Position numbers and translations under genes: made by a program. A stretch of DNA of 64,000 bases from a virus (lineage: Duplodnaviria; Caudoviricetes). The first letter of the stretch is position 1; the number at the start of each line of letters is the position of its first letter. The stretch is taken from IMG/VR virus record IMGVR_UViG_3300035180_001220, positions 1-64,000 of that record. One strand, 5' to 3'. The notes beneath the pieces are model-generated. The model was not told where the DNA came from. It searched no databases and saw only the letters and a program-made list of their open reading frames with translations. Positions 1 through 64,000 of the stretch are shown here, one piece after another.

Positions 1-103
1 ATGAATCACTTATCACCTTTTTGGAAATGGGATGTAGCATTGTCTCCTGAACTTTTAGAATGTTTTCTAAAAGAAATATCAGATCTTGAATTACATCAAG
101 GGG
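1..103 (+). repeat. Inverted exact copy of the first ~103 nt of the 2OG-Fe(II) oxygenase gene (49792-49894, minus strand)
   Basis: atgaatcacttatcacc...ttacatcaagggg equals the reverse complement of 49792-49894, then diverges. Confidence 0.9.
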
Positions 104-488
104 GCAATTCGAGGCAATACTATGGCAGCACTTTTTACCGGAACTAAATTCGTAACGAGCATATGATCCACAATTGTAGTCACAAAGATCATTGCCGGTG
201 TATTCTTTTATTAGGCGAGTAAATTTAGCACCCGATTTATGATTCTGTGCTTTTAGTTTGGTAGAACAAATAGTAGACCCACAGGTTTTGAACTTACTTT
301 TAGGTCTACGAGAATTAGATAGTGATCCGAGTTCGTAAGTTTTACAAACCGGGCTTGATGGTGTTGATAAATAACATTGCTGATGCTCCTTCAAAGCGTT
401 AGAGTGAGTGGGTATTTCCAGTACCGCGACTCGCACTATTATTTATCATATTTCTTGACAACAATACAATTTTGTACTATATTAAAGT

Positions 489-779
489 ATGATTACATTT
501 TATCCTCGAGATATAGCAAGGTGGAGAAAAGAGTTTGACTTTACTCCAGATATTACACTTATTCCAAAAGAAAAGACCGACTACAAGGTATTTTACAATC
601 GTGACGAACTTATTGGGTTTTTGAAAGAGCGCGGTGTTAGATTAGATGACCCACATCATCCACTAAAGATAGAATCAGTAAGCGGTGAGGTATGTACCAA
701 AGGACACAGCCATCAAGGCGAACTCTTTGCTGTGATTCAATGGACAGTGCTTGGTTGGATTAGGGATAACTATGTTTAA
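489..779 (+). CDS. hypothetical phage protein
   Basis: 96-aa ORF after a TTGACA-N17-TACTAT promoter-like sequence. Confidence 0.6.
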   Translation: MITFYPRDIARWRKEFDFTPDITLIPKEKTDYKVFYNRDELIGFLKERGVRLDDPHHPLKIESVSGEVCTKGHSHQGELFAVIQWTVLGWIRDNYV

Positions 780-993
780 GAAGGACCCAGCAACTGATCT
801 AGGTAAGGCTTCGAAGAAGGGCCGTGTTACTCTCTGGGTATCTGGTGGTGAATATGAAACATCAGTTGAACGTCCTACCAATTGGACTGATAAGGGTGTG
901 GGCTGGGAAGAAGCGTTGGTTACATACTACGAAGATGGTGAACTTATGTTCACTCAGACTATTGAAGAAGTTCGTGCTAACACAATGGTATAA
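772..993 (+). CDS. hypothetical phage protein
   Basis: ORF (MFKKDPAT...) overlapping the previous stop; SD-like aggga upstream. Confidence 0.55.
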   Translation: MFKKDPATDLGKASKKGRVTLWVSGGEYETSVERPTNWTDKGVGWEEALVTYYEDGELMFTQTIEEVRANTMV

Positions 994-1475
994 ATTATGT
1001 ATTTGATTATTACTACGAGGACTATCCACCATGAAGGTGATGAACTAAGCCGACAGTATCCTGGCTATGGGTATCCTGCTTACTCAGAAGTTGTTCAGCA
1101 TCTTGAGAAGTTTGAAAGCTATGGCCCTTCGCTCAAAAGGTGAAAGACTATCTCAAATCGCAGATGCCAATCAAGATTTATGAAGGTAAAGTATTGAAGG
1201 CTTCTCTAACTATTGATGTCGAAATAGGGGATAACACGGTAACAAGTTGATTACGCGGTGCCAGACAAGTCTGTTGTAAAGGAAAGTTGTTTGTTGTCAT
1301 TGCAGCACTAAGTTGGAATATGTTCCTATGGACATTAAATCCCGCTCATACAGAGATATTGGCGGTGGCAGCGGCACTGATTATGTTATTAAGTGCCCTC
1401 CTTGTAGAAATGAAGTAACTGTTAAAAGGTATTAAAAAGGAAATTCTATCTAAAATTGTTGAGACTTGGAATGGT

Positions 1476-2084
1476 TTGTCTACTTATGAAATGTGGGCCA
1501 ATATCATGACCATCGTCTGTATCTTCTTGGCTGGACGAAATAACGTTCACACTTGGTGGACTGGTATCGTTGCTAGCATTCTGTTCGGCTATGTGTTCTG
1601 GACTGCTAACCTCTACGCTGACACTACCCTCCAAGTGTTCTTCGTGGTTACGAGCCTCATTGGCTGGTACAACTGGATTAAGAAGGACAATCTTTATGAT
1701 GTTTCATCAGGGCAAGATGAAACAGAGCTTGAAGTAGTAACTGAAACACTGCCTGTGGATTACGCTCCTAAGGAGCAGATGATTAGCTACCTGATTTTGG
1801 CAGTACTTGTTGCTGCAGTGTATGGTTGGATTCTCCACACTTACACAAACGCTTTCGCACCACGGGTTGACTCAATAGTCCTTATGCTCAGCATCGTGGC
1901 CCAACTGTTGTTGATGTCCCGTAAGGTTCAAAACTGGCCAGTTTGGGTGTTGGTTAACATGCTGAGCACACTGCTGTACTTCACTCGTGAACTTTACCTG
2001 ACCTCTGCTCTGTATGCAGCGTTCTTTGTGAATGCTCTGGTCTCCTGGAGAACCTGGGTTAGGCTTGCTAAGGAGCAAGCTTAA
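1476..2084 (+). CDS. pnuC: nicotinamide riboside transporter PnuC
   Basis: Multi-TM protein with LYADxxLQ, GWYNW, DS..LSIVAQLL..RK.QNWPVW motifs. Confidence 0.9.
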   Translation: MSTYEMWANIMTIVCIFLAGRNNVHTWWTGIVASILFGYVFWTANLYADTTLQVFFVVTSLIGWYNWIKKDNLYDVSSGQDETELEVVTETLPVDYAPKEQMISYLILAVLVAAVYGWILHTYTNAFAPRVDSIVLMLSIVAQLLLMSRKVQNWPVWVLVNMLSTLLYFTRELYLTSALYAAFFVNALVSWRTWVRLAKEQA

Positions 2085-2429
2085 TACTGAAAGATCGTTT
2101 GGCCCTTATGGAAAAGGATGCTGTGCCAGCAAAGAGGTATTGTGCGCAAGCTTTACTTCAAGATTGTGCCAGTCCAACCTGACATCAGCAATCCCATCTT
2201 ACGCTTAGCCGGATATGATGACCAGGAGATTGCTTATGAAGCTGCTAAACTTGGTTATGTGAAAAATTGAAATTGTTAAACCGATGATCGCTGTTGGCCA
2301 TAAATAACAACGATTTGAAAAGGTAACTCGAGTAGAAGTCATTTGATGATAGAGTTCAGAAGGTCAGGACATACCTTCTAGACTTGCCCCTGTGCTATAA
2401 ATATATCTCTTTAAACGATCGAGCATATA

Positions 2430-2747
2430 ATGGCTGACATAATCAAAAGACCAGGACACTACGTGTTCAAACTGAAGGAATGGACTGATGATGATTTAGC
2501 TTCTGCTAAATCAACTCTTGAGACTAGCTATCCTCGCATCTTCAAGATGGTAGAAGCTGGATGGGGTAGTGGAGAGCTCCAGAAGAAATTGACAAGCATG
2601 CTGCATGTCGATAATGTAAAGCGTGAAGGATTCCCCGTTGACGTTTGCGAAGCGATCATGATCATCCAAGAATTTCATGAGCAGGAATTTGGCTTCGCAA
2701 ACACCTTCAACCACAGTACGTTCGGTCAACTGCCGGATCAGTGGTAA
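2430..2747 (+). CDS. conserved hypothetical protein (host-like YPRI...WG...REGFP motif)
   Basis: 105-aa ORF after late promoter TATAAATA (~2396). Confidence 0.7.
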   Translation: MADIIKRPGHYVFKLKEWTDDDLASAKSTLETSYPRIFKMVEAGWGSGELQKKLTSMLHVDNVKREGFPVDVCEAIMIIQEFHEQEFGFANTFNHSTFGQLPDQW

Positions 2748-2763
2748 CATTTCTCTGGCTTCC

Positions 2764-2771
2764 TATAAATA
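2764..2771 (+). promoter_or_regulatory. T4-type late promoter driving leader 1
   Basis: TATAAATA about 30 nt before the leader ORF. Confidence 0.65.
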
Positions 2772-2800
2772 AAGTCACTATTAACCCAATCGAGAATCAA

Positions 2801-2890
2801 GTGCAAACTTCCTCCCTAATATCAGTAACCTATCCGTTGACAGCATATGCTGCCGGCATTGCGTTACTCCCTGGGAGCCTTCACCCTTGA
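2801..2890 (+). CDS. leader peptide 1 (29 aa, MQTSSLISVTYPLTAYAAGIALLPGSLHP) of tRNA array 1 attenuator
   Basis: GTG start with GAGA SD; stop overlaps the antiterminator 5' strand; codons match the downstream tRNAs. Confidence 0.7.
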   Translation: MQTSSLISVTYPLTAYAAGIALLPGSLHP

Positions 2891-2947
2891 CTAGAAAGTA
2901 GAAAAACTTTTAAGATCAAGGGACTTCTTAGAAGTCCCTTTTCTTTT
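2884..2947 (+). terminator. attenuator 1: antiterminator (cccttga 2884-2890 / tcaaggg 2916-2922) exclusive with terminator (aagggacttc-tta-gaagtccctt-ttctttt)
   Basis: Two hairpins share aaggg; U-tract follows the second. Confidence 0.8.
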
Positions 2948-3017
2948 GTATAGAGATTTCTGTAAGTGGTTTGTTACAATTGTTGCAAACTATTTTCAAA
3001 AATAGCTAAAATAACTG

Positions 3018-3177
3018 TTTACATTGGTCTGATTGTAGTGTATAATTACTTATCAAACAAAAACGAAGGTGAATAACTGAAGCGGCGGATGCTCTAGATT
3101 TTTGCAGTGATTAACAGCAAATTTAGAAAGAAAGTTTGAAATAGTTGTTTACTTCAGTTTGAAGTATGATATAATTT
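3018..3177 (+). promoter_or_regulatory. two tandem sigma70-like promoters upstream of tRNA array 1
   Basis: tttacattggtctgattgtagtgtataat and tttacttcagtttgaagtatgatataat; boxA-like gtctttaaaa near 3246. Confidence 0.65.
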
Positions 3178-3349
3178 AATTTTACAGCAGCCTGATAGCT
3201 TACAGGTAATAGCCAAAGAACTTCATCGTAGGTTCCTTGTGATGGTCTTTAAAAATTCAGTAGAAACAATTAGCCGTACGGCTAATTGACTCTTGAATCC
3301 CTCGCGTAAGCTGTGGTTCTTTCTTGAGAAAATAAAACGTACGGACTTT

Positions 3350-3424
3350 GGGCACTTAACTCAGCGGTAGAGTTCTTCTTTTACACGGAAGCGGTCAGAG
3401 GTTCGATCCCTCTAGTGCCCACCA
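3350..3424 (+). tRNA. tRNA-Val(TAC)
   Basis: Cloverleaf, loop TT-TAC-AC, CCA end. Confidence 0.9.
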
Positions 3425-3638
3425 TTTCAAAATATCGTAGGTGATGATGCCCCGTACTAAGGGAAGCTTCCCTGATCTAAACGGTATTTTGAAATGGTAT
3501 GTGACAATAGCCCAACGATAGCTGACTTCGGAAGCGACAATAGGAGCACGATAACAATCCATTTATAAACGTACTTCTGAAGTTGGTTCAGTTAGACAGG
3601 GAGATCCAATAGCCTATGTCGTCAGTATGTTTATAAAT

Positions 3639-3720
3639 GGAGACGGAAAGCTGGTGGTTCCAGCAGCGAGTCTGTAAAACTCGGCCTTCGGGGAGAGGAT
3701 CGTAACCTCACGGCTCCACC
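3639..3720 (+). tRNA. tRNA-Tyr(GTA)
   Basis: cgagt-CTGTAAA-actcg, variable arm, atypical T loop. Confidence 0.8.
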
Positions 3721-3747
3721 GCCAGGTTAGCAGGTAATAAATAGACA

Positions 3748-4407
3748 ATGAAACAGCATTTGATCTATAAAATTACCAACACTCTCAACGGAAGATTTTA
3801 CGTTGGTATGCATACTGGCTTTGAAGATGACAATTACTTTGGTAGTGGTCGTCGAATTAAGGCAGAGATAAAGAAATATGGTAGAGAAAATTTTAAGAAA
3901 GAAATACTTGAAGTTTGCTCTGATAGAAAATCTCTTAAACAAAGAGAAGCAGCAATAGTTAATGAAGAACTTTTGATTGATCCCTTATGTCTTAACCTAA
4001 AGAATGGTGGAGAAGGTGGTGGTAAGTTTAAATCAAAAGAGCATCAGCAAAAATGCACCATTGCTGCAATAGGAACTGGTACTGCAACTCTCAGAAAAAG
4101 ATTACAGGATTCTGCTTATGAAAAACAGTTTAAGCAGAATGTTAGCAATAGTATGAAGGCTTATTATGCTGCAAATCCTCAGATGAAAAGCATAAATCAA
4201 GCGAAGGCAACTGCTGCTTCAAAATCGGTAGCAGTGTCGGAAAAGAGAAAAGAAACATTTGCTAAGATAAAATTCCAGCAAGGGGAAAATAATTCCCAGT
4301 TTGGTGTTAAGCGAATAGGAATAATAAAAGATGGGAAGATCAAAAAAGTTCTTCTTGATCAAGTTCAACTATTTTTAGATGATGGTTGGAAAAGAGGTTT
4401 TAAATAA
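3748..4407 (+). CDS. GIY-YIG (Seg-like) homing endonuclease
   Basis: IYKITN...FYVG..H...YFGSG...ENFKKEILE motif; inserted in the tRNA array. Confidence 0.9.
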   Translation: MKQHLIYKITNTLNGRFYVGMHTGFEDDNYFGSGRRIKAEIKKYGRENFKKEILEVCSDRKSLKQREAAIVNEELLIDPLCLNLKNGGEGGGKFKSKEHQQKCTIAAIGTGTATLRKRLQDSAYEKQFKQNVSNSMKAYYAANPQMKSINQAKATAASKSVAVSEKRKETFAKIKFQQGENNSQFGVKRIGIIKDGKIKKVLLDQVQLFLDDGWKRGFK

Positions 4408-4408
4408 T

Positions 4409-4486
4409 GCGGGATTAGTGTTCAACGGCCAAGCACAATAGTCTTCCAAACTGAAAGTACGAGTTCGAATCTCGTATCCCGCTCCA
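4409..4486 (+). tRNA. tRNA-Gly(TCC)
   Basis: gcgggat acceptor, CT-TCC-AA loop, TCCA end. Confidence 0.85.
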
Positions 4487-4500
4487 GTTAATTACGATTT

Positions 4501-4643
4501 TGTTAGTGAGAACTAAATGGGAAAGTTAGCGACAAGCTATTTGGAAAGTCTGGATTAATACAGAGCAAACTATTCAAATGGGGAGTGTATCACGATCGGT
4601 ATCGTACCGATATTAGATGGTTCGAATCCATCCACTAATAGCA
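4501..4643 (+). ncRNA. tRNA-like RNA with expanded anticodon region
   Basis: tgttagtg/cactaata acceptor-like stem, D-like aact..agtt, canonical gatggTTCGAATccatc T arm, ~85-nt structured middle. Confidence 0.5.
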
Positions 4644-4649
4644 ATTTTC

Positions 4650-4726
4650 CTCAGTGTTGGTTAGCAGCTATGCCGCCCTGTTTGGGGCGGAGACTTCGTG
4701 GGACTCGAGTCCCACGACTGAGACCA
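4650..4726 (+). tRNA. tRNA-Pro(TGG), divergent
   Basis: TT-TGG-GG loop, ctcagt/actgag acceptor, ACCA. Confidence 0.6.
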
Positions 4727-4759
4727 CGTAAATAGATTTTTAATCAGAGGAAATTAGAA

Positions 4760-5116
4760 ATGGATTATCGACCTATACAGCGATTTGCTGACTCAGAGTT
4801 TGCTTCACAGCTAAAATCTGAAGAGGATTCATTTCCTGATACTGATAAGATGCCGCTTGATGATTTTCCTGATACCGACTTTCAAGATAGTTTGGTTACT
4901 TCAGAAATGGAACCAGAGACAATGTCTTCTGAATTGTATGAAGAGTTTGAAGAGTCAAGAATGAACTCTAATCTGTCAAGAGAACAGAATGCTGCACCTA
5001 AAGAAAGATTTTGGCAGTTCGATTTTACTGATTCTGTTCAAGACATAAAAGATGGAACACTAGTCACGGAGATTAATGCCTCTGAGGATTTGTTCAACAA
5101 GTATTTCAATAAGTGA
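4760..5116 (+). CDS. acidic hypothetical protein
   Basis: 118-aa ORF with SD gagga. Confidence 0.6.
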   Translation: MDYRPIQRFADSEFASQLKSEEDSFPDTDKMPLDDFPDTDFQDSLVTSEMEPETMSSELYEEFEESRMNSNLSREQNAAPKERFWQFDFTDSVQDIKDGTLVTEINASEDLFNKYFNK

Positions 5117-5149
5117 TAGTTGTTTTAAGGCTAATGATTTGCAATTTAT

Positions 5150-5224
5150 GCGGGTGTAACTCAGTGGTAGAGTGGCAGCCTTCCAAGCTGTTCGTCGCAG
5201 GTTCAATCCCTGTCACCCGCTCCA
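5150..5224 (+). tRNA. tRNA-Gly(TCC)
   Basis: Canonical cloverleaf, TCCA. Confidence 0.9.
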
Positions 5225-5293
5225 AACAACAACGTGTTGCATTCAAGGTATGAAAATGCTATGCAACACTTTTATAACAAAAACAAGAAATAT

Positions 5294-5364
5294 TGCGGGA
5301 ATTCAGGGTATCCTCCAGTCTCATAAGCTCGGAGCAGAAGTTTCGAATACTTCCCCCGCATCCA
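5294..5364 (+). tRNA. tRNA-Met(CAT), degenerate with short D arm
   Basis: CT-CAT-AA loop, T-arm-like ttcgaat, TCCA. Confidence 0.45.
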
Positions 5365-5368
5365 CTAT

Positions 5369-5446
5369 GCCCTCGTTGCCAAATAGGAAAAGGCGCTTCA
5401 CTTAGAATGAAGAATAGCTAGGAGTGTGAGGTGCCCGTGGGTACCA
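5369..5446 (+). pseudogene. tRNA-Leu(TAG) pseudogene
   Basis: cttca-CTTAGAA-tgaag intact; T arm disrupted; ACCA. Confidence 0.55.
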
Positions 5447-5590
5447 GAATATTGTGTAAGTACGGTTAACCTTATGTGACTATGGACCTATTCTTCATCT
5501 GGCTATAGTGTACTTGATGTCCGTATTAGTATGAAGCGATTCATATCGGCAGTTGGTTGAAGACATAGACTGCGACAATAAATAGATAAT

Positions 5591-5675
5591 GCGAGCGTGA
5601 TGGAACTGGTAGACTTGGCAGTCTAAGAAGCTGCTGCCGAAAGGCGTGGGAGTTCGACTCTCCCCGCTCGCACCA
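5591..5675 (+). tRNA. tRNA-Leu(AAG)
   Basis: Leu-type D loop and long V arm; gcagt-CTAAGAA-gctgc. Confidence 0.85.
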
Positions 5676-5680
5676 AATTT

Positions 5681-5766
5681 GCCCGGGTGATGGAATGGTA
5701 GACTTGTCGCGCTTAGAACGCGATGCCATAAATGGCGTGGGGGTTCGAGTCCCTTCCTGGGCACCA
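5681..5766 (+). tRNA. tRNA-Leu(TAG)
   Basis: tcgcg-CTTAGAA-cgcga, long V arm, ACCA. Confidence 0.9.
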
Positions 5767-5772
5767 AAATAC

Positions 5773-5863
5773 GCGAGTGAGACTTGGTAGTCAGAGGAAC
5801 CTTATAAGTTCTTTGCCCCAGATTAGGGCCTTTGAGAGTGTTCGAATCACTCCGCTCGTACCA
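5773..5863 (+). tRNA. tRNA-Ile(TAT) with long variable arm
   Basis: ggaac-CTTATAA-gttct; ACCA. Confidence 0.75.
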
Positions 5864-5877
5864 ATTAGGAGTTGGCG

Positions 5878-6251
5878 TGTTGTTAAATGAACTTTATGAT
5901 GCTGAACAAGTAATCTTAAATGCACCTATGAATGAGATGGCTAATCTCTATCCAACTTCAACTGGTTTACCAGTTGTTATTTGGTTTGGTGAAGTTAGCG
6001 GGCAGCATGGTCCTAGAGTTAAAGTCAGTAATGCTCCTGGTAGATTTGATGTTAATAACTGTTTTGTTATTAGTGTTGCAAGAGAACCGGAAGTTTTAAC
6101 ACCTAAGAGTGTTAAGATAAAAACAGCAAAAATTGAAGACGCAACTGATTGGATTAAAATCAATTATGATGCGCTAATGGAACTATGGAAGATACACGAA
6201 TCTGGTGATGGTGATTCAACAGAAGTTCTTAGCAGATTAAAGAAAATTTAA
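5878..6251 (+). CDS. hypothetical phage protein (EMANL...HGPRVKV)
   Basis: SD aggag before GTG 5878; probable virion leader. Confidence 0.7.
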
Positions 6252-6253
6252 AT

Positions 6254-6346
6254 GCGAGTATGTAGGGAATCGGTAGACCGAGCTAGCTCAGAACTAATTG
6301 ACCCACGTAACTGTGGCTGGGAGTTCGAATCTCAATGGGAATACCA
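6254..6346 (+). pseudogene. tRNA-Leu(CAG) pseudogene
   Basis: 5' half, CT-CAG-AA loop and T loop present; acceptor 3' strand does not pair. Confidence 0.55.
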
Positions 6347-6440
6347 TTTCAAAGAGTAATGGATAGCGATGTAGTCCGAAAGGATCAAGAGATAATTTCA
6401 AAGACTCGCTTATAAACTGTATTCCATTACTCTTTGAAAT

Positions 6441-6472
6441 GGGGAGGTAGCTCAGTTGGTTAGAGTGCTGGA
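6441..6472 (+). pseudogene. isolated tRNA 5' half
   Basis: ggggaggTAGCTCAGTTGGTTAGAGTgctgga; no matching 3' half found nearby. Confidence 0.5.
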
Positions 6473-6578
6473 GGAACGAAAAGTTTGAAGATAGTGGGCC
6501 CACCTTGAATCACGGCTACGAGATTTTAAAGATTATTTTCTACCTTATCTATGATATAATAGACTAAGTAAAGATAAT

Positions 6579-6697
6579 GCGGGTATGGTGGAATTGGTAG
6601 ACACACCAGACTTCTACGGAACATCTGCTAACGCGGGTGTTCAAAAAAATTTGGCGGGGGCAACCCCATGCCGGTTCGATTCCGGCTACCCGCACCA
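6579..6697 (+). tRNA. tRNA-Leu(TAA) with 32-nt anticodon insertion (6614-6645)
   Basis: Leu body; removing ctacggaacatctgctaacgcgggtgttcaaa restores ccaga-CTTAAAA-tttgg. Confidence 0.75.
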
Positions 6698-6707
6698 TTA
6701 AGGAACA

Positions 6708-6941
6708 ATGCTGATTGTTTTAGCTACAGGATTGTTTCCAGTTTGTGATCGCAATGGTGGGAAAATTTCTGGTAGGTTGAATATCGCAAAAGCTAATATT
6801 CCAGTGCTAATTGAGCAGCGTACACAGAAAATGTTGAGAGATGGAACATATAATCACACAACACCGATTTGGCAGAATGCTTCTTTAACAGAGGAAGCGA
6901 AGAATTGCCACAATGCAATTAAGAGGCCATTCGCCGGGTGA
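6708..6941 (+). CDS. hypothetical protein
   Basis: 77-aa ORF with SD aagga; followed by an endonuclease C-terminal remnant. Confidence 0.45.
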   Translation: MLIVLATGLFPVCDRNGGKISGRLNIAKANIPVLIEQRTQKMLRDGTYNHTTPIWQNASLTEEAKNCHNAIKRPFAG

Positions 6942-7049
6942 AAAGAATAGTCAGTTTGAATCTTGTTGGGTAACTGATGGTGCAAAACCTGTCAAGATTA
7001 AGAATTTAGAGGAATATCTCATTAAAGGATATTTTAAAGGAAGAAAAAA

Positions 7050-7127
7050 GCCCTCGTAGCTCAGTTGGTAGTAGCACCGCACTTGTAATGCGGAGGTCGA
7101 CAGTTCGAATCTCGTCCGAGGGCACCA
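7050..7127 (+). tRNA. tRNA-Thr(TGT)
   Basis: ccgca-CTTGTAA-tgcgg, ACCA. Confidence 0.9.
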
Positions 7128-7415
7128 CTATCATGAAATGCATTAACAACGATAAAGATCATATTCAAGTTCTTTATGAACTCGGCATCTTAGACGATGA
7201 CGATGATTGGGAGTTGTTCTGCAAAATGCAAGCAGAAGAACCACAAATAGATACTGAAACTTGGTTTAAGTATCGTAGTGATGGAAGAATGGTAGAGTCG
7301 CTCTCTACAAAGTTTCAGCTTAACGATTTCTCGAAAGATGAATCGGCCGAAAGGTTTGCGGGAAAGTGAAACATCGGAATGATCTACCCTAGGCATTCCA
7401 AGAATAAGGAGATGT

Positions 7416-8012
7416 ATGAAGCTTCATGAACTAAAAGAAATGGCAATTAGGGGTGGGAATCTAACATCTCAAGCTGAAGAACACGCAAAGAGAATGGAAG
7501 TTTATTTGAAAGATGCCAAGCACATTGGTGATATTGATTCATTTCAAGTAAAACAAAAAGGCAAAGAATATGGAGTGTATAAAGGCGATGAGCTGGTAGC
7601 AATAGCTAATCTCGATCCTATTCCAAATGCATATTCTATTATTGATAATCTTTGGGTTAAGGAAAGTTTTAGAGGAAAGAAAATTCTTGCTAAGCTTCTA
7701 TGGTTTTTTAAATCTAGAGAGAATCACAATAAGATTCTATTTGGAAAAGGTCATACAGACGATACAGTTGATTTGCTAAAAGCAAATGGTTTATCTCTAT
7801 TTAAGAAATATTGGTTTGACCCAATAACAGGCAAAGAAGAAAAGTTTGATCCTAATACAGTAGATGATTATTATGGGTCAGGAAAAAGTAGATGGTCTCT
7901 AATGTTAGAGCATAATGGAGATGATAGTTTTTTAAACATGCCAAAGTTTAATACTTTGGAAGCTGGGTATATTTCCCAAGCATATGATTGGCAAATTGCT
8001 AATCATGAATAG
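7416..8012 (+). CDS. GNAT-like protein with MKLxEL virion leader
   Basis: IDNLWVKESFRGKKILAKLL acetyl-CoA-binding-like motif. Confidence 0.65.
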   Translation: MKLHELKEMAIRGGNLTSQAEEHAKRMEVYLKDAKHIGDIDSFQVKQKGKEYGVYKGDELVAIANLDPIPNAYSIIDNLWVKESFRGKKILAKLLWFFKSRENHNKILFGKGHTDDTVDLLKANGLSLFKKYWFDPITGKEEKFDPNTVDDYYGSGKSRWSLMLEHNGDDSFLNMPKFNTLEAGYISQAYDWQIANHE

Positions 8013-8122
8013 AATTTTTACTCTAGATGAAAATAACTGAGATGACCATCTAATCGCATAGACTGCCGGCAAAGTCGTTAAATTCCTTCTCAGGATTTGC
8101 AGTCATGAAGAGTAAAATAGTT

Positions 8123-8196
8123 AGCTCCATAGCTCAAAAGTAGAGCATACGACTGATAATCGTAAGACCTAGGGGCGGTACCTAGTGGAGCTACCA
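8123..8196 (+). tRNA. tRNA-Ile(GAT)
   Basis: tacga-CTGATAA-tcgta; atypical T loop; ACCA. Confidence 0.8.
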
Positions 8197-8205
8197 TAGT
8201 TTAAT

Positions 8206-8283
8206 GCCCACGTGGACAAATTGGTAAAGTCGGCTCTCTCAAAAGGAGTAGTTCTGTGAGTTCGAGTCTCACCGTGGGTACCA
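8206..8283 (+). tRNA. tRNA-Leu(CAA), short V arm
   Basis: gctct-CTCAAAA-ggagt; ACCA. Confidence 0.8.
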
Positions 8284-8730
8284 GGTTAGGATAGAAGATG
8301 AAAATACGAAATTTATTTCTTGTTCTGAAAGATCAGCTACCCTTAAAGCGATTGATTCGCAACTTAAGGAACGGAAACTTAAAAGGTTTGATTCACATTC
8401 GTTCTCATTTGAGAGCTGATGGGGCAAGCTAAGATAATATACAACACCAAAGCATCTGCTATTCGTGCAGCCGAACAAATGGCTAAGAAGACAGGCAGTA
8501 AGTTTGGTAAATGGAAGTGTATGCATTGTGATGGCTACCATATTGGTAAGAATAGAGTGCAGGATACTTAAAGAATTTGCAATTGACGTCATGGCGACCG
8601 CTGCCACAATGACAAAGCGGAACAGTTGCAGAACCAATGGTAGTGGATCTACAAGACTGACGAGATATCGTACGTAGGCTCGTTAAGTTAAAGCCGTCTA
8701 AGGATTGGACATCTAAGGCGCAGAAATTTT

Positions 8731-8861
8731 GGAGATGTAGTGTAATGGTAGCACGCGAAAAACATCGATCGCATTTTTTAGTTAGTAAAATAACCGGCCA
8801 GCTGATTGGTTATCACCCGTCACGTGCGAAGACCTCGGTTCGATTCCAGGTATCTCCACCA
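8731..8861 (+). ncRNA. tRNA-bodied (circularly permuted) Y-RNA-like molecule A
   Basis: ggagatg/tatctcc-ACCA acceptor plus D and T arms; anticodon arm replaced by the AACCG..GGTTATC module. Confidence 0.65.
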
Positions 8862-8899
8862 GATTACACTCTGTATAAATAGTGTTATAATAGATTAAG

Positions 8900-9042
8900 T
8901 TCTTAAATTTTAGAGTAACCGTTGGTCCTTGGTTATCTAACTTTATTTGGTATAAAAACCCGAGGTGGTTCGATTCCACCGTGCTCTAAGTGGACAAGGA
9001 GAGCAATTCCCAAGCCGTTTTTGTTGCCCTAAAATTTAAGAA
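8900..9042 (+). ncRNA. YrlA-like Y RNA
   Basis: ~20-bp terminal stem, AACCG..GGTTATC, internal T arm ggtggTTCGATTccacc, pyrimidine-rich 3' strand. Confidence 0.65.
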
Positions 9043-9046
9043 TTAA

Positions 9047-9134
9047 GGAAGTATGGCAGAGTGGTCGATTGCACCGCACTTGAAATGCGGAGGCTCTAAC
9101 GGGTCCGTGGGTTCGAATCCTACTACTTCCGCCA
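9047..9134 (+). tRNA. tRNA-Ser(TGA)
   Basis: Canonical, long V arm, GCCA. Confidence 0.92.
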
Positions 9135-9150
9135 GTTAGTTGAATATTTT

Positions 9151-9225
9151 GGGCTGATAGTATAATTGGGAATACAGTAGCTTTGCAAGCTTCAGTCCGG
9201 GGTTCGAATCCCCGTCGGTCCACCA
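9151..9225 (+). tRNA. tRNA-Ala(TGC)
   Basis: TT-TGC-AA loop, G3-U70, ACCA. Confidence 0.88.
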
Positions 9226-9232
9226 AAATAAC

Positions 9233-9316
9233 CGGAGCGTCGGCAAGCCAGGTATGTCACTGCGTTTGGGACGCAGCGCGAAAGCATCGCAGGTTCGAAT
9301 CCTGCCGCTCCGACCA
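9233..9316 (+). tRNA. tRNA-Pro(TGG) with extended variable region
   Basis: ctgcg-TTTGGGA-cgcag; cggagcg acceptor. Confidence 0.85.
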
Positions 9317-9335
9317 ATTTTTCTACTGAATTTAA

Positions 9336-9614
9336 ATGACTAATAAAAATCAACTTGTACCCGGTGATCTTGCTATTGTGATTAAGAGTCTTGACGGACA
9401 TGCTGTGGGAAAGATTGTTGAGTGTATCTCTATGGATGGAGAACATTCTCAATATGGTAAGATGTGGTTATGCAAATTTAGAACAAATGTAGTATCAGAG
9501 TATGGTGCAGTAGGAACTAAAATGCATGTACCACAGGACTGGTTACGAAAGATTCCAAGTGATCCTTTAGATGAAGAGGACCTTTACAGAGTAACAGATG
9601 AGTTAACTGTATAA
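9336..9614 (+). CDS. hypothetical SH3-like small protein
   Basis: LVPGDLAIVI...VGKIVEC...DWLRKI pattern. Confidence 0.65.
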   Translation: MTNKNQLVPGDLAIVIKSLDGHAVGKIVECISMDGEHSQYGKMWLCKFRTNVVSEYGAVGTKMHVPQDWLRKIPSDPLDEEDLYRVTDELTV

Positions 9615-9624
9615 AATAGATAAG

Positions 9625-9699
9625 GCGGGAGTAGCTCAGTTGGTAAAATCGGACGTTGCCAATGTCTAGTCGAGGGTTCGAACCCCTTCTCCCGATCCA
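9625..9699 (+). tRNA. tRNA-Gly(GCC), slightly degenerate
   Basis: TT-GCC-AA loop, TCCA. Confidence 0.75.
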
Positions 9700-9820
9700 T
9701 TTTAATTTTGAATGGGACATGAACTCGTAATACGCGAGCTACGCTACCTAGTTAAGCTACCATGCTGGAACTTAACACGCAAAATTATACATTGCAACTT
9801 TGTATAATAGGAGTACAATC

Positions 9821-11371
9821 ATGGCCAAACAAATCGGCACCGTCTCAGAAATTCACGGATACGTTTTAGCAAAATCCCCTAATGGGAATGTACATGCTCT
9901 AAAGGTAGGCGATGCCATTTTTGAGGGTGAAACAATCGTAGCAGGAACTGAAGCATCAATTGCAATCACAGAAGATAATAGTGTTCCACTAATGATTACA
10001 TCTGGACAAACAGTTCTAATTGATGCTAACGTTTTAGGAACATCTTCAGCCCAAGATAGTTCATTACAGCCTGGAACTGCTAATACAGTTATCACAGCAT
10101 TAGATCGTGGTCAAGATTTATCCACTACATTAGATGCAACTGCAGCTGGTCTTGGAGGTGGAGATGCTGCAGGTGAAGGACACAGTTTTGTAGTACTTGG
10201 TCGTATCCTTGAAGGTGTAAGTAGTAATCAATACGCATACGGATTTAATCCTCTAGGTGTTCCAGATGTTCCTCAAGGCATAGGCGAAGTACATTCAGCA
10301 CAAGTAGCTGTGTCTGTACCTCCTGCAGAACCTGTACCTCCTGCAGAACCTGTACCTGTACCTGAGCCTGTTCCTCCAGTTGAGCCTGTACCTGAGCCTG
10401 TTCCTCCAGTTGAGCCTGTACCTACTGTACCTGTACCTGTACCACCAGTTATTCCTGTTCCACCAGTTGAACCTATTCCTGAACCTGAACCTGAACCTGA
10501 ACCTGTACCACCAGTTATACCTGTACCTCCTGTAGAACCTATTCCTGAACCTGTACCACCAGTTATACCTGTACCTCCTGTAGAACCTATTCCTGAACCT
10601 GTACCACCAGTTATACCTGTACCTCCTGTAGAACCTATTCCTGAACCTGTACCACCAGTTATTCCTGTACCTCCTGTTCCACCAGTTATTCCTGTTCCTC
10701 CTGTTCCTCCTGTACCTCCAGTTGACGATAAAGAACATAAGGATAATGGCAGGGGTAACGGAGTAGATGATGCACCAGGTAATAGCGGTAATACAAAGGG
10801 TGATGATGCTGACGGGTCTAATACACCTGGCACAATCGATACATCAGGTGATCACTCACACGTTCCGCCAGCTCAGCCTCCTGGCCGCGCCCTGCATTCT
10901 GCTGATACATCTCACCCGAATAATGATGGTGGTAACGGTGTAGACTCAGCACCAGGTAATAGCGGTAATACAAAGGGTGATGGGGCCGATGGGTCAAATA
11001 CGCCAGGCACAACTACAGATCCGCTGCCAAGTCCTATTCCACCAGTAGATGATACTATTCACAGTAATAGCGGCCACAACAATGGATGGGGTAATGGAGA
11101 TCAAGCTGCCCCTGGAGCCAGCGGACCTGTTAACAATGCAGAGAATAATACATCTGGATTAACTGATCCAAGTCATGGCAATAATGCACTAAATGTTGCT
11201 GATGTTCTTCCACCTGCAGATGATATTGTCCTGCCTGGTAACAGCAATACTGGTGGGCATGGGCATGGGCATGGGCATATTCAGCCAACTATTGATGTCT
11301 GTACGAATCCAGCTGATCAGATTATTGCAGGCCTTGTAAAGAATGCTGCAAATAATGGTCATCACAGCTAA
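9821..11371 (+). CDS. retention-module-containing (T1SS adhesin-like) Pro-rich protein
   Basis: N-terminal LKVGDAIFEGE...LDATAAG...GHSFVVLGRI retention module; PEPVPPV repeats; GNG-rich repeats; C-terminal LNVADVL. Confidence 0.8.
   Translation: MAKQIGTVSEIHGYVLAKSPNGNVHALKVGDAIFEGETIVAGTEASIAITEDNSVPLMITSGQTVLIDANVLGTSSAQDSSLQPGTANTVITALDRGQDLSTTLDATAAGLGGGDAAGEGHSFVVLGRILEGVSSNQYAYGFNPLGVPDVPQGIGEVHSAQVAVSVPPAEPVPPAEPVPVPEPVPPVEPVPEPVPPVEPVPTVPVPVPPVIPVPPVEPIPEPEPEPEPVPPVIPVPPVEPIPEPVPPVIPVPPVEPIPEPVPPVIPVPPVEPIPEPVPPVIPVPPVPPVIPVPPVPPVPPVDDKEHKDNGRGNGVDDAPGNSGNTKGDDADGSNTPGTIDTSGDHSHVPPAQPPGRALHSADTSHPNNDGGNGVDSAPGNSGNTKGDGADGSNTPGTTTDPLPSPIPPVDDTIHSNSGHNNGWGNGDQAAPGASGPVNNAENNTSGLTDPSHGNNALNVADVLPPADDIVLPGNSNTGGHGHGHGHIQPTIDVCTNPADQIIAGLVKNAANNGHHS
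10312..10722 (+). repeat. coding tandem repeats (cctgtacc/ccagtt units encoding PEPVPPVIPVPPVE)
   Basis: Near-perfect 48-nt units at 10500-10660. Confidence 0.9.
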
Positions 11372-11513
11372 TAAATAAGACACGAAATCTCTCCATTTAC
11401 GAAACATTGTTTGTTAATGCAAACTCAAGGGAAAGTTATCTAAGATGCTGTCCTGTAGTTGCTGCAAAATTGGAAATGGAGAGCGTCTAAAAGAAGCGCA
11501 AAAAAGAAATTAA

Positions 11514-11604
11514 GGAGTGTAGGCTGGATGGTCAGGCCCTGCAGTTTTAAACCATAGAGCCGCTAATACTGGCTCGCAGGGTTCGACTTCCCGATACTCC
11601 GCCA
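11514..11604 (+). pseudogene. Ser-type tRNA, degenerate anticodon arm (loop reads TTA)
   Basis: ggagtgt/atactcc-GCCA, long V arm, poorly paired anticodon stem. Confidence 0.5.
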
Positions 11605-11806
11605 AATAACAAGAGAATATGAAACTAAATAGATACGAAGTTAGAATGAATGCGAACACATATACGCCTGAGCTACTCATGACTATTTCTGTTCCACTTG
11701 AGCTTATTGAGAACGTAGATTCAATGTGTAAAGAAGAATCCATTCATGTCTTAGGCTCATATCTTCTAGAAATTTTTAATGAAATGCAGAAGAACGAAAG
11801 TAAGCA

Positions 11807-12448
11807 ATGAAGCTTTCAGAAATTTATAAGGCACTGTTGGAATCACCTTATCAGCATGATGGGGGAATGGAGCGTGAACCATTTAGTTTGACATTCACAT
11901 CTAATAGCTCATTAGATCGCAATTATAAATTATTAGGGTTGATTGAGGTTGAAGATGAAATGGTCGGAATTTATTCCCTTAAAGGTGCTACTAAAGTAAT
12001 AGGTACTATTAAGCAAAATAAGCCAGCACCTAATAATGAACAATCTAATAGAGTTGTATTTTCGCTCAAATTTAAGCCAAAGCATACTTTAACAAAAATA
12101 CCTTCTAATTTGGATCAATCTAAAATTATTCAGGTTGATAAAGTTTCTACAGATAAATCATTTGAAGGTTTTGGAATTGCATCATATGCTTATGCCCAAT
12201 TAGCTAAACTTGGATTTACCATTTTATCAGATACATCTCAATTTACAGATGGTAGAAAGCTTTGGGAAAAAATGGCTAAAGAAGCACATTTGAATTCCTA
12301 TGAAATTTTTATCTTAGATGATGAATATGGATTTAAGGAAAGGGATGGAAAGCCTATTTCTTATAATGGCTCAAATATAAATGCAAATGAAATTTGGTCA
12401 AGTGGCGAAGATTATTCCAAAGAACATATTGTTCTAGTAATGAGATGA
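11807..12448 (+). CDS. GNAT-like protein with MKLxEI virion leader
   Basis: FEGFGIASYAY...SDTSQFTDGRKLWEKM. Confidence 0.65.
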   Translation: MKLSEIYKALLESPYQHDGGMEREPFSLTFTSNSSLDRNYKLLGLIEVEDEMVGIYSLKGATKVIGTIKQNKPAPNNEQSNRVVFSLKFKPKHTLTKIPSNLDQSKIIQVDKVSTDKSFEGFGIASYAYAQLAKLGFTILSDTSQFTDGRKLWEKMAKEAHLNSYEIFILDDEYGFKERDGKPISYNGSNINANEIWSSGEDYSKEHIVLVMR

Positions 12449-12670
12449 TCTTGCTTTCTTGGCTGTTTTATTATCTTGGATGCTTTGCATGCCGGATATT
12501 AGAATTGAATCATGAAAGTGAATGGTGGGCAGGATTTTGGTATCCTATCTATAACTGGTTCATGATAAAGTCGGTAGATTTACAAGCTAAGAATCCGAGG
12601 GGACCTTGGCAATAACTTCTTGATGCAGAAGTTCTTTTCGATGACAACACACAACACACTGGAGATTATT

Positions 12671-12919
12671 ATGTCAAACAAAACACCTTTTGAAATTCGC
12701 CTTGAGCTTTTGCACATCGCAAAGGACTATCTTGATAACGCTCAACAAGCCCAAATTCAACTTGCTAAGGATGCCTTCTACAAATCCGTAGAACTCGGCA
12801 ATCTTACTGTTCAGCAAATGAATGAACAAATCAGAGCTCTCATGCCTGAGCCTTACGCTGTAGACGAGATCGTAAAGAAAGCTGCCGAGATGTACACCTT
12901 CATCACCAAGAAGGACTAA
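12671..12919 (+). CDS. conserved phage protein (KTPFEIRLELL)
   Basis: SD ggag; motif recurrent in large phages. Confidence 0.7.
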   Translation: MSNKTPFEIRLELLHIAKDYLDNAQQAQIQLAKDAFYKSVELGNLTVQQMNEQIRALMPEPYAVDEIVKKAAEMYTFITKKD

Positions 12920-12921
12920 TT

Positions 12922-13104
12922 ATGCTTGAAAAGATTCTCAACTATCTAAAGAAGGCATTTGAATCCAAGCCAAAGGTTAGCGAGCTTGAAGAGTATCTTC
13001 ACCGCAATGCAGATTCAATTCGCACAAATATTGACCTTGAATACTACACCAAGTTGTTCGATGACCGTCAGAGAGTGAACTCGCGGTTCTACCGTAGTAT
13101 ATGA
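12922..13104 (+). CDS. small protein, DUF3563-like
   Basis: EEYL..ADS..DLEY pattern; tentative. Confidence 0.5.
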   Translation: MLEKILNYLKKAFESKPKVSELEEYLHRNADSIRTNIDLEYYTKLFDDRQRVNSRFYRSI

Positions 13105-13147
13105 CAGGATATCACTTTTTGCGTGAGCATTACTAAATAGATGGTAT

Positions 13148-13223
13148 TCCTCAATAGCTCAGTCGGTAGAGCGCCGGACTGTTAATCCGTAGGTCCCTGG
13201 TTCGAGCCCAGGTTGAGGAGCCA
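13148..13223 (+). tRNA. tRNA-Asn(GTT)
   Basis: Canonical host-like cloverleaf, GCCA. Confidence 0.95.
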
Positions 13224-13244
13224 ATCTACATCATCCGCACTAAA

Positions 13245-14300
13245 ATGTCAAAAGTACTATTCATCTTAAAACGGCGCGAAGACTTCAACAGCGCAATTCA
13301 TACAGCTGAGGGTCTCAGCACTGGGCTTTACAACTCAGCTAGCTTTATGAGGGACATGCTAAATGACAACGGGGTGGAATCAAAGATGGTCGTTGTTATT
13401 GACAACAATGATATCGACCGTGAAGTTACCAAGTATAGACCAACCCACGTTATCATTGAAGCTCTGTGGGTTGTTCCTACTAAGTTCGAAGTTCTCCTGC
13501 GCCTTCACCCAACAGTAAAGTGGATAATTCGTCTCCACAGTGAAATGCCATTCATGGCAGGAGAAGGTATCGCAATGAACTGGATAGGTGATTACTGTTC
13601 CTTTAAGAATGTTATCATTGGAGTTAATGCACCTCGCATGATGAATGAGGTAAATTTCTTCCTTCAGCACAAGTTCGGATGGACGGATGCTGTATCGGCA
13701 GAGAAGGTTATCTACATGCCAAACTTCTACCCGCAACTCTACAAACCAGCTAAGACCATTAACTACGAGTCTGATGTAGTTAATATTGGCTGCTTTGGTG
13801 CTGTCAGACCACTGAAAAATCACCTGGTCCAGGCTGTTGCAGCTCTTAAGTTCGCAAAGAAACACCATAAGAAACTTCGCTTCCACATAAATGCTGGACG
13901 AATCGAAATGAAGGGTGACTCAGTTGTTCACAACCTTACAGCTCTCTTCTCTCACCTCACTGATCTTGGACACGAGCTTATAAACAATCAGTGGACCCCA
14001 AGAGAACAATTCCTTGAGCTCTGTGCAACGATGGACATCGGTATGCAGTGCAACTTCAGTGAAACATTCAACATAGTTGGATGTGATCTGATAAGCCAGG
14101 GAGTACCCCTACTAGGTAGCTCAGAAATTCCATGGTTGAGTAGCGATGCATGGTGTGATCCCACTGAATCAGATATGATTGCTAACAAGCTCAGCGCGAT
14201 CTACGACAACCCATCCGATAATGTAAATAAGAATCAAGCTCTACTAACTAAATACACTAACAATACCGTCAGTGTCTGGGTAGATTATTTCAAAGGATGA
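13245..14300 (+). CDS. GT-B glycosyltransferase (family 1/4-like)
   Basis: GCFGAVRPLKN and SETFNIVGCD...GVP motifs. Confidence 0.8.
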   Translation: MSKVLFILKRREDFNSAIHTAEGLSTGLYNSASFMRDMLNDNGVESKMVVVIDNNDIDREVTKYRPTHVIIEALWVVPTKFEVLLRLHPTVKWIIRLHSEMPFMAGEGIAMNWIGDYCSFKNVIIGVNAPRMMNEVNFFLQHKFGWTDAVSAEKVIYMPNFYPQLYKPAKTINYESDVVNIGCFGAVRPLKNHLVQAVAALKFAKKHHKKLRFHINAGRIEMKGDSVVHNLTALFSHLTDLGHELINNQWTPREQFLELCATMDIGMQCNFSETFNIVGCDLISQGVPLLGSSEIPWLSSDAWCDPTESDMIANKLSAIYDNPSDNVNKNQALLTKYTNNTVSVWVDYFKG

Positions 14301-14304
14301 AATC

Positions 14305-14502
14305 ATGGCAGAAAAAGAAAAGCATAAGGTCGAAACGTTCCATTGGATTGAGAACGTAATTAAGAAAACCGTTTACTTCTTCGAGAGAGTTGAAGAAGCT
14401 TTGCACTTTGCAAAGCAGAGTCACGCTCATGACGTAAAGGTCTACAATCATGAAGGTGAACTTATTCACTGCAAGAATCATGGTGGCGAGACCTATGCAT
14501 AA
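14305..14502 (+). CDS. hypothetical protein
   Basis: 65-aa ORF with SD, follows the GT gene. Confidence 0.6.
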   Translation: MAEKEKHKVETFHWIENVIKKTVYFFERVEEALHFAKQSHAHDVKVYNHEGELIHCKNHGGETYA

Positions 14503-14764
14503 GCCTATTCGTCAAATGACAAATACTGAGCTATCTGATTACATTAGCTCAGTTACCATTCGCGCGCTTCATCTTCTTCACAATGATACTGACAGCATTC
14601 GTAAGTTAGCTCGTGAAGCAGTTGCTAAGTTAGCTTCAGCTCTTGATGGCACGGACGATGAGTTTGATCATTATGTTCCAAAGGCTCTCATGATGCTGGC
14701 GATTCTTGACCACATGACAGACCGCCGAACAGTTGGTGAAGTCTGCGATTACCTGAACTTCTAA
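14495..14764 (+). CDS. hypothetical protein
   Basis: ORF overlapping the previous stop. Confidence 0.55.
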   Translation: MHKPIRQMTNTELSDYISSVTIRALHLLHNDTDSIRKLAREAVAKLASALDGTDDEFDHYVPKALMMLAILDHMTDRRTVGEVCDYLNF

Positions 14765-14913
14765 GCAGAATAGGAAAGTATCTGAGGTCGAGAGCCTATT
14801 CCTCAGCGAGACCCCAGCTTAAGCTGAACCACACCAGGCAATTGGAGCCGAAATGTCGTAGCTTTAGTTTTACAGAACACCGCAAATAGTGTATAATTAC
14901 TTATAACGAATTT

Positions 14914-15105
14914 TTAGTAATGTACTAGTGCATAGCGGCGGTTTAATTCACAGCCTTGCTTATCGGAGCTCCTATTCTTTCTACTTTCTAGATAAGAGTA
15001 GGGTATGATAAGAATCTCTTATAAACTGGGAGTCATAACCCAGACAAATAGAGATCAGCCATAATTTATGTGGTGGCAGTAAGACTAGCCCATTTCCATT
15101 ACTAA
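14914..15105 (+). ncRNA. unclassified structured RNA after a sigma70-like promoter
   Basis: ttagtaatg/cattactaa terminal stem, several internal hairpins, no ORF. Confidence 0.45.
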
Positions 15106-15120
15106 TAAATTTTGGTTAGT

Positions 15121-15231
15121 GCAACGGTAGCTTAAGTGGTAAAAGCAGTGGACTCTCACGAAGCATCTGCCAACCGGCGGGTGCTTAAGATAATCCACCG
15201 ACATTGGGTTCAAGTCCCAAACGTTGCACCA
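15121..15231 (+). tRNA. tRNA-Met/Ile2(CAT) with 34-nt anticodon insertion (15156-15189)
   Basis: Removing tcacgaagcatctgccaaccggcgggtgcttaag restores gtgga-CTCATAA-tccac (a one-nt shift gives GAT). Confidence 0.7.
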
Positions 15232-15276
15232 TTAATCTCTGGGTTCAAGTCCTGGGTCGCATCAAATAGAAAGAAG

Positions 15277-15700
15277 ATGATGAAACAAATTTTAGGTTTC
15301 AAAGATGAACATAGTTGGCTATCAAACTTCACGCCATGTGAAGTAGAATTTGACGGCGATTTTTTACCCAAGCGTCGAGCATGCACACATTGCCGCAAAA
15401 ACATTTGACCCTGTTTTGCGTCAGCAAATCAAAACACTTCCAACTGGTAAGGCTAAAAGATTCGGGGCAAAGATTACATTGATCCCTGATTGGGATATAA
15501 TAAAACTAAACGTAATGGAGCATTTGCTTAAACAGAAGTTTAGGCAAGAACCATTTAGAACATTGCTTCTTGCAACAGGTGATGCTTATATCGAAGAAAC
15601 AAACTGGTGGAAGGATACTTTCTGGGGTGTTTGTACTGGTGTAGGACAGAACAATTTAGGTAAGATGATAATGGAAATACGAAAGGAAATGTGGTGTTGA
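15277..15700 (+). pseudogene. NADAR (YbiA-like) protein, frameshifted at a T-run near 15360
   Basis: WLSNF in one frame; YPSVEH..AAK...LLATGDAYIEE.NWWKDTFWGVC.G.GQNNLGK in the next. Confidence 0.8.
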
Positions 15701-16119
15701 TTAGTCAAATTAAAGCAGCTCAATTGGCTGCTCGTAAGCTTCGAAATCAAGTAGCAGCTTCTGCTCTTACTACTCTTATTGGTGAAGCTGAAATGGTTGG
15801 TAAGAATGCTGGGCGTGAAGTCACTGATGCAGAAGTTGTAGCAGTGGTTGGTAAGTTCATCAAGAACATCAACGAAACATTGAAGGCATTGCCAGTTAAT
15901 GATGCGCGCTCGTCTGCTTACCTGGAAGAACTTCGTATCTTTGAAGCATTTATGCCCCAACAATTGGATGCGATGCAGCTTGAAATGACTATCGCCGGGA
16001 TCACGGCAGCTGTTGGTAAGAATACGGGAGCCATTATGAAAGAGTTGAAGGCTGGGTTCAGCGGACAATATGATGGCAGGCAAGCATCTGAAATTGTTAA
16101 GCGGCTTGTGGCAGGTTAA
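15691..16119 (+). CDS. GatB/YqeY-like protein
   Basis: TDAEVVAVV...FMPQQL...GAIMKELK...YDG pattern. Confidence 0.8.
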   Translation: MVLISQIKAAQLAARKLRNQVAASALTTLIGEAEMVGKNAGREVTDAEVVAVVGKFIKNINETLKALPVNDARSSAYLEELRIFEAFMPQQLDAMQLEMTIAGITAAVGKNTGAIMKELKAGFSGQYDGRQASEIVKRLVAG

Positions 16120-16512
16120 ACGACCTTGTATAGTAAAATGTCAGAGAAAATTTTCTGACATTTTACTTCATGTTTTCTTTCATAGTTTAGAGTTTGATTA
16201 TGAAAACTGTGCCGGCATTTCCTGCCGCTCCATTCTGGTTCTATAGCTCGTATAAAAGTATGTCAGCCAAACCTTTTTCACAAATAAATTAGGTCAAGTC
16301 ATTCAGCCAGGTGATGCAGTAGTTATGATTACTTCTGGTCGCAATGGTCATACGAATATTCGTAAAGGTATCTATCTTGAAGACAACGGTAATGGTCCAG
16401 TATGCATGTGGGTCAACAGTAACTATTGGAAGCGAACAACACTTCCTTCAGGTCGTATTTTTCTGCTAAATACCCCCGTTAGCTGCAATCACATAACATT
16501 ATAGGACATCAC

Positions 16513-16785
16513 ATGAAATACAGAATTATAAAGAGAGAGCATTTCTCAGGTAAAGATACCATCTGTCGTTATCTTGTCGCCCAGTACAAGACCAATTTTC
16601 TTTCGCAGTGGAAGAATATTGAGTACTTTTATAAGTCTGATTTTGAAGATATTCCTGGAGTCTGGACCCATGTGTGCAGTGACTTAGTTCAAGCACGCAT
16701 GGCTCTTAATCAACACAAGAAAGGTATCGCTATCTTCGATACCTTGATGGTCAAGGTATCAGATACCTTGATCTTCGAAGAATAA
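16513..16785 (+). CDS. hypothetical protein
   Basis: MKYRII start, SD agga. Confidence 0.55.
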   Translation: MKYRIIKREHFSGKDTICRYLVAQYKTNFLSQWKNIEYFYKSDFEDIPGVWTHVCSDLVQARMALNQHKKGIAIFDTLMVKVSDTLIFEE

Positions 16786-17352
16786 ATGTCTAACCTTTGG
16801 TTAAATATCCGTTGGAAGTCTTACCACTTCCAATGGCAAAGGGGCGACTGGTCCCCACACATCCATCAGAACTCTTTCTGGCAACCTTCTTGGAAGACGT
16901 TCGCTATCTATCAAATAGGCAATTGGCACTCGGCTTGAACCAGTTATCGTAACTACTAAAGGCGAAAAATCTTTTGTGGTGGGAACAAAAAGTTTAAAAA
17001 GGCCCATCACTTGATCAAATTTACCAGGTGTGGAAAGATTTTGATGGTAAGAAGAACACATCTACTAAATCAAAATCCGGTCTCCCACTGAAGGTTGAAT
17101 AGCAAACCAAATGGTATTGTTATTACATTCACAGATGCGGCAAGCGCTAAAGAAGCCATCGAAGCTTCTATTGCATTGGCTGCTGCTAAAGTTAGCAAGG
17201 ATGTAAAATCAAAAGCTGCTTGGAAAGCAGGTGCTAATGATTGATGATTGATGAGCTTGCTAAGAAGGGCAAGCTAGGAAAATACGCTGAAGCAAAATAA
17301 GTTTACTTGATAGCTCCTTTAGGGTATAATAGAACTTCTAAAGGAGCTTATC

Positions 17353-17598
17353 GTGGATATTAAAGAACTTCGGTCTAAACTACACGAGGGTAAAGTTACT
17401 GTCACTTTCACAAAAGTGAATGGTGATGTTCGTGTAATGGATTGCACACTCAATATGGAATTAGTTCCACCATCGGGCTGGCCTCAAGGAAAGATTGAAC
17501 TTTCTGAAGATACTTCAAATCGAACCATTCGAGTTTATGATTTGAAAGCACAGGGCTGGCGTTCATTTGTATTTGATAATGTAACCAATATTGTATGA
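17353..17598 (+). CDS. WYL-like/SH3 beta-barrel phage protein (DUF2693-like)
   Basis: VTFTKVNGDVRVM.CTL...VYDL.AQGWRSF. Confidence 0.85.
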   Translation: MDIKELRSKLHEGKVTVTFTKVNGDVRVMDCTLNMELVPPSGWPQGKIELSEDTSNRTIRVYDLKAQGWRSFVFDNVTNIV

Positions 17599-17810
17599 GT
17601 ACATCTGTAAATAACATCACTGGGGATTTGATGCGCACCAAGGGTGCAACCAATGCTTATCGCGCCGGGCATGAGCGAATTTTTGGCGAACGAAAATTCG
17701 TTGAAAAAGAAATGTTCCGTATTAAAGAATGGGTCAAACAATTTGGAGACCCTACTAAAGAAGAATTCGACGAATACATTGCTACTGGAAAGATTAAAGA
17801 CAGATGCTAA
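17595..17810 (+). CDS. hypothetical protein
   Basis: NNITGD...AYR.G.ERIF pattern. Confidence 0.6.
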   Translation: MSTSVNNITGDLMRTKGATNAYRAGHERIFGERKFVEKEMFRIKEWVKQFGDPTKEEFDEYIATGKIKDRC

Positions 17811-18688
17811 TCAAGACTCTCCCCGTTAACTTGCTAGGTCGCGATTACGTTTGCGGGGATATTCACGGGTCCTATACTCGTGTGATGCAGTTTTTGGCGC
17901 ATGTAGATTTCGATAAGACTAAGGATAGACTTATCTGTGCTGGTGATTTGATCGATCGCGGTCCAGAGAATGAGCAGTGCTTGCATTTGCTCTATGAGCC
18001 ATGGTTTGAATGCGCTATGGGCAATCACGAGTGGATGATGGTCGATAGCTTTAAGCATGGCGGGCTTGATTATGGCATGGCATGGCTAAATCATGGTGGC
18101 ATGTGGGCTAGAGATTATATCTCTGAACCTTCTAATGTGGGAGCATTTGTTCGCGGGGCTGTAGAAGATAAGATGCAGCATCTGCCTTTTTTGCTAACTG
18201 TTCCTATGGCAAATGGAAAGAAGTTCCACGTTCTGCATGCAGAAATTTATTATGACGAGCATCTCACTGATGCAAATATGACTGACGAATATTTGATGAA
18301 ACAAATAATGACACGTCAGACATATGATGGTGATGTAGTTTTATGGGGTCGTAAATACTTTATCCGTTTTTACGATACGACCCTAGATGATAGAGTGATA
18401 GATAAGTTTAGAAAGAGTTTGACCCTGGACAATAAAACTCTGGGCTCATTGTTTAACTCTGGATTATCTCACATCTATTCTGGCCATACTATTGTAAGAG
18501 AGCCTATCCAGTTTATGGGACAGACGAATCTTGATACAATGGCTTATGGCAGTTATCCTAGTGATAGCCGATATGGAGCAGTTGAACCACCAGCATGGTG
18601 CGGGTTAACTGTTACTGAACCTAAAACAGACACATTCTGGCATGTTAGCCAGAATGGTGTTAAAGAAATTAAACCTGTAGTAATTTGA
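17804..18688 (+). CDS. Ser/Thr protein phosphatase (NinI-like metallophosphoesterase)
   Basis: GDIHG, GDLIDRG, GNHE, GHT motifs. Confidence 0.9.
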   Translation: MLIKTLPVNLLGRDYVCGDIHGSYTRVMQFLAHVDFDKTKDRLICAGDLIDRGPENEQCLHLLYEPWFECAMGNHEWMMVDSFKHGGLDYGMAWLNHGGMWARDYISEPSNVGAFVRGAVEDKMQHLPFLLTVPMANGKKFHVLHAEIYYDEHLTDANMTDEYLMKQIMTRQTYDGDVVLWGRKYFIRFYDTTLDDRVIDKFRKSLTLDNKTLGSLFNSGLSHIYSGHTIVREPIQFMGQTNLDTMAYGSYPSDSRYGAVEPPAWCGLTVTEPKTDTFWHVSQNGVKEIKPVVI

Positions 18689-18702
18689 AAAGGAAACTCA
18701 CA

Positions 18703-18924
18703 ATGTCACGTAACTCCAAGAACTCCAAGCGCATCGCAGCAGCACGCGAAATGTCCAAGATACGCGTCGCAGGTGGGCATGGACCTTCGAAGACAGAACC
18801 AAAGCACGGAAAGAAAAATGCTTGGTGGCAGAAATTCCGCAGTTATGCGGAGTATGTGTCGGGTCCGAAGAAGAGTGGAAGGAAAAATGCAGCAGGTGAA
18901 GACGGACTTGAACTAACAGTCTGA
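18703..18924 (+). CDS. small basic protein
   Basis: SD aagga; K/R-rich. Confidence 0.55.
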   Translation: MSRNSKNSKRIAAAREMSKIRVAGGHGPSKTEPKHGKKNAWWQKFRSYAEYVSGPKKSGRKNAAGEDGLELTV

Positions 18925-19411
18925 AAATGAAAGAGAGATTAGCATCCCTTAAGATTGGGGCGTCCTGGTTATTCGGGGTACCCCTTATCATTATTGCGGC
19001 GATCTTCTTTATCAGTGTTACGGTTAGCCTATTTCTTATAGAGGTCTCATTTAATAAGAACAGATCTAAACAAAGTCTTCCATAAACGACACAAGTCAGT
19101 TACTGACTATTTCAAACCATATCGTCACTTGAAGAAATTCAGCACCGCTGTTAAAGGAGAAGACGTCGGTGTCCGCTGAGGGAATCGAATGGCTGAGATG
19201 GAGAGCATTCTACTCTTTTATTTGTAGCAGTTGATGGAGCAATCTGCGCAGCTGTCAGTAAGTCATGGGGCAAGTTCTACAGTGAAACTGAGCAGAACCG
19301 CTAAAGGCACCGGTGAAATTTTTCCCAAAAGTATGGAAATCCTACTAAATACCATGCTACTAAAACAAAAACTGCATCAAAGAAGATGCTTAGAAAGGCA
19401 GGGATACTCAA

Positions 19412-19708
19412 ATGAGCAGAGCAATTGCCAGAGTTGGTGACAAAGTATCTGAGGTTCGGAACACTGATGGTGATCAGACGGACTACGTGATAGCTACTGG
19501 CTCGCCCAGCGTGTTTATCAATGGCAAAGCAGTTGCCAGGCTTGGAGATAAAGATTCGGATAACGATCCCATTACATCGGCATCACCTTCTGTCTTTGTA
19601 AATGGGATTCCTGCTGCAAGAATTGGTGATGATGTAGCAGATGATGATGATCCAGGGGGCGACCCCAAGAAAATAGTTGAAGGTTCAAAAAATGTTGGTG
19701 GTGTATGA
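19412..19708 (+). CDS. PAAR spike-tip protein
   Basis: ARVGD, GSPSVFINGKAVARLGD, PAARIGD repeats. Confidence 0.9.
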   Translation: MSRAIARVGDKVSEVRNTDGDQTDYVIATGSPSVFINGKAVARLGDKDSDNDPITSASPSVFVNGIPAARIGDDVADDDDPGGDPKKIVEGSKNVGGV

Positions 19709-20331
19709 TGCAAACTTATCCTAACCTTTGGGTGATTAACGATATGGCTAATTCGGAGAAGCCAGATATTATTGCGCACTTACAGCGACTTGACGCTAAT
19801 GATCGCTACCTTCGGTTCTTTACTGTTCTGAATGATGAAGCTATTGCTCGTTATGTCAATGAGATGATAGACTTCAAGACGCAAATTGGCTACGGCATCT
19901 ACGATACAGACAAGAAGACATTGATTGCGTTCGCCCACATCACTGAAGATAAAAATGGGACCGCTGAAGTTGGCATCTCTGTAGATAAAGCATTACGTGG
20001 TGTTGGGCTTGCAAAGAATCTAATGGAAAGAATTTTAGTGCATTGCAAGGCAACGGGAATAAATACACTGTTCATGTCATGCTTGCGAGAGAATAAGATT
20101 ATGCAGTCTATGGCTCGTAAGGCAGGACTTCATGTTGTTTTAGACCATGATGAAGCAATAGCACACCTAGAGTTAGACGTAAATCCATTTCAGAAAGTAG
20201 TTTATCAAACAAAAGAAATAGCACATCAACACGTAACGATTTTTGACAAATGCTACCGTCAAAATGCGTTGTTGCTTCAATCTATGTTTGACACTACATA
20301 TGCTCTCTACAATCGAAGAAATAGTGGATGA
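19705..20331 (+). CDS. GNAT N-acetyltransferase
   Basis: DRYLRFF; AEVGISVD..LRGVGLA; CLREN..M. Confidence 0.88.
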   Translation: MMQTYPNLWVINDMANSEKPDIIAHLQRLDANDRYLRFFTVLNDEAIARYVNEMIDFKTQIGYGIYDTDKKTLIAFAHITEDKNGTAEVGISVDKALRGVGLAKNLMERILVHCKATGINTLFMSCLRENKIMQSMARKAGLHVVLDHDEAIAHLELDVNPFQKVVYQTKEIAHQHVTIFDKCYRQNALLLQSMFDTTYALYNRRNSG

Positions 20332-20647
20332 TCTTTATAAGAATCTCCTCCCCAACAAAAAATTATTGCTGAAGAAAACTCCTTTCGAAGGGTTAATAGA
20401 ACTCAACTGTTCATTTGGTAAAGTAATCCGCATTCGATATCATCTGACATCTGATAACCCAATTGTCAGGACGTGGTTTGATAACCCAGCCAATCGTGTT
20501 ATAATAGGTCATCTGGATGCAAGTGAAGATCACCCTTATAACGTTAGCCTAAAGATTATACAAGAAGTCTGGAAAAAAGTAAATGCTGAAAATACTATGA
20601 AAGTTGCTGGGCTGTATGACCACATTGGGTCATCATTAAAGAAGTAA
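20327..20647 (+). CDS. hypothetical protein
   Basis: ORF coupled to the previous stop; start uncertain. Confidence 0.45.
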   Translation, partial: DDLYKNLLPNKKLLLKKTPFEGLIELNCSFGKVIRIRYHLTSDNPIVRTWFDNPANRVIIGHLDASEDHPYNVSLKIIQEVWKKVNAENTMKVAGLYDHIGSSLKK

Positions 20648-20734
20648 CGATGTATAGTGAATTGAGAGAAACACTGCCAATTGGGATAAGTATATCCTTC
20701 AGTGCGGGCACATAAGCAGTAAGAAGACCTACTA

Positions 20735-21265
20735 ATGAACGTTATATTCCTTGACGTCGATGGCGTCCTAAATTCAGAGCGCTCGTTCCTAGCAGGCGAT
20801 AGTCGCAGCATGCAATATGAGATAGATAATCCAGACGATCCGTATTGGCAAAAAATTACGATATGCACTATTGATCCTGTTGCAGTCGATTTGGTGAATC
20901 GTGTCTGCCACAAATGTGATGCTAAGATTGTAGTTTCATCTACTCATCGAAAGCATTTCCCAGATTCAGATGACAAGTTGGTTCTAATGAAGAACTATTT
21001 TGAAGCTCTTGGAATTAACAAAGAATACATTATTGGATGGACAGAATCCTTGAATGCAATTAGAGGGGTTGAAATCAAGGATTACTTAGATCGACATCCA
21101 GAAGTGACTGATTATGTTATCCTCGACGATTCATCGGATATGATGCCAGAACAGATGCCTTTCTTTGTTCGGTGTGACGGTTTGGTTGGGGTTTCATCGG
21201 AAAACTACTTTCAGATGATGAAATTATTCAAGAGTTCCGAGCCACCGATTCTAACATTAGACTGA
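20735..21265 (+). CDS. HAD-domain protein (Swiss Army Knife RNA-repair-like HAD)
   Basis: IFLDVDGVLN, VVSST.R, RGVEI..YL, YVILDD. Confidence 0.85.
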   Translation: MNVIFLDVDGVLNSERSFLAGDSRSMQYEIDNPDDPYWQKITICTIDPVAVDLVNRVCHKCDAKIVVSSTHRKHFPDSDDKLVLMKNYFEALGINKEYIIGWTESLNAIRGVEIKDYLDRHPEVTDYVILDDSSDMMPEQMPFFVRCDGLVGVSSENYFQMMKLFKSSEPPILTLD

Positions 21266-21469
21266 TTACTTTCTGCAGGGTATAGTGTATAATTACTTAT
21301 CTTCAAAAAAGAAAGTTTATCGTGGATTTTGAAACTGTTGTTTTGCATTATGCTGTTGAAATTATTGGCAACCACATCAAGCTAAATTCACTAATGACAC
21401 TCTTTTTGTGAGCGATATGAAATGATGTCTGTTCCGATAAAGTGTTCAAATGTGTTTGCTGAGGAATAA

Positions 21470-21733
21470 ATGATGACAAAGTTCAAGACAGAAGATACTG
21501 GTTTCTTCACAATGGAAGATGCCACTGCTGTTCTCAAATTGAATACTGAGCTTTCTAAGTTGTATGCGCTAACAAAGATTGACGACTTTGTGAAAGCACA
21601 CCCGCAAACACAGCAAAAGAACATTGACAAAGCTCGCAAGATGGTTTTCAAAGCCCGTAATTCAACCGAGCTTTCATTCAGTATCTCTAACTTTGTGCTT
21701 GCACACACCTCCGAAAATCTCGCTGTAATCTAA
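21470..21733 (+). CDS. hypothetical protein
   Basis: 87-aa ORF, SD gagga. Confidence 0.6.
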   Translation: MMTKFKTEDTGFFTMEDATAVLKLNTELSKLYALTKIDDFVKAHPQTQQKNIDKARKMVFKARNSTELSFSISNFVLAHTSENLAVI

Positions 21734-21746
21734 GGGGAAAAACAAA

Positions 21747-21932
21747 ATGAAATTCATTGCTATTGCTCTTATTGCTCTTTCACTTGCTGGCTGCGGCAAG
21801 TTTGATCAACTTGAAGCTCATTACACTGGTTGGTCTGAAATCTGTGTGAAGGGTGTTCAGTACATCCAGTTCACGTCAGGTTCCAGTGTTGAATATGATC
21901 AGGCTGGACAAGTTGTAAAGTGCGGTAAATAA
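21747..21932 (+). CDS. small lipoprotein
   Basis: Lipobox LAGC after a hydrophobic signal. Confidence 0.75.
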   Translation: MKFIAIALIALSLAGCGKFDQLEAHYTGWSEICVKGVQYIQFTSGSSVEYDQAGQVVKCGK

Positions 21933-21941
21933 AGAATACTT

Positions 21942-22019
21942 CTGACCATAGCTCAGCCGGATTAGAGCAATTGCCTTCTAAGCAATAGGTCGGGGGTTCG
22001 AACCCCTCTGGTCAGGCCA
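21942..22019 (+). tRNA. tRNA-Arg(TCT)
   Basis: attgc-CTTCTAA-gcaat; GCCA. Confidence 0.92.
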
Positions 22020-22024
22020 TTAAT

Positions 22025-22666
22025 GTGAAACTTAAAGATATAAAAGCTGCAGCTAAAAATAATTTCTGCGATACACGTAAAGAGTTCGTTGATACTTTTT
22101 TGGGCGAGATGCCAGGTATGGCAGGCGATTTAGATCTTTACCCATCGTTGCTGAATATAATAAATGATCTTCAGTCAAACGGTGTTAATAGCAATAAAAT
22201 TTCTGAAAATCTGTTTAAGATAGTATCACATGATGTTGCTTATTATTGGGCTGAGCAACTTAAGGTTCCAGTTCTCATTATAGAAATACGAATTAAGCCT
22301 GATGCATATTATGTAAGCATGACAGGTAAAAAGTCAGAGGCATTTGGAAAACCGCCATATGCTTCTGATTTATATGAAGCTATTTTGAAAGACAGTAAGC
22401 ATTCATTATTGTTTAGTGATGAGTATTTATCTGACAAAAGTTTTGATATATGGGCCAGATTACTAAAGGATGGTAAGAAGATTTCAGTTTATGATACTAA
22501 GGAGATGAAACCTATTCGTATTTCATCTCCTGAAGATCTAAAGCAATTTTATCATTCAACCGGAAAAAGATTTAGATTTACTTTATCAGAGAACCATTTA
22601 ATGGATGGTGCTATAATGGCTAAATTTAATCTTTATAGAACAAGGAAAGAGAATAATATTCTTTAA
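22025..22666 (+). CDS. virion-leader protein, possible divergent GNAT fold
   Basis: MKLKDI start; LFSDEYLSDKSFDIWARL resembles the paralogs. Confidence 0.6.
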   Translation: MKLKDIKAAAKNNFCDTRKEFVDTFLGEMPGMAGDLDLYPSLLNIINDLQSNGVNSNKISENLFKIVSHDVAYYWAEQLKVPVLIIEIRIKPDAYYVSMTGKKSEAFGKPPYASDLYEAILKDSKHSLLFSDEYLSDKSFDIWARLLKDGKKISVYDTKEMKPIRISSPEDLKQFYHSTGKRFRFTLSENHLMDGAIMAKFNLYRTRKENNIL

Positions 22667-22672
22667 CATAAC

Positions 22673-22750
22673 GCACTATTAGCTCATTGGTAGAGCGAGG
22701 ACTTCTAAACTCCGGGCTGGGGGCAGGTTCGATCCTAACATAGCGCACCA
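22673..22750 (+). pseudogene. degenerate tRNA (anticodon TCT or CTA, ambiguous)
   Basis: D arm and ACCA present; anticodon and T stems mispaired. Confidence 0.5.
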
Positions 22751-22760
22751 TTTTTATATT

Positions 22761-22973
22761 ATGAAAACGTACCATATTGCACTTGTCGTTGCTGTTCTCT
22801 ACGGTTTGTTCTTATCAATAGGATACATCCATACAGAAGGGTATGGTGGTATGTTCAATGAGATGCTTGTCCTTTCTGGTATGTGGTGGATGGGTGGATG
22901 GTTTCAAGCAGCATTGGAAAATGCAAGACAAGAGGAAGAGGAAGAGGAAGATGTTGGACCCGCATCCATGTAA
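22761..22973 (+). CDS. small membrane protein
   Basis: Two hydrophobic segments and an acidic tail. Confidence 0.55.
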   Translation: MKTYHIALVVAVLYGLFLSIGYIHTEGYGGMFNEMLVLSGMWWMGGWFQAALENARQEEEEEEDVGPASM

Positions 22974-23672
22974 TCAATCTTGGTCTCCACTAAGTGTGGC
23001 ATAGTGCTATCGGCTGGTATAATTTCGGTCACGCTTTGAAACCCTATCACAATATTCAGCACACATTTAAAGTTGATGCTGTTATGTTTCTTGAAAAGTT
23101 CCTAACCTGTCGCGAATACATTCTAATCAGCGCGATCGACCATCTGACCATCTGACCATTATCCCTCGTATATTCATTTAACAACTAAAGACAAAGTTGG
23201 CTTAGCTGTGCTCAAGGTAAAAACTTGCTACGGCTGGCATCGCTGTGTCTTGCTTTTATGAACAGCCCGTGAAAATGGCACTTACTGAAGAAGTGCGATT
23301 TCAAATGAGTACGGAAAAGCTTCTCATACACAATATCACGAGCTACTAAGTGAGCTAAACCACGCGTCGCTAAACCACGAAGTCCGAACTCCGTTCGGAC
23401 TCACAGGAATTTGCAAAGAATTATCACACCATTAGTTATCTTGCACGTCCTATTGACAGCCCCGAATTCAAGGCATTCTTTTCAATACGGGACAAGCTTT
23501 CTAAAGCTGAAAACATAAGAGCATTTGCTAAGAAGACTGCTTGAGAACTGCAGGAAGCAAAGGTAGAAGCTGAACATCAATGGCACTTAGCTCGGAAGAT
23601 CTAAGTTTACTTTATGCGGGAACTGTAGTATAATTATAGTTCCTGCTAAATATCTTTTTACTTGGAGGTTAT

Positions 23673-23837
23673 ATGAAGATCGTAATAAAGGTGGCTTCGC
23701 CACGCAACCAAGTGCTCAATCGGATTCTTCGCTCGAAGAAGAATGTGAAGCATTCAGATGAACGTTTTCCAACTCGCGCTCAGCGCAAGCAAGCAGCTTT
23801 TCGCTCTGAAAAACCTTTTGCCCTTGGACTGATCTAA
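23673..23837 (+). CDS. small basic protein, ArfA-like character (54 aa)
   Basis: SD ggagg; RNQVLNRILRSKKNVKH; stop lies inside a strong hairpin. Confidence 0.55.
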   Translation: MKIVIKVASPRNQVLNRILRSKKNVKHSDERFPTRAQRKQAAFRSEKPFALGLI

Positions 23838-23964
23838 AGGCAAAAGGTTTTAATCTATGTTATAATAGACTATGATGATTTTGTAAAGGGCTCTAATTAC
23901 AAATGACGAAATTCTGAGAGATCAGAATAAATAAAGTTGAAGATACCACTCTTTGGAGCATAAG

Positions 23965-24252
23965 ATGAAAGTTTTTGAGATTTTGCGTAAGGATGTTGCA
24001 GAGGTTACAGAGCAACAAGTTATTGACCGTATTAAAAACTTTGATTGGAAATATGAATTTTCCGATGATGTGTCAAGCATTACCTGGGGCACGCGAGAGT
24101 TGGAACTAATTGAGAATATGGTTTATCAGGTTTACAAAAAGAAGCCTGAGGCCGCAATAAATATCTGGAATGAATACAGTCCAGAAGGTACTAGCGACAA
24201 ATCAATCGTACCTTCTTTTATCCTAAGACTTGAGTCACAGGATAAATCGTAA
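23965..24252 (+). CDS. hypothetical protein with MKVFEI leader
   Basis: SD ggag; FDWKYEFSDD motif. Confidence 0.65.
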   Translation: MKVFEILRKDVAEVTEQQVIDRIKNFDWKYEFSDDVSSITWGTRELELIENMVYQVYKKKPEAAINIWNEYSPEGTSDKSIVPSFILRLESQDKS

Positions 24253-24341
24253 GAGCTTTTGATCACGAATAATCGGGGTCATTAGAGGAGAGATGCCGAA
24301 AGGGTCTCATTATTAATGTTCGCTTATTAAAGGAGCACACT

Positions 24342-24773
24342 ATGTCAAATGATATTTTCATTAACGATTTTCTTAAACACGCCTTCGGATTGCACGACAC
24401 TGTTAACCAAGTAGCTCGTCTCCGCACTCACAACCAATCTTTCCCTCCATATAATATTATTGTGAATGATGCAAGTCATCCCACAGAATATAAGCTTGAG
24501 CTTGCAGTTGCTGGTTTCTCCAAAGACCAAATTGCTGTTAAGATCCGTAAAGACAATGGAGTAAGTATGTTGGTTATCACTGGCACCAAAGACGAAGATG
24601 CGAAAGAACAGCACTATCAAGTACGTGGTCTTTCTAACCGTTCTTTCACTCGTGAATTTACTATGTCTGATGCTGTTAAGGTTGATGCAATCAAACTTGA
24701 AGATGGTATTCTAACAGTAACACTTGTTACTCAAGAAGTTCTTCAGAAAGAAACTATTCTTCAAATAAGTTAA
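24342..24773 (+). CDS. small heat-shock protein Hsp20 (IbpA-like)
   Basis: FPPYNI, LELAVAGF, RSFTREF, LEDGILTV. Confidence 0.93.
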   Translation: MSNDIFINDFLKHAFGLHDTVNQVARLRTHNQSFPPYNIIVNDASHPTEYKLELAVAGFSKDQIAVKIRKDNGVSMLVITGTKDEDAKEQHYQVRGLSNRSFTREFTMSDAVKVDAIKLEDGILTVTLVTQEVLQKETILQIS

Positions 24774-24804
24774 GGAATTGGGGAGTGTCACTCCCCCCCT
24801 CTAC

Positions 24805-25374
24805 ATGTTTTTAAATCGCAGAGGGATTGAAGAATCCCACCTACATAATTATTCAGAATATCTGTATAAAGTTTGGTCATGCGGAGAATCTCTTTTAGTT
24901 GCATATCTTAAAAATAAGATCCAAGTTCATAAAGTCTTCGTTAAGAAAGATAGAGCTTGGATCTATTTCGCTGTTGATACTACAAAACAAATAACAACTT
25001 CACTTGGGTATATTTGTCTTCGCACCATTCCTAAATGGAAGGCTCTTGAGACTTTTAATCTTTATGTTCTGCCAGAGTATCGTGGCATGGGTATTGCTCT
25101 TTCACTTTATGATGCAGTATTTAAGGATGGAAAAATTGTTGTATCAGGGTGGAGCCACACTAAGAAATCTCACGGCTTATGGATGAAGTTGGTTCAGAAT
25201 CCAAGGTATGTTGCTTGGGCACATGACATGCTGAATCTAGCTCGATTAGCCCCAATACTAATAGAAAATGATGAGTATGTTTGCGAGTTAAAGCTTTATG
25301 ATAACATGAAGAATGTCAGAAAAAAGAAATTAGAAGACATACGAATAGTAATTTACAACCCAAAATACATATGA
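24805..25374 (+). CDS. GNAT-like acetyltransferase
   Basis: LYVLPEYRGMGIALSLY. Confidence 0.75.
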   Translation: MFLNRRGIEESHLHNYSEYLYKVWSCGESLLVAYLKNKIQVHKVFVKKDRAWIYFAVDTTKQITTSLGYICLRTIPKWKALETFNLYVLPEYRGMGIALSLYDAVFKDGKIVVSGWSHTKKSHGLWMKLVQNPRYVAWAHDMLNLARLAPILIENDEYVCELKLYDNMKNVRKKKLEDIRIVIYNPKYI

Positions 25375-26081
25375 TAAACACTGAACTTAATACCAATTTG
25401 GGTTATCCTAAAGAAAATCCATTTGCCCCTAAAAAGAAGCCACTTACTATCAGTTCAAATGATGATGTGAGTTTGATGATTGAGACTGTTTCTGGTCGTC
25501 GAATTAATCCTACTAATCCAGATGCTCTTCAGATTGATATTCAAGATATTGCCTGGTCTCTATCTCGAATCCCCAGATATGTCGGACACACCATCACCGC
25601 CACTCCATATAACGTAGCCCAGCACTCTGTCTATGTAGCCCAGCTCGTTGAAAAGATGATTACTCGTGAGATAGTAACTCCAATCCCAGAAGATGACCTT
25701 GACGCTGCCTATGCAGAAGGTAGCTTGGGTCTTCATGCCCTCTTCCATGATGCGCATGAAGCTTACACTGGTGATATCCCATCACCTATTAAGCGCATAC
25801 CAGAGCTGCGGGGTCCTCTTAAGGCAATCGAGCAAAGACTTGATTCAAGTATTCGTGAAGCCTTTGGTCTGGAAGATCCATCTGAATCTATACGGAATAT
25901 CGTCAAGTACGCTGACAACCTGGCACAAGCAGTTGAAAGCTACCAGTTCATGTCATCTCGTGGGCTCAGCTGGAATTTGCCGAAAGCATCACTTGCTCTA
26001 CTCCATGACTTCCAGGGACCTAAATCTCCACTTGAATCGTATCAAATCTTCTTGGAAGAGTACAGTTCGTTGAATGGGTGA
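25371..26081 (+). CDS. HD-domain 5'-deoxynucleotidase (YfbR/YfdR-like)
   Basis: DIAWSLS..RY.GH, YNVAQHSV, HDAHEAYTGDI.SP.K. Confidence 0.88.
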   Translation: MINTELNTNLGYPKENPFAPKKKPLTISSNDDVSLMIETVSGRRINPTNPDALQIDIQDIAWSLSRIPRYVGHTITATPYNVAQHSVYVAQLVEKMITREIVTPIPEDDLDAAYAEGSLGLHALFHDAHEAYTGDIPSPIKRIPELRGPLKAIEQRLDSSIREAFGLEDPSESIRNIVKYADNLAQAVESYQFMSSRGLSWNLPKASLALLHDFQGPKSPLESYQIFLEEYSSLNG

Positions 26082-26118
26082 TAAATAAAGCAACATATTT
26101 CTACCTATAGGAGCACCC

Positions 26119-26595
26119 ATGAAACTAATAAAAGAACTGCTTGAATCCAATGGAATTTCCGTTGTAGCTAATAAAAATTCAAAGAACAAGGAAATGTTCA
26201 CCGTCAAGCTCAAGGGTGAGCCAATTGGTTCTGTTTGGCAGGACGATGATTCATGGTCTGCAGAGTACGACGCTACTGGAGCATCCTGGGATAGCTTAGA
26301 TTCTAAGCAAGACGCGGTTGATAAGGTTACAGATCAGCTGAACGAGTCATCCAATGAATACGCTACTACAGAAAATGAACAAGCTCGTATGAGGAACATG
26401 CTCGACGTACTTGAACAGAACATCGACCGTCTTGGAACACAGCTCTCTGCCCAATCTCAGCTCGCAAAGCTGATTGCTAAGGTTGGTGGTGATGAACGCC
26501 ATTTCAAGAGCATTGTAAAAGACTTTGATTCCCTGCACGAAAACGTTCATGATTTGGTCAAATACACAATAATACATATGAGTGATGAGGACTAA
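26119..26595 (+). CDS. hypothetical protein with virion leader
   Basis: MKLIKELLES; late promoter ATAAATA at ~26081. Confidence 0.65.
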   Translation: MKLIKELLESNGISVVANKNSKNKEMFTVKLKGEPIGSVWQDDDSWSAEYDATGASWDSLDSKQDAVDKVTDQLNESSNEYATTENEQARMRNMLDVLEQNIDRLGTQLSAQSQLAKLIAKVGGDERHFKSIVKDFDSLHENVHDLVKYTIIHMSDED

Positions 26596-26600
26596 AATAA

Positions 26601-27728
26601 ATGTCGAAAATAATCAAAGCTTACGCTGAAGAAGTGAAGAAGCCGTCCATGTCCCTCATAAAGTCAATCGAGAATGGTCTCGTTGCTGAGGGACCATTCA
26701 ACGCGCTTAAGAGCTTAGTTACTGGTTCAAAGTCAGCTAAAGATGCCACTACCCCCGACCGTGCCACATCTGATTCAATGTCAGAAACCCTTTCAACTAA
26801 TCTCAATAAGATCGTTGATGAGTTACTTCACACTACAGACGATCGCTACGTTATTTTCTGCACACTTGGATTCGTTAGCAAGTTCTATCTCAAGGCTGGC
26901 GGTGGTCAAGGTGTTATTGAGCAAGTAAAGAATGATGACGTTCTTAAGAGCATCTCAGCTTTCCAAGCTAGAGACGCTGGCTTCAGCCTTGTCAAGCTTG
27001 ATCCAAAATTTCAATTTACTGACCTTATTAACAGTGCTGGCTCATCTTACAACGCGGCTGTCATCCTTGACATCCCAAAGCAGTTAAGCGATGAACTTGA
27101 AAAGGCAAAGAGCAGTGGCGACACCAACAAGATTCGTGAAACTCTAATCAAGATGATGAGCCACAAGTACTACGTAATGACGCTTAACGTTCCACAAGCC
27201 AAGAAAATTTCAGCTGATATGGACAAGCATCGTTCAGCGTTTGACGAGCAAGTCACGATCTTCAATCCAGCAGTAATCGCAAACTACCCAGTTAAAAACA
27301 TCCTTGATTCTGCTAAGCTTGAATGGCAAGATGAGCACTCTTACAAATATGCTGAAATAAAATCAAAACCTCATGCAGAGGATGCTGAATCACCTGAGGG
27401 TGGCACTGACAAGGAAGGTAAGCCAAGCGTATCAAAGACACCTTCAGGCGGTCTTGATTTGAATAAGTCAATCATGGACGCGGTTATATCTGGTAAGGGT
27501 GATGCTGACAAGATAGCACAGCGCCTATTCTTCACTCTCAACAAACACTTTGATCTTCACACGGTTGAAAATGCAATCATTGAGTTGGGAGCAGCATTTG
27601 GTGGGGGTATCCTGAACAAGCTTAACGCTATCCTCACCCAAAATTACGCCAATGAGTGGGAAAGAAAGCAGCCAGCAGGAGACAAGTCAAAGTCAGCAGC
27701 GGAACAGCACCAGGATAATGAAGAATAA
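26601..27728 (+). CDS. hypothetical (probable virion) protein
   Basis: 375-aa ORF, LVAEGP cleavage-like site. Confidence 0.7.
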   Translation: MSKIIKAYAEEVKKPSMSLIKSIENGLVAEGPFNALKSLVTGSKSAKDATTPDRATSDSMSETLSTNLNKIVDELLHTTDDRYVIFCTLGFVSKFYLKAGGGQGVIEQVKNDDVLKSISAFQARDAGFSLVKLDPKFQFTDLINSAGSSYNAAVILDIPKQLSDELEKAKSSGDTNKIRETLIKMMSHKYYVMTLNVPQAKKISADMDKHRSAFDEQVTIFNPAVIANYPVKNILDSAKLEWQDEHSYKYAEIKSKPHAEDAESPEGGTDKEGKPSVSKTPSGGLDLNKSIMDAVISGKGDADKIAQRLFFTLNKHFDLHTVENAIIELGAAFGGGILNKLNAILTQNYANEWERKQPAGDKSKSAAEQHQDNEE

Positions 27729-27842
27729 CTAAAAAGTTGCTGTGAAAACAGTTAGATGAATTTACGACATAAGGTGTAACTAAACAGAGTTTAAAAATTG
27801 GGTCCTTACTCTGTTGGCCGTTACAATTAGGAGTCATCATTA

Positions 27843-28641
27843 ATGCACAAAATAACCTAGTCTTCTGGGTGAAGACAGCTGGTAAAGTTTTACGCGAGAA
27901 GGATGGTATAGTTTATGTGCCATTTGGATCGGAATATTCCCTCTATCTGAAAAACTTGACTTACCGTCGATGCCAAGTAAAAATTGGCATCGACGGTAAG
28001 TCAATTTCCGGAAATGACAAATTCATTATTGCAGCAAAAGGAACAATCGAAATAGAACGTTTCATCAACAATGGAAACACGTGCATGGGAAATTGATTCA
28101 AGTTCATTGAAAGAACTTCAAGTGTTGAGAAACACCGTGGTATCCAAGTCGAAGATGGTTTGATTACGGTTGAGTATGAATTTGAAGCATAGCCCAGCAA
28201 TAGTACCAAGACGGCGGCGTCTTCCGGATTCCTCCATTAAATCTATCACAGCGGTCAAGCTCTACTCCTTACTATCTGCTGGGTGTAAGAGGACTATCTA
28301 GTTTTAACTTTGACAGCCAAATCTGCAAATATGATGGAGATACTGATAGTGCTAAGTACAACGTGCCAAGAAGCAAATCAGTTGCTGTGGCAAATCAGAA
28401 CTACGCAGGTATTATAGTTCAAGGTTCGCTATCAACACAGAAGTTCCGGCAGGCAGAAGGGATTATCTCTGACTGCGTGAAGCACGTGTTAACAATCCAG
28501 CTTCTTGGGGAACTTGAGTCTGTGCCGGTGGTTAAACCAGTTCTTGTAACGCACAAACCACGGGGCAGAACTTGCGGTAAAATCAACAAGGCAATTTCGA
28601 AATTCTGCACTGAGTGTGGTACCTCACTTTCAACCATTTAA
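27843..28641 (+). pseudogene. disrupted gene with C-terminal zinc ribbon
   Basis: PFGSEYS.YLKN...IERF fragments across frames and stops; ends KFCTECGT. Confidence 0.65.
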
Positions 28642-28696
28642 CAAATGAGCTAAGTCATTCTATCTCCATATAAATAATCAAAATGCGGGAGATAGA

Positions 28697-30556
28697 ATGC
28701 ACCTTCAGGATAATATAACGTTTGCGGTTGTAGTAAAGGATTTAGCGTGGCGGACTGAACTTACAGTCCGCTTTTGTGAGTACTTCAGCCAAAAATTCAA
28801 CATTGACTTCCTGGGAAAAATCATCTTCCCTGCAAGCATCGACGATGCTTTGGAAAAATGTGAGACCGATTACTTGATAGTTCAGTCGAGCGGTCACATT
28901 ATCTTTGACAGGTCATTCTTCACATTTATCGAAAAGATTGCCTTAGCGAATGAGGACATCGCTGTTGGCTACATTGAGCTTGCAGAAGATTACGCTATCC
29001 TCCGCCAAGACTGCATCTTCTTCAACATGAAGCTTTGGGAAGAGAGCGGAAAACCAGCATACGTAAGCATGCTAAGAGAGGGAGATAGATTTTCTATTGG
29101 AGACTTCAAGCTCGACAACAAGAAACCGTTCTTCATTACTTCAACAGAAACAGACAGGATTTATATCTCGCACGAAGCTTCTAACCAAGGAGCTGAGATT
29201 ATAGCAAAACAGCTTGCACAGTTTAAGGTTGCAAAATCCTTCTCTCAACTCCAGAATAAAGAAGCGCATCTTCTGGATACTGATACAGCGTACTCAGAAA
29301 TTCACAGTGAAACAATCTTCGAGAAGCTATACCTACGAGAAGCTTTCAAGCGCATTCACCTTACAGATAAAACTGAAGACATAGTTCATCTTGATGCTCA
29401 GCACATTTCAATGGTTGTCGCTCCGGCGAATGGAATTAAGACTCTTGCTATTGTAAATCATTTTAGAGCAGAGAATGTCATTGTCTATGACATCAATCCA
29501 ATATCACTTGATTTCCAGAAACTAGTGTTTGCTATCAGCAAGCCCACGCTAGTTGGAGAGCTAATAGATCAATTCAAGGCAACTCGGCCGTATGCAGTTT
29601 TTGCAGATGAGGACCTTGTTGATAGGGATGTTGTTCTTAAGCCATTGACAAGAAGCACGCGCATTCGCTATGAGGTAGTAGATGCATTTAGCTTTGAGAT
29701 GGAGAACCTTATAAAGTCATTCGATGATTCTCTTCCAACAGTATTTGACATAGCTGATATCTTTACTTATCCGTACAACTTCTACCGTAGACCTATGTTC
29801 CAGGTAGAAGGACTGTTCATTGAATTATTCTCCCTTATTAAGTCGCGTCGTGGTGCCTCGTTCATTATTGGTGTTGCACCAGGATATCAGAGCCTCAATG
29901 ATATTGAGATCAATACTTCGCGCGCACAGTATGAAGTCGATCCTACAATAGACCCATATGCTGTTGATGAATCTATTCCTGAAGAGGATAGAGTTCCCAT
30001 TGAGGTTGAGCCAATAATGTATTCCCCAAAAGCGACTGCACCTAGAGCTGAAGAAGAACCTAGTTCTGGTTGGGTGTCTGCCCTACGCAAGTCGCTTAAA
30101 ATGCCTAAGCGACAGATAGTTGAAATCGTAAAGGAAGTTATTGTTGAGAAGGTGGTTGAGAAGGAAGTTATTGTTGAGAAGGTGGTTGAAAAACCAGTCT
30201 ACATTGATCGTCCAACAAACGCGAGACCTTCACTACCAACCGTAAAAACAGCTATCCCAGTAACAGCCGAAGCATCTTCTATTCCAATCGATTTGGCTGT
30301 ATCAGATGGATTCGCCAAGCAGAAGAACAGTGAACAGACTATCATCCTCACTAAGAACGTAAAGTATGATGAACTCGACGCTATCTTTGAGTATCACATT
30401 AACCTCGAGACAAAGGCCTGGAGCTTCAAGGTAGGTAAGGTTGGAGTTGATAAGAGAATAGAATTTTCAAATGGTCTGTCAGATGATGGACTGCTTAAGC
30501 ACCTTCAGCAGCAAGTTAAGATCAACCCCAAAACAGCAGCTAGGTATTTTCAATAA
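28697..30556 (+). CDS. large hypothetical protein; C-terminal domain paralogous to the next gene
   Basis: 619 aa; KEVIVEKVVE duplication; late promoter inside an RBS hairpin. Confidence 0.75.
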   Translation: MHLQDNITFAVVVKDLAWRTELTVRFCEYFSQKFNIDFLGKIIFPASIDDALEKCETDYLIVQSSGHIIFDRSFFTFIEKIALANEDIAVGYIELAEDYAILRQDCIFFNMKLWEESGKPAYVSMLREGDRFSIGDFKLDNKKPFFITSTETDRIYISHEASNQGAEIIAKQLAQFKVAKSFSQLQNKEAHLLDTDTAYSEIHSETIFEKLYLREAFKRIHLTDKTEDIVHLDAQHISMVVAPANGIKTLAIVNHFRAENVIVYDINPISLDFQKLVFAISKPTLVGELIDQFKATRPYAVFADEDLVDRDVVLKPLTRSTRIRYEVVDAFSFEMENLIKSFDDSLPTVFDIADIFTYPYNFYRRPMFQVEGLFIELFSLIKSRRGASFIIGVAPGYQSLNDIEINTSRAQYEVDPTIDPYAVDESIPEEDRVPIEVEPIMYSPKATAPRAEEEPSSGWVSALRKSLKMPKRQIVEIVKEVIVEKVVEKEVIVEKVVEKPVYIDRPTNARPSLPTVKTAIPVTAEASSIPIDLAVSDGFAKQKNSEQTIILTKNVKYDELDAIFEYHINLETKAWSFKVGKVGVDKRIEFSNGLSDDGLLKHLQQQVKINPKTAARYFQ

Positions 30557-30576
30557 ATAGCTTGAAAGGAATATCT

Positions 30577-30915
30577 ATGAAAGTCTATGAACTATTTGAG
30601 AACTTTGACGCCGAAGATGTGTATGACTACGCAGTGAAGCAGGGATACAGGAAACAGACTGGCACGAAGACTGTTGATGGAAAGAAGTTTCCGGTCATTG
30701 TATTGAAGAAGAATGCGGACTTTGAAGAGTTCGTACTTCAGTTTAAGTACATCATCAATCCAGAGACACAAGCTTGGACTTTCGTGGTTAGCAGGGGAGA
30801 TGAAGATGGAATTGAAATGGCCTCTGGAGAAGATGCTGAGACGCTCATCACTCACTTGAAGAAAAAGAAGAAGGTCTCAGCCCACAACCTTCAAAAATAT
30901 TTCACGCAAGACTAA
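30577..30915 (+). CDS. hypothetical protein with MKVYELFE leader
   Basis: Late promoter ATAAATA upstream; SD aagga. Confidence 0.7.
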   Translation: MKVYELFENFDAEDVYDYAVKQGYRKQTGTKTVDGKKFPVIVLKKNADFEEFVLQFKYIINPETQAWTFVVSRGDEDGIEMASGEDAETLITHLKKKKKVSAHNLQKYFTQD

Positions 30916-30923
30916 AAGAAGTG

Positions 30924-31119
30924 TGTACATTCCTCCAGACCGTGGTATAATTACTCTATCAGCAGATTAAATGCTGTTGATAATCTAAAAGATTTGGAAA
31001 ATATTTCAGCAGACTGTTTACTTTGTCTGAGACTTAGGTTATAATTGCTTTTCAACAAAAATTCTTTTGTTGAAAACAATTTTGCAGGATGTCAGAAATT
31101 TTTTGGCATCCTATAAATA
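30924..31119 (+). promoter_or_regulatory. two sigma70-like promoters and a late promoter upstream of leader 2
   Basis: tgtacatt..N..tataat, tttacttt..N..tataat, TATAAATA at 31112. Confidence 0.65.
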
Positions 31120-31166
31120 AATTCATGCAGCAATGTTGCTGCGACAGTAAAGGAAAAGAGATTATT

Positions 31167-31295
31167 ATGTTTAGCACTTCTTTTAATATGACGAACATGT
31201 TTTGGCAGCAATGTCAAGATGCAGTCGTGCGTATTGAACGCAGTGAGCATGATAAAAGACTTTCAGCCCTTAGTGATGGAGCCGGATTAGCCTAA
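31167..31295 (+). CDS. leader peptide 2 (42 aa, MFSTSFNMTNMFWQQCQDAVVRIERSEHDKRLSALSDGAGLA) of tRNA array 2 attenuator
   Basis: SD-like aagga/gaga; last codons overlap the antiterminator; codons match the array-2 anticodons. Confidence 0.75.
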   Translation: MFSTSFNMTNMFWQQCQDAVVRIERSEHDKRLSALSDGAGLA

Positions 31296-31345
31296 AGGTC
31301 AATCCTACTTAACACACTAAGGGTACTGGAAAGGTACCCTTTTTT
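31267..31345 (+). terminator. attenuator 2: antiterminator (cccttagtg 31267-31275 / cactaaggg 31315-31323) exclusive with terminator (aagggtact-ggaaa-ggtaccctt-ttt)
   Basis: Overlapping hairpins share aaggg; U-tract follows. Confidence 0.8.
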
Positions 31346-31622
31346 ATTACTCCGGAAACTGTGAAGTTTTCGATCCTTGGTTTAGGAACTACCAAGTTAA
31401 AAAAGTCTGGACCGCTAAGAATCAGTCGAGTATCCTTCAGACTGCCGAGTGCGACAAAGGAAAATAAATTTGGTGAATGAAGTCTTCTTTTGAAGACTTC
31501 ATTCTTAAGGATTTCGTTCAAGTGGCGCTTGATTAAATTAGGTTGTGGAACCTAAGCGGAAATCCTTAAGAATGAACGAATTTAAACACCATAAATAACT
31601 CCACTAAGATGGAGTTATTAGA

Positions 31623-32249
31623 ATGGAATTATTCGAGCTGTTTAAGAGATTACCAGAAGATTATGCACATAGAACTGTAGCTGGACCTGATGATAGACCA
31701 CACAATAAACCCAAATTTGATCCTAGATATTCAAAAATTGTTGGAACATTTGACAATAAAGATGTCTGGGGGTCAAAGGAAATAAAGGGTTATGATATAT
31801 TTGGTTTTAGAGATGGTGAAAAAACGATTGCATATGTTATCTTAGATGAAAGGGAAGTTAAACCAAATACACAGGAATTTAAGGAACTCTGGACTGATTC
31901 CAATTATAGAAGAAAAGGTTTAGCATCAGGATTAATTTTATTTTTAACAACTAAATGTAAGACTAATTTGCTGCTAAGTCCAGTTGAACTAGTTAGCGAT
32001 GATGCTAGAGATATTTTTAAAGTATTGGGTAAATCTGGTAAGATAAAGATAGAAGATCAGGATGGCAAATTAGATACATTTGATGAAATTTTATCAGCTA
32101 AAATGAAAACTGATTATTCTTTGTTGATACGAGAAGATGTTATTCAGAAGAAGGTATTTGGCTCAAAGATGTTTTTAGAAAATAACCAATCAACACTGGC
32201 TGAACCCTATTCAATAGGGGTTATGCAAGATTGGTCTGAGTTTGAGTGA
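31623..32249 (+). CDS. GNAT-like protein with MELFEL leader
   Basis: ELWTDSNYRRKGLASGLI. Confidence 0.7.
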   Translation: MELFELFKRLPEDYAHRTVAGPDDRPHNKPKFDPRYSKIVGTFDNKDVWGSKEIKGYDIFGFRDGEKTIAYVILDEREVKPNTQEFKELWTDSNYRRKGLASGLILFLTTKCKTNLLLSPVELVSDDARDIFKVLGKSGKIKIEDQDGKLDTFDEILSAKMKTDYSLLIREDVIQKKVFGSKMFLENNQSTLAEPYSIGVMQDWSEFE

Positions 32250-32254
32250 ATTAT

Positions 32255-32328
32255 ATAGGTGTAGTTCCAATTGGTAGAACGGTGAACTCCAAATCCACAT
32301 GTTGCAGGTTCGAATCCTGCCACCTATG
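32255..32328 (+). tRNA. tRNA-Trp(CCA)
   Basis: CT-CCA-AA loop; CCA end not encoded. Confidence 0.8.
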
Positions 32329-32451
32329 CATTCGACATTTTGGCACATGCTGGGTAACCGATGGGGTTAAACCTACCAAAATAAAGAAAAGAAATTTAGG
32401 TGAGTATCTGACTAAAGGATATTCACTTGGCAGAAAATGAGAGTTTAGAGG

Positions 32452-32526
32452 GGTGACCTTAGTGTAGCGGTAGCACAAGAGATTGTGATTCTCTTAGTAT
32501 GGGTTCAACTCTCCATAGGTCACCCC
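32452..32526 (+). tRNA. tRNA-His(GTG)
   Basis: agaga-TTGTGAT-tctct; G-1:C73. Confidence 0.85.
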
Positions 32527-32539
32527 TGTAAACTCTTAT

Positions 32540-32615
32540 GTCCCATTCGTCTAGTGGCCAAGGACGCTGCCCCCTCAAGGCGGAGACTGCAGTTCGAATC
32601 TGCAACGGGACTCCA
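32540..32615 (+). tRNA. tRNA-Glu(CTC)
   Basis: ctgcc-CCCTCAA-ggcgg; TCCA. Confidence 0.82.
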
Positions 32616-32622
32616 AGTTATT

Positions 32623-32698
32623 GCTCGCGAAGTATTAGTTGGTGGTATGCAACCTTCGTAACATTGAGGATTCGGTTCGAGGCCGGACGCGAGCTCCA
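32623..32698 (+). tRNA. tRNA-Thr(CGT)
   Basis: TT-CGT-AA loop; gctcgcg acceptor; TCCA. Confidence 0.7.
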
Positions 32699-32704
32699 TT
32701 TTAT

Positions 32705-32777
32705 ATCCTGTAAGACTAGAAGCTGGTCGTTTGGCTTTCACCCAAGAGGAACGGGGCAGTACCCGTACAGGATACCA
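32705..32777 (+). tRNA. tRNA-Glu(TTC)
   Basis: ttgg-CTTTCAC-ccaa; atypical T loop; ACCA. Confidence 0.75.
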
Positions 32778-32783
32778 ATTTAT

Positions 32784-32859
32784 GTGCGTGTGATCTGAAA
32801 GGCTAGGAACGAGATTGCAACCCTCGATTATGCAGGTTCGACTCCTGTCACGCACTCCA
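32784..32859 (+). tRNA. tRNA-Cys(GCA)
   Basis: TT-GCA-AC loop; TCCA. Confidence 0.85.
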
Positions 32860-32867
32860 AAGTTAAT

Positions 32868-32931
32868 GACAACCGGTTTTACATAGGGTTATCCTTTTAA
32901 GATTTTCCCCCTTAGTATATTTTTCGTTGTC
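32868..32931 (+). ncRNA. minimal Y-RNA-like module
   Basis: gacAAC-CGG...gGGTTATC...pyrimidine tract-GTTgtc. Confidence 0.55.
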
Positions 32932-32934
32932 TTT

Positions 32935-33010
32935 GCCGATGTGGGACAGGGGTTGTCCAGCTGATTGTCTATCAGCCTTTATGACGGTTCGAGTCCGTTC
33001 GCCGGCGCCA
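32935..33010 (+). tRNA. tRNA-Asp(GTC)
   Basis: gctga-TTGTCTA-tcagc; GCCA. Confidence 0.75.
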
Positions 33011-33016
33011 ATTCAT

Positions 33017-33092
33017 GGTTCATTAGCTCAATTGGGAGAGCGCGACACTGTCACTGTCGAGGTAACCGGATCGAAACCGGTATGGGCCGCCA
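33017..33092 (+). tRNA. tRNA-Asp(GTC)
   Basis: cgaca-CTGTCAC-tgtcg; GCCA. Confidence 0.88.
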
Positions 33093-33097
33093 AATTT

Positions 33098-33172
33098 GTT
33101 CCGTGACGCAGCTAGTGTGGCGACTTGGCCTTCACCCAAGTGAGATGGGAGCAAAACCCATACGGAACTCCA
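33098..33172 (+). tRNA. tRNA-Glu(TTC)
   Basis: cttgg-CCTTCAC-ccaag; atypical T loop; TCCA. Confidence 0.72.
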
Positions 33173-33323
33173 TAGGACATCAGGCTTAGTTTTACTAAGA
33201 GAGGTTGGACTAAGGAAGCATCAGAAATTTTAAATGTAGGTCCAGCAGTAGTTAGAAGATGGATGCGAAGAGAAATACCTGAATTTTATGAAAGGTATTG
33301 TTCATTCGGTTCAAAAAGAATAT

Positions 33324-33398
33324 GGGTCTGAAACTTTGATGGTGAAGCTTTGCCTCTTAAGCAACTGGAATCCAGTTCGAATCTGGACAGACCCACCA
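33324..33398 (+). tRNA. tRNA-Lys(CTT)
   Basis: ttgc-CTCTTAA-gcaa; ACCA. Confidence 0.82.
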
Positions 33399-33404
33399 AA
33401 TTAT

Positions 33405-33480
33405 TGGCCAGTAGCTCAGTTGGTAGAGCGCAACGCTGTTAACGTTGATGTCATAGGTTCGATGCCTGTCTGGTCAGCCA
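33405..33480 (+). tRNA. tRNA-Asn(GTT)
   Basis: caacg-CTGTTAA-cgttg; GCCA. Confidence 0.92.
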
Positions 33481-33569
33481 AATTATCCTTGTGTTAAGTG
33501 GAGCCGCTCAGGTCCTCAGCCAATACGAAGCAATGTACTCTGCGATAAAGTACCTCAAGGGCCAAATAT

Positions 33570-33645
33570 TCCATTTTAGTATTCTCGGCGAGTACCCTCG
33601 GCTGTTAACCGAAAGAGGCTAGTTCGAATCCAGCAAATGGAGCCA
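33570..33645 (+). tRNA. tRNA-Asn(GTT)
   Basis: tcgg-CTGTTAA-ccga; GCCA. Confidence 0.8.
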
Positions 33646-33653
33646 AATTAAAT

Positions 33654-33728
33654 CCCTAGGGAGCATACTGGCCATGTAATCGGCTGATAACCGATAGACA
33701 GTGAGTTCGATTCTCACACTAGGGACCA
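33654..33728 (+). tRNA. tRNA-Ile(GAT)
   Basis: atcgg-CTGATAA-ccgat; ACCA. Confidence 0.78.
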
Positions 33729-33730
33729 AT

Positions 33731-33805
33731 CGTGATGTAGCATTGAGGTAATGCACCGGTCTCATACGCCGTCCCAAGTGAGTTCGATTCTCACCATCAC
33801 AACCA
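33731..33805 (+). tRNA. tRNA-Met(CAT), initiator-like
   Basis: CT-CAT-AC loop; C1:A72 mismatch; ACCA. Confidence 0.78.
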
Positions 33806-33812
33806 AAATATT

Positions 33813-33888
33813 GCTGCTTAAGCTAATCAAGTGAAAGCGTGACCCTGAAAAGGTTGAGAGACTGGCGCGATACCAGTAGGCAGCACCA
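33813..33888 (+). tRNA. tRNA-Phe(GAA)
   Basis: CT-GAA-AA loop; ACCA. Confidence 0.8.
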
Positions 33889-33897
33889 AAGATTATA

Positions 33898-33972
33898 TGC
33901 GGGATGAATCATAAAGTACGATACCTGGCTTTGAACCAGAGTAACAAGGGGCAGTACCTTGATCCCGTTCCA
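33898..33972 (+). tRNA. tRNA-Gln(TTG)
   Basis: ctgg-CTTTGAA-ccag; CCA. Confidence 0.72.
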
Positions 33973-33979
33973 ATTTATA

Positions 33980-34055
33980 TACCGGATTGGAGTAATTGGA
34001 AACTCAACAGACTCTGACTCTGTAGTTCAAGGTTCGAGTCCTTGGTCCGGTGCCA
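33980..34055 (+). tRNA. tRNA-Gln(CTG)
   Basis: acaga-CTCTGAC-tctgt; CCA. Confidence 0.88.
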
Positions 34056-34060
34056 AATTT

Positions 34061-34135
34061 TTCTGAACCGGCAGCCAAATAGGTTATCCAAACTTCTAAT
34101 TTGACATCACCCTATTAGCATTCATTTGTTCAGAA
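34061..34135 (+). ncRNA. minimal Y-RNA-like module
   Basis: ttctgAAC-CGG..aataGGTTATC...cctatt..ttcattt-GTTcagaa. Confidence 0.6.
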
Positions 34136-34145
34136 TAAAAAATAC

Positions 34146-34214
34146 TTCTCCATGTTGACATGGAAATCATACTAGCCTGCGAAGCTGGAGGTTCAATTCC
34201 TGATGGAGAAACCA
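34146..34214 (+). tRNA. tRNA-Arg(GCG), shortened V/T region (possibly pseudogene)
   Basis: ctagc-CTGCGAA-gctgg; ACCA. Confidence 0.55.
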
Positions 34215-34222
34215 AAAAATTT

Positions 34223-34299
34223 CTGGCATTAGCATAACTGGAGAATGTACGTGTCTTCTAAATACGTTAATGTAGGTTCGACTCCTACATGTCGGGCCA
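34223..34299 (+). tRNA. tRNA-Arg(TCT)
   Basis: cgtgt-CTTCTAA-atacg; GCCA. Confidence 0.85.
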
Positions 34300-34306
34300 A
34301 ATATAT

Positions 34307-34379
34307 GCGTCCTTAGTTCAATGGTAGAGCACTGCTTTGACTCGGCGGCAATGTAGATTCGATTTCTACAGGACGTACC
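34307..34379 (+). tRNA. tRNA-Val(GAC)
   Basis: ctgct-TTGACTC-ggcgg; gcgtcct/aggacgt acceptor. Confidence 0.7.
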
Positions 34380-34385
34380 GAATGT

Positions 34386-34472
34386 GGATAATGGTGCTGC
34401 TGGGCACGAGTTGGTTTGCTAAACCGACCTACTTCGAAAGAGGTAACGGTTCGAGTCCGTCTTCATCCTCCA
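34386..34472 (+). tRNA. tRNA-Ser(GCT)
   Basis: TT-GCT-AA loop, long V arm, TCCA. Confidence 0.72.
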
Positions 34473-34518
34473 GTTTTCAAATTGGGTACATCGGATATAA
34501 TCAAATAAAAGGAATATT

Positions 34519-35127
34519 ATGTCTGACTATCCAATGCTGCAAGAAATGCCCCAAGATATCGAATCGATTGACTGGCACAAGCTAAATGACTCTTCGGAAA
34601 ATGAAGAGCTGTATAGAAAACTGAATACAAGCAAATATAAAAAGCACATATTAACTGCCTTCGATAAAGCTGAAATTTTCCAGCAAGGCTCTCAATATTT
34701 TTGCTTAGACGCTAGAATGAAACAGATTACTTATTATATGAAGTATGAAGTGAAGAATAATGGAAAATTAGGAAGTTATGTCTGGCAATCATTAGTGTGG
34801 ACATACCCAGCAGCATCTTATATTTCTGGGGTTCCACAGAAAATGTTTTTTGAATATTTGCTTCCTAAATTTGGAACTATAATTGCTGATAGCCAGCAAA
34901 CATGGGATGGAAAAAGATTCTGGAGGCTGAGATTAGCAGAAGCATTTCAAAAAAAATTAAATGTTTATTTTTACGATTTTAGTAATCATGCTATTGAAAA
35001 GATAGATGACTATAAGCATTTTGAAGAATGCGATAAAAGAAGAGGAATCTGGGGTCCGTCAGATCTAAATCAGATGAAACGTATGGTGATCTCCAACAAA
35101 GATTTGTCACTTACAAAGGGTAGTTAA
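34519..35127 (+). CDS. hypothetical protein, distant member of the GNAT-like virion family
   Basis: LQEMP leader; IADSQQTWDGKRFW. Confidence 0.7.
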   Translation: MSDYPMLQEMPQDIESIDWHKLNDSSENEELYRKLNTSKYKKHILTAFDKAEIFQQGSQYFCLDARMKQITYYMKYEVKNNGKLGSYVWQSLVWTYPAASYISGVPQKMFFEYLLPKFGTIIADSQQTWDGKRFWRLRLAEAFQKKLNVYFYDFSNHAIEKIDDYKHFEECDKRRGIWGPSDLNQMKRMVISNKDLSLTKGS

Positions 35128-35206
35128 GCTGCACTGGGTGCGCAACTGTTTCGAAAGCAGATTGACTTAGCAATAGGTTGGGGTCCGATTCCTCAGCTAC
35201 CCGCCA
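35118..35206 (+). tRNA. tRNA-Ser(CGA)
   Basis: ctgt-TTCGAAA-gcag, long V arm, GCCA. Confidence 0.68.
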
Positions 35207-35213
35207 ATTTTAT

Positions 35214-35290
35214 GCCTTGATAGTTTACTAGTTAGAACATCCTCTGTACAAGTGGAAGAAAGTGGAGCGTAACCGCGGCGAGGTGGCAGC
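35214..35290 (+). pseudogene. degenerate tRNA
   Basis: gccttga-tagtt..agaac 5' half; 3' half decayed. Confidence 0.4.
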
Positions 35291-35352
35291 TACTCGAAAT
35301 CTGCAGCATCAAAGGCGAGCCTTTAAATTTAGGATGCTGCTCTAAGAAATTT

Positions 35353-35426
35353 GCTCTCATAGTCTAATGGTAGAATGCAACTTTGGTAAGGTTGAGATGG
35401 AAGTTCAATCCTCGCAGAGAGCACCA
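35353..35426 (+). tRNA. tRNA-Thr(GGT), degenerate T arm
   Basis: caact-TTGGTAA-ggttg; ACCA. Confidence 0.65.
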
Positions 35427-35599
35427 ACAATTTTAGAAGCAGCTGGTAGAACAGCAACTGGTAGTCAGGACGTACATCGGTGTATAGGCAAATATCGGAC
35501 GGACGACGTGGGCCGAATATTACCGAATGACCCTTTGACGGTCTTACAAGTTAGTGCAGCGTATCGAACCTGTAAATCTAACCTTCTAATCACATTTAT

Positions 35600-35674
35600 G
35601 GAGTCGTCGCCTAGAGGCTTGGCACGTGGCTTTTAACCACGCATACGTGGGTTCGAATCCCACCGGCTCTACCA
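35600..35674 (+). tRNA. tRNA-Lys(TTT)
   Basis: cgtgg-CTTTTAA-ccacg; ACCA. Confidence 0.88.
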
Positions 35675-35682
35675 AATCTTAT

Positions 35683-35810
35683 GCCGATGTAGTGTAATGG
35701 TAGCACACGCAAAACATCGTTTTTACCCTTTGTTCAGAAATGAACCGTTCAAAAATGGTTATCATCATTATCAGATCGGGGAGTTGGTTCGAATCCAACC
35801 AATCGGCACC
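35683..35810 (+). ncRNA. tRNA-bodied (circularly permuted) Y-RNA-like molecule B
   Basis: Same D arm as 8731 (gatgtagtgtaatggtagcac), aaaacatcg...GTTc-loop-gAACCG..GGTTATC, T arm, gccgat/atcggc acceptor. Confidence 0.65.
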
Positions 35811-35820
35811 GCAAATTTAT

Positions 35821-35895
35821 GCCTCCTTTGTTCAACGGACAGAATAAAAGTCTTCGAAGCTTTAGATGCGGGTTTGATTCCTGCAGTGGGCGCCA
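35821..35895 (+). tRNA. tRNA-Arg(TCG)
   Basis: aaagt-CTTCGAA-gcttt; GCCA. Confidence 0.75.
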
Positions 35896-35925
35896 AGTAT
35901 AAATAGATCTTTACAAGGATCTGAA

Positions 35926-36390
35926 ATGAAGTTGTTTGAAATTGCAAAACAGAAACCGATGTTCACCATGGTTATTGGTGGTGCAGGTTCTGGCAAGAAC
36001 TACTTCATAGAGAACAATCCAAAACTTAAGCGCACTAAGTGCATCGATGTAGACGAGATTAAGAAACATGTCTCATTAGATACAGCAATTAAGCAAGTAA
36101 AGATTGATCTAGAAGCTGCCTTCAAGAAAGGCGAAGACGTTGTTCACCCTACTACTGGCTCTAATCTAAAAGGTCAGCAGAACAAAATTGCATTAGCTAA
36201 AGAATATGGCTATGCTATCACACTTATCCTCAAAGACACTCCCCTAGAACAAGCTCTCAAGAATGTAAAGAAGAGAGCTGAAGGTGGTGGGCATGATGTG
36301 TTAGAGAAGGATATCGTTGCATCTAATGAGAAAGCTCGCGCTAACTACAAAGAGCTTTCACCATTGGCTGACACATCAAAGATTCTCTAA
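35926..36390 (+). CDS. P-loop kinase (zeta-toxin/AAA_33-like) with MKLFEI leader
   Basis: GGAGSGKN Walker A; DVDEI; RAEGGGHDV. Confidence 0.8.
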   Translation: MKLFEIAKQKPMFTMVIGGAGSGKNYFIENNPKLKRTKCIDVDEIKKHVSLDTAIKQVKIDLEAAFKKGEDVVHPTTGSNLKGQQNKIALAKEYGYAITLILKDTPLEQALKNVKKRAEGGGHDVLEKDIVASNEKARANYKELSPLADTSKIL

Positions 36391-36673
36391 ATAATTTAGA
36401 CACCTACCAATGGAAGGATGTCGTGACTGCAGCGGGGGTCACCCAGTCTTTAATAGGTGCCCCACTTATTGTTTGCTATGAAGCTGCAAGAAATGTGAGT
36501 ATGACGGAGATGTTTAAGTTCTACTAAGAAGCTTCATCAGCATAAAAGATCTTATGCAGGAGTTAATCTCTAAGAAAGCAGGGGCTGCAATATTCGATCT
36601 AATCTATAAAGTAACAGTGCATTAAGTTACAAAATAAACATGCCTCCATAAAATAGAATCTAATTTTTATGGA

Positions 36674-37057
36674 TTGGCTAGTACATTGCAAAACACATAT
36701 AGAATTTTAGATGATGACCACAAAGAAATCGTAAGGATGATTCTCAGTCTAATAGATACGGCAGACTTGCATGCTGTTACTCAAAAATTAGAACCGCTCA
36801 AGGCTAAATTTACAGAGCATTTTGAAGCAGAAGAAGCAATAATGTCTGCTATCGCGTATCCATATCTTGAGTACCACAATCACAGTCATTTTCACTTATC
36901 AGATTACTTGAATCTAATTCAGATTAGTTCTAGTTTTACGAGTATTAAATTCATGTTAAAAGAACTGCTAACACAATTCGCAAGGCATGCAGATTTATCT
37001 CTTCATCGAGAAGAAACATGTAAAGCATTAACCAGTTTTCATAAATTAAAACTCTAA
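36674..37057 (+). CDS. hemerythrin-like protein (C-terminus possibly degraded)
   Basis: DDDH, HFEAEE..M...YP...H...H. Confidence 0.75.
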   Translation: MASTLQNTYRILDDDHKEIVRMILSLIDTADLHAVTQKLEPLKAKFTEHFEAEEAIMSAIAYPYLEYHNHSHFHLSDYLNLIQISSSFTSIKFMLKELLTQFARHADLSLHREETCKALTSFHKLKL

Positions 37058-37092
37058 GTATAATATAACCCTATAGATGATAGGGGTATGTT

Positions 37093-37476
37093 ATGTCTCC
37101 AGAGCAATTTAAGCACTACATGATGGGTGACCCTAAATATGATGCTGAGCATTATATGCTGTTTCAAACTATAAATGCATATAGAGCTTTAGACAATCCT
37201 ACGCATGAACAAGCTGATACAGCATTACGGGAAATTTTCGAAGCATTTACAAATCACGTGGCAGAAGAAGAAGCGTATATGGAAGCTACAGATTTCCCAT
37301 ATTTAGCATATCATCGAGAGATGCACACGTCGTTGCTGAAACAGTTGCAGCATTATATATTACATCAGCATTTTCATGCAGCGCTAGTTAAGTCTGAGCT
37401 CTATGATTTCAGTATTGCATTTGCGCATCATATTGATGAAGCTGATAGGCAATTTTACGATCTTCATAAACAATAA
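37093..37476 (+). CDS. hemerythrin-like protein
   Basis: DAEH, HVAEEE.YM...FPY..YH..MH, HHIDEAD. Confidence 0.85.
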   Translation: MSPEQFKHYMMGDPKYDAEHYMLFQTINAYRALDNPTHEQADTALREIFEAFTNHVAEEEAYMEATDFPYLAYHREMHTSLLKQLQHYILHQHFHAALVKSELYDFSIAFAHHIDEADRQFYDLHKQ

Positions 37477-37518
37477 TCCCTTCAACGCCTCATAAATATC
37501 TTCTAGTGGAGAATATTT

Positions 37519-38211
37519 ATGAGGCGTTTTTGTGGGCTGGTATTTTTAACTTCAGCTCTTGGCTTAGCTTATGCCGAGACAAATGTGGTGCGCTCCATAA
37601 ACAGCAGATCTGCTACATCTATAGGAATAGAGCTGAAGAACTCTTTAACAGAATCACCAAAGAACTTTACAATCTCACCTTCGAATAAGATTGTTATTGA
37701 TCTTGAAGATACTATTTCGGAAGTACCACGAACAACTAAACTCCAATCATCTTCTGTTATAGTTGTCACTTCACAAGAGCGAACTCGTATCATTATCACC
37801 TTGGGCCGTGAAGTTAAATATGCACTTAAAACTAAAGATATATCTTTAGTGATTGAACTAGATGATGCACAACCATCTATAACATCTACAACAACCCCAG
37901 AAGCACTAATCACTATCATACGTGACATTTTAAAGAGCGAAATAAATCTCAAAGATTCAATCGAGCATATCAATTCGCTGTTGCTAATGCCACCAAATGA
38001 GTTCACAGAAGAAGCACAGGAATCAGCAGGTGTTGTGTATGAACGTTTGAACCAACCTGAAAAAGCAAAGGCTGAATATAAAGCATTCATTTCAATGTAC
38101 CCTGATAGCACGAGGTTAGCTCGAGTTCGGCAACACCTCATAGCACTGACCTTTACTTCAAGTGCGCACAAGCATATGATAACACGGTTAACTATGCTTC
38201 GCTATTTTTGA
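37519..38211 (+). CDS. exported AMIN-like/TPR protein (possibly truncated)
   Basis: Signal peptide; KIVIDL...RTRIII.L; TPR-like EAQE..GV.YE...AKAEY...YPDS. Confidence 0.6.
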   Translation: MRRFCGLVFLTSALGLAYAETNVVRSINSRSATSIGIELKNSLTESPKNFTISPSNKIVIDLEDTISEVPRTTKLQSSSVIVVTSQERTRIIITLGREVKYALKTKDISLVIELDDAQPSITSTTTPEALITIIRDILKSEINLKDSIEHINSLLLMPPNEFTEEAQESAGVVYERLNQPEKAKAEYKAFISMYPDSTRLARVRQHLIALTFTSSAHKHMITRLTMLRYF

Positions 38212-38309
38212 AGAAGGTTGCTGGTTTCTTTGCTGTTTCCCTTGATTCAGTATTTGCATAAATAAATTCGAACCCCTATAAATACTCCTATAATTTATAG
38301 GGGTTCGAA

Positions 38310-38801
38310 ATGAGAAAAAGAATACCGCTTGATGATATTCTAACAGTGAATAGCACCTTTGCCAGACATGCACTAAAGTTTAGATTAATTGATGAAAAGA
38401 GATTAGAATATATCTGCGATGAATGTCAAAATAGAGGCGAGTGGAATGGTAAAAAATTATCGCTGCATCTAGACCATACTAATAGTGTGTTCAATGATAA
38501 TAGAATAGAGAACCTTAGATTTCTTTGCCCCAACTGTCATGCGCAAACAGATTCTTATGCTGGGAAAAACATCATAGGCAAGAAGAATAAAGGAACTGCT
38601 AAGACTGATTATCGTTATCTAAAAAGAGAAGCGGATAAAAAGAAGTGGGATGATATTAGAAACAACTCAGGAATTGATTTCAACAAACGTGGTTGGGTTG
38701 GACAGGTTGCTGATATTTTACAAATCTCACCACAAAAGATAAATAAATGGTTACAACGAGTTGATGCTGAATTTCATTCAGCAAAATATACAGGGGTGTA
38801 G
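38310..38801 (+). CDS. HNH homing endonuclease
   Basis: CDEC...LHLDH.N....DNRIENLRFLCPNCH. Confidence 0.9.
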   Translation: MRKRIPLDDILTVNSTFARHALKFRLIDEKRLEYICDECQNRGEWNGKKLSLHLDHTNSVFNDNRIENLRFLCPNCHAQTDSYAGKNIIGKKNKGTAKTDYRYLKREADKKKWDDIRNNSGIDFNKRGWVGQVADILQISPQKINKWLQRVDAEFHSAKYTGV

Positions 38802-38868
38802 TTCCAATTGGCAGAACGGCGGCCTCCAAATCCGTATGTTGGGAGTTCGAATCTCTCCACCCCTGCCA
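38792..38868 (+). tRNA. tRNA-Trp(CCA)
   Basis: CT-CCA-AA loop; GCCA. Confidence 0.9.
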
Positions 38869-38973
38869 AATCCCTTGCGCCCGTCATCTAAACTGAACAT
38901 AATGTACTAAAACTATCACATTTTAGAACATTATTCAGTGTTAATCTGACTAGAATCAGTTGCATAATAAACT

Positions 38974-39216
38974 ATGCGCAAAGAAATCAAAGTCATTTAT
39001 CTTCACGGGTATGGGTCTAGCTCAGCGTCTGGCAAGGTTGCGGGACTCAGAGAATACTTCTGGGATGTTTATGCTCCAGATATCCCAAATTGCCTCCTGG
39101 TCATGAGCTTAGAGACCCCACAACTAAAGCACTACCTTCATCGCCCCAGGATTAATGGAGAATATCAGGCCAAACTGGTAGTAGGCCAACCTAGTAAGCA
39201 CATAGAACAAACTTAG
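38974..39216 (+). pseudogene. YqiA-like alpha/beta hydrolase N-terminal fragment fused to unrelated sequence
   Basis: IYLHGYGSS..SGK only; terminator agcccg-ttcatt-cgggct-ttttt follows. Confidence 0.55.
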
Positions 39217-39291
39217 CCCGTTCATTCGGGCTTTTTTGTGCCCAGTTATTGGGTTGCTCATAAATATTCTACCATCAGAATATTATTCCAC

Positions 39292-39552
39292 ATGCATAAT
39301 AGACACTTAGTAGTAATTTCAAACCCTAGGGTAGCCAATGGTGAAATGATGGTGTCATTAAGTATTGCAGACTGGAACAAAGATTTATGTTTCTATTATC
39401 CAGTAGAGCACATAGACAATAAGTCCCTCTACCTGCATGTACTCTGGAAATTATCTGGTGATGACAAATACGTGATTTTCGCAACTGCAGAAGCCGACAC
39501 TGAGCAGAAAGAATATTCTAGGCTCAAGTTGCAAAATTGGGATTTTGCATAG
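39292..39552 (+). CDS. hypothetical protein
   Basis: ORF after late promoter CATAAATA. Confidence 0.45.
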   Translation: MHNRHLVVISNPRVANGEMMVSLSIADWNKDLCFYYPVEHIDNKSLYLHVLWKLSGDDKYVIFATAEADTEQKEYSRLKLQNWDFA

Positions 39553-39595
39553 TTTATACTGATGATTTTCCAGTGTAAAATGAAACAAGTTAATA

Positions 39596-39669
39596 GCTCT
39601 CATAGTATAATGGCATTACGTATCCTTGGTAAGGATATAACACAAGTTCGACTCTTGTTGGGAGCACCA
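39596..39669 (+). tRNA. tRNA-Thr(GGT)
   Basis: tatcc-TTGGTAA-ggata; ACCA. Confidence 0.88.
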
Positions 39670-39859
39670 GTTTATCAACTCGTTAAGAAAGCCTATGCAG
39701 ACCCAATCTGAACCAAAGACTTCACTTGCGCAATTCCTTCTGGACCATCAAGCCCAGAATGAATACTTGCGTGATAAGCTGTTTGAACGTCCAAACAAGA
39801 TTTGTTGGTTACTGCAGCCCCAAAAGAAAGATAAAGAAAAAGATGATTCACTGAAAAGA

Positions 39860-40360
39860 AACTAATACGATCTATGTTGGTATGGATGGAGTTGTTGCTG
39901 ACTTCGATCAGTTCGTATTAGAGAATCTAGGCAGACCATTTGACCATAAGGTCGGTCCTAAAGGTGATGATGAGAGGTGGAATTTCTTAAAGGGTGTTCC
40001 ACGGCTGTATCGCATCTTAAAGCCTATATCATATGCTAGAGAGATCATGGAGGCAGTAAAGGCAACAGGTTCAAATGTTGAAATGCTGACAGCTATTCCT
40101 CATCGCGCTGCATTACCTGGTGCTGAGCAAGATAAACGTGAATGGATGGATGAGCATTTTCCAGGGTAAAGGTAATCATTGGTCCGTATTCTGCAGATAA
40201 GTGGAAGTGGGCTAAGCCAGGTCACATCATCATTGATGATCGAACAGACAACATCCAAGATTGGGTTGAGAAAGGTAAAGGCATCCTTCATCTCTATGAT
40301 AACCATCTAAACACACTAAACTGGATTAGCACACTCACTACCCGGCAATATTTTATATAA
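39860..40360 (+). pseudogene. 5'(3')-deoxyribonucleotidase (NT5C-like HAD), frameshifted
   Basis: MDGVVADF, LTA.P, K.EW in one frame; IIIDDR..NI..W in another. Confidence 0.75.
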
Positions 40361-40395
40361 ATAAAGCCAGTAATATCTATTCTGGAGTAACTAAC

Positions 40396-40974
40396 ATGAA
40401 AGTTTCTGAACTATTTGAAGCAGTCCAAGGATCACCTGGTCAAGGTGGTACATTGCAGGGTGGTGCTTATTACAAGCCAAAGTTTACACCATCTAAGAGT
40501 GTTGCCGGCCTTGGTGACATCCGTGGTTCTGTAAAGGACTGGATGGATGCTATCGGTGCTTCTCCTCAGGATATCGAGAAAGCAGTTTCACGTGTAAAGG
40601 GTTCCACTCTTTTCAGAAATGAATTCCCTAAAGCAGGTCTTGAGTATGATGCTCGGCCAGCAGGTGAAAAGAATGGTACATTATCATTTAAGGTAAATCG
40701 CAAATGGACATATGGAGGGCAAACTCGTACTGCTCGTACTGGCTATAACGTTTATGCTAATGGACAAATCCGTTGCACATCTGAAAATATGTGGGGTAAA
40801 GAAATGATGGCTCCACTTAAGTCACCTAAGCCACGTGTGAAAGCTGGTGATCCAGTAGGTTCAATTGTTATGATTATGACTGCAGCAATGGAAGAACTTC
40901 TTGCTAAGTGGAATAAAGCTTCTGAAAGAATGGAACGTGAAGCTACTAAGGCGGCAAAGCAGGAAGTTAAGTAG
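40396..40974 (+). CDS. hypothetical virion protein with MKVSELFEA leader
   Basis: Late promoter TATAAATA at ~40356; SD ggag. Confidence 0.7.
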   Translation: MKVSELFEAVQGSPGQGGTLQGGAYYKPKFTPSKSVAGLGDIRGSVKDWMDAIGASPQDIEKAVSRVKGSTLFRNEFPKAGLEYDARPAGEKNGTLSFKVNRKWTYGGQTRTARTGYNVYANGQIRCTSENMWGKEMMAPLKSPKPRVKAGDPVGSIVMIMTAAMEELLAKWNKASERMEREATKAAKQEVK

Positions 40975-41152
40975 GTCAAATGGTTAAGTGGTTAAGTTTT
41001 CTTTACTTATCGCTGTGGTCTTTCTTAGTGCTATCGGTGTATGGGGTGTATCATGCTCTAAAGAAACGCAGCGCGTTAATGTAATCGATCTTGAACAAGA
41101 GAGCCACTAAGATTCAAAGCTGAATTGTAAAAGGGCTCCAATTGGAGCCCTT

Positions 41153-41881
41153 TTATTTGAGGGATAACTTGTCAGAGTAAGTAATCTTCTTAGGGATTAC
41201 GGCCCCTAAGTTACTCTGAGCTATAAAGTTCTGCTTTGTAGTCAAGTACTTATCAAGTTGGGCAGTGATGAGACCCGCAGAGTTCGGCATAATCACAGTA
41301 AAGGATTCCTGGGTTGCCGGAATGAAGATGAGCTTAGCGATGCTGGATGGAATTGGAGTGCCATCCTTGAGAGTGCTAATCGTGCCCTTGAAGATTGGAC
41401 TTGTGATAACATAGATTTCACCTTTAGCTGTTTGCTTGCGGGTGCGCATCTCTAAAGATCGCCAAATTCCTCTGTTCATCTTGTTGACTTGAGGTACCAT
41501 GTTGGTCATAAAGAAGCTTTCATCTGCTGCAACTGCATCGTCAGCAAAGTCTTCAAATGGTGCCATGTGACCCTTGTCAAATTGAGTACCGATAAAAGCT
41601 TTGACAGTGGCTTGATGATTTAGAGGAATAGCTGAATCTGGACGGAAGTTATCTTTGCGAGGTTGATCAGCATTAGCAACATTAGCCGCAGTCATTTTTT
41701 CAGCAACCCAAACTGGTGTTCCTTTTGCTGGATTAAACCCAATTGCATAGCGCTTCTTGCAGAGAACGATTGTATTTGGAACGTTAGGTACTACACCATC
41801 AGCAAAGAACTGAGGGCAAGATACCTGAGCGAATGACAAAGTAGTAAATAGAACTAGAGTAGCAACGATGAGTTTTTTCAT
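41153..41881 (-). CDS. secreted DNA/RNA non-specific endonuclease (NucA/EndA family)
   Basis: Signal peptide; FDKGHMAP, ESFFMTNMVPQ...NRGIW..LE. Confidence 0.9.
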   Translation of the reverse strand: MKKLIVATLVLFTTLSFAQVSCPQFFADGVVPNVPNTIVLCKKRYAIGFNPAKGTPVWVAEKMTAANVANADQPRKDNFRPDSAIPLNHQATVKAFIGTQFDKGHMAPFEDFADDAVAADESFFMTNMVPQVNKMNRGIWRSLEMRTRKQTAKGEIYVITSPIFKGTISTLKDGTPIPSSIAKLIFIPATQESFTVIMPNSAGLITAQLDKYLTTKQNFIAQSNLGAVIPKKITYSDKLSLK

Positions 41882-42164
41882 GGTAACCTTTGCGGAAATT
41901 GATAGCTTATTTATGTTAATCTGATCAACCCAGTTTATTTTGACAGGTTGAAATGTTATAATTTACTCAGATAATAAATCTGACTGGAGCCTGAATGGAT
42001 TTTGCAGTAGATTTTATCAACGGAATTAGTCTTGGAGCAGAGTATGTTCCAGCTGAGAGTGATGATGAAGTTAATACTTTCATCATCGATATTGTGTTAT
42101 TAAGATTGTTGTTTCAGTGGGAGTGAAACAGTTGTGGCAGGTAACTGAAATAGGAGAAATGAAA

Positions 42165-42734
42165 ATGGCAAAGATTCTGCAACTCGACATCAACGGTCAG
42201 CCTAACGAATGGATTTCGTGGCAAGATGCTGCTGTGTACCATGCTAAGGGACTTGTCTCTTGGTCATTGGGCGAGTATGAAACAGTAATCCGTGGTGGTA
42301 ATAACCGCATTACTGGAGAACAATCCATTATCAAGACTTCTTCCATCATTGCTGTTAAGGGTGCTATTGGTAAGAGACGTCATCGTATCCCTGCTTTGAA
42401 CAACACTGAGCTGTTCCGTAGAGACCGTTGCACGTGTGCTTACTGTGGTCAGGTGTTCTCTGAACACAAGCTTACCCGTGACCACATCATCCCACGTTAC
42501 TTGAAGGGTCAAGATGTTTGGATGAATGTTGTAACTTGCTGCTCGAAGTGTAACCAGAAGAAGGACTGCAAGACTCTTGAAGAAGCTGGCATGACGTTGC
42601 TTTACGCTCCATACGTTCCATCTAAGGCAGAACATTTGATCCTCGCAAATAGAAATGTACTAGCAGATCAAATGGAGTTCCTTATGGCATTCGTTCCTGC
42701 AAACTCAAGACTTAGAACAGAACTTATACATTAA
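42165..42734 (+). CDS. McrA-like HNH endonuclease
   Basis: LFRRDRCTCAYCG...LTRDHIIP..GQD.W.NVVTCC..CN. Confidence 0.9.
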   Translation: MAKILQLDINGQPNEWISWQDAAVYHAKGLVSWSLGEYETVIRGGNNRITGEQSIIKTSSIIAVKGAIGKRRHRIPALNNTELFRRDRCTCAYCGQVFSEHKLTRDHIIPRYLKGQDVWMNVVTCCSKCNQKKDCKTLEEAGMTLLYAPYVPSKAEHLILANRNVLADQMEFLMAFVPANSRLRTELIH

Positions 42735-42854
42735 AATTTTAAAACTGTACAGCGTGTGAACTCGGTGATCACTTAGAAATAAGAAAATTTGAACCTTTGG
42801 TGCAAATTGAACAGATGGCTTAGGGTGCAGTTTGAACTTTATATTAAGCAGTTG

Positions 42855-42908
42855 ATACCTTCAGCAGAAGAACCTCTAGCAATAGGAGTTCTTCTGCTGA
42901 AGGTATTG
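42855..42908. terminator. strong intergenic hairpin
   Basis: ataccttcagcagaagaac/gttcttctgctgaaggtat inverted repeat. Confidence 0.6.
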
Positions 42909-42963
42909 AATAAAGTATTGTTTATTGGACATAATGGAATTTTTGAATTAAACTGGAGATAGA

Positions 42964-43485
42964 ATGAAAGAAATTGATCCTCGTATGGAGCGTGTTTTGA
43001 CTGGACAGCTCAAAGCCACATTTATCAATTCTATCTTAGCACTTATCATTTCATTTGGGTCAGTATTTTACTTTTGGGATTTTGGAATTGAGAACTTTAT
43101 TGCAGGCGCAATTGCTGCATTTGCGCTGAATAAGCTTCTCAATCTAATTACTCTAACATACTTCCAATATAAGAACTATGCTGGAAAATTTAATGAAATG
43201 ATTGAAGATGCTGCACGTGCATCTGAATTAATTTCAAGCTATGACCCATCTAAAGAAGATAAAGGTCCTCAGCTTCAGCAGTTGTCTGTGACTATCATGG
43301 GCACACCAGAGAAAACTATCGGTAGATACATGGATACAGAGTTCTATGAATGGCTTTCTATTAAGGGGGCCGATGATAAGTTGATTAAAGTTGTTTTCAC
43401 TGGAACAATCTCTCTTGAGAATGGAGATATCCCTCCACCAAACAGCATCGTTATTCCACCTGGGTTGATTTATCAGGTTGAGTAG
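42964..43485 (+). CDS. membrane protein
   Basis: Two N-terminal TM segments. Confidence 0.65.
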   Translation: MKEIDPRMERVLTGQLKATFINSILALIISFGSVFYFWDFGIENFIAGAIAAFALNKLLNLITLTYFQYKNYAGKFNEMIEDAARASELISSYDPSKEDKGPQLQQLSVTIMGTPEKTIGRYMDTEFYEWLSIKGADDKLIKVVFTGTISLENGDIPPPNSIVIPPGLIYQVE

Positions 43486-43552
43486 TTATAAATAAAATTA
43501 CTATTTCATCAGTTTACACCCTCTTAGTTGCAGGGTATAATAAATGAAATTA

Positions 43553-43643
43553 AACGAATTAGACAAAACCGGCCGTTGATAGTTTATCTTTAAATATAAA
43601 CCACTATTGACAATTCATTAGTTTTTCTATTCTCTGATTCGTT
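43553..43643 (+). ncRNA. Y-RNA-like module upstream of Ro60
   Basis: Follows a promoter; aacgaattaga/tctgattcgtt stem, AACCGG..gttgatagTTTATC/actattgac. Confidence 0.6.
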
Positions 43644-43653
43644 CAATAAACCC

Positions 43654-44011
43654 TTTGCATTAACGCTATTTTAGCCCTCCTAACCGGAGGCTGTTGGTTA
43701 ACACTACTATGTAATCTACTATGTAGAGCTTATCGGTACGCCAGTTGAAAGACAAGCCATCTTTAAGATATGTGCTCATGCAGACTACATGAGAGAGGGA
43801 TTCCTTACCCTGGACCAATACGGGAATATTTCTGGTAGAAACCAGATATTTGTAAGATTGAATAACTTAGATAGGAAATCCAACCGATAAATTGGATGTA
43901 GGTCCATTATAGTTTAGCTGGTTCTGAAGGGAATTTCATGTTAAGCATTTTTGGTACTGAAATACCCAACTCCAAACATTTGTTGAAGGGTTAAAATAAC
44001 GTTAATGCGAA
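43654..44011 (+). ncRNA. unclassified ~360-nt structured RNA directly upstream of Ro60
   Basis: ~25-bp terminal stem tttgcattaacgctattttagccct/agggttaaaataacgttaatgcgaa; many internal hairpins; no ORF. Confidence 0.6.
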
Positions 44012-44054
44012 ACTTTGCTATAATACTGTAGCCGCTCTTATAAAGGAAATTAAA

Positions 44055-45668
44055 ATGTTTTTCTACGCAAACACGATGTCTACCACGCCAGCTAAGGTTG
44101 TTACCCCACAGACCGAGGCTATCCCTGGCCGCGAGGCCGATATGGCACAGAATAATGCTGGCGGTGTCGTCTTTAAGATGGACGAGTGGGCCTATCTTGA
44201 CCGCTTTTTAATTTTGGGAAGTGCGACTCCATCTTACTACGCTTCTGCCCAGAAGTTGACGAAGGATGCTGCAAAGAATGTATTGGCTTGCATCGCTGCA
44301 AACGGCGTACAAACAGTAGAGAAGATTGTTGAAATCTCCCAGGCTGGGCGTGCTCCAAAGAACGACCCCGCGGTGTTTGCTCTTGCACTTTGTGCAATTA
44401 GCAAGGATGCTGAAACCGTTTCTGCTGCTTATGCCGCTCTGCCAAAGGTCGCCCGTACGGGCACCCACCTTTTCCAATTCGTTGCTGCTTTGGATGAGCT
44501 TGGTAAGTGGAATGCTGCTGCAAAGCGTGGTATTGCCGCGTGGTACACTAAGCGCAACGAAGACCGTTTGGCAATGCAGTTGATGAAGTATCAGTCCCGC
44601 AATGGATGGTCTCACCGTGACGTCTTGCGTCTTGCTCACGTTAAGCCAGGAAATGAACTTCAGAGTAACATGTTCCGATATGTTGTAAAGGGTGCAGATG
44701 CAATTGAACAAGGTCAGGCAATGCCACAGACCATGATCGATTACGAAATGCTGAAGCGTAACCCAGATCAGAAGACTGCTCTGCGCATCATCGCAGACAA
44801 CAAGGACTTCACGTGGGAAATGATGCCTACTGAATTGCATAAGAACAAGGCAGTAATGTCTGCTCTTATCCCTAACATGGGTATGACCGCGCTTATTCGT
44901 AAGCTTGGTGCTTTGACTGCGGCTGGAGTTATCGCTCCTTTGTCTTCGGACTTGAAGGCTGTTGTTGCTAAGCTGAAGGATGCTGATACCATCAAGGCAG
45001 CTCGTGTACACCCAATCACGATCTTGTCTGCTCTTCGCCAGTACTCTTTGGGTCATGGTGATAAGGGTAGCTTGACTTGGACTGCTAACCAAGCTGTTGT
45101 AGATGCTTTGAACGATGCATTTTACGATGCATTCGAGTTCATCCCAACTACTGGACAGGGTTACTTGTTTGGTATGGATATTTCTGGTTCCATGTTCAGT
45201 TCTCAAGTATCTGGTACGCCGGGAATGACTGCTGCAGAAGTATCTGCTTGTATGGCACTTGCTGTCGCTAAGCGCGAAAGCAACTACGAAATGTTCGGCT
45301 TCGACACACGTCCAAAGCCATTGAAGATTTCTCCAAGCATGCGTTTGGACGGTGTTATCAAGGCTATGCGAGACCTACGCTGGTCTGGGGGCGGTACTGA
45401 TTGTTCTTTGCCAATGACCTACGCTATTGATAACAAGATTAGCGGAGTAGATAAGTTCTGCATCTACACCGACAGCGAGACCTATGCAGGTCATATGCAG
45501 CCTGTGCAAGCCTTGGCGCAGTACCGTGCTAAGTTCAGCAAGAACGCGAAGTTGATTGTTTGCGGAACCTCCGTAACCAACTTTACCATTGCTGACCCTA
45601 AGGATCCAGGAATGTTGGACGTAGTTGGATTTGATTCTTCTGTACCACAGTTGATTCAGTCCTTCTGA
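44055..45668 (+). CDS. rsr: Ro60/Rsr TROVE-vWA RNA-binding protein
   Basis: NNAGG..F, RFLILGS, KYQSRNGWSHRD.LRLAH, vWA DISGSM, GGTDC, YTDSET, DVVGFD. Confidence 0.95.
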   Translation: MFFYANTMSTTPAKVVTPQTEAIPGREADMAQNNAGGVVFKMDEWAYLDRFLILGSATPSYYASAQKLTKDAAKNVLACIAANGVQTVEKIVEISQAGRAPKNDPAVFALALCAISKDAETVSAAYAALPKVARTGTHLFQFVAALDELGKWNAAAKRGIAAWYTKRNEDRLAMQLMKYQSRNGWSHRDVLRLAHVKPGNELQSNMFRYVVKGADAIEQGQAMPQTMIDYEMLKRNPDQKTALRIIADNKDFTWEMMPTELHKNKAVMSALIPNMGMTALIRKLGALTAAGVIAPLSSDLKAVVAKLKDADTIKAARVHPITILSALRQYSLGHGDKGSLTWTANQAVVDALNDAFYDAFEFIPTTGQGYLFGMDISGSMFSSQVSGTPGMTAAEVSACMALAVAKRESNYEMFGFDTRPKPLKISPSMRLDGVIKAMRDLRWSGGGTDCSLPMTYAIDNKISGVDKFCIYTDSETYAGHMQPVQALAQYRAKFSKNAKLIVCGTSVTNFTIADPKDPGMLDVVGFDSSVPQLIQSF

Positions 45669-45735
45669 GTAAACGCAAGTTTACTCCCCCTAAAGGGATA
45701 GAGTATAATGAACTCTATCCCCTTTTGTGGTTTGT

Positions 45736-45999
45736 ATGAAATTCCGAATCGACTTTAAAGACCCCGACGCTCTTAACATTCATCAAATTGCAAATGATTG
45801 TCTCTTTGCTGATAAAGATGAGGCGTGGGAAGAAGGTTTCGCTAATCTAAGTTCTGTTCAGCGAAAAGAAATTCTTGATGAGGTGAAGGAATCAATCAAG
45901 GAATTTCTCGATCAATGGATGCGGTACAGTGAATACATCACTGTTGAATTTAACATGGACACGAAGACAGCTATGGTTGTCCCGCTGATAAGCCAATGA
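45736..45999 (+). CDS. hypothetical protein
   Basis: MKFRIDFKDPD...EYITVEF pattern. Confidence 0.6.
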   Translation: MKFRIDFKDPDALNIHQIANDCLFADKDEAWEEGFANLSSVQRKEILDEVKESIKEFLDQWMRYSEYITVEFNMDTKTAMVVPLISQ

Positions 46000-46520
46000 A
46001 AATCTTTAGCATGATTTGTGCCGTCTCTTTAGACGGTATTATCGGTGATACAGAAATAAATGCTATCCCGTGGTATCTTCCATCTGACTTGAAGCATTTC
46101 AAGGAAGTAACATTAGGCAAGACTGTTGTAATGGGTTCAAGAACCTATCGAAGCATTGGTAAGGCTCTACCCAATCGGCACAATGTTGTTATCAGTAGAA
46201 CTCCTTTCGTTGAGGAGGGTGTTAATGTTATCTACCGTGGCTTCAATGAAGTCTATCGATATGAGCCAGAAGGTTTCTTTGTTATAGGTGGAGAACATAT
46301 CTACGCTGAAGCCCTGAAGCATTCGCCCATGACATTGTACATCACTATTGTTAAGATGACTCCTGACGGTGATGTTCGCTTCCCTATAGCAGGAAGAAGA
46401 TTCATGCAGGATGAAGTTACAACTTCGACTGGCTTGAAGTATAATTGCATAAGCCGTTCTGAATGGCAAAAGGAAAATGAAATTGAATTCCAGCATACCG
46501 TCTTTAGGCTAGCATCTTAG
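45996..46520 (+). CDS. folA: dihydrofolate reductase
   Basis: IPW.LPSDLKHFK..T.G..VVMG.RTY.SI..LP.R.N; VIGG..IY. Confidence 0.93.
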   Translation: MKIFSMICAVSLDGIIGDTEINAIPWYLPSDLKHFKEVTLGKTVVMGSRTYRSIGKALPNRHNVVISRTPFVEEGVNVIYRGFNEVYRYEPEGFFVIGGEHIYAEALKHSPMTLYITIVKMTPDGDVRFPIAGRRFMQDEVTTSTGLKYNCISRSEWQKENEIEFQHTVFRLAS

Positions 46521-46757
46521 TGACTCGAATACCAAGATAAAAATCTTTGAAATTTTTACTCCTCTATTATAAAATGTGGCATATTTAAATTTATTTTCTG
46601 TGCACCATGTAGATAATGATCTTACTATTATCGTGGGCTCTCCAGATTGGAATTCTATTTGTCAGTCGCATGCCCGCACTTTATTTTTACATCGATACCC
46701 AATGTAAAAATGATTAGTTATTTTATGGGTAAGCTTATAGACGTAGGGATAGTTCAT
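46520..46757 (-). pseudogene. internally deleted GIY-YIG endonuclease remnant
   Basis: MNYPYVYKLTHKITNHFYIGYR then a stop. Confidence 0.6.
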
Positions 46758-46758
46758 T

Positions 46759-47337
46759 ATGAATTTAGGTAAAACGATAAGAGTATTCATAGATTGTGAG
46801 TTCACTGACTTCATGAACTCGGATCTTATCTCTATTGGCCTCGCTGCTGACAATGGGGATGAATTCTATGGTGAGAATTCCGAGTTCATCAGACCGTGGG
46901 CCACTGACTTTGTAAAGAAAACAGTTTACCCGCTACTTACTCCTGAAAAATGCGCCTACCGGCGCATCGAGCTTTCAGCTCGTGTCTGGAGTTGGATAGA
47001 GGAACTTCCAGCAGAATTTGTAATTATCACTGCTGACTACAAGACTGATCTTGAACTGCTGGTAAAGCTCTTTGACGAGGATGTTCACCCAAAGATTCTT
47101 GAAATGCAGAACATCTTCAACAACATCTACTATGCGTGTGATGCACATACGACAGCGATGGGTGGTTCTAGTGATGATTACGATATGCTTAAGACGAGAG
47201 TAAAATCAAAATATGAGCTCTATCACATGGACTACTTCTTTCGCACGAAGGAACTCCCGCACCATGCTCTGTCAGATGCAAGGGCAAACAGAGAAGCCTA
47301 CACGAAAATCATTAACGAGTTTGGACTGCCACGATGA
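46759..47337 (+). CDS. DEDD 3'-5' exoribonuclease (Rv2179c-like)
   Basis: FIDCEFTD, LISIGL, HHALSDA. Confidence 0.82.
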   Translation: MNLGKTIRVFIDCEFTDFMNSDLISIGLAADNGDEFYGENSEFIRPWATDFVKKTVYPLLTPEKCAYRRIELSARVWSWIEELPAEFVIITADYKTDLELLVKLFDEDVHPKILEMQNIFNNIYYACDAHTTAMGGSSDDYDMLKTRVKSKYELYHMDYFFRTKELPHHALSDARANREAYTKIINEFGLPR

Positions 47338-47741
47338 ATTTTTTTAACCGCAAATTGAGCAGTGACGCTTTCACCAGCCTGATTGATGCTAGCACTACAG
47401 TGGAAGGAAATGTTTCCTTCTCAGGAATATTAAAGATTCAGGGTGTCTTTAATGGTGATATAATTAGAAAAACATCTGAAGACAAAGAGTGCTTGATAAT
47501 CACGAATGAAGGTAGAGTATCAAGCAACAAGGTAAATGTTTTCGACGCTGTTATTTCGGGTAATCTCACTGCAGAATGTCTTTGGGTTGAATCTACTCTT
47601 AGGATTACGGCTAACGCAGTAATCAATGCAAAGCAAATCTACTACCGGATTTTAGAGATAGAGCCCGGTGCCAAGATTACTGGTCAAATGCTTCACCTGG
47701 ACATGAGCAGCGTCGGTGAAGCGATTGACTCAGTGATGTAA
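47334..47741 (+). CDS. bactofilin (polymer-forming cytoskeletal protein)
   Basis: SLI...TVEGNV.F.G.L.I.G...G.I...LEIEPGAKI.G. Confidence 0.85.
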   Translation: MNFFNRKLSSDAFTSLIDASTTVEGNVSFSGILKIQGVFNGDIIRKTSEDKECLIITNEGRVSSNKVNVFDAVISGNLTAECLWVESTLRITANAVINAKQIYYRILEIEPGAKITGQMLHLDMSSVGEAIDSVM

Positions 47742-48001
47742 ATAATGCATTAGCAGCAACAAGTCCTGGGTCGCTGTATCTACGTTTCATCCGCTGAGAA
47801 GACTCTTCAGTGCGTGAAGTTCCTTTGGGTGGGGCTATGATGTTCAACTGATGCAGGTGGATGAGAATGGTTATCAGACCCTGATATGCAAGGTGTAACG
47901 GTGTTTCACAAAGTAACCCCAATTTTGTTACTTTGTTACCAAAATAACTGTTTACTTTTGTCAGGTCATGGTGTATAATCTTAATATCTAAAGACAAAAG
48001 G

Positions 48002-48601
48002 ATGATGAAAATGAACAAGCTCTCAGCTATCGTGTTGGCAATCGCTGCATTTTCAGCGAACGCTCAGACAGTAAACTCAAATGGCACTTACAACTACGTG
48101 CCAAACGCTGCTGAACGAGTTCCTGATGGCGCTTCTGGTCCAGGAATTGTTTACACCCAGCGAACAACCGGCACCATCATTTCTGTTGGTGCTCCTGTCT
48201 ACAAGAATGTTACAGTCGGGCAGATTTGTAATCAACCTCAACCTCAATATCACCAGCAGCAGAACGGTTCTGCCTTGAATATGGGCACCGTTATCGGTGG
48301 TATTGCTGGCGCAATCGTTGGTAATCAAGTTGGTGGACGTGGCGATGGAAAGACTGCTGCTACTGCATTGGGAGCTGTCACTGGAGCTTTTGTTGGAAAT
48401 AACATGAACCAACAGTCAAATGTTCAGCCACAATACCAGCAAGGAACTGGTTGCCAACTTCAATTCGAACCGCAATTGGTTGGATATTACTACACAGTCC
48501 AATATCAGCATCTTCAAATGCAGGGATTCATGGCTCGACTACCACAAGTTGGTGAAACTGCTGAAGTTATTATTCGCAGTACCTTCTACGCAGCACAGTA
48601 A
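48002..48601 (+). CDS. glycine-zipper 2TM protein (YcfJ-like)
   Basis: Signal peptide; GTVIGGIAGAIVGNQVGG..GK.AATALGAVTG. Confidence 0.88.
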   Translation: MMKMNKLSAIVLAIAAFSANAQTVNSNGTYNYVPNAAERVPDGASGPGIVYTQRTTGTIISVGAPVYKNVTVGQICNQPQPQYHQQQNGSALNMGTVIGGIAGAIVGNQVGGRGDGKTAATALGAVTGAFVGNNMNQQSNVQPQYQQGTGCQLQFEPQLVGYYYTVQYQHLQMQGFMARLPQVGETAEVIIRSTFYAAQ

Positions 48602-48639
48602 TAGTTCTCTAAACCAAACACAGGGCACTTTTGTTTCGC

Positions 48640-48999
48640 TTAAAGCGGTTGCGCTAACCCTGCTTCTAAAGGATTTTGAATACCTCTAGGAATCATCGAA
48701 GGGTCTAGAATATCTTCTTCACGTTCACCAGTTCGGAGAGCGTGCAAACAAGCTGCAATGGTGTCATCTTCAAGAGCTTCAATAAAGTGTGACTTACCTT
48801 TTGCTATAAAGATAAGATGTGGTGCAGCAAATTCTGTAACCTCACCGTCAACATGAACTTTTACGCTGCCTCGAGAAAGCATTGTTATATGATCAAAGTT
48901 GTGAACGTGACCTTCATTCATATCACCAGCCTTATGAAAGTGCATTTGGCGAATCCATAGATTGGAAACGCAGACCATAGTTGTTTCTGGATAACTCAT
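48640..48999 (-). CDS. cupin-domain protein
   Basis: GHVHNFDH...G.V...H.I.ALED...C.H. Confidence 0.85.
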   Translation of the reverse strand: MSYPETTMVCVSNLWIRQMHFHKAGDMNEGHVHNFDHITMLSRGSVKVHVDGEVTEFAAPHLIFIAKGKSHFIEALEDDTIAACLHALRTGEREEDILDPSMIPRGIQNPLEAGLAQPL

Positions 49000-49385
49000 A
49001 ATGTTGTAACTGGGATAGCTGTTGGATTATTAATGATGACGCCAAATTTGACAAGGACTGCAGCAATCTTCTTTTCAAATTCAACCTGCGCCCACATTTG
49101 CTGATTAGCTAGTTCTGTCGGATCAATCGCAGGTACATTTACTGGTGCATTCTTATCGAACGTTAATGTACCAGAATGTCCAACATTCACCGTCTGAAAT
49201 GTTGCTATTGAATTTTCCCACATTGATGATGGCGCATACTGCTGGATCATCTGTGTCAAATCTTGCCCAACAAGCGGAATAGGCATCCCTACATCCACTG
49301 GCTCAAAACCGTCTGCTGTATAGCGTACCTCCATAACCTTACGGTCGGTATCTGTTCGTGTAACTTCAAATGTGTAATTAATCAT
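48996..49385 (-). CDS. tail-fibre-associated hypothetical protein
   Basis: In the tail-fibre operon. Confidence 0.6.
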   Translation of the reverse strand: MINYTFEVTRTDTDRKVMEVRYTADGFEPVDVGMPIPLVGQDLTQMIQQYAPSSMWENSIATFQTVNVGHSGTLTFDKNAPVNVPAIDPTELANQQMWAQVEFEKKIAAVLVKFGVIINNPTAIPVTTL

Positions 49386-49447
49386 TTATTTCTCCTTACC
49401 AAGTTGTTGGACCATTTACCCAACATGTTGCTGTTAATCTTCTTCCT

Positions 49448-49894
49448 CTAGTAACTGGCGTTACTCTGTGTCTCAAAAATAGATGGGAATACCACAATTG
49501 ACCCCTTACTTAACTGCACTGGTTCAGGTGCATTCTCAAGTTCGAGCTGACCACCATCAAAATCTTCAGTACTGTTAAGCAGACAAATGGCTGTTAGTTT
49601 TCTAGTAATAGGATTATCTGACAATAGGTACGTGTCAGTATGCCAATTATAAAACTGTCCTTCAGTATATGAAGCAATCTGCACATACTGGGGTGAGGTA
49701 ACTTTTCTATTCCACCCTGCCATCCAATGCCATCCACTAATAATTCCAACATTAGAGTTTCTTACATTTTCAATTTGGCCTGAAAATGTTGCCCCTTGAT
49801 GTAATTCAAGATCTGATATTTCTTTTAGAAAACATTCTAAAAGTTCAGGAGACAATGCTACATCCCATTTCCAAAAAGGTGATAAGTGATTCAT
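49448..49894 (-). CDS. 2OG-Fe(II) oxygenase (apparently deleted/frameshifted)
   Basis: Y..G.FY.WHTD, RKLT...L, FDGG.LE, GS.VVFPS; distal H..R motif shifted out of frame. Confidence 0.75.
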   Translation of the reverse strand: MNHLSPFWKWDVALSPELLECFLKEISDLELHQGATFSGQIENVRNSNVGIISGWHWMAGWNRKVTSPQYVQIASYTEGQFYNWHTDTYLLSDNPITRKLTAICLLNSTEDFDGGQLELENAPEPVQLSKGSIVVFPSIFETQSNASY

Positions 49895-49912
49895 GATGAT
49901 ATACGTTATTAG

Positions 49913-51733
49913 TTAGGCTAGAGCGCCATATCTGGCGCCAACTGCTGCCCACGTTATATTTACATTACCACTAGTGCATGCTCCACCTGCTCCACCTGCT
50001 GAAGCAGAAGTAACATTTCCCCAAGAGGTAATACCTGGCTGAACTGAACCTGCTGCACCACTTTGACCTGCTGCTCCCAAGCTACCACCTGCTCCGCCAT
50101 TACCGCCTGCGACAATATAAGCATTATCGTAATAGGTATATGCAATACCACCAAGTCCATAAATTGGTCCTACCGCTCCACCTGCAGTTAATGAACCTGA
50201 TGTACCTGGATATGGGTTGTCATTACCAGAAGCTCTACTACCAGAGTAACCAACTGAACCGCTGTTACTTCCATTAACACCACCACCAGCTCCAGCATTC
50301 GCGCCTGCGCCGCCTCCGCCGCCTCCGCCGCCTGCATAAACGGTTTTTATGCCGCCCTTGCCAAAATTAGTCTGGCCGTAAATGTACTGACCCATACCTC
50401 CCGCTCCGCCGCCACCACCGATAATGTTGTTATTTGTTACTGTGATTGCCTGCTGTGCTAACATTGCTGGCCCACCAGCACTGCCATTAGCATTACCGCC
50501 CGCTCCAACAATGTAACCGTTGTTAGTTAGGTTAATTATATCTGACCCACTCCATCCAGTGCCAGTATCAAAAGCGAAGTTAGCAATAGATGATGCGCCT
50601 ACGACAACGCCTGGATTAACGTTTACATTTATAGTTGTTCCTGGAGCATATGTTCCATTAATTGTCACTGCTGAACCGTACTGGCTATTAATCCTATTGT
50701 CAAATAAAACAAAATTCTGAACGTTACCAGTAATCGTAATGTACATTGCTGGTGGCGGAGGAACATATGATGCATCTAGTGTTGTGGTAGTAGATATAGA
50801 TGGCACTATAAGTGCCAAACTAGAAGCTTTTAAGATAGTCACATTTACTGTTGTTCCAGGACTAACATTGTCAACAGTGTTAGTATATTCGTCAGTGAAT
50901 GTAACTCTAAAATTAAGTGTAAGCCCATTACCACCATTTACGCCAGCTACATTTGACGTGGATGCTTCAATATAATAGTCATTGGCGCTATAAGCACCAC
51001 CACCAGAATTTACTCCATTATAAATGGTTTGCCAAGTTCCATTTAGCTGATAGTATCCTATGCCAGTAGCATTCCCAGTAGCTCCAGATATTTTATATGA
51101 ATTGTTCCCTCTGAAAGCAGCCACTACTCCATTCAATGCATTTGCCCATGCTGCATCTTGAGGTGTAACACCACTAGGATGGCTTAGTGCAAAGCGAACT
51201 TCTCCACCAGTATTGAAGAAAAAACGAACCTGATCTTCATTTATGAAGGTCATGCTATATTCAGCAGATATGGAAATGTTGTTAGATGCATTACCCCAAG
51301 CATATGACCTAACAGTTGTCGTGCCTGCTACTACAGACATATTTCCTATTAAGTAATTAAATCTGTTAGCATCCAGAGCACTAAGCATAGTTACTAAGTC
51401 GTAAGAAGGATTGCCAGCAGGATATGCTTTGATGTTATTTCCGGCATTAAAATCAGTACTAGGTGGTACTGTTACAGTACTAGTTCCCTGCCAAGCAGCA
51501 AGATTAGATATAACTGTTCTTAAATCCTGCCATTCTTGGCCAATTACACTACCTATGGTCTTAACTCCCAAATTAGGAGTAGTTTGCCCATATCCTCTAT
51601 CTCCATAGCCAACACCCCACAAATAACCTGCTTTAGCAACAGCAGCTGCTGCATTTGGTGCAGCAGCTGCTGTTAGGCCTGCAAGAGCTGTATAGTCAGT
51701 GGTAGCTATATTACTGTTTTGCGAATATGTCAT
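49913..51733 (-). CDS. virion structural/tail fibre protein, Gly-rich C-terminus
   Basis: G.GDRGYGQ, RFFFNTGG, poly-Gly stretches. Confidence 0.75.
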   Translation of the reverse strand: MTYSQNSNIATTDYTALAGLTAAAAPNAAAAVAKAGYLWGVGYGDRGYGQTTPNLGVKTIGSVIGQEWQDLRTVISNLAAWQGTSTVTVPPSTDFNAGNNIKAYPAGNPSYDLVTMLSALDANRFNYLIGNMSVVAGTTTVRSYAWGNASNNISISAEYSMTFINEDQVRFFFNTGGEVRFALSHPSGVTPQDAAWANALNGVVAAFRGNNSYKISGATGNATGIGYYQLNGTWQTIYNGVNSGGGAYSANDYYIEASTSNVAGVNGGNGLTLNFRVTFTDEYTNTVDNVSPGTTVNVTILKASSLALIVPSISTTTTLDASYVPPPPAMYITITGNVQNFVLFDNRINSQYGSAVTINGTYAPGTTINVNVNPGVVVGASSIANFAFDTGTGWSGSDIINLTNNGYIVGAGGNANGSAGGPAMLAQQAITVTNNNIIGGGGGAGGMGQYIYGQTNFGKGGIKTVYAGGGGGGGGAGANAGAGGGVNGSNSGSVGYSGSRASGNDNPYPGTSGSLTAGGAVGPIYGLGGIAYTYYDNAYIVAGGNGGAGGSLGAAGQSGAAGSVQPGITSWGNVTSASAGGAGGACTSGNVNITWAAVGARYGALA

Positions 51734-51804
51734 TTTGTAAAAGAAGTCCTTAACTGGTATTATTTAGTAGTGAAGTCTATCAGATCATTTCGCTGCCAGG
51801 GCTG

Positions 51805-52629
51805 CTAGCGAATTTTCGCAAGCAGCCCTGTGATAGCTTCAATCAGCAAAGGAGCAAGACGTTCATATTGGACTGTCTTGTAATTCTCTCCGCTAATAGA
51901 TTGACTAGTAGTTCCTTCATCTCTAGAGATATCGAATGGTGCTGCTTGAACTGCTTCAGGAACAACAGCTTCAACTTCCTGAGCTGATACACCTACTTGA
52001 ACACGTTCATCGGTGAAGCCATATGATTTACCAAGTGCATTTACTGTGTAGTAGAATCCGGATAGCTTATTTACCTTATCCAATGCTCCAACTATTTCGC
52101 CAGTCCTGTCTTTAAGACGCACGTCAGAATAGAATGCTGCAACATCGCCTGCTGCATATAACGTGCCATTGACTTGGAATGAAGAGTTATTATAGGTTTG
52201 AACTAAGCTTGCACTAGTAGAGAAAATACCAGTTGTGTATGTTTCATTGTACCAGCCAGCATTGCCAGCAGTTCTCCACCATCCATCAGTTCCATTTGTA
52301 TGAGCATATGCATTTGACAAGGTATTTGCACTACCAGAAATGCTGATGTTATAAGTAGCAGCATTATCGATTACAACTTTGTTCCAAGCTGAAGCGCCAT
52401 TACCATTTGTGGAACGATAGTATAAGTTGTTTGTGTAGAAATCTGCAGATAACTGCATCGCATAATAGTTAGTGCTGTTGCTGTGGGTGGTGCTAAGTAG
52501 GTGATAATATCCGCTGGAGGTTACTGACCAACCAGTTGCTGCAGTTGCCGATATTGCTGCAGTTGAAGAAATGCCAGCCATCGCGTTATAGTGTGGTGCT
52601 TGGATTATCCCAGCTTGTTGATATGACAT
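51805..52629 (-). CDS. chimeric tail fibre fragment with peptidase S74 chaperone
   Basis: FYSDVRLK...GVSAQEV..VVPEAV...V.YERL.PLLIEAI. Confidence 0.8.
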   Translation of the reverse strand: MSYQQAGIIQAPHYNAMAGISSTAAISATAATGWSVTSSGYYHLLSTTHSNSTNYYAMQLSADFYTNNLYYRSTNGNGASAWNKVVIDNAATYNISISGSANTLSNAYAHTNGTDGWWRTAGNAGWYNETYTTGIFSTSASLVQTYNNSSFQVNGTLYAAGDVAAFYSDVRLKDRTGEIVGALDKVNKLSGFYYTVNALGKSYGFTDERVQVGVSAQEVEAVVPEAVQAAPFDISRDEGTTSQSISGENYKTVQYERLAPLLIEAITGLLAKIR

Positions 52630-52630
52630 T

Positions 52631-55600
52631 TTACTTCTTGCTCAATTCATTTTCAAGGAGTGCAACTCTAGCATCCAGTGCCTTTATAGCTTCAATAAGA
52701 ACAGGGACTATTTTAGAGTAGTCAACTGTCTTGTAAACATCGCCATCAATTTGAACAGAGTCAGTTACTATTTCTGGCATTACAGCTTCGACTTGGTCTG
52801 CAAGAATACCATAGTCATGTTTACCAGCCTTGAATGAAGTGTGGGCAATTCCCGACTTCCAGTCAAATGTACCACCGTCAAGCTGTTTAAGAATACTAAT
52901 TGGGTTAGCAATAACTTTGAAGTTTTCCTTAAGGCGTGGGTCAGAGTAAGCAGTTACATTACCGCCAGCCACCATATTACCAGATGGATCTGAGTACCAA
53001 GACCATGCTGCGCGATTCCACCCGCCTAGACCAAAATAGCCATCAGCTCTAATACCCATCTTAACAGCGTAAGCATCATTCCAGAAAGTCATACCAGCAA
53101 GATTTGAATCACCTGTACCACTAGCCCTGACAATCACTGAACCTCTAGTAGCACCACCATCTTGAGACATTGCCATGCTAGTTGTTACACCAAACATAGG
53201 ATTTGTCTGTTGTGTTGCTGAGAAGTAGGTAGCATTTCCTACCGTCAAGTTATTAGCAGTACCAGTTGCGTTGGTAAGAACAACAGCTGAAGGCGTGCCA
53301 AGGTTTGGGGTTACAAGCGTTGGAGATGTAGATAGAACAACAGCTCCGGTACCAGTTGAAGAACCAAATCCTGCAGACCATGTACCACTCGTAATTGTTC
53401 CTAGCGTTGTAATTTGGGATTGATTTGCAAGAACGCTAATAGTGTTACCAGAGATACCAACACCGGTTCCAGCTGAAAGAACAGCAGCGCTGAACTGTGC
53501 CCACGTAACAGGAGATGTATCTACCGTAGTTACTGTTGATGTAACTATCCAGCCTGTATTTGACTGAGATGTTCCGCTTGTTACAAGAACAGCAGCACCA
53601 TTGAACTCATTAATTGGTGTTGATGCATCCATATCAGCTGCCCGAGACCAAGCTGAAGTGCTTACAACGTAGATACCATTTTCAGAAGATGTAGTTTGGT
53701 TCTTTACGAGAACTCTTGTGCCAACTGTAACCGCGATGCCATCAATAGTTTGCGTTCCACTACGTGTGATGTTAGTGGTAGTAGCAACTAAGACCGTGTT
53801 CTTCCAGGTCAATCCTGCGGCTACAGCGTCAACGTAGTTCTTATTAGCTACTTGTGTTCCCAATGTAGGAGTGTCGGCTACTGTAATGCTTTGACCGGTA
53901 GGAATGGTAATTGAACCAGTCATTACCCCGCCACTCAGCGACAGCTTAGACGTGTCACTAGGGTGAACGTGATCAGCGCGAGCAACTTCAAAATCATAAC
54001 CAACAGCAGCAGTTCCATCCATTAGTGGGACAGTGCTTGAAAGTCCTGTAATCGAGTTGAATGAAACACCCGTAGCAATGCCAATGCTTGGCGCTACAAG
54101 AAGAGGACCATTGTTGAATACAAGTTGACCAGTTCCAGTCTCATCAGAGATAACACCGGCGAGTTGCGCTGAAGTTGTAGATGCAAACTGCGCTAGAGGA
54201 CCACTTGTTACTGCGGTGGCTGGATCGCTGGGGTGAACGTGATCTTGTCTAGCGACAAGAGTGGATGTTCCAACAGTAGCTGCACCAGGGACCAGCGGTG
54301 TTGCAACTGCAAGGCCAGTAATAGAGTTGAATGAGGTACCAGTAGCAACGCCGATATTAGGAGTTACAAGGATTGCTCCAGCTATTGTTGGTGAAGTGTC
54401 CATTACAAACTTGGAACCAGTACCAGTTTGAGATGCTACAGACGTAGCGTTTCCAACAGAGGTAATTGGACCGGTTAGGTTTGCATTAGTCGTGACTGTA
54501 GAAGCATTACCAGTTAAGTTACCGGTGAATGTAGTCGCGTAAACATTCTGCCAAACAGCAGAAGGCGTACCAATCGTGTAGCTGTTGGTAGCAGATGGAA
54601 CCATTGATCCACCAATGCTACCACCGCTTGAGCTAGCTGGTGTATATCCAAGCGCTGTGATAATATCGGCTGAAGAAATAGTAGTTCCGATAGTAATACG
54701 GCCCTTTGCATCAACAGTAACTTTCGTATATGTTCCTGCCGTAACACCAGTGTTACCGAGAGTTGCAGTAAGAATAACGTCAGACGTACCATCAATGTTT
54801 GGAGTTGATCCAAGAAGATCACCAGAAAGATTTATCTTTCTAGCATTCTTCCAGCTGGTGGCGGTGCTTGCATTACCGATAAGATCAGCAGTAACAATAC
54901 CAGCAGCGAAACTTCCAGCTGCATCTCTAGCAACCAATGTTGATCCCACGTTCGCAGCTGTCGCATTAGAGGTAATGGTTGGATTGCCAGAAACACCATC
55001 AGGGTTAGTAATTGAAATACCAAGACCGCTTACGGCTAGACTTATCGTGTTAAAGCTGTTAGTGCCAATATTAGCAAGTAAACCAGTAGAGCTTACACTT
55101 GAAATACTTGTTAGATTTCCATTTAACGGTTGAGCATCGGTGATTCCGTAACCATTAAGAGTTGTTGGCTTACCATCTATAGATGTCCACGCAAGAGTTG
55201 AAGTACCTGCAGTGACGCGACCGTATGTATCAACCGTAATGCCTGCATAATTTCCAGCAGCAACTCCAGTAGTTGCAAGGTCAATGTTGTCAGCATTAAC
55301 TACGATGCGGGAGGTTGAAGCTGTGCCAATGTCAAACGTGTGACCAGTAAGAGTAAGACCAGCTCCTGCAGTGAAGTCACCTGGACGGCTAAAGACCGTG
55401 AAAATAAGTGCGGTAACATCAACGGTGATAGTGCCAGTGGTTGTTAAAACCCATGAGCTGTTACCAGAAGATGTACCAACAGCAACGTAGATAAGCGCGC
55501 CAGTTTTAATCTCAACTACTGGCTGATTGTTAGAATCAAGGTTGTCAAAGTCAGTGGCTCTAGCCCAAGCGTCACTTGCTGCAGTGTAAATACCATTTGC

Positions 55601-56689
55601 AGCTGCATTAGATTGGTCCTTTACAAGAACTCTATCACCTGCAGTCAAGACGATGTCATCTATAGTTTGAAGACCGCTTAGGACGATAGGTCCAGTTGTT
55701 GCAACTCTAACGGATTTCTGAAGTGAAAGACCAGCAGCAACGTTATCAACGTAAAGCTTAGTAGCAAGGTGAGATGCGATTGTTGGAGGAGAACCAGTGA
55801 CTGGATTGTTAAATGTCCAATTGCCTGTGATCGTTTCATTACCCGCGACACGAGCTAAAACAGTGCCGTCAAGAATTTGATTTTCAGATATAGCGAGAGA
55901 TGCTTGGTACTGAGTAACAGAATCAACTGAAATTCTAGCACTAGAAACAGAACCGCTTATCATTTGAGAAGCATCTATTCCAATAGGAACATTTACTGCA
56001 TGAGTAACTCTACCCTTCACATCTATGTCGAGCTGTGGAACCGAAGAAGCTATTCCATAGGATGCGGCAGTAACACCAGAGTTAGCTAGTGTCAAGGCGA
56101 TAGAAGTGGTTCCAAAACCAGTTGCATCGCCAGAAACGGCTATCTGTTGGTTCTGGGTAATATAAGTAGTGGTATCCAGCGCCCACGAATTTACTCCTAT
56201 CTTCTTCAAAAAGCCAGCTGTATCGCTAATAGCAGCAATAGCCGTAAGATCAGCATCAAGTGGCTGTGCATCAGTTATGTTGTAGCCACCAAGGGTAGTT
56301 GGAGTAGAACCACCTATAACTCTGCCAAGTGAATCGACCTTTACTTTCGTGTAGAATGTACCTTGCACCGGATCAATTGCTGGCGTAAATGCAGCAAGTC
56401 CGGACACTGGGTCAATAGGTGATACTGGAGGAAGGATGTTGCGAATTTCTTCAGGCGTAATGCTGTTCTGGTTAAGCTGTAATGTCCAGTTAGTTGGATT
56501 ATAGATGTTTCCGGTGTCTGCTCCATTATAGGAGTAGACACCATTAAGTGCAGGGTTTGGGTTGCCGATAAGGTTGAAGAGCTCACCCTTAACTGGAACG
56601 TGCGGGGCAGATGGAAAAGCACTGCCACTCGCTACAATCAGAGTGGAAATCTCTGAACCTTCTACCAAATTGATGCCGGAAAATTGCAT
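52631..56689 (-). CDS. long tail fibre with C-terminal S74 chaperone
   Basis: Repeated YTKV.VD..GRV, PTTL.GYGITDA, GDRVLVK.Q; SDPRLKEN...DYSKIVPVLIEAIK. Confidence 0.9.
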   Translation of the reverse strand: MQFSGINLVEGSEISTLIVASGSAFPSAPHVPVKGELFNLIGNPNPALNGVYSYNGADTGNIYNPTNWTLQLNQNSITPEEIRNILPPVSPIDPVSGLAAFTPAIDPVQGTFYTKVKVDSLGRVIGGSTPTTLGGYNITDAQPLDADLTAIAAISDTAGFLKKIGVNSWALDTTTYITQNQQIAVSGDATGFGTTSIALTLANSGVTAASYGIASSVPQLDIDVKGRVTHAVNVPIGIDASQMISGSVSSARISVDSVTQYQASLAISENQILDGTVLARVAGNETITGNWTFNNPVTGSPPTIASHLATKLYVDNVAAGLSLQKSVRVATTGPIVLSGLQTIDDIVLTAGDRVLVKDQSNAAANGIYTAASDAWARATDFDNLDSNNQPVVEIKTGALIYVAVGTSSGNSSWVLTTTGTITVDVTALIFTVFSRPGDFTAGAGLTLTGHTFDIGTASTSRIVVNADNIDLATTGVAAGNYAGITVDTYGRVTAGTSTLAWTSIDGKPTTLNGYGITDAQPLNGNLTSISSVSSTGLLANIGTNSFNTISLAVSGLGISITNPDGVSGNPTITSNATAANVGSTLVARDAAGSFAAGIVTADLIGNASTATSWKNARKINLSGDLLGSTPNIDGTSDVILTATLGNTGVTAGTYTKVTVDAKGRITIGTTISSADIITALGYTPASSSGGSIGGSMVPSATNSYTIGTPSAVWQNVYATTFTGNLTGNASTVTTNANLTGPITSVGNATSVASQTGTGSKFVMDTSPTIAGAILVTPNIGVATGTSFNSITGLAVATPLVPGAATVGTSTLVARQDHVHPSDPATAVTSGPLAQFASTTSAQLAGVISDETGTGQLVFNNGPLLVAPSIGIATGVSFNSITGLSSTVPLMDGTAAVGYDFEVARADHVHPSDTSKLSLSGGVMTGSITIPTGQSITVADTPTLGTQVANKNYVDAVAAGLTWKNTVLVATTTNITRSGTQTIDGIAVTVGTRVLVKNQTTSSENGIYVVSTSAWSRAADMDASTPINEFNGAAVLVTSGTSQSNTGWIVTSTVTTVDTSPVTWAQFSAAVLSAGTGVGISGNTISVLANQSQITTLGTITSGTWSAGFGSSTGTGAVVLSTSPTLVTPNLGTPSAVVLTNATGTANNLTVGNATYFSATQQTNPMFGVTTSMAMSQDGGATRGSVIVRASGTGDSNLAGMTFWNDAYAVKMGIRADGYFGLGGWNRAAWSWYSDPSGNMVAGGNVTAYSDPRLKENFKVIANPISILKQLDGGTFDWKSGIAHTSFKAGKHDYGILADQVEAVMPEIVTDSVQIDGDVYKTVDYSKIVPVLIEAIKALDARVALLENELSKK

Positions 56690-56789
56690 GTCATTAATCT
56701 CCTAAGTCATTATATTTATGAAAACGTGCTACGATTGACATATCTTACTCATCCCCAATAAATATTGGAATTATTCAAAGGATTTTCTC

Positions 56790-57671
56790 GTGATCTCTTT
56801 CAAACAGTTTCTAATGGAGGGCGGCAAAGCAACTGCTAAGTTTGATGTGCAGCGAGCAGAGCAAGCTGATGTAAAGGCAGCTTTAGAATTTGTATCTAAA
56901 GTGCTTGGAATTCCATTTGACACGCTCAAAAATGATCTTCTAGGTTCAACAGAGCTTACTCTTCTAGGTAAAAAGAAAGACAGCGGAGATGTAGACATCG
57001 CTATGTCACTTAAGGATTCTGACGTCAACAAAATAAATGACGAGATGCTTAAGGCAACTGGTGGAGAGGGTGACTACAATGCTGGAACAAAGGTGGGTTC
57101 CTACGCAGTTCCAGTTAACGGAAAGAAGATTCAGGTCGACCTTATGTACGTGAACAATAAGGACTGGGCTAAGTTTGCGTATCACTCTGCAATTGGAAGA
57201 GGTTCAGTCTATCCAGGTTCCGTTCGCAATATCATCATGCTTACGGCTCTTGCACATACACAAGAGCCTGGTAAAGATTTTGTTATGCGTGATGAAGATG
57301 GTAAAGCAATCATCAGAGCATCTAAGTCTGTCAAGCTAGACTCTGGAATGGAACGTCTATTCAAGATGGCTAAAGTCAATGCTAAGACGGGAAAATACAA
57401 CAAGACCATTGAAACTGTAGCTCCTGAAGAAATAGAAGCTCACCTTAAGTCACTTGGTAAGGATGTAAAGTTCTCCAAGGATAAGGATCACACTGATGTT
57501 CCAGATGAAGTGGCAGCATTTATCTTTGGCAAGAGTGTCAAAGCTGCTGATGTTATGACAGCAGAGAATGTTATCAAGCATATCAAGAAGCTTAAGAATT
57601 CTACTGAAATTATAGAAGCTGCACGTAAAGAGCTTGAACGTCTGAAGCTACCTATCCCGAAAGAACTATGA
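56790..57671 (+). CDS. nucleotidyltransferase-like virion protein
   Basis: MISFKQFLMEGG leader; LGS...SGDVDIA...IQVDLM. Confidence 0.7.
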   Translation: MISFKQFLMEGGKATAKFDVQRAEQADVKAALEFVSKVLGIPFDTLKNDLLGSTELTLLGKKKDSGDVDIAMSLKDSDVNKINDEMLKATGGEGDYNAGTKVGSYAVPVNGKKIQVDLMYVNNKDWAKFAYHSAIGRGSVYPGSVRNIIMLTALAHTQEPGKDFVMRDEDGKAIIRASKSVKLDSGMERLFKMAKVNAKTGKYNKTIETVAPEEIEAHLKSLGKDVKFSKDKDHTDVPDEVAAFIFGKSVKAADVMTAENVIKHIKKLKNSTEIIEAARKELERLKLPIPKEL

Positions 57672-57702
57672 AAGTCAAAGAACTATGAAAGTCAAAGAAC
57701 TA
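57665..57702 (+). repeat. 18-nt tandem duplication at a gene junction
   Basis: aactatgaaagtcaaaga twice. Confidence 0.85.
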
Positions 57703-58695
57703 TTTGAAGCAGTGAAGCGAAAGCCAGGTGATACGTATTCTGATGATGAGCTGAAGGCCCAACAGGATGAAAGACTTAAAAGGAAAACCGCGGCCCAAAG
57801 CCAACTTATAAATTTGCTAAAAACAAAATGTAAAAAGAACTTTACTGCCTTGGTAAATGGTACGTCATCAATTCTGTATAGATCAACTAACATGCCAAAT
57901 TATGTGAAGCTTGGTGATTATGTGTTTGCAGATATTACAGGAAGAACTGAACCACGCCGTTCAAAGACTGGTAGTAATCTATTCATGAACTATGCATCAC
58001 AATCTCACGATTGGGCTGGATATCCTAAAAGAGAAATTTCAAATTCAGCTACTCCAGATTATTCTGCTGCTAAACAGTTTGGCGGGGTGTGTTGGCTGAT
58101 TATTCCTTACGATGACGTAGGACCATTTGCCAGATGTAAGGGCGATTTCAATTACATAGATTTAGGTGATGGAACAGAAGGTATGATAGACCGGCTTAGC
58201 ATAATTGATAATGTGATCCTCACAGCCCAAAATGTGCTAAAATCTAAGTCGAAAGAGCTAAGAGCATTAGGGCCTAAAATTTTTAGTCTTGTAGATTCTC
58301 GTATTCTTAAATTTGTTCCAGAACGCCACCGATACTCAATTGAAGAAATAGAGCAGTTATCAGATACCATTGAAAAACTGATATATGAATTTGACGAAAT
58401 AGGTTCACAGACTTATAAAGATGTTCGTAACATTGTTAGCTTGAAAGAAGCGCTAGATTATTTCGAAGATGAATTTAACACACGTTCATTGGACGAGTGG
58501 CTATCAGAACATATTGCCCCTAAAGCGTTAGGAATAAAATTATTCGATTCATATCCTGGGATGAAAATTCCTAAAAATTCTGAAGTCTGGTTTGAAGGTA
58601 GCTATGTTGCAATTGCAGCAGACCCTGGCGGATATGAGGAGACTGATAAACTTGTATCCTCTGAATGGTTTAAGGGGATAGCAAAACAGGTCTAA
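57685..58695 (+). CDS. hypothetical virion protein with MKVKELFEA leader
   Basis: 336 aa; ILYR...PKRE.S.SAT...A..FG...EVWF. Confidence 0.7.
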   Translation: MKVKELFEAVKRKPGDTYSDDELKAQQDERLKRKTAAQSQLINLLKTKCKKNFTALVNGTSSILYRSTNMPNYVKLGDYVFADITGRTEPRRSKTGSNLFMNYASQSHDWAGYPKREISNSATPDYSAAKQFGGVCWLIIPYDDVGPFARCKGDFNYIDLGDGTEGMIDRLSIIDNVILTAQNVLKSKSKELRALGPKIFSLVDSRILKFVPERHRYSIEEIEQLSDTIEKLIYEFDEIGSQTYKDVRNIVSLKEALDYFEDEFNTRSLDEWLSEHIAPKALGIKLFDSYPGMKIPKNSEVWFEGSYVAIAADPGGYEETDKLVSSEWFKGIAKQV

Positions 58696-58752
58696 GATTT
58701 CTTGTTATTGAAGCCGTGATAAAATATACATTACAGCTTACAAGGAGCCTAC

Positions 58753-59502
58753 ATGACATTAACAACATCAGACATTCGCGACCTGTTTAAGGCTCGCTTA
58801 GCAGCAAAGCAATTCACGTCAATCAACCGTGAAGCTTCAATGACCAACCTGGTTGGCAACACAACCATTGAAATTGTGGGCGCATCTTTTATTGCTGATG
58901 AAGATGCTATCTTCGGCGAAGTCAATTGGGATTACGTTGAACGCGAAGAAGCTTGGTATAACTCTTTATCCTGTAATGTAAATGATTTTCCTGGCGGTGC
59001 CCCCGCCATCTGGAAAGCGGTTGCAGATAAGGACGGCTTTATTAACAGCAATTATGGTGCTATTCTTTTTTCTGATTGGAACGGTAATCAATATGAAAAC
59101 TGTGTAGCAGAACTAAAGTCTAATCCTGGCTCGCGAAGAGCTACGGCGATTTACAATCGACCGTCAATGTGGAAAGATTACAATCTAAATGGGCGTAGTG
59201 ATTTTCTATGCACTAATGCCGTCGGCTATCTTATTAGACAAGATGAGCTTCACGCAGTTGTTCAAATGCGCAGTAATGATGCCTGGGCCGGGTATCGAAA
59301 TGATAGAGCATGGCAGCAGCATATTTTAGAAAAGATGGCCGCAGAACTCTCTGTTGAGCCTGGTAATCTTTATTGGAATGTAACCTCACTCCATGTTTAT
59401 GCACGGAATTATTATCTTGTAGATCACTATTCTAAAACTGGTAAATACCATATTTCTAAAGAAAAATACAAAGAACTTTATCCAGAGTCTGAATATATCT
59501 AA
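58753..59502 (+). CDS. dCMP hydroxymethylase (T4 gp42-like thymidylate synthase family)
   Basis: INSNYG, SRRA...Y.RP, DFLCTN.V.YLIR, MRSND...GYRND, SLHVY. Confidence 0.85.
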   Translation: MTLTTSDIRDLFKARLAAKQFTSINREASMTNLVGNTTIEIVGASFIADEDAIFGEVNWDYVEREEAWYNSLSCNVNDFPGGAPAIWKAVADKDGFINSNYGAILFSDWNGNQYENCVAELKSNPGSRRATAIYNRPSMWKDYNLNGRSDFLCTNAVGYLIRQDELHAVVQMRSNDAWAGYRNDRAWQQHILEKMAAELSVEPGNLYWNVTSLHVYARNYYLVDHYSKTGKYHISKEKYKELYPESEYI

Positions 59503-59816
59503 TCACGTTTTCGCAGGTACTCGAGAAGAGTAGATTGAGACGAGTATTACCGTCTCAATCTACTGATGAAGACTGCGTAGTTTATTGGATACATGATAGC
59601 ACGTGTGTTCGTTCAATAACTGATGAGTATGTTGTCGTAACTACGGTAAAGCGTTATTGAGCACATAAGCTAGAACATCTTAGGTCTGGTAGATTTCCAA
59701 AAGAGGCAGTCATGGATATTATTCGTGACGGTAATATTGCAAGATGTTACCTTTATAGGGATCATCGTGATTGTTTAGCATCCGTTGGCATATTTAAACC
59801 TAAAAAAGAGAAAATA

Positions 59817-60014
59817 ATGGAACAAGTCTTCCTATCCCGTCGCAACCTTCTTTTGCTTCTTGATAAGCTTGACAAGAAGAAGCCCGGCGATCCTATTATT
59901 GCTGCATCTATTATCAAACATGACGGGCAAGGTGAGGATTTCAATCAAACAATTCCAATCATCTGCGTAACAGCAGTCGAAGATGAAATTTATTATGGAG
60001 CAAATCATGTCTGA
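59817..60014 (+). CDS. small protein, paralog A
   Basis: QVFLSRRNLLLLLDKLD. Confidence 0.65.
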   Translation: MEQVFLSRRNLLLLLDKLDKKKPGDPIIAASIIKHDGQGEDFNQTIPIICVTAVEDEIYYGANHV

Positions 60015-60243
60015 TGTTGAACATGTCTTCCTATCTCGCCGTAATCTGTTGACCCTGCTTAACAAGCTAGACCGCAAAGCTACAGGTGATAATTCTACGC
60101 TTTGCACTATCATTAAGAATGATGATGCCCACACCAAGTATCCCCAATCTTGCCCAACAATAGTGGTTACTGCTATTGATGATGACGAGTATTACGACAC
60201 TCGCGAAGCAGGCAAAGTTCACCCCCTGGATACACCAAAATGA
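60007..60243 (+). CDS. small protein, paralog B
   Basis: HVFLSRRNLLTLLNKLD. Confidence 0.7.
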   Translation: MSDVEHVFLSRRNLLTLLNKLDRKATGDNSTLCTIIKNDDAHTKYPQSCPTIVVTAIDDDEYYDTREAGKVHPLDTPK

Positions 60244-60839
60244 GATTAAAAGAACTCCGTGAAATGGCAGTCAGGAATCCTATGGAAATGAATTTGACGG
60301 ATTCTCAGCTTGATGAATTTTCTAAACTGTTATCAACTTCAACGGATGTAAAACAAATAAATGAAAATAAGACAGTGAAGATCAAGCACAGTGATGGTAA
60401 AATTTACTATTCTCTTTGGCTTAGTGAGATACTTGTTTCCTTTAGCGTATGTTCTTTCATAACTATTGCTGCTAAGAAATATCTTAGTATTTTATTTTCT
60501 CATACACTAAAGGAATTTCAGCGAAAAGGTTATTCCCAAGAACTTATTTGGGAATTACATCTAATCATTGAAGAACCAATTTACATCGGCGGATCATTTA
60601 CAACTGCAGGTGAAGGTTCTACAGTCAAACTAGCAAATTATCTTGAAAAGATTAGAAGTATAAAACTAAAGATGATCGATAATAAATCGGGCGAAATTTT
60701 GGATTATGATAATGGCCTATTAATGAAAAAACCAAAAATTGGGCTATTAATAGAAAGTGCTGGAATGTTTGAAGCATTTACTGATGCTGGCCTTGTAAAA
60801 TTTTGGTTGAATGACAATATAGATTTTAGTGAGACATAG
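60240..60839 (+). CDS. GNAT-like protein with MRLKELREMA leader
   Basis: HTLKEFQRKGYSQELI. Confidence 0.6.
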   Translation: MRLKELREMAVRNPMEMNLTDSQLDEFSKLLSTSTDVKQINENKTVKIKHSDGKIYYSLWLSEILVSFSVCSFITIAAKKYLSILFSHTLKEFQRKGYSQELIWELHLIIEEPIYIGGSFTTAGEGSTVKLANYLEKIRSIKLKMIDNKSGEILDYDNGLLMKKPKIGLLIESAGMFEAFTDAGLVKFWLNDNIDFSET

Positions 60840-61306
60840 AATGCAAGTTAAAGATCCGCGTAAAGCGCACTTACACATCTCTCTCGTAAAGAGTGTCTTT
60901 CGTGTTTTAGCAGGTGCTGTTATAATGAGCCAGATGTTTTATACTGGTGGTTTGCTTATCATCATTGCTGAAGTTCTTGGCGTCTTGGAAGAGATTGTGT
61001 GACCTGTGAATGTCAAGTCTGTAAAGATATTGCCCCGCAGGAAACGTATTATAATTAATGGAAATGAGGAACAACGCCTCCAAGTTTTCAGCGAGCCGTT
61101 TGACCGCATTGAAGATGCTGAGACAGATGTAACATACTATAAAGCTATTTTGCATGGCTAAATGGTAAAGCAATCTTAGAACACTGGCTGAAGCTGTTGA
61201 TCTGCACAAACACATCCAAAGTAAAAATTGCTCGGGATAGTGACAGAAAATGCAAGTGGTAGCCAAAGTCTGATGACTTTCAAATTTACAAAGTGGTACT
61301 TATTAA

Positions 61307-63049
61307 ATGAAATACGAAAAACAAGTTGCTAATGCCTTTGAGCGGTTAGGATTCGTTCCCCGTGCAGGGCAGATGGATGCCGTTAACCAGGTCTTGGTTG
61401 CATTTGTGGATGAGAACATGCAGAATGTTGTCTTGAATGCTTCTACTGGAACCGGTAAGTCTATCATCGGCGCTGCTGTTGCTGAGGCATTGATTGAGAT
61501 TCGTGGTGGGTTGGATTCTGCTACTAAGGCTAGTATCTCATTGACGGCCACAAACGTCCTCGCAAAACAGTATTCCACTACCTTTGAAAAGCTGGGTGGT
61601 AATGGCAAGTACATACAGATTAAGGGAGCAGGCAATTACGGTTGTTCTGCTTTATCTACTGGTGATGAAGAAGAAAATGCAGAAGCTTGCGCATGGTATA
61701 CGATGGTACAATCTGGTTCTGAGTTTGAAGAAGTAATTAACCAGCATTGCAATAAGTGTGAGTACCTGAAAGTTAAGAAGCTAAAGAACACTACTCGACA
61801 TCTTACAACCAACTACTCCTATTTCTTTATTGATCGGATGTACACTGGTAAGTTTGAAGACCGCGATCTACTTATCTGGGATGAAGCTCACCTTGTTAAT
61901 GATCTCTTCTCTGAACATAATGCAATTCACTTCTCACAGAAGCGAGTACAACAAATGGCTCAGGAAATTGCTGATACAGTTCGCCTAACTGATTTGGAAA
62001 TCTCTAAAATTCTGACTTCAGTGGCTGCAGACTGTAGCAAGAAGGATAAGATTAACCAAAGCAACTATGAAGCTTACCTTCGTGCCATGCATAAAGTTTA
62101 TTCTTATGCTAAGGAACAGGGAACCATTGCTGCTGAAAAAGCATTACGCTCAAATCAAAATGGGCAGTACTCCAAGCTGACACGCTTCACGAAGAAGTAT
62201 GAAGGACTTGCTTGTAAGATTGATGACCTCTTCAACTATAACTACGAGCATGTGTTCGAGTATAAGGAAGAAGATAACTCAGTTACGGTGAAGCCTGTAT
62301 TTGTTGGTTCAATGACAGAAGCTTTGCAGTGCAGTCCGCATAATCTCTTTATGTCAGCTACTGTAACCGATCAGTTCATGATTAAGACTTTGCACTTGGA
62401 TGTTGCGAAGACAAAGTTCATTAAGCTTGAGCCTACATTCCCTAAAGAGAATAAGGAAGTTGTGTTCTTTGATCCGCTATCTTTGAGTTACACCTCTCTT
62501 CAGAATCCCGACACAGTGAAAGCACTTCGAAAGAATGTAGCACGGGTAGTTAGAAAGCACATCGACGATAATGAACGTGGTATCATTCTTACGCCATCAT
62601 TTAAGCTACAAGCCGAATTGGTTGCAGAAATTACTCCTCTTGCTAGAGCAGGCAGGATGAAATTGTTCGAGCATGTACAGGGCACTAAGCTTGAAGCTAC
62701 TCTAACAGCATTCAAAGAATATAAGGGAGAACTCCCTGCTATTCTTGTATCACCTTCTATGTTTGAAGGTATTGACTTACCTGGAGACCTATCACGGTTT
62801 CAGATTTTAGTTAAGGCTCCATTCCCATCTCTGGGTGATAAGAGAATGAAGTTCATTCTAGACCACCACAAAGACATTTACGAGATAATTACGATCATGA
62901 AATGCGTGCAAGGCGCTGGCCGAAGTGTAAGATCGATAGATGATCACGCAGTTACATATATCCTAGATTTAAATGGGCAAAGAATTTGGGGATCACCAGC
63001 AAACATATGGAAAAACGAATTCAATACCCGATATACTAAATTCTTATGA
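61307..63049 (+). CDS. DinG/XPD-family SF2 helicase
   Basis: R.GQ, ASTGTGKS, DEAH, SAT, EGIDLPG, QGAGRSVR..DD. Confidence 0.9.
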   Translation: MKYEKQVANAFERLGFVPRAGQMDAVNQVLVAFVDENMQNVVLNASTGTGKSIIGAAVAEALIEIRGGLDSATKASISLTATNVLAKQYSTTFEKLGGNGKYIQIKGAGNYGCSALSTGDEEENAEACAWYTMVQSGSEFEEVINQHCNKCEYLKVKKLKNTTRHLTTNYSYFFIDRMYTGKFEDRDLLIWDEAHLVNDLFSEHNAIHFSQKRVQQMAQEIADTVRLTDLEISKILTSVAADCSKKDKINQSNYEAYLRAMHKVYSYAKEQGTIAAEKALRSNQNGQYSKLTRFTKKYEGLACKIDDLFNYNYEHVFEYKEEDNSVTVKPVFVGSMTEALQCSPHNLFMSATVTDQFMIKTLHLDVAKTKFIKLEPTFPKENKEVVFFDPLSLSYTSLQNPDTVKALRKNVARVVRKHIDDNERGIILTPSFKLQAELVAEITPLARAGRMKLFEHVQGTKLEATLTAFKEYKGELPAILVSPSMFEGIDLPGDLSRFQILVKAPFPSLGDKRMKFILDHHKDIYEIITIMKCVQGAGRSVRSIDDHAVTYILDLNGQRIWGSPANIWKNEFNTRYTKFL

Positions 63050-63282
63050 ACATCGAACAACTAAAAGAATATTTTGCAGAACAAATCAGCCGTGGTATCA
63101 CTAATCTATTCTTCATGACACAGGAAGTTCATCCTGCTAATAAAGATGAATGGTGCGTGAGGGTTATCCCAGCGGCTGAGCTCGCAGAACTGGTTCCACA
63201 TCTGCAGGATTATACATACTACCGTAATACGAATCACTGCCCACATTTTTACAAGTGTCAAGTCAGGTTGAGCTTTACATAG
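63046..63282 (+). CDS. hypothetical protein
   Basis: Coupled to the helicase stop. Confidence 0.5.
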   Translation: MNIEQLKEYFAEQISRGITNLFFMTQEVHPANKDEWCVRVIPAAELAELVPHLQDYTYYRNTNHCPHFYKCQVRLSFT

Positions 63283-63330
63283 GCAAGTTGCGTGTTATAA
63301 TAAATTTTATCTTATTTTAAAGGAGACGTA

Positions 63331-63645
63331 ATGTCCAAAAAGTTGAAGTATAAAGAAGACAAGTGTATCTATCGTTTGAACCTCACTCATACTGAAGTTG
63401 AACTAATTGCGGCCTTAGTGCAGCAGGTTCGTCTTGGCAGTGGTGACATCTATAAAGAAGTTGCATTTAATCTGTGCGAGTTATTTGGTAGCACAGAAGA
63501 CTTTAATTGTTCTGTTTTGGATTCACACATCACTGTTGGATCTTCCATTGATAAGGGAGGGTATACGACTATTGAAGTCGAGGAAGCTGCATTCCAAGGT
63601 ATGGGATGCCAAGGTTGCTGCTCAGGATGCAGTTGTGGCGATTGA
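63331..63645 (+). CDS. hypothetical protein with Cys-rich tail
   Basis: SD aaggag; ends CQGCCSGCSC. Confidence 0.6.
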   Translation: MSKKLKYKEDKCIYRLNLTHTEVELIAALVQQVRLGSGDIYKEVAFNLCELFGSTEDFNCSVLDSHITVGSSIDKGGYTTIEVEEAAFQGMGCQGCCSGCSCGD

Positions 63646-63699
63646 TAGTTATCATAACCTTCTATAAATTGACCCATCTAAAATAGATAGAGTAAAAGT

Positions 63700-64000
63700 A
63701 TGACAATAAATGCTATCCTCGTGGAGGGTTTGGACAGATTGGGCAAGAGTACATTAGTAGAAAGTATTCAACAAGAGCTCGGATATTTCCAAGTCATTCA
63801 TTTTGGGAAGCCACAACACTTGAAGTTCTATGAGCAAAAAGACAACAATGGATTTGTTTCGACTGGGGAGAGCGCGTATCTTTACCAGCACGCCTCATTC
63901 GACAACATGTTCAGAATCCTTAATTCAACAGCAAGAGTTATCTTTGATCGAGCACATCTCGGAGAATGCGTCTACTCACCAATTTATCGCAACTATTCTG
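63700..64000 (+). CDS. thymidylate-kinase-like dNMP kinase (truncated by the window edge)
   Basis: LVEGLDRLGKST Walker A; FDRAHLGE.VYS..YR. Confidence 0.82.
   Translation, partial: MTINAILVEGLDRLGKSTLVESIQQELGYFQVIHFGKPQHLKFYEQKDNNGFVSTGESAYLYQHASFDNMFRILNSTARVIFDRAHLGECVYSPIYRNYS

What the first reader, a model, noticed from the sequence alone, without database searches (positions are those of the whole stretch)
31112..31345. Leader 2 matches array 2 at the isoacceptor level
By my count 28 of the first 31 codons are readable by array-2 anticodons. Specific pairs: ACG/Thr-CGT, GTC/Val-GAC, GAG/Glu-CTC, GAA/Glu-TTC, CAG/Gln-CTG, CAA/Gln-TTG, CGC/Arg-GCG, AGA/Arg-TCT, AGC and AGT/Ser-GCT, TGG, TGT, CAT, AAA. 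The exceptions are TCT, GCA and GTG. The last 11 codons (LSALSDGAGLA) mostly do not match and form the antiterminator, so sensor and switch regions are separate. Three promoters lie upstream of the leader. Caveat: a late promoter at ~31590 could bypass it.
Basis: partly seen in the sequence, partly recalled or inferred. Interest (0 to 1): 0.88.

Follow-up and report, generated by a model that had tools for sequence, protein, structure and literature searches.

The report
Leader-peptide switch before phage tRNA genes
A 42-codon test gene, written almost only in the amino acids carried by the tRNA genes that follow it and joined to a switchable transcription stop, probably lets this giant phage raise tRNA production when ribosomes read those codons slowly.

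Summary
The ORF (31167-31295), its codons, the cccttagtg/cactaaggg pairing and the terminator (31319-31341) are as described. The count of 28 of 31 is not. tRNAs called by standard tools read 22 of 31. The rest need four tRNA-like elements that fail default ARAGORN and Rfam's gathering score. Given the peptide and the genome's codon usage, 22-28 is what is expected (P 0.17-0.55), so there is no isoacceptor-level signal.

The signal is at amino-acid level. 30 of 31 residues belong to the 15 amino acids of array 2, and all 15 occur; 0 of 27,885 background windows do both.

Three distant giant-phage lineages carry the same unit: a promoter-like site, a 42-43-codon ORF, antiterminator, terminator, a conserved RNA and a tRNA array. 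In one, 34 of 34 codons are readable by its array. Across 33 family peptides, L/A/G/P/Y make up 1.5% of the first ~30 residues and 40% of the tail. In folding simulations of three lineages, the antiterminator fails once the P site passes codon ~30, the composition boundary.

Best reading (0.68): a multivalent leader-peptide attenuator gating the tRNA array. There are no expression data. This scan noted the same kind of system on other giant-phage DNA. I found no published account.

The parts
30924..30951 (+). sigma-70-like promoter site (TGTACA, 16 nt, TG-TATAAT; 10 of 12)
   Evidence: consensus match only. The regional count of such sites is not above shuffles.
31017..31045 (+). sigma-70-like promoter site (TTTACT, 17 nt, TATAAT; 10 of 12)
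   Evidence: Relatives L001 and L015 have a comparable site directly before their leader ORF.
31112..31119 (+). TATAAATA motif (recalled: resembles the T4 late-promoter -10 element)
   Evidence: 11 copies on the + strand and 1 on the - strand of the 112-kb contig. Four of them lie 28-40 nt before the start codons of ORFs (28697, 35926, 38310, 40396). The motif also stands before the leaders of L001, L015, L014 and L019.
31127..31142 (+). 5' hairpin GCAGCA/TGCTGC just after the TATAAATA motif
   Evidence: MFE. L014 has GTCGCA/TGCGAC at the same place, which gives compensatory changes.
31167..31295 (+). leader ORF, 42 codons plus TAA, preceded by the SD-like AAAGGAAAAGAG
   Evidence: Homologs of 42-43 codons occur in L001, L015, L014, L019 and P0002. 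The 68-aa upstream extension (31089) is not conserved: L014 has a stop there.
31167..31259 (+). sensor part, codons 1-31: 30 of 31 residues are array-2 amino acids and all 15 types are present
31202..31217 (+). hairpin H1 inside the ORF (TTGGCA/TGTCAA, across the W-Q..C-Q codons)
   Evidence: 6 pairs, 1 compensatory, 100% of cells paired in 3 sequences
31224..31253 (+). hairpin H2 inside the ORF (GTCGTGC/GCATGAT, across the V-V-R and H-D codons)
   Evidence: 7 pairs, all invariant, so there is no covariation evidence
31266..31275 (+). segment 2, the 5' arm of the antiterminator (GCCCTTAGTG, codons 34-37)
31315..31324 (+). segment 3, the 3' arm of the antiterminator (CACTAAGGGT); it overlaps the terminator's 5' arm
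31319..31347 (+). intrinsic terminator: 9-bp stem, 5-nt loop, T run
   Evidence: hairpin -12.1 to -12.6 kcal/mol
31376..31504 (+). conserved structured RNA between the terminator and the tRNAs. P1 is 31376-31396. P2 is 31423-31444, with the conserved loop GAGTATCCTTCA. Then come CCGAGTGCGACAAAGG and TTTGGT. P3 is 31475-31504. Function unknown.
   Evidence: All 5 pairs of the P2 stem covary (CAGTC/GACTG, CGGCT/AGCCG, TCACC/GGTGA, CTGGC/GCCAG).
31590..31597 (+). CATAAATA, one letter off the TATAAATA motif, 26 nt before the GNAT-like ORF; a possible bypass promoter
   Evidence: read from the sequence only
31623..32249 (+). GNAT-like acetyltransferase ORF (208 aa) between the leader and the array; not part of the conserved unit
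   Evidence: Acetyltransf_1, E 1.2e-4, 22.8 bits, cut-off 20.7; contigs of runs X5, X6 and X10 join 31487 to 32250/32251 with 47-51 other letters in between.
32255..35895 (+). tRNA array 2. Canonical members: Trp, His, Glu-CTC, Cys, Asp x2, Lys-CTT, Asn x2, Ile-GAT, Met, Phe-GAA, Gln-CTG, Arg-TCT, Val-GAC, Ser-GCT, Thr-GGT, Lys-TTT, Arg-TCG. Divergent tRNA-like elements lie between them.

Best explanation
This is a ribosome-mediated (leader-peptide) transcription attenuator in front of the phage's second tRNA array.

Proposed mechanism. Transcripts that start upstream (two sigma-70-like sites, TATAAATA) carry a 42-codon ORF. Its first ~30 codons are a roster: every amino acid whose tRNA is in array 2 occurs, and almost no other. 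Codons 34-37 form the 5' arm of a helix (segment 2, GCCCTTAGTG) with segment 3 (CACTAAGGGT). Segment 3 is also the 5' arm of an intrinsic terminator.

If the leading ribosome runs through the roster without delay, it covers segment 2, or sits between segments 2 and 3 at the stop codon, while RNA polymerase makes the terminator. The terminator then forms and transcription stops at about 31347. If the ribosome is held at any roster codon because the matching charged tRNA is scarce, segment 2 stays free and pairs with segment 3. The terminator cannot form, and transcription runs on through a conserved structured RNA into the tRNA genes. The expected result is negative feedback on tRNA supply, working as an OR gate over about 15 amino-acid types.

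Shown here: the sequence anatomy; its conservation and covariation; the composition rule; and the coincidence of the composition boundary with the simulated switch point.

Inferred: that the ORF is translated; that stalling happens; that readthrough changes; and what depletes the tRNAs (host shut-off or anticodon nucleases are guesses).
For: 1. Anatomy in the window. The ORF is followed by a terminator, and a 9-10-nt perfect complement joins ORF codons 34-37 to the terminator's 5' arm. Only 2 of 5000 dinucleotide shuffles of the ORF give so long a complement. The 201-nt stretch folds with z = -5.7, and its MFE contains the antiterminator.

2. Composition. 30 of 31 sensor residues are array-2 amino acids and all 15 types are present. 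Of 27,885 background windows, 4 reach 30 in-set residues, 41 hold all 15 types, and none does both. The tail has 2 of 11 readable codons.

3. Replicate in relative L001/L009 (358-kb contig; the neighbouring 619-aa protein is 36% identical). A 42-codon homolog sits about 260 nt before an array of 14 amino-acid types. All of its first 34 codons are readable, all 14 types are present, and no other type occurs. None of 39,157 background windows reaches this.

4. L015 (107-kb contig) and L019 (368-kb contig) have the same unit. In all four lineages the ORF has 42-43 codons, segment 2 lies in codons 33-37, it ends 18-20 nt before the stop, the 2:3 helix has 8-11 bp, and the terminator scores -12.6 to -25.2 kcal/mol.

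5. Covariation. CCCTTAGTG/CACTAAGGG in the window corresponds to CCCTCAGTG/CACTGAGGG in the relatives. The terminator arms differ between lineages but stay complementary. On the 3-sequence alignment, 68 of 68 cells are paired, against 23.5-41.2% in the slid controls.

6. Ribosome-footprint simulation. The 2:3 helix is intact with the P site at codon 28-29 or earlier and is gone from codon 31, in the window, L001 and L015. That is where the in-set run ends (31, 34 and 31 codons).

7. Family. A profile search gave 33 hits at E <= 0.001, of which 31 are peptides of 33-53 aa. In 33 peptides, L/A/G/P/Y make up 15 of 995 sensor residues (1.5%), 25 of 132 in the four residues before the conserved Leu, and 106 of 263 in the tail (40%).

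8. Substitutions between homologs are mostly non-synonymous but stay inside the set (for example 9 non-synonymous against 2 synonymous, window against L014). A 1-nt indel frameshifts the tail of L014 relative to P0002 while keeping its length. So composition and length are kept, not the tail peptide.

9. Close relatives lack the GNAT-like gene and place the leader unit next to tRNA-Trp.

10. A second short ORF upstream of array 1 (2801-2890) is written in the complementary amino acids L, A, G, P, S, T, V, I, Y.
Against: There are no expression data: none of the 18 listed sequencing runs is on record as RNA, so translation, stalling and regulated readthrough are all unobserved.

Codon choice is not better matched to the array's anticodons than the amino-acid sequence predicts (P = 0.55, 0.48 and 0.17). 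By canonical tRNAs 9 of 31 codons are unreadable: TCT, ACG, CAA x2, GCA, GTG, CGT, GAA, CGC.

Each tRNA is probed by only 1-4 scattered codons, not by runs as in the his or trp leaders. Sensitivity to mild shortage would therefore be low (inference).

In the window no anti-antiterminator (segment 1) was found, and the MFE without a ribosome has the antiterminator formed. Untranslated transcripts would then read through. In L001 and L015 the terminator is thermodynamically favoured at nearly every ribosome position once it is fully transcribed, so the switch has to be kinetic.

A core motif (W-Q-x-C-Q-x-x-V-V-R-F/I-E-R-x-E-H-D) is conserved more tightly than a pure composition rule requires.

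L019 is a weaker case. By default ARAGORN of 34 codons are readable. It reaches 31 of 34 only with a Phe tRNA seen by Rfam and relaxed ARAGORN and a Trp tRNA seen by relaxed ARAGORN alone, and two Ser codons have no Ser tRNA in the held part of the array.

A promoter-like CATAAATA and a protein gene lie between the leader and the array in this phage.

Covariation in the 2:3 helix rests on one compensatory pair among four lineages.
Confidence: 0.68

Rival explanations
1. It is a leader-peptide attenuator, but the signal is not the supply of the array's tRNAs. The conserved core peptide (W-Q-x-C-Q-x-x-V-V-R-F-E-R-x-E-H-D) could act as a nascent arrest peptide. Alternatively, the unit could simply report general ribosome availability or transcription-translation coupling.
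For: The core motif is invariant or nearly so across the 5-sequence alignment and is recognisable in the 31 short hits. This is more than a composition rule needs. There is no codon-level signal beyond the amino-acid level. Single scattered codons make a weak hunger sensor (inference).
Against: An arrest peptide would not explain the near-total exclusion of L/A/G/P/Y from the variable positions as well (15 of 995). It would also not explain why the allowed set equals the amino-acid set of the adjacent array in two distant lineages, nor the complementary composition of the ORF before array 1. Part of the motif conservation can be explained at RNA level: TGGCA/TGCCA and GTCGTGC/GCATGAT pair as hairpins H1 and H2.
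Confidence: 0.14
2. It is an ordinary small phage gene: a 42-aa protein acting in trans, for example on tRNA processing or as an anti-defence factor. It has its own promoter and a leaky terminator, and it is merely the first gene of the tRNA region.
For: Gene callers predict it in many assemblies. The core sequence is conserved. Terminators after short phage genes are common (general knowledge). A GNAT-like gene follows it here.
Against: Substitutions are mostly non-synonymous. A frameshift in the tail is tolerated. A 30-residue stretch with 1.5% L/A/G/P/Y is unlike a folded protein. There is no Pfam match at E <= 1, and the only PHROG match is at E 0.19. This reading does not explain the conserved complementarity between the ORF's 3' part and the terminator arm, or why the composition boundary falls at the simulated switch point.
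Confidence: 0.11
3. It is a structured non-coding RNA (an sRNA or a processing leader of the tRNA precursor), and the open frame is incidental.
For: Fold z-scores are strong: -5.7, -8.1 and -6.7. Hairpins H1 and H2 lie inside the frame. A further conserved structured RNA follows the terminator.
Against: The frame is open with 42-43 codons, and with start and stop at matching places, in all five DNA or protein homologs and in most of the 31 family representatives, despite about 45-70% identity. Indels inside the frame come in threes. The composition rule is defined on the translation. No Rfam family matches: the gathering-score search found only tRNAs, and at E <= 10 the best match scores 21 bits against a cut-off of 83.
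Confidence: 0.05

Closest known systems
Multivalent leader-peptide attenuators of enterobacterial amino-acid operons (thr leader: Thr and Ile; ilvGMEDA leader: Ile, Leu, Val; also trp, his, leu, pheA). Named from my own knowledge; general accounts were seen only as listings and abstracts (PMC1183508, PMC2965389).
   Same: A short translated ORF lies in the leader. Its codons are cognate to what the operon supplies. An antiterminator overlaps the ORF's end, excludes an intrinsic terminator, and is set by the position of the ribosome. More than one amino acid is sensed.
   Different: The controlled genes are tRNA genes, not biosynthetic enzymes. About 14-15 amino-acid types are listed, each 1-4 times and scattered, instead of runs of one to three types. 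The ORF is long (42 codons) and holds two hairpins. In the window there is no evident anti-antiterminator, though the relatives have one candidate in the 5' UTR. It belongs to a phage.
pheST attenuator of E. coli (a Phe-codon leader before phenylalanyl-tRNA synthetase). Recalled; no paper was read here.
   Same: Leader-peptide attenuation applied to a gene of the translation apparatus, and read out through one tRNA's charging.
   Different: One amino acid; a protein gene; a cellular system.
T-box riboswitch (Rfam RF00230; accession recalled)
   Same: Senses the tRNA state and sets an antiterminator/terminator choice before genes of the translation apparatus.
   Different: A T-box binds uncharged tRNA directly and needs no ORF. 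Here no Rfam family other than tRNA reached its gathering score in the window, and nothing credible appeared at E <= 10 in 30850-32300. The unit is built round a translated frame.
Anabaena sp. PCC 7120 trn operon (long tRNA array induced under translational stress): PMC8421152 (passages read) and PMC10272220 (abstract listing; word search)
   Same: An accessory tRNA array that is kept low and raised when translation is impaired.
   Different: [quoted passage not shown] The words attenuat-, leader and terminator occur 0 times in both texts, and uORF 0 times in PMC10272220, the only text where it was searched.
Notes of this scan on other giant-phage genomes (e1-5618024, e1-5326844, e1-5989972, e1-5825521, e1-5656129, e1-6032651, e1-5836933, e1-6012452)
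   Same: The same idea: a short ORF written in the amino acids of the following tRNA block, joined to a terminator/antiterminator switch.
   Different: These are AI notes on other DNA that I did not check. Whether those leaders are homologous to the 42-aa family described here is unknown.

Membership tests
Leader-peptide (ribosome-mediated) transcription attenuator | Short ORF with a start codon and ribosome-binding site in the 5' leader, downstream of a promoter | tested here: met
   ATG at 31167 preceded by AAAGGAAAAGAG; promoter-like sites at 30924, 31017 and 31112. The frame is conserved at 42-43 codons in four lineages. Translation itself was not observed.
Leader-peptide (ribosome-mediated) transcription attenuator | Intrinsic terminator between the ORF and the controlled genes | tested here: met
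   31319-31341 plus a T run; conserved in L001, L015 and L019.
Leader-peptide (ribosome-mediated) transcription attenuator | Alternative helix (antiterminator) that excludes the terminator and can be blocked by a ribosome at the end of the ORF | tested here: met
   2:3 helix of 8-11 bp in four lineages. Shuffles reach it 2, 1 and 1 times in 5000. One compensatory pair. The simulation places loss of the helix at P-site codon ~30 in the window, L001 and L015.
Leader-peptide (ribosome-mediated) transcription attenuator | Regulatory codons cognate to the product of the controlled genes | tested here: met
   Met at amino-acid level: 30 of 31 in set with 15 of 15 types; 34 of 34 with 14 of 14 types in L001; family-wide 1.5% against 40%. 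At isoacceptor level nothing is added beyond the amino-acid level.
Leader-peptide (ribosome-mediated) transcription attenuator | Anti-antiterminator or pause hairpin (1:2) that gives termination when the leader is not translated | tested here: inconclusive
   In L001 and L015 the 5' UTR CACUGAG pairs with segment 2 in the MFE, and L019 has CTGAGG in its 5' UTR. No such partner was found in the window, where the untranslated MFE holds the antiterminator.
Leader-peptide (ribosome-mediated) transcription attenuator | Readthrough rises when the cognate charged tRNA is scarce | not testable with these tools
   None of the 18 listed holders is on record as RNA. This needs reporter, toeprint or term-seq experiments.
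Leader-peptide (ribosome-mediated) transcription attenuator | No independent promoter between the terminator and the controlled genes | tested here: inconclusive
   In the window, CATAAATA at 31590 stands before a GNAT-like ORF. This stretch is missing in close relatives. No promoter-like site was found between the terminator and the first tRNA in L001.
T-box riboswitch | Match to the T-box covariance model (Stem I with specifier loop, T-box antiterminator bulge) | tested here: not met
   No match at the gathering score or at E <= 10.
Known protein family (Pfam, PHROGs) | Significant profile match of the 42-aa product | tested here: not met
   Pfam: 0 families at E <= 1. PHROGs: only phrog_38781, of unknown function, at E 0.19.

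The most novel reading that the evidence does not exclude
Giant phages carry a widespread, homologous family of 42-codon 'roster' leaders (at least 31 clusters at 50% identity). Each leader lists every amino acid of the tRNA block behind it. The phage would thereby measure, codon by codon, whether any one of about 14-15 tRNA types has become limiting, for instance after host tRNA cleavage by anticodon nucleases or phage-induced shut-off. It would then switch that block on, and switch it off once its own tRNAs restore fast decoding. Together with the complementary leader before array 1, the tRNA genes would be sorted into blocks so that each block can be sensed separately.
Probability: 0.5. Interest if true: 0.9.

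Novelty: new variant of a known kind. Interest (0 to 1): 0.8.

Why it matters
Leader-peptide attenuation is a textbook mechanism, known to me for amino-acid biosynthetic operons and for at least one synthetase operon. I found no account of it controlling tRNA genes, or of a leader that lists about 15 amino acids at once.

If the reading is right, three things follow. It explains why the tRNA genes of giant phages are sorted by amino acid into separate blocks. It shows how phages could regulate tRNA supply without a protein regulator. And it provides a natural, compact sensor of decoding speed for many codons, which can be tested directly with reporters.

It also offers an indirect test of which of the many odd tRNA-like genes in these phages actually decode. 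The leader is a list of what the array is expected to read.

Tried and rejected
No close relatives were found in GenBank phages. blastn of 30900-32300 and tblastn of the neighbouring 619-aa protein gave no match. tblastn of the leader peptides of the window and of L019 gave only E >= 1. The GNAT-like protein found no viral relative.

The search for related loci with the two-peptide alignment confirmed none of 115 stretches. It did not even recover the known relative, so it is unsuitable for so short a query.

The DNA pattern for the downstream RNA element gave 6 stretches in viral contigs. Five of them (L002-L006) are chance hits in high-GC coding DNA. The peptide-level pattern gave 7 stretches in metagenome contigs. 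Four of them (L008, L011-L013) are chance hits.

RNA evidence: no RNA holder is listed among the 18 runs, so expression could not be examined. All four runs laid were DNA contigs. The table of differing letters was cut (16 rows not shown), so variants in 31222-31487 were not seen.

T-box, riboswitch or known sRNA: nothing in Rfam.

My first terminator-occupancy simulation used wrong arm coordinates for L015. My first antiterminator simulation used a one-base shift for the window's segment 2. Both were redone, and the wrong rows are not used. The simulation was not run for L019.

Equilibrium folding that includes the full terminator always prefers the terminator in L001. Thermodynamics alone therefore cannot show the switch there.

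I considered that the composition bias might be a nucleotide-composition effect. I rejected this by reasoning only: Arg CGN codons are frequent in the sensor, while Leu TTA and Tyr TAT are absent.

The three further Rfam tRNA matches in L019 were typed only by relaxed ARAGORN.

No supplementary files of papers were consulted.
Full report
**What is there**

The window is the first 64 kb of a 112,303-bp virus contig with 41% G+C. CheckV estimates it at 32% complete, so it is a fragment of a giant phage.

At 31167-31295 there is a 42-codon frame, MFSTSFNMTNMFWQQCQDAVVRIERSEHDKRLSALSDGAGLA, preceded by AAAGGAAAAGAG. Upstream lie two 10-of-12 sigma-70-like sites (30924-30951, 31017-31045) and a TATAAATA motif at 31112, which is the finding's start coordinate. 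TATAAATA occurs 11 times on the + strand and once on the - strand of the contig. Four copies lie 28-40 nt before ORF starts. Its likeness to the T4 late-promoter element is recalled, not tested.

Downstream, 31319-31341 is a 9-bp hairpin followed by a T run. CCCTTAGTG (31267-31275, codons 34-37) is the exact complement of CACTAAGGG (31315-31323), which overlaps the terminator's 5' arm. The 201 nt around the ORF fold with z = -5.7, and the MFE contains this antiterminator.

**The codon count**

Default ARAGORN and Rfam give array 2 these anticodons: CCA, GTG, CTC, GCA, GTC (twice), CTT, GTT (twice), GAT, CAT, GAA (Rfam only, 33813-33885), CTG, TCT, GAC, GCT, GGT, TTT and TCG. With standard wobble they read 22 of the first 31 codons. 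The misses are TCT, ACG, CAA (twice), GCA, GTG, CGT, GAA and CGC.

- Thr-CGT and Glu-TTC, which ARAGORN reports only at relaxed thresholds.
- Gln-TTG and Arg-GCG, which no tool reports.

All four are real tRNA-like sequences. Thr-CGT and Arg-GCG align with canonical tRNAs of the relative L009. The Gln-TTG-like element folds with an acceptor stem, an anticodon loop CUUUGAA and a T-like arm. Their function as decoders is open.

More important is what the counts mean. The observed counts are 22, 24 and 28, with P = 0.55, 0.48 and 0.17. The claim in the finding's title, matching at isoacceptor level, is therefore not supported.

**The amino-acid signal**

Thirty of the 31 residues belong to the 15 amino acids of array 2 (W, H, E, C, D, K, N, I, M, F, Q, R, V, S, T), and all 15 occur. 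Among 27,885 31-codon windows from 142 ORFs of at least 100 aa, 4 reach 30 in-set residues, 41 contain all 15 types, and none does both. The tail (LSALSDGAGLA) has 2 of 11 readable codons.

The boundary at codon 31 was chosen after the fact. That weakens any single P value, which is why the replicates below matter.

**Relatives**

The 619-aa protein upstream led to L001, a 358-kb viral contig (36% identity). About 3 kb further on that contig there is a 42-codon ORF, MRTMFRNITMKNWQDKCQRTVVRFEREHDNTHVTLSEGSKEG. It is 44% identical to the window's peptide and lies about 260 nt before a tRNA array.

Pattern scans and protein searches added these homologs:
- L015/L010, a 107,697-bp contig.
- L018/L019, contigs of 48,846 and 368,054 bp.
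- L014, a 1,118-bp contig cut just after the stop.
- P0002, protein only.

All have 42-43 codons. The 68-aa form called by gene finders (P0001) is not conserved, because L014 has a stop in the extension.

Contigs in runs X5, X6 and X10, laid at 80% or more likeness, join 31487 to 32250/32251 with 47-51 other letters between. The GNAT-like gene (31623-32249) is therefore an insertion peculiar to this phage or a deletion in those relatives. The ancestral arrangement puts the leader unit directly before tRNA-Trp, as in L001, L015 and L019.

**Replication of the roster**

The array behind the L001 leader, read on L009, holds 31 ARAGORN tRNAs. One is a doubtful 86-nt 'Ala-CGC', which I left out of the set. 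The other 30 cover 14 amino acids. All of the first 34 leader codons are readable by them, all 14 amino acids occur, and no other does. None of 39,157 background windows reaches 34 of 34.

L015's first 31 codons are 31 of 31 readable against that same set. Against the part of its own array held in the locus the count is only 18 of 31, because the locus ends early.

L019 is weaker. By default ARAGORN of 34 codons are readable. A Phe-GAA tRNA seen by Rfam and relaxed ARAGORN, and a Trp-CCA tRNA seen by relaxed ARAGORN alone, would raise this to 31 of 34. Two Ser codons and GTG remain unmatched.

**The family**

A profile of five peptides, searched against 1.84 billion representatives, gave 33 hits at E <= 0.001. 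Thirty-one are peptides of 33-53 aa, and two are unrelated long proteins (P0009, P0016).

I aligned 33 peptides: the window, L001, P0002 and 30 of the hits. The N-terminally truncated P0005 was dropped. L/A/G/P/Y make up:
- 15 of 995 residues in the first ~30 positions (1.5%);
- 25 of 132 in the four residues before a conserved Leu;
- 106 of 263 from that Leu onward (40%).

These sequences are related, so they are not independent trials. But they differ at most positions, and almost none of those differences introduces an excluded amino acid. Pairwise comparisons show mostly non-synonymous changes (window against L014: 9 non-synonymous, 2 synonymous in 31 codons). A 1-nt indel frameshifts L014's tail relative to P0002 and moves the stop by only one codon. 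What is kept is the frame, its length, the composition of the first part and the nucleotide sequence of the switch. The tail peptide is not kept.

**The switch**

In the four lineages with DNA, segment 2 lies in codons 33-37 and ends 18-20 nt before the stop codon. The 2:3 helix has 8-11 bp. The terminators score -12.6 to -25.2 kcal/mol and have T-rich tails.

The window has CCCTTAGTG/CACTAAGGG where the others have CCCTCAGTG/CACTGAGGG, a compensatory change. The distal terminator arms differ between lineages (GGGTAC, GGGTTCC, GGGAGC) but remain complementary.

Shuffling the ORF gives an equally long complement to the terminator flank in 2, 1 and 1 of 5000 trials for the window, L001 and L015. 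On the three-sequence alignment, 68 of 68 cells of H1, H2 and the 2:3 helix are paired, against 23.5-41.2% when the partners are slid. Two pairs show changes on both sides, and with three sequences the shuffle control is weak (60 of 500).

I modelled a ribosome as protecting up to 15 nt 3' of the first P-site base and folded the RNA from there to the terminator loop. The 2:3 helix is complete with the P site at codon 28-29 or earlier and absent from codon 31, in the window, L001 and L015. This is where the roster ends (31, 34 and 31 codons). A stall inside the roster leaves the antiterminator free, and a stall beyond it does not.

In L001 and L015 the full-length MFE pairs segment 2 with CACUGAG in the 5' UTR and forms the terminator, the classical 1:2 plus 3:4 arrangement (z = -8.1 and -6.7). 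In the window no such partner is seen, and the untranslated RNA holds the antiterminator. In L001 the terminator is the more stable structure once it is fully made, so the choice must be kinetic, as it is in the trp attenuator (recalled).

**Why the core peptide is so conserved**

W-Q-x-C-Q and V-V-R...H-D are nearly invariant. At RNA level, TGGCA pairs with TGCCA (H1; one compensatory pair and one G-U change), and GTCGTGC pairs with GCATGAT (H2; invariant).

Residues that occur only once in the roster (Trp, Cys, His) would also be held by the need to keep every type present. Both points are inference. A nascent-peptide effect cannot be excluded and is kept as a rival.

**Context in this genome**

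A short frame upstream of array 1 (GTG at 2801, VQTSSLISVTYPLTAYAAGIALLPGSLHP) is followed by cccttga/tcaaggg and a terminator. It is written in the amino acids that leader 2 avoids. I only read it and did not test it. Two sigma-70-like sites lie between its terminator and the first tRNA of array 1 (read).

**Comparison with what is known**

The anatomy meets the sequence-level criteria of a leader-peptide attenuator. The response itself is untested. The nearest known systems are the multivalent attenuators (thr, ilvGMEDA) and the pheST attenuator, named from my own knowledge.

It is not a T-box. The Anabaena trn array is a functional parallel, being induced under translational stress. It is controlled at the promoter by direct repeats and TrcR, and neither paper's text contains attenuat-, leader or terminator.

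Four full-text searches found no account of leader-peptide control of tRNA genes. From those searches I saw listings and abstracts only.

This scan's notebook holds at least eight notes of the same idea on other giant-phage genomes. They are unchecked AI notes, and I count them as agreement, not as evidence.

**Verdict**

The interpretation as an attenuator matched to the array is well supported by comparison. The isoacceptor-level claim is not. Everything dynamic (translation, stalling, regulated readthrough, the trigger) remains to be shown.

Noticed in passing
window 31376-31504; L001 11640-11750; L015 3020-3146; L019 about 2110-2230: A conserved structured RNA lies between the leader's terminator and the first tRNA. 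It consists of a variable hairpin P1, then CTGGACCGC, then a 5-bp stem P2 with the conserved 12-nt loop GAGTA(T/G)(C/T)CTT(C/T)A, then CGAGTGCGAYAAAGG and TTTGGT, then a variable hairpin P3. All 5 pairs of P2 covary (CAGTC/GACTG, CGGCT/AGCCG, TCACC/GGTGA, CTGGC/GCCAG). It is single-copy in the contig and has no Rfam match. TTTGGT is complementary to the ACCAAA found at many tRNA 3' ends and trailers here. Function unknown.
   Followed up: partly
window 31488-32249: The stretch holding two long hairpins and the GNAT-like ORF (31623-32249) is absent from contigs of close relatives in three runs. Those contigs join 31487 to 32250/32251 with 47-51 other letters between.
   Followed up: partly
window 32706-32777, 33098-33172, 33899-33972; L015 about 3150-3230: tRNA-like genes lie between canonical tRNAs. 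They have an acceptor stem, NCCA and a 7-nt anticodon loop (UUC, UUC, UUG; GUG in L015), but an unusual T arm with loop GGCAGUA or AGCAAAA instead of TTCGAAT, and odd or missing D arms. The same kind occurs in a distant relative, so they are probably not mere decay products.
   Followed up: partly
window 35681-35812: An acceptor-like stem (GCCGATG...CATCGGC, then ACC) with D and T arms encloses an insert of roughly 55 nt where the anticodon arm should be. ARAGORN gives inconsistent calls for it.
   Followed up: no
window 32623-32698 and 34148-34213: Divergent counterparts of the relative's canonical tRNA-Thr(CGT) and tRNA-Arg(GCG), with weakened or shortened anticodon stems. They are either decaying genes or non-canonical decoders.
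   Followed up: partly
window 2801-2945: A short frame before array 1 is written in L, A, G, P, S, T, V, I, Y. Its stop codon lies inside cccttga, which is complementary to tcaaggg at the foot of a terminator. Two sigma-70-like promoter sites (about 3019-3047 and 3149-3175) lie after that terminator and before the first tRNA.
   Followed up: partly
whole contig: TATAAATA occurs 11 times on the + strand and once on the - strand, often 28-40 nt before start codons. It also stands before the leaders of all the relatives. It is probably a phage-specific promoter element.
   Followed up: partly
window 38310-38801: An HNH endonuclease ORF (Pfam HNH, E 5e-5) ends inside or next to tRNA-Trp (38792-38868), which is a second Trp-CCA copy outside the main array.
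   Followed up: no
window 11514-11604 and 22673-22750: ARAGORN calls a 91-nt tRNA with anticodon TTA (reads the stop codon TAA). At a relaxed threshold it also calls one with CTA (reads TAG). These are possible suppressor tRNAs and were not examined.
   Followed up: no
protein P0001: The window's own 68-aa gene call is on record on 6 contigs, the longest of 290,571 bp. This fits the estimate that the 112-kb contig is about a third of the phage genome.
   Followed up: no
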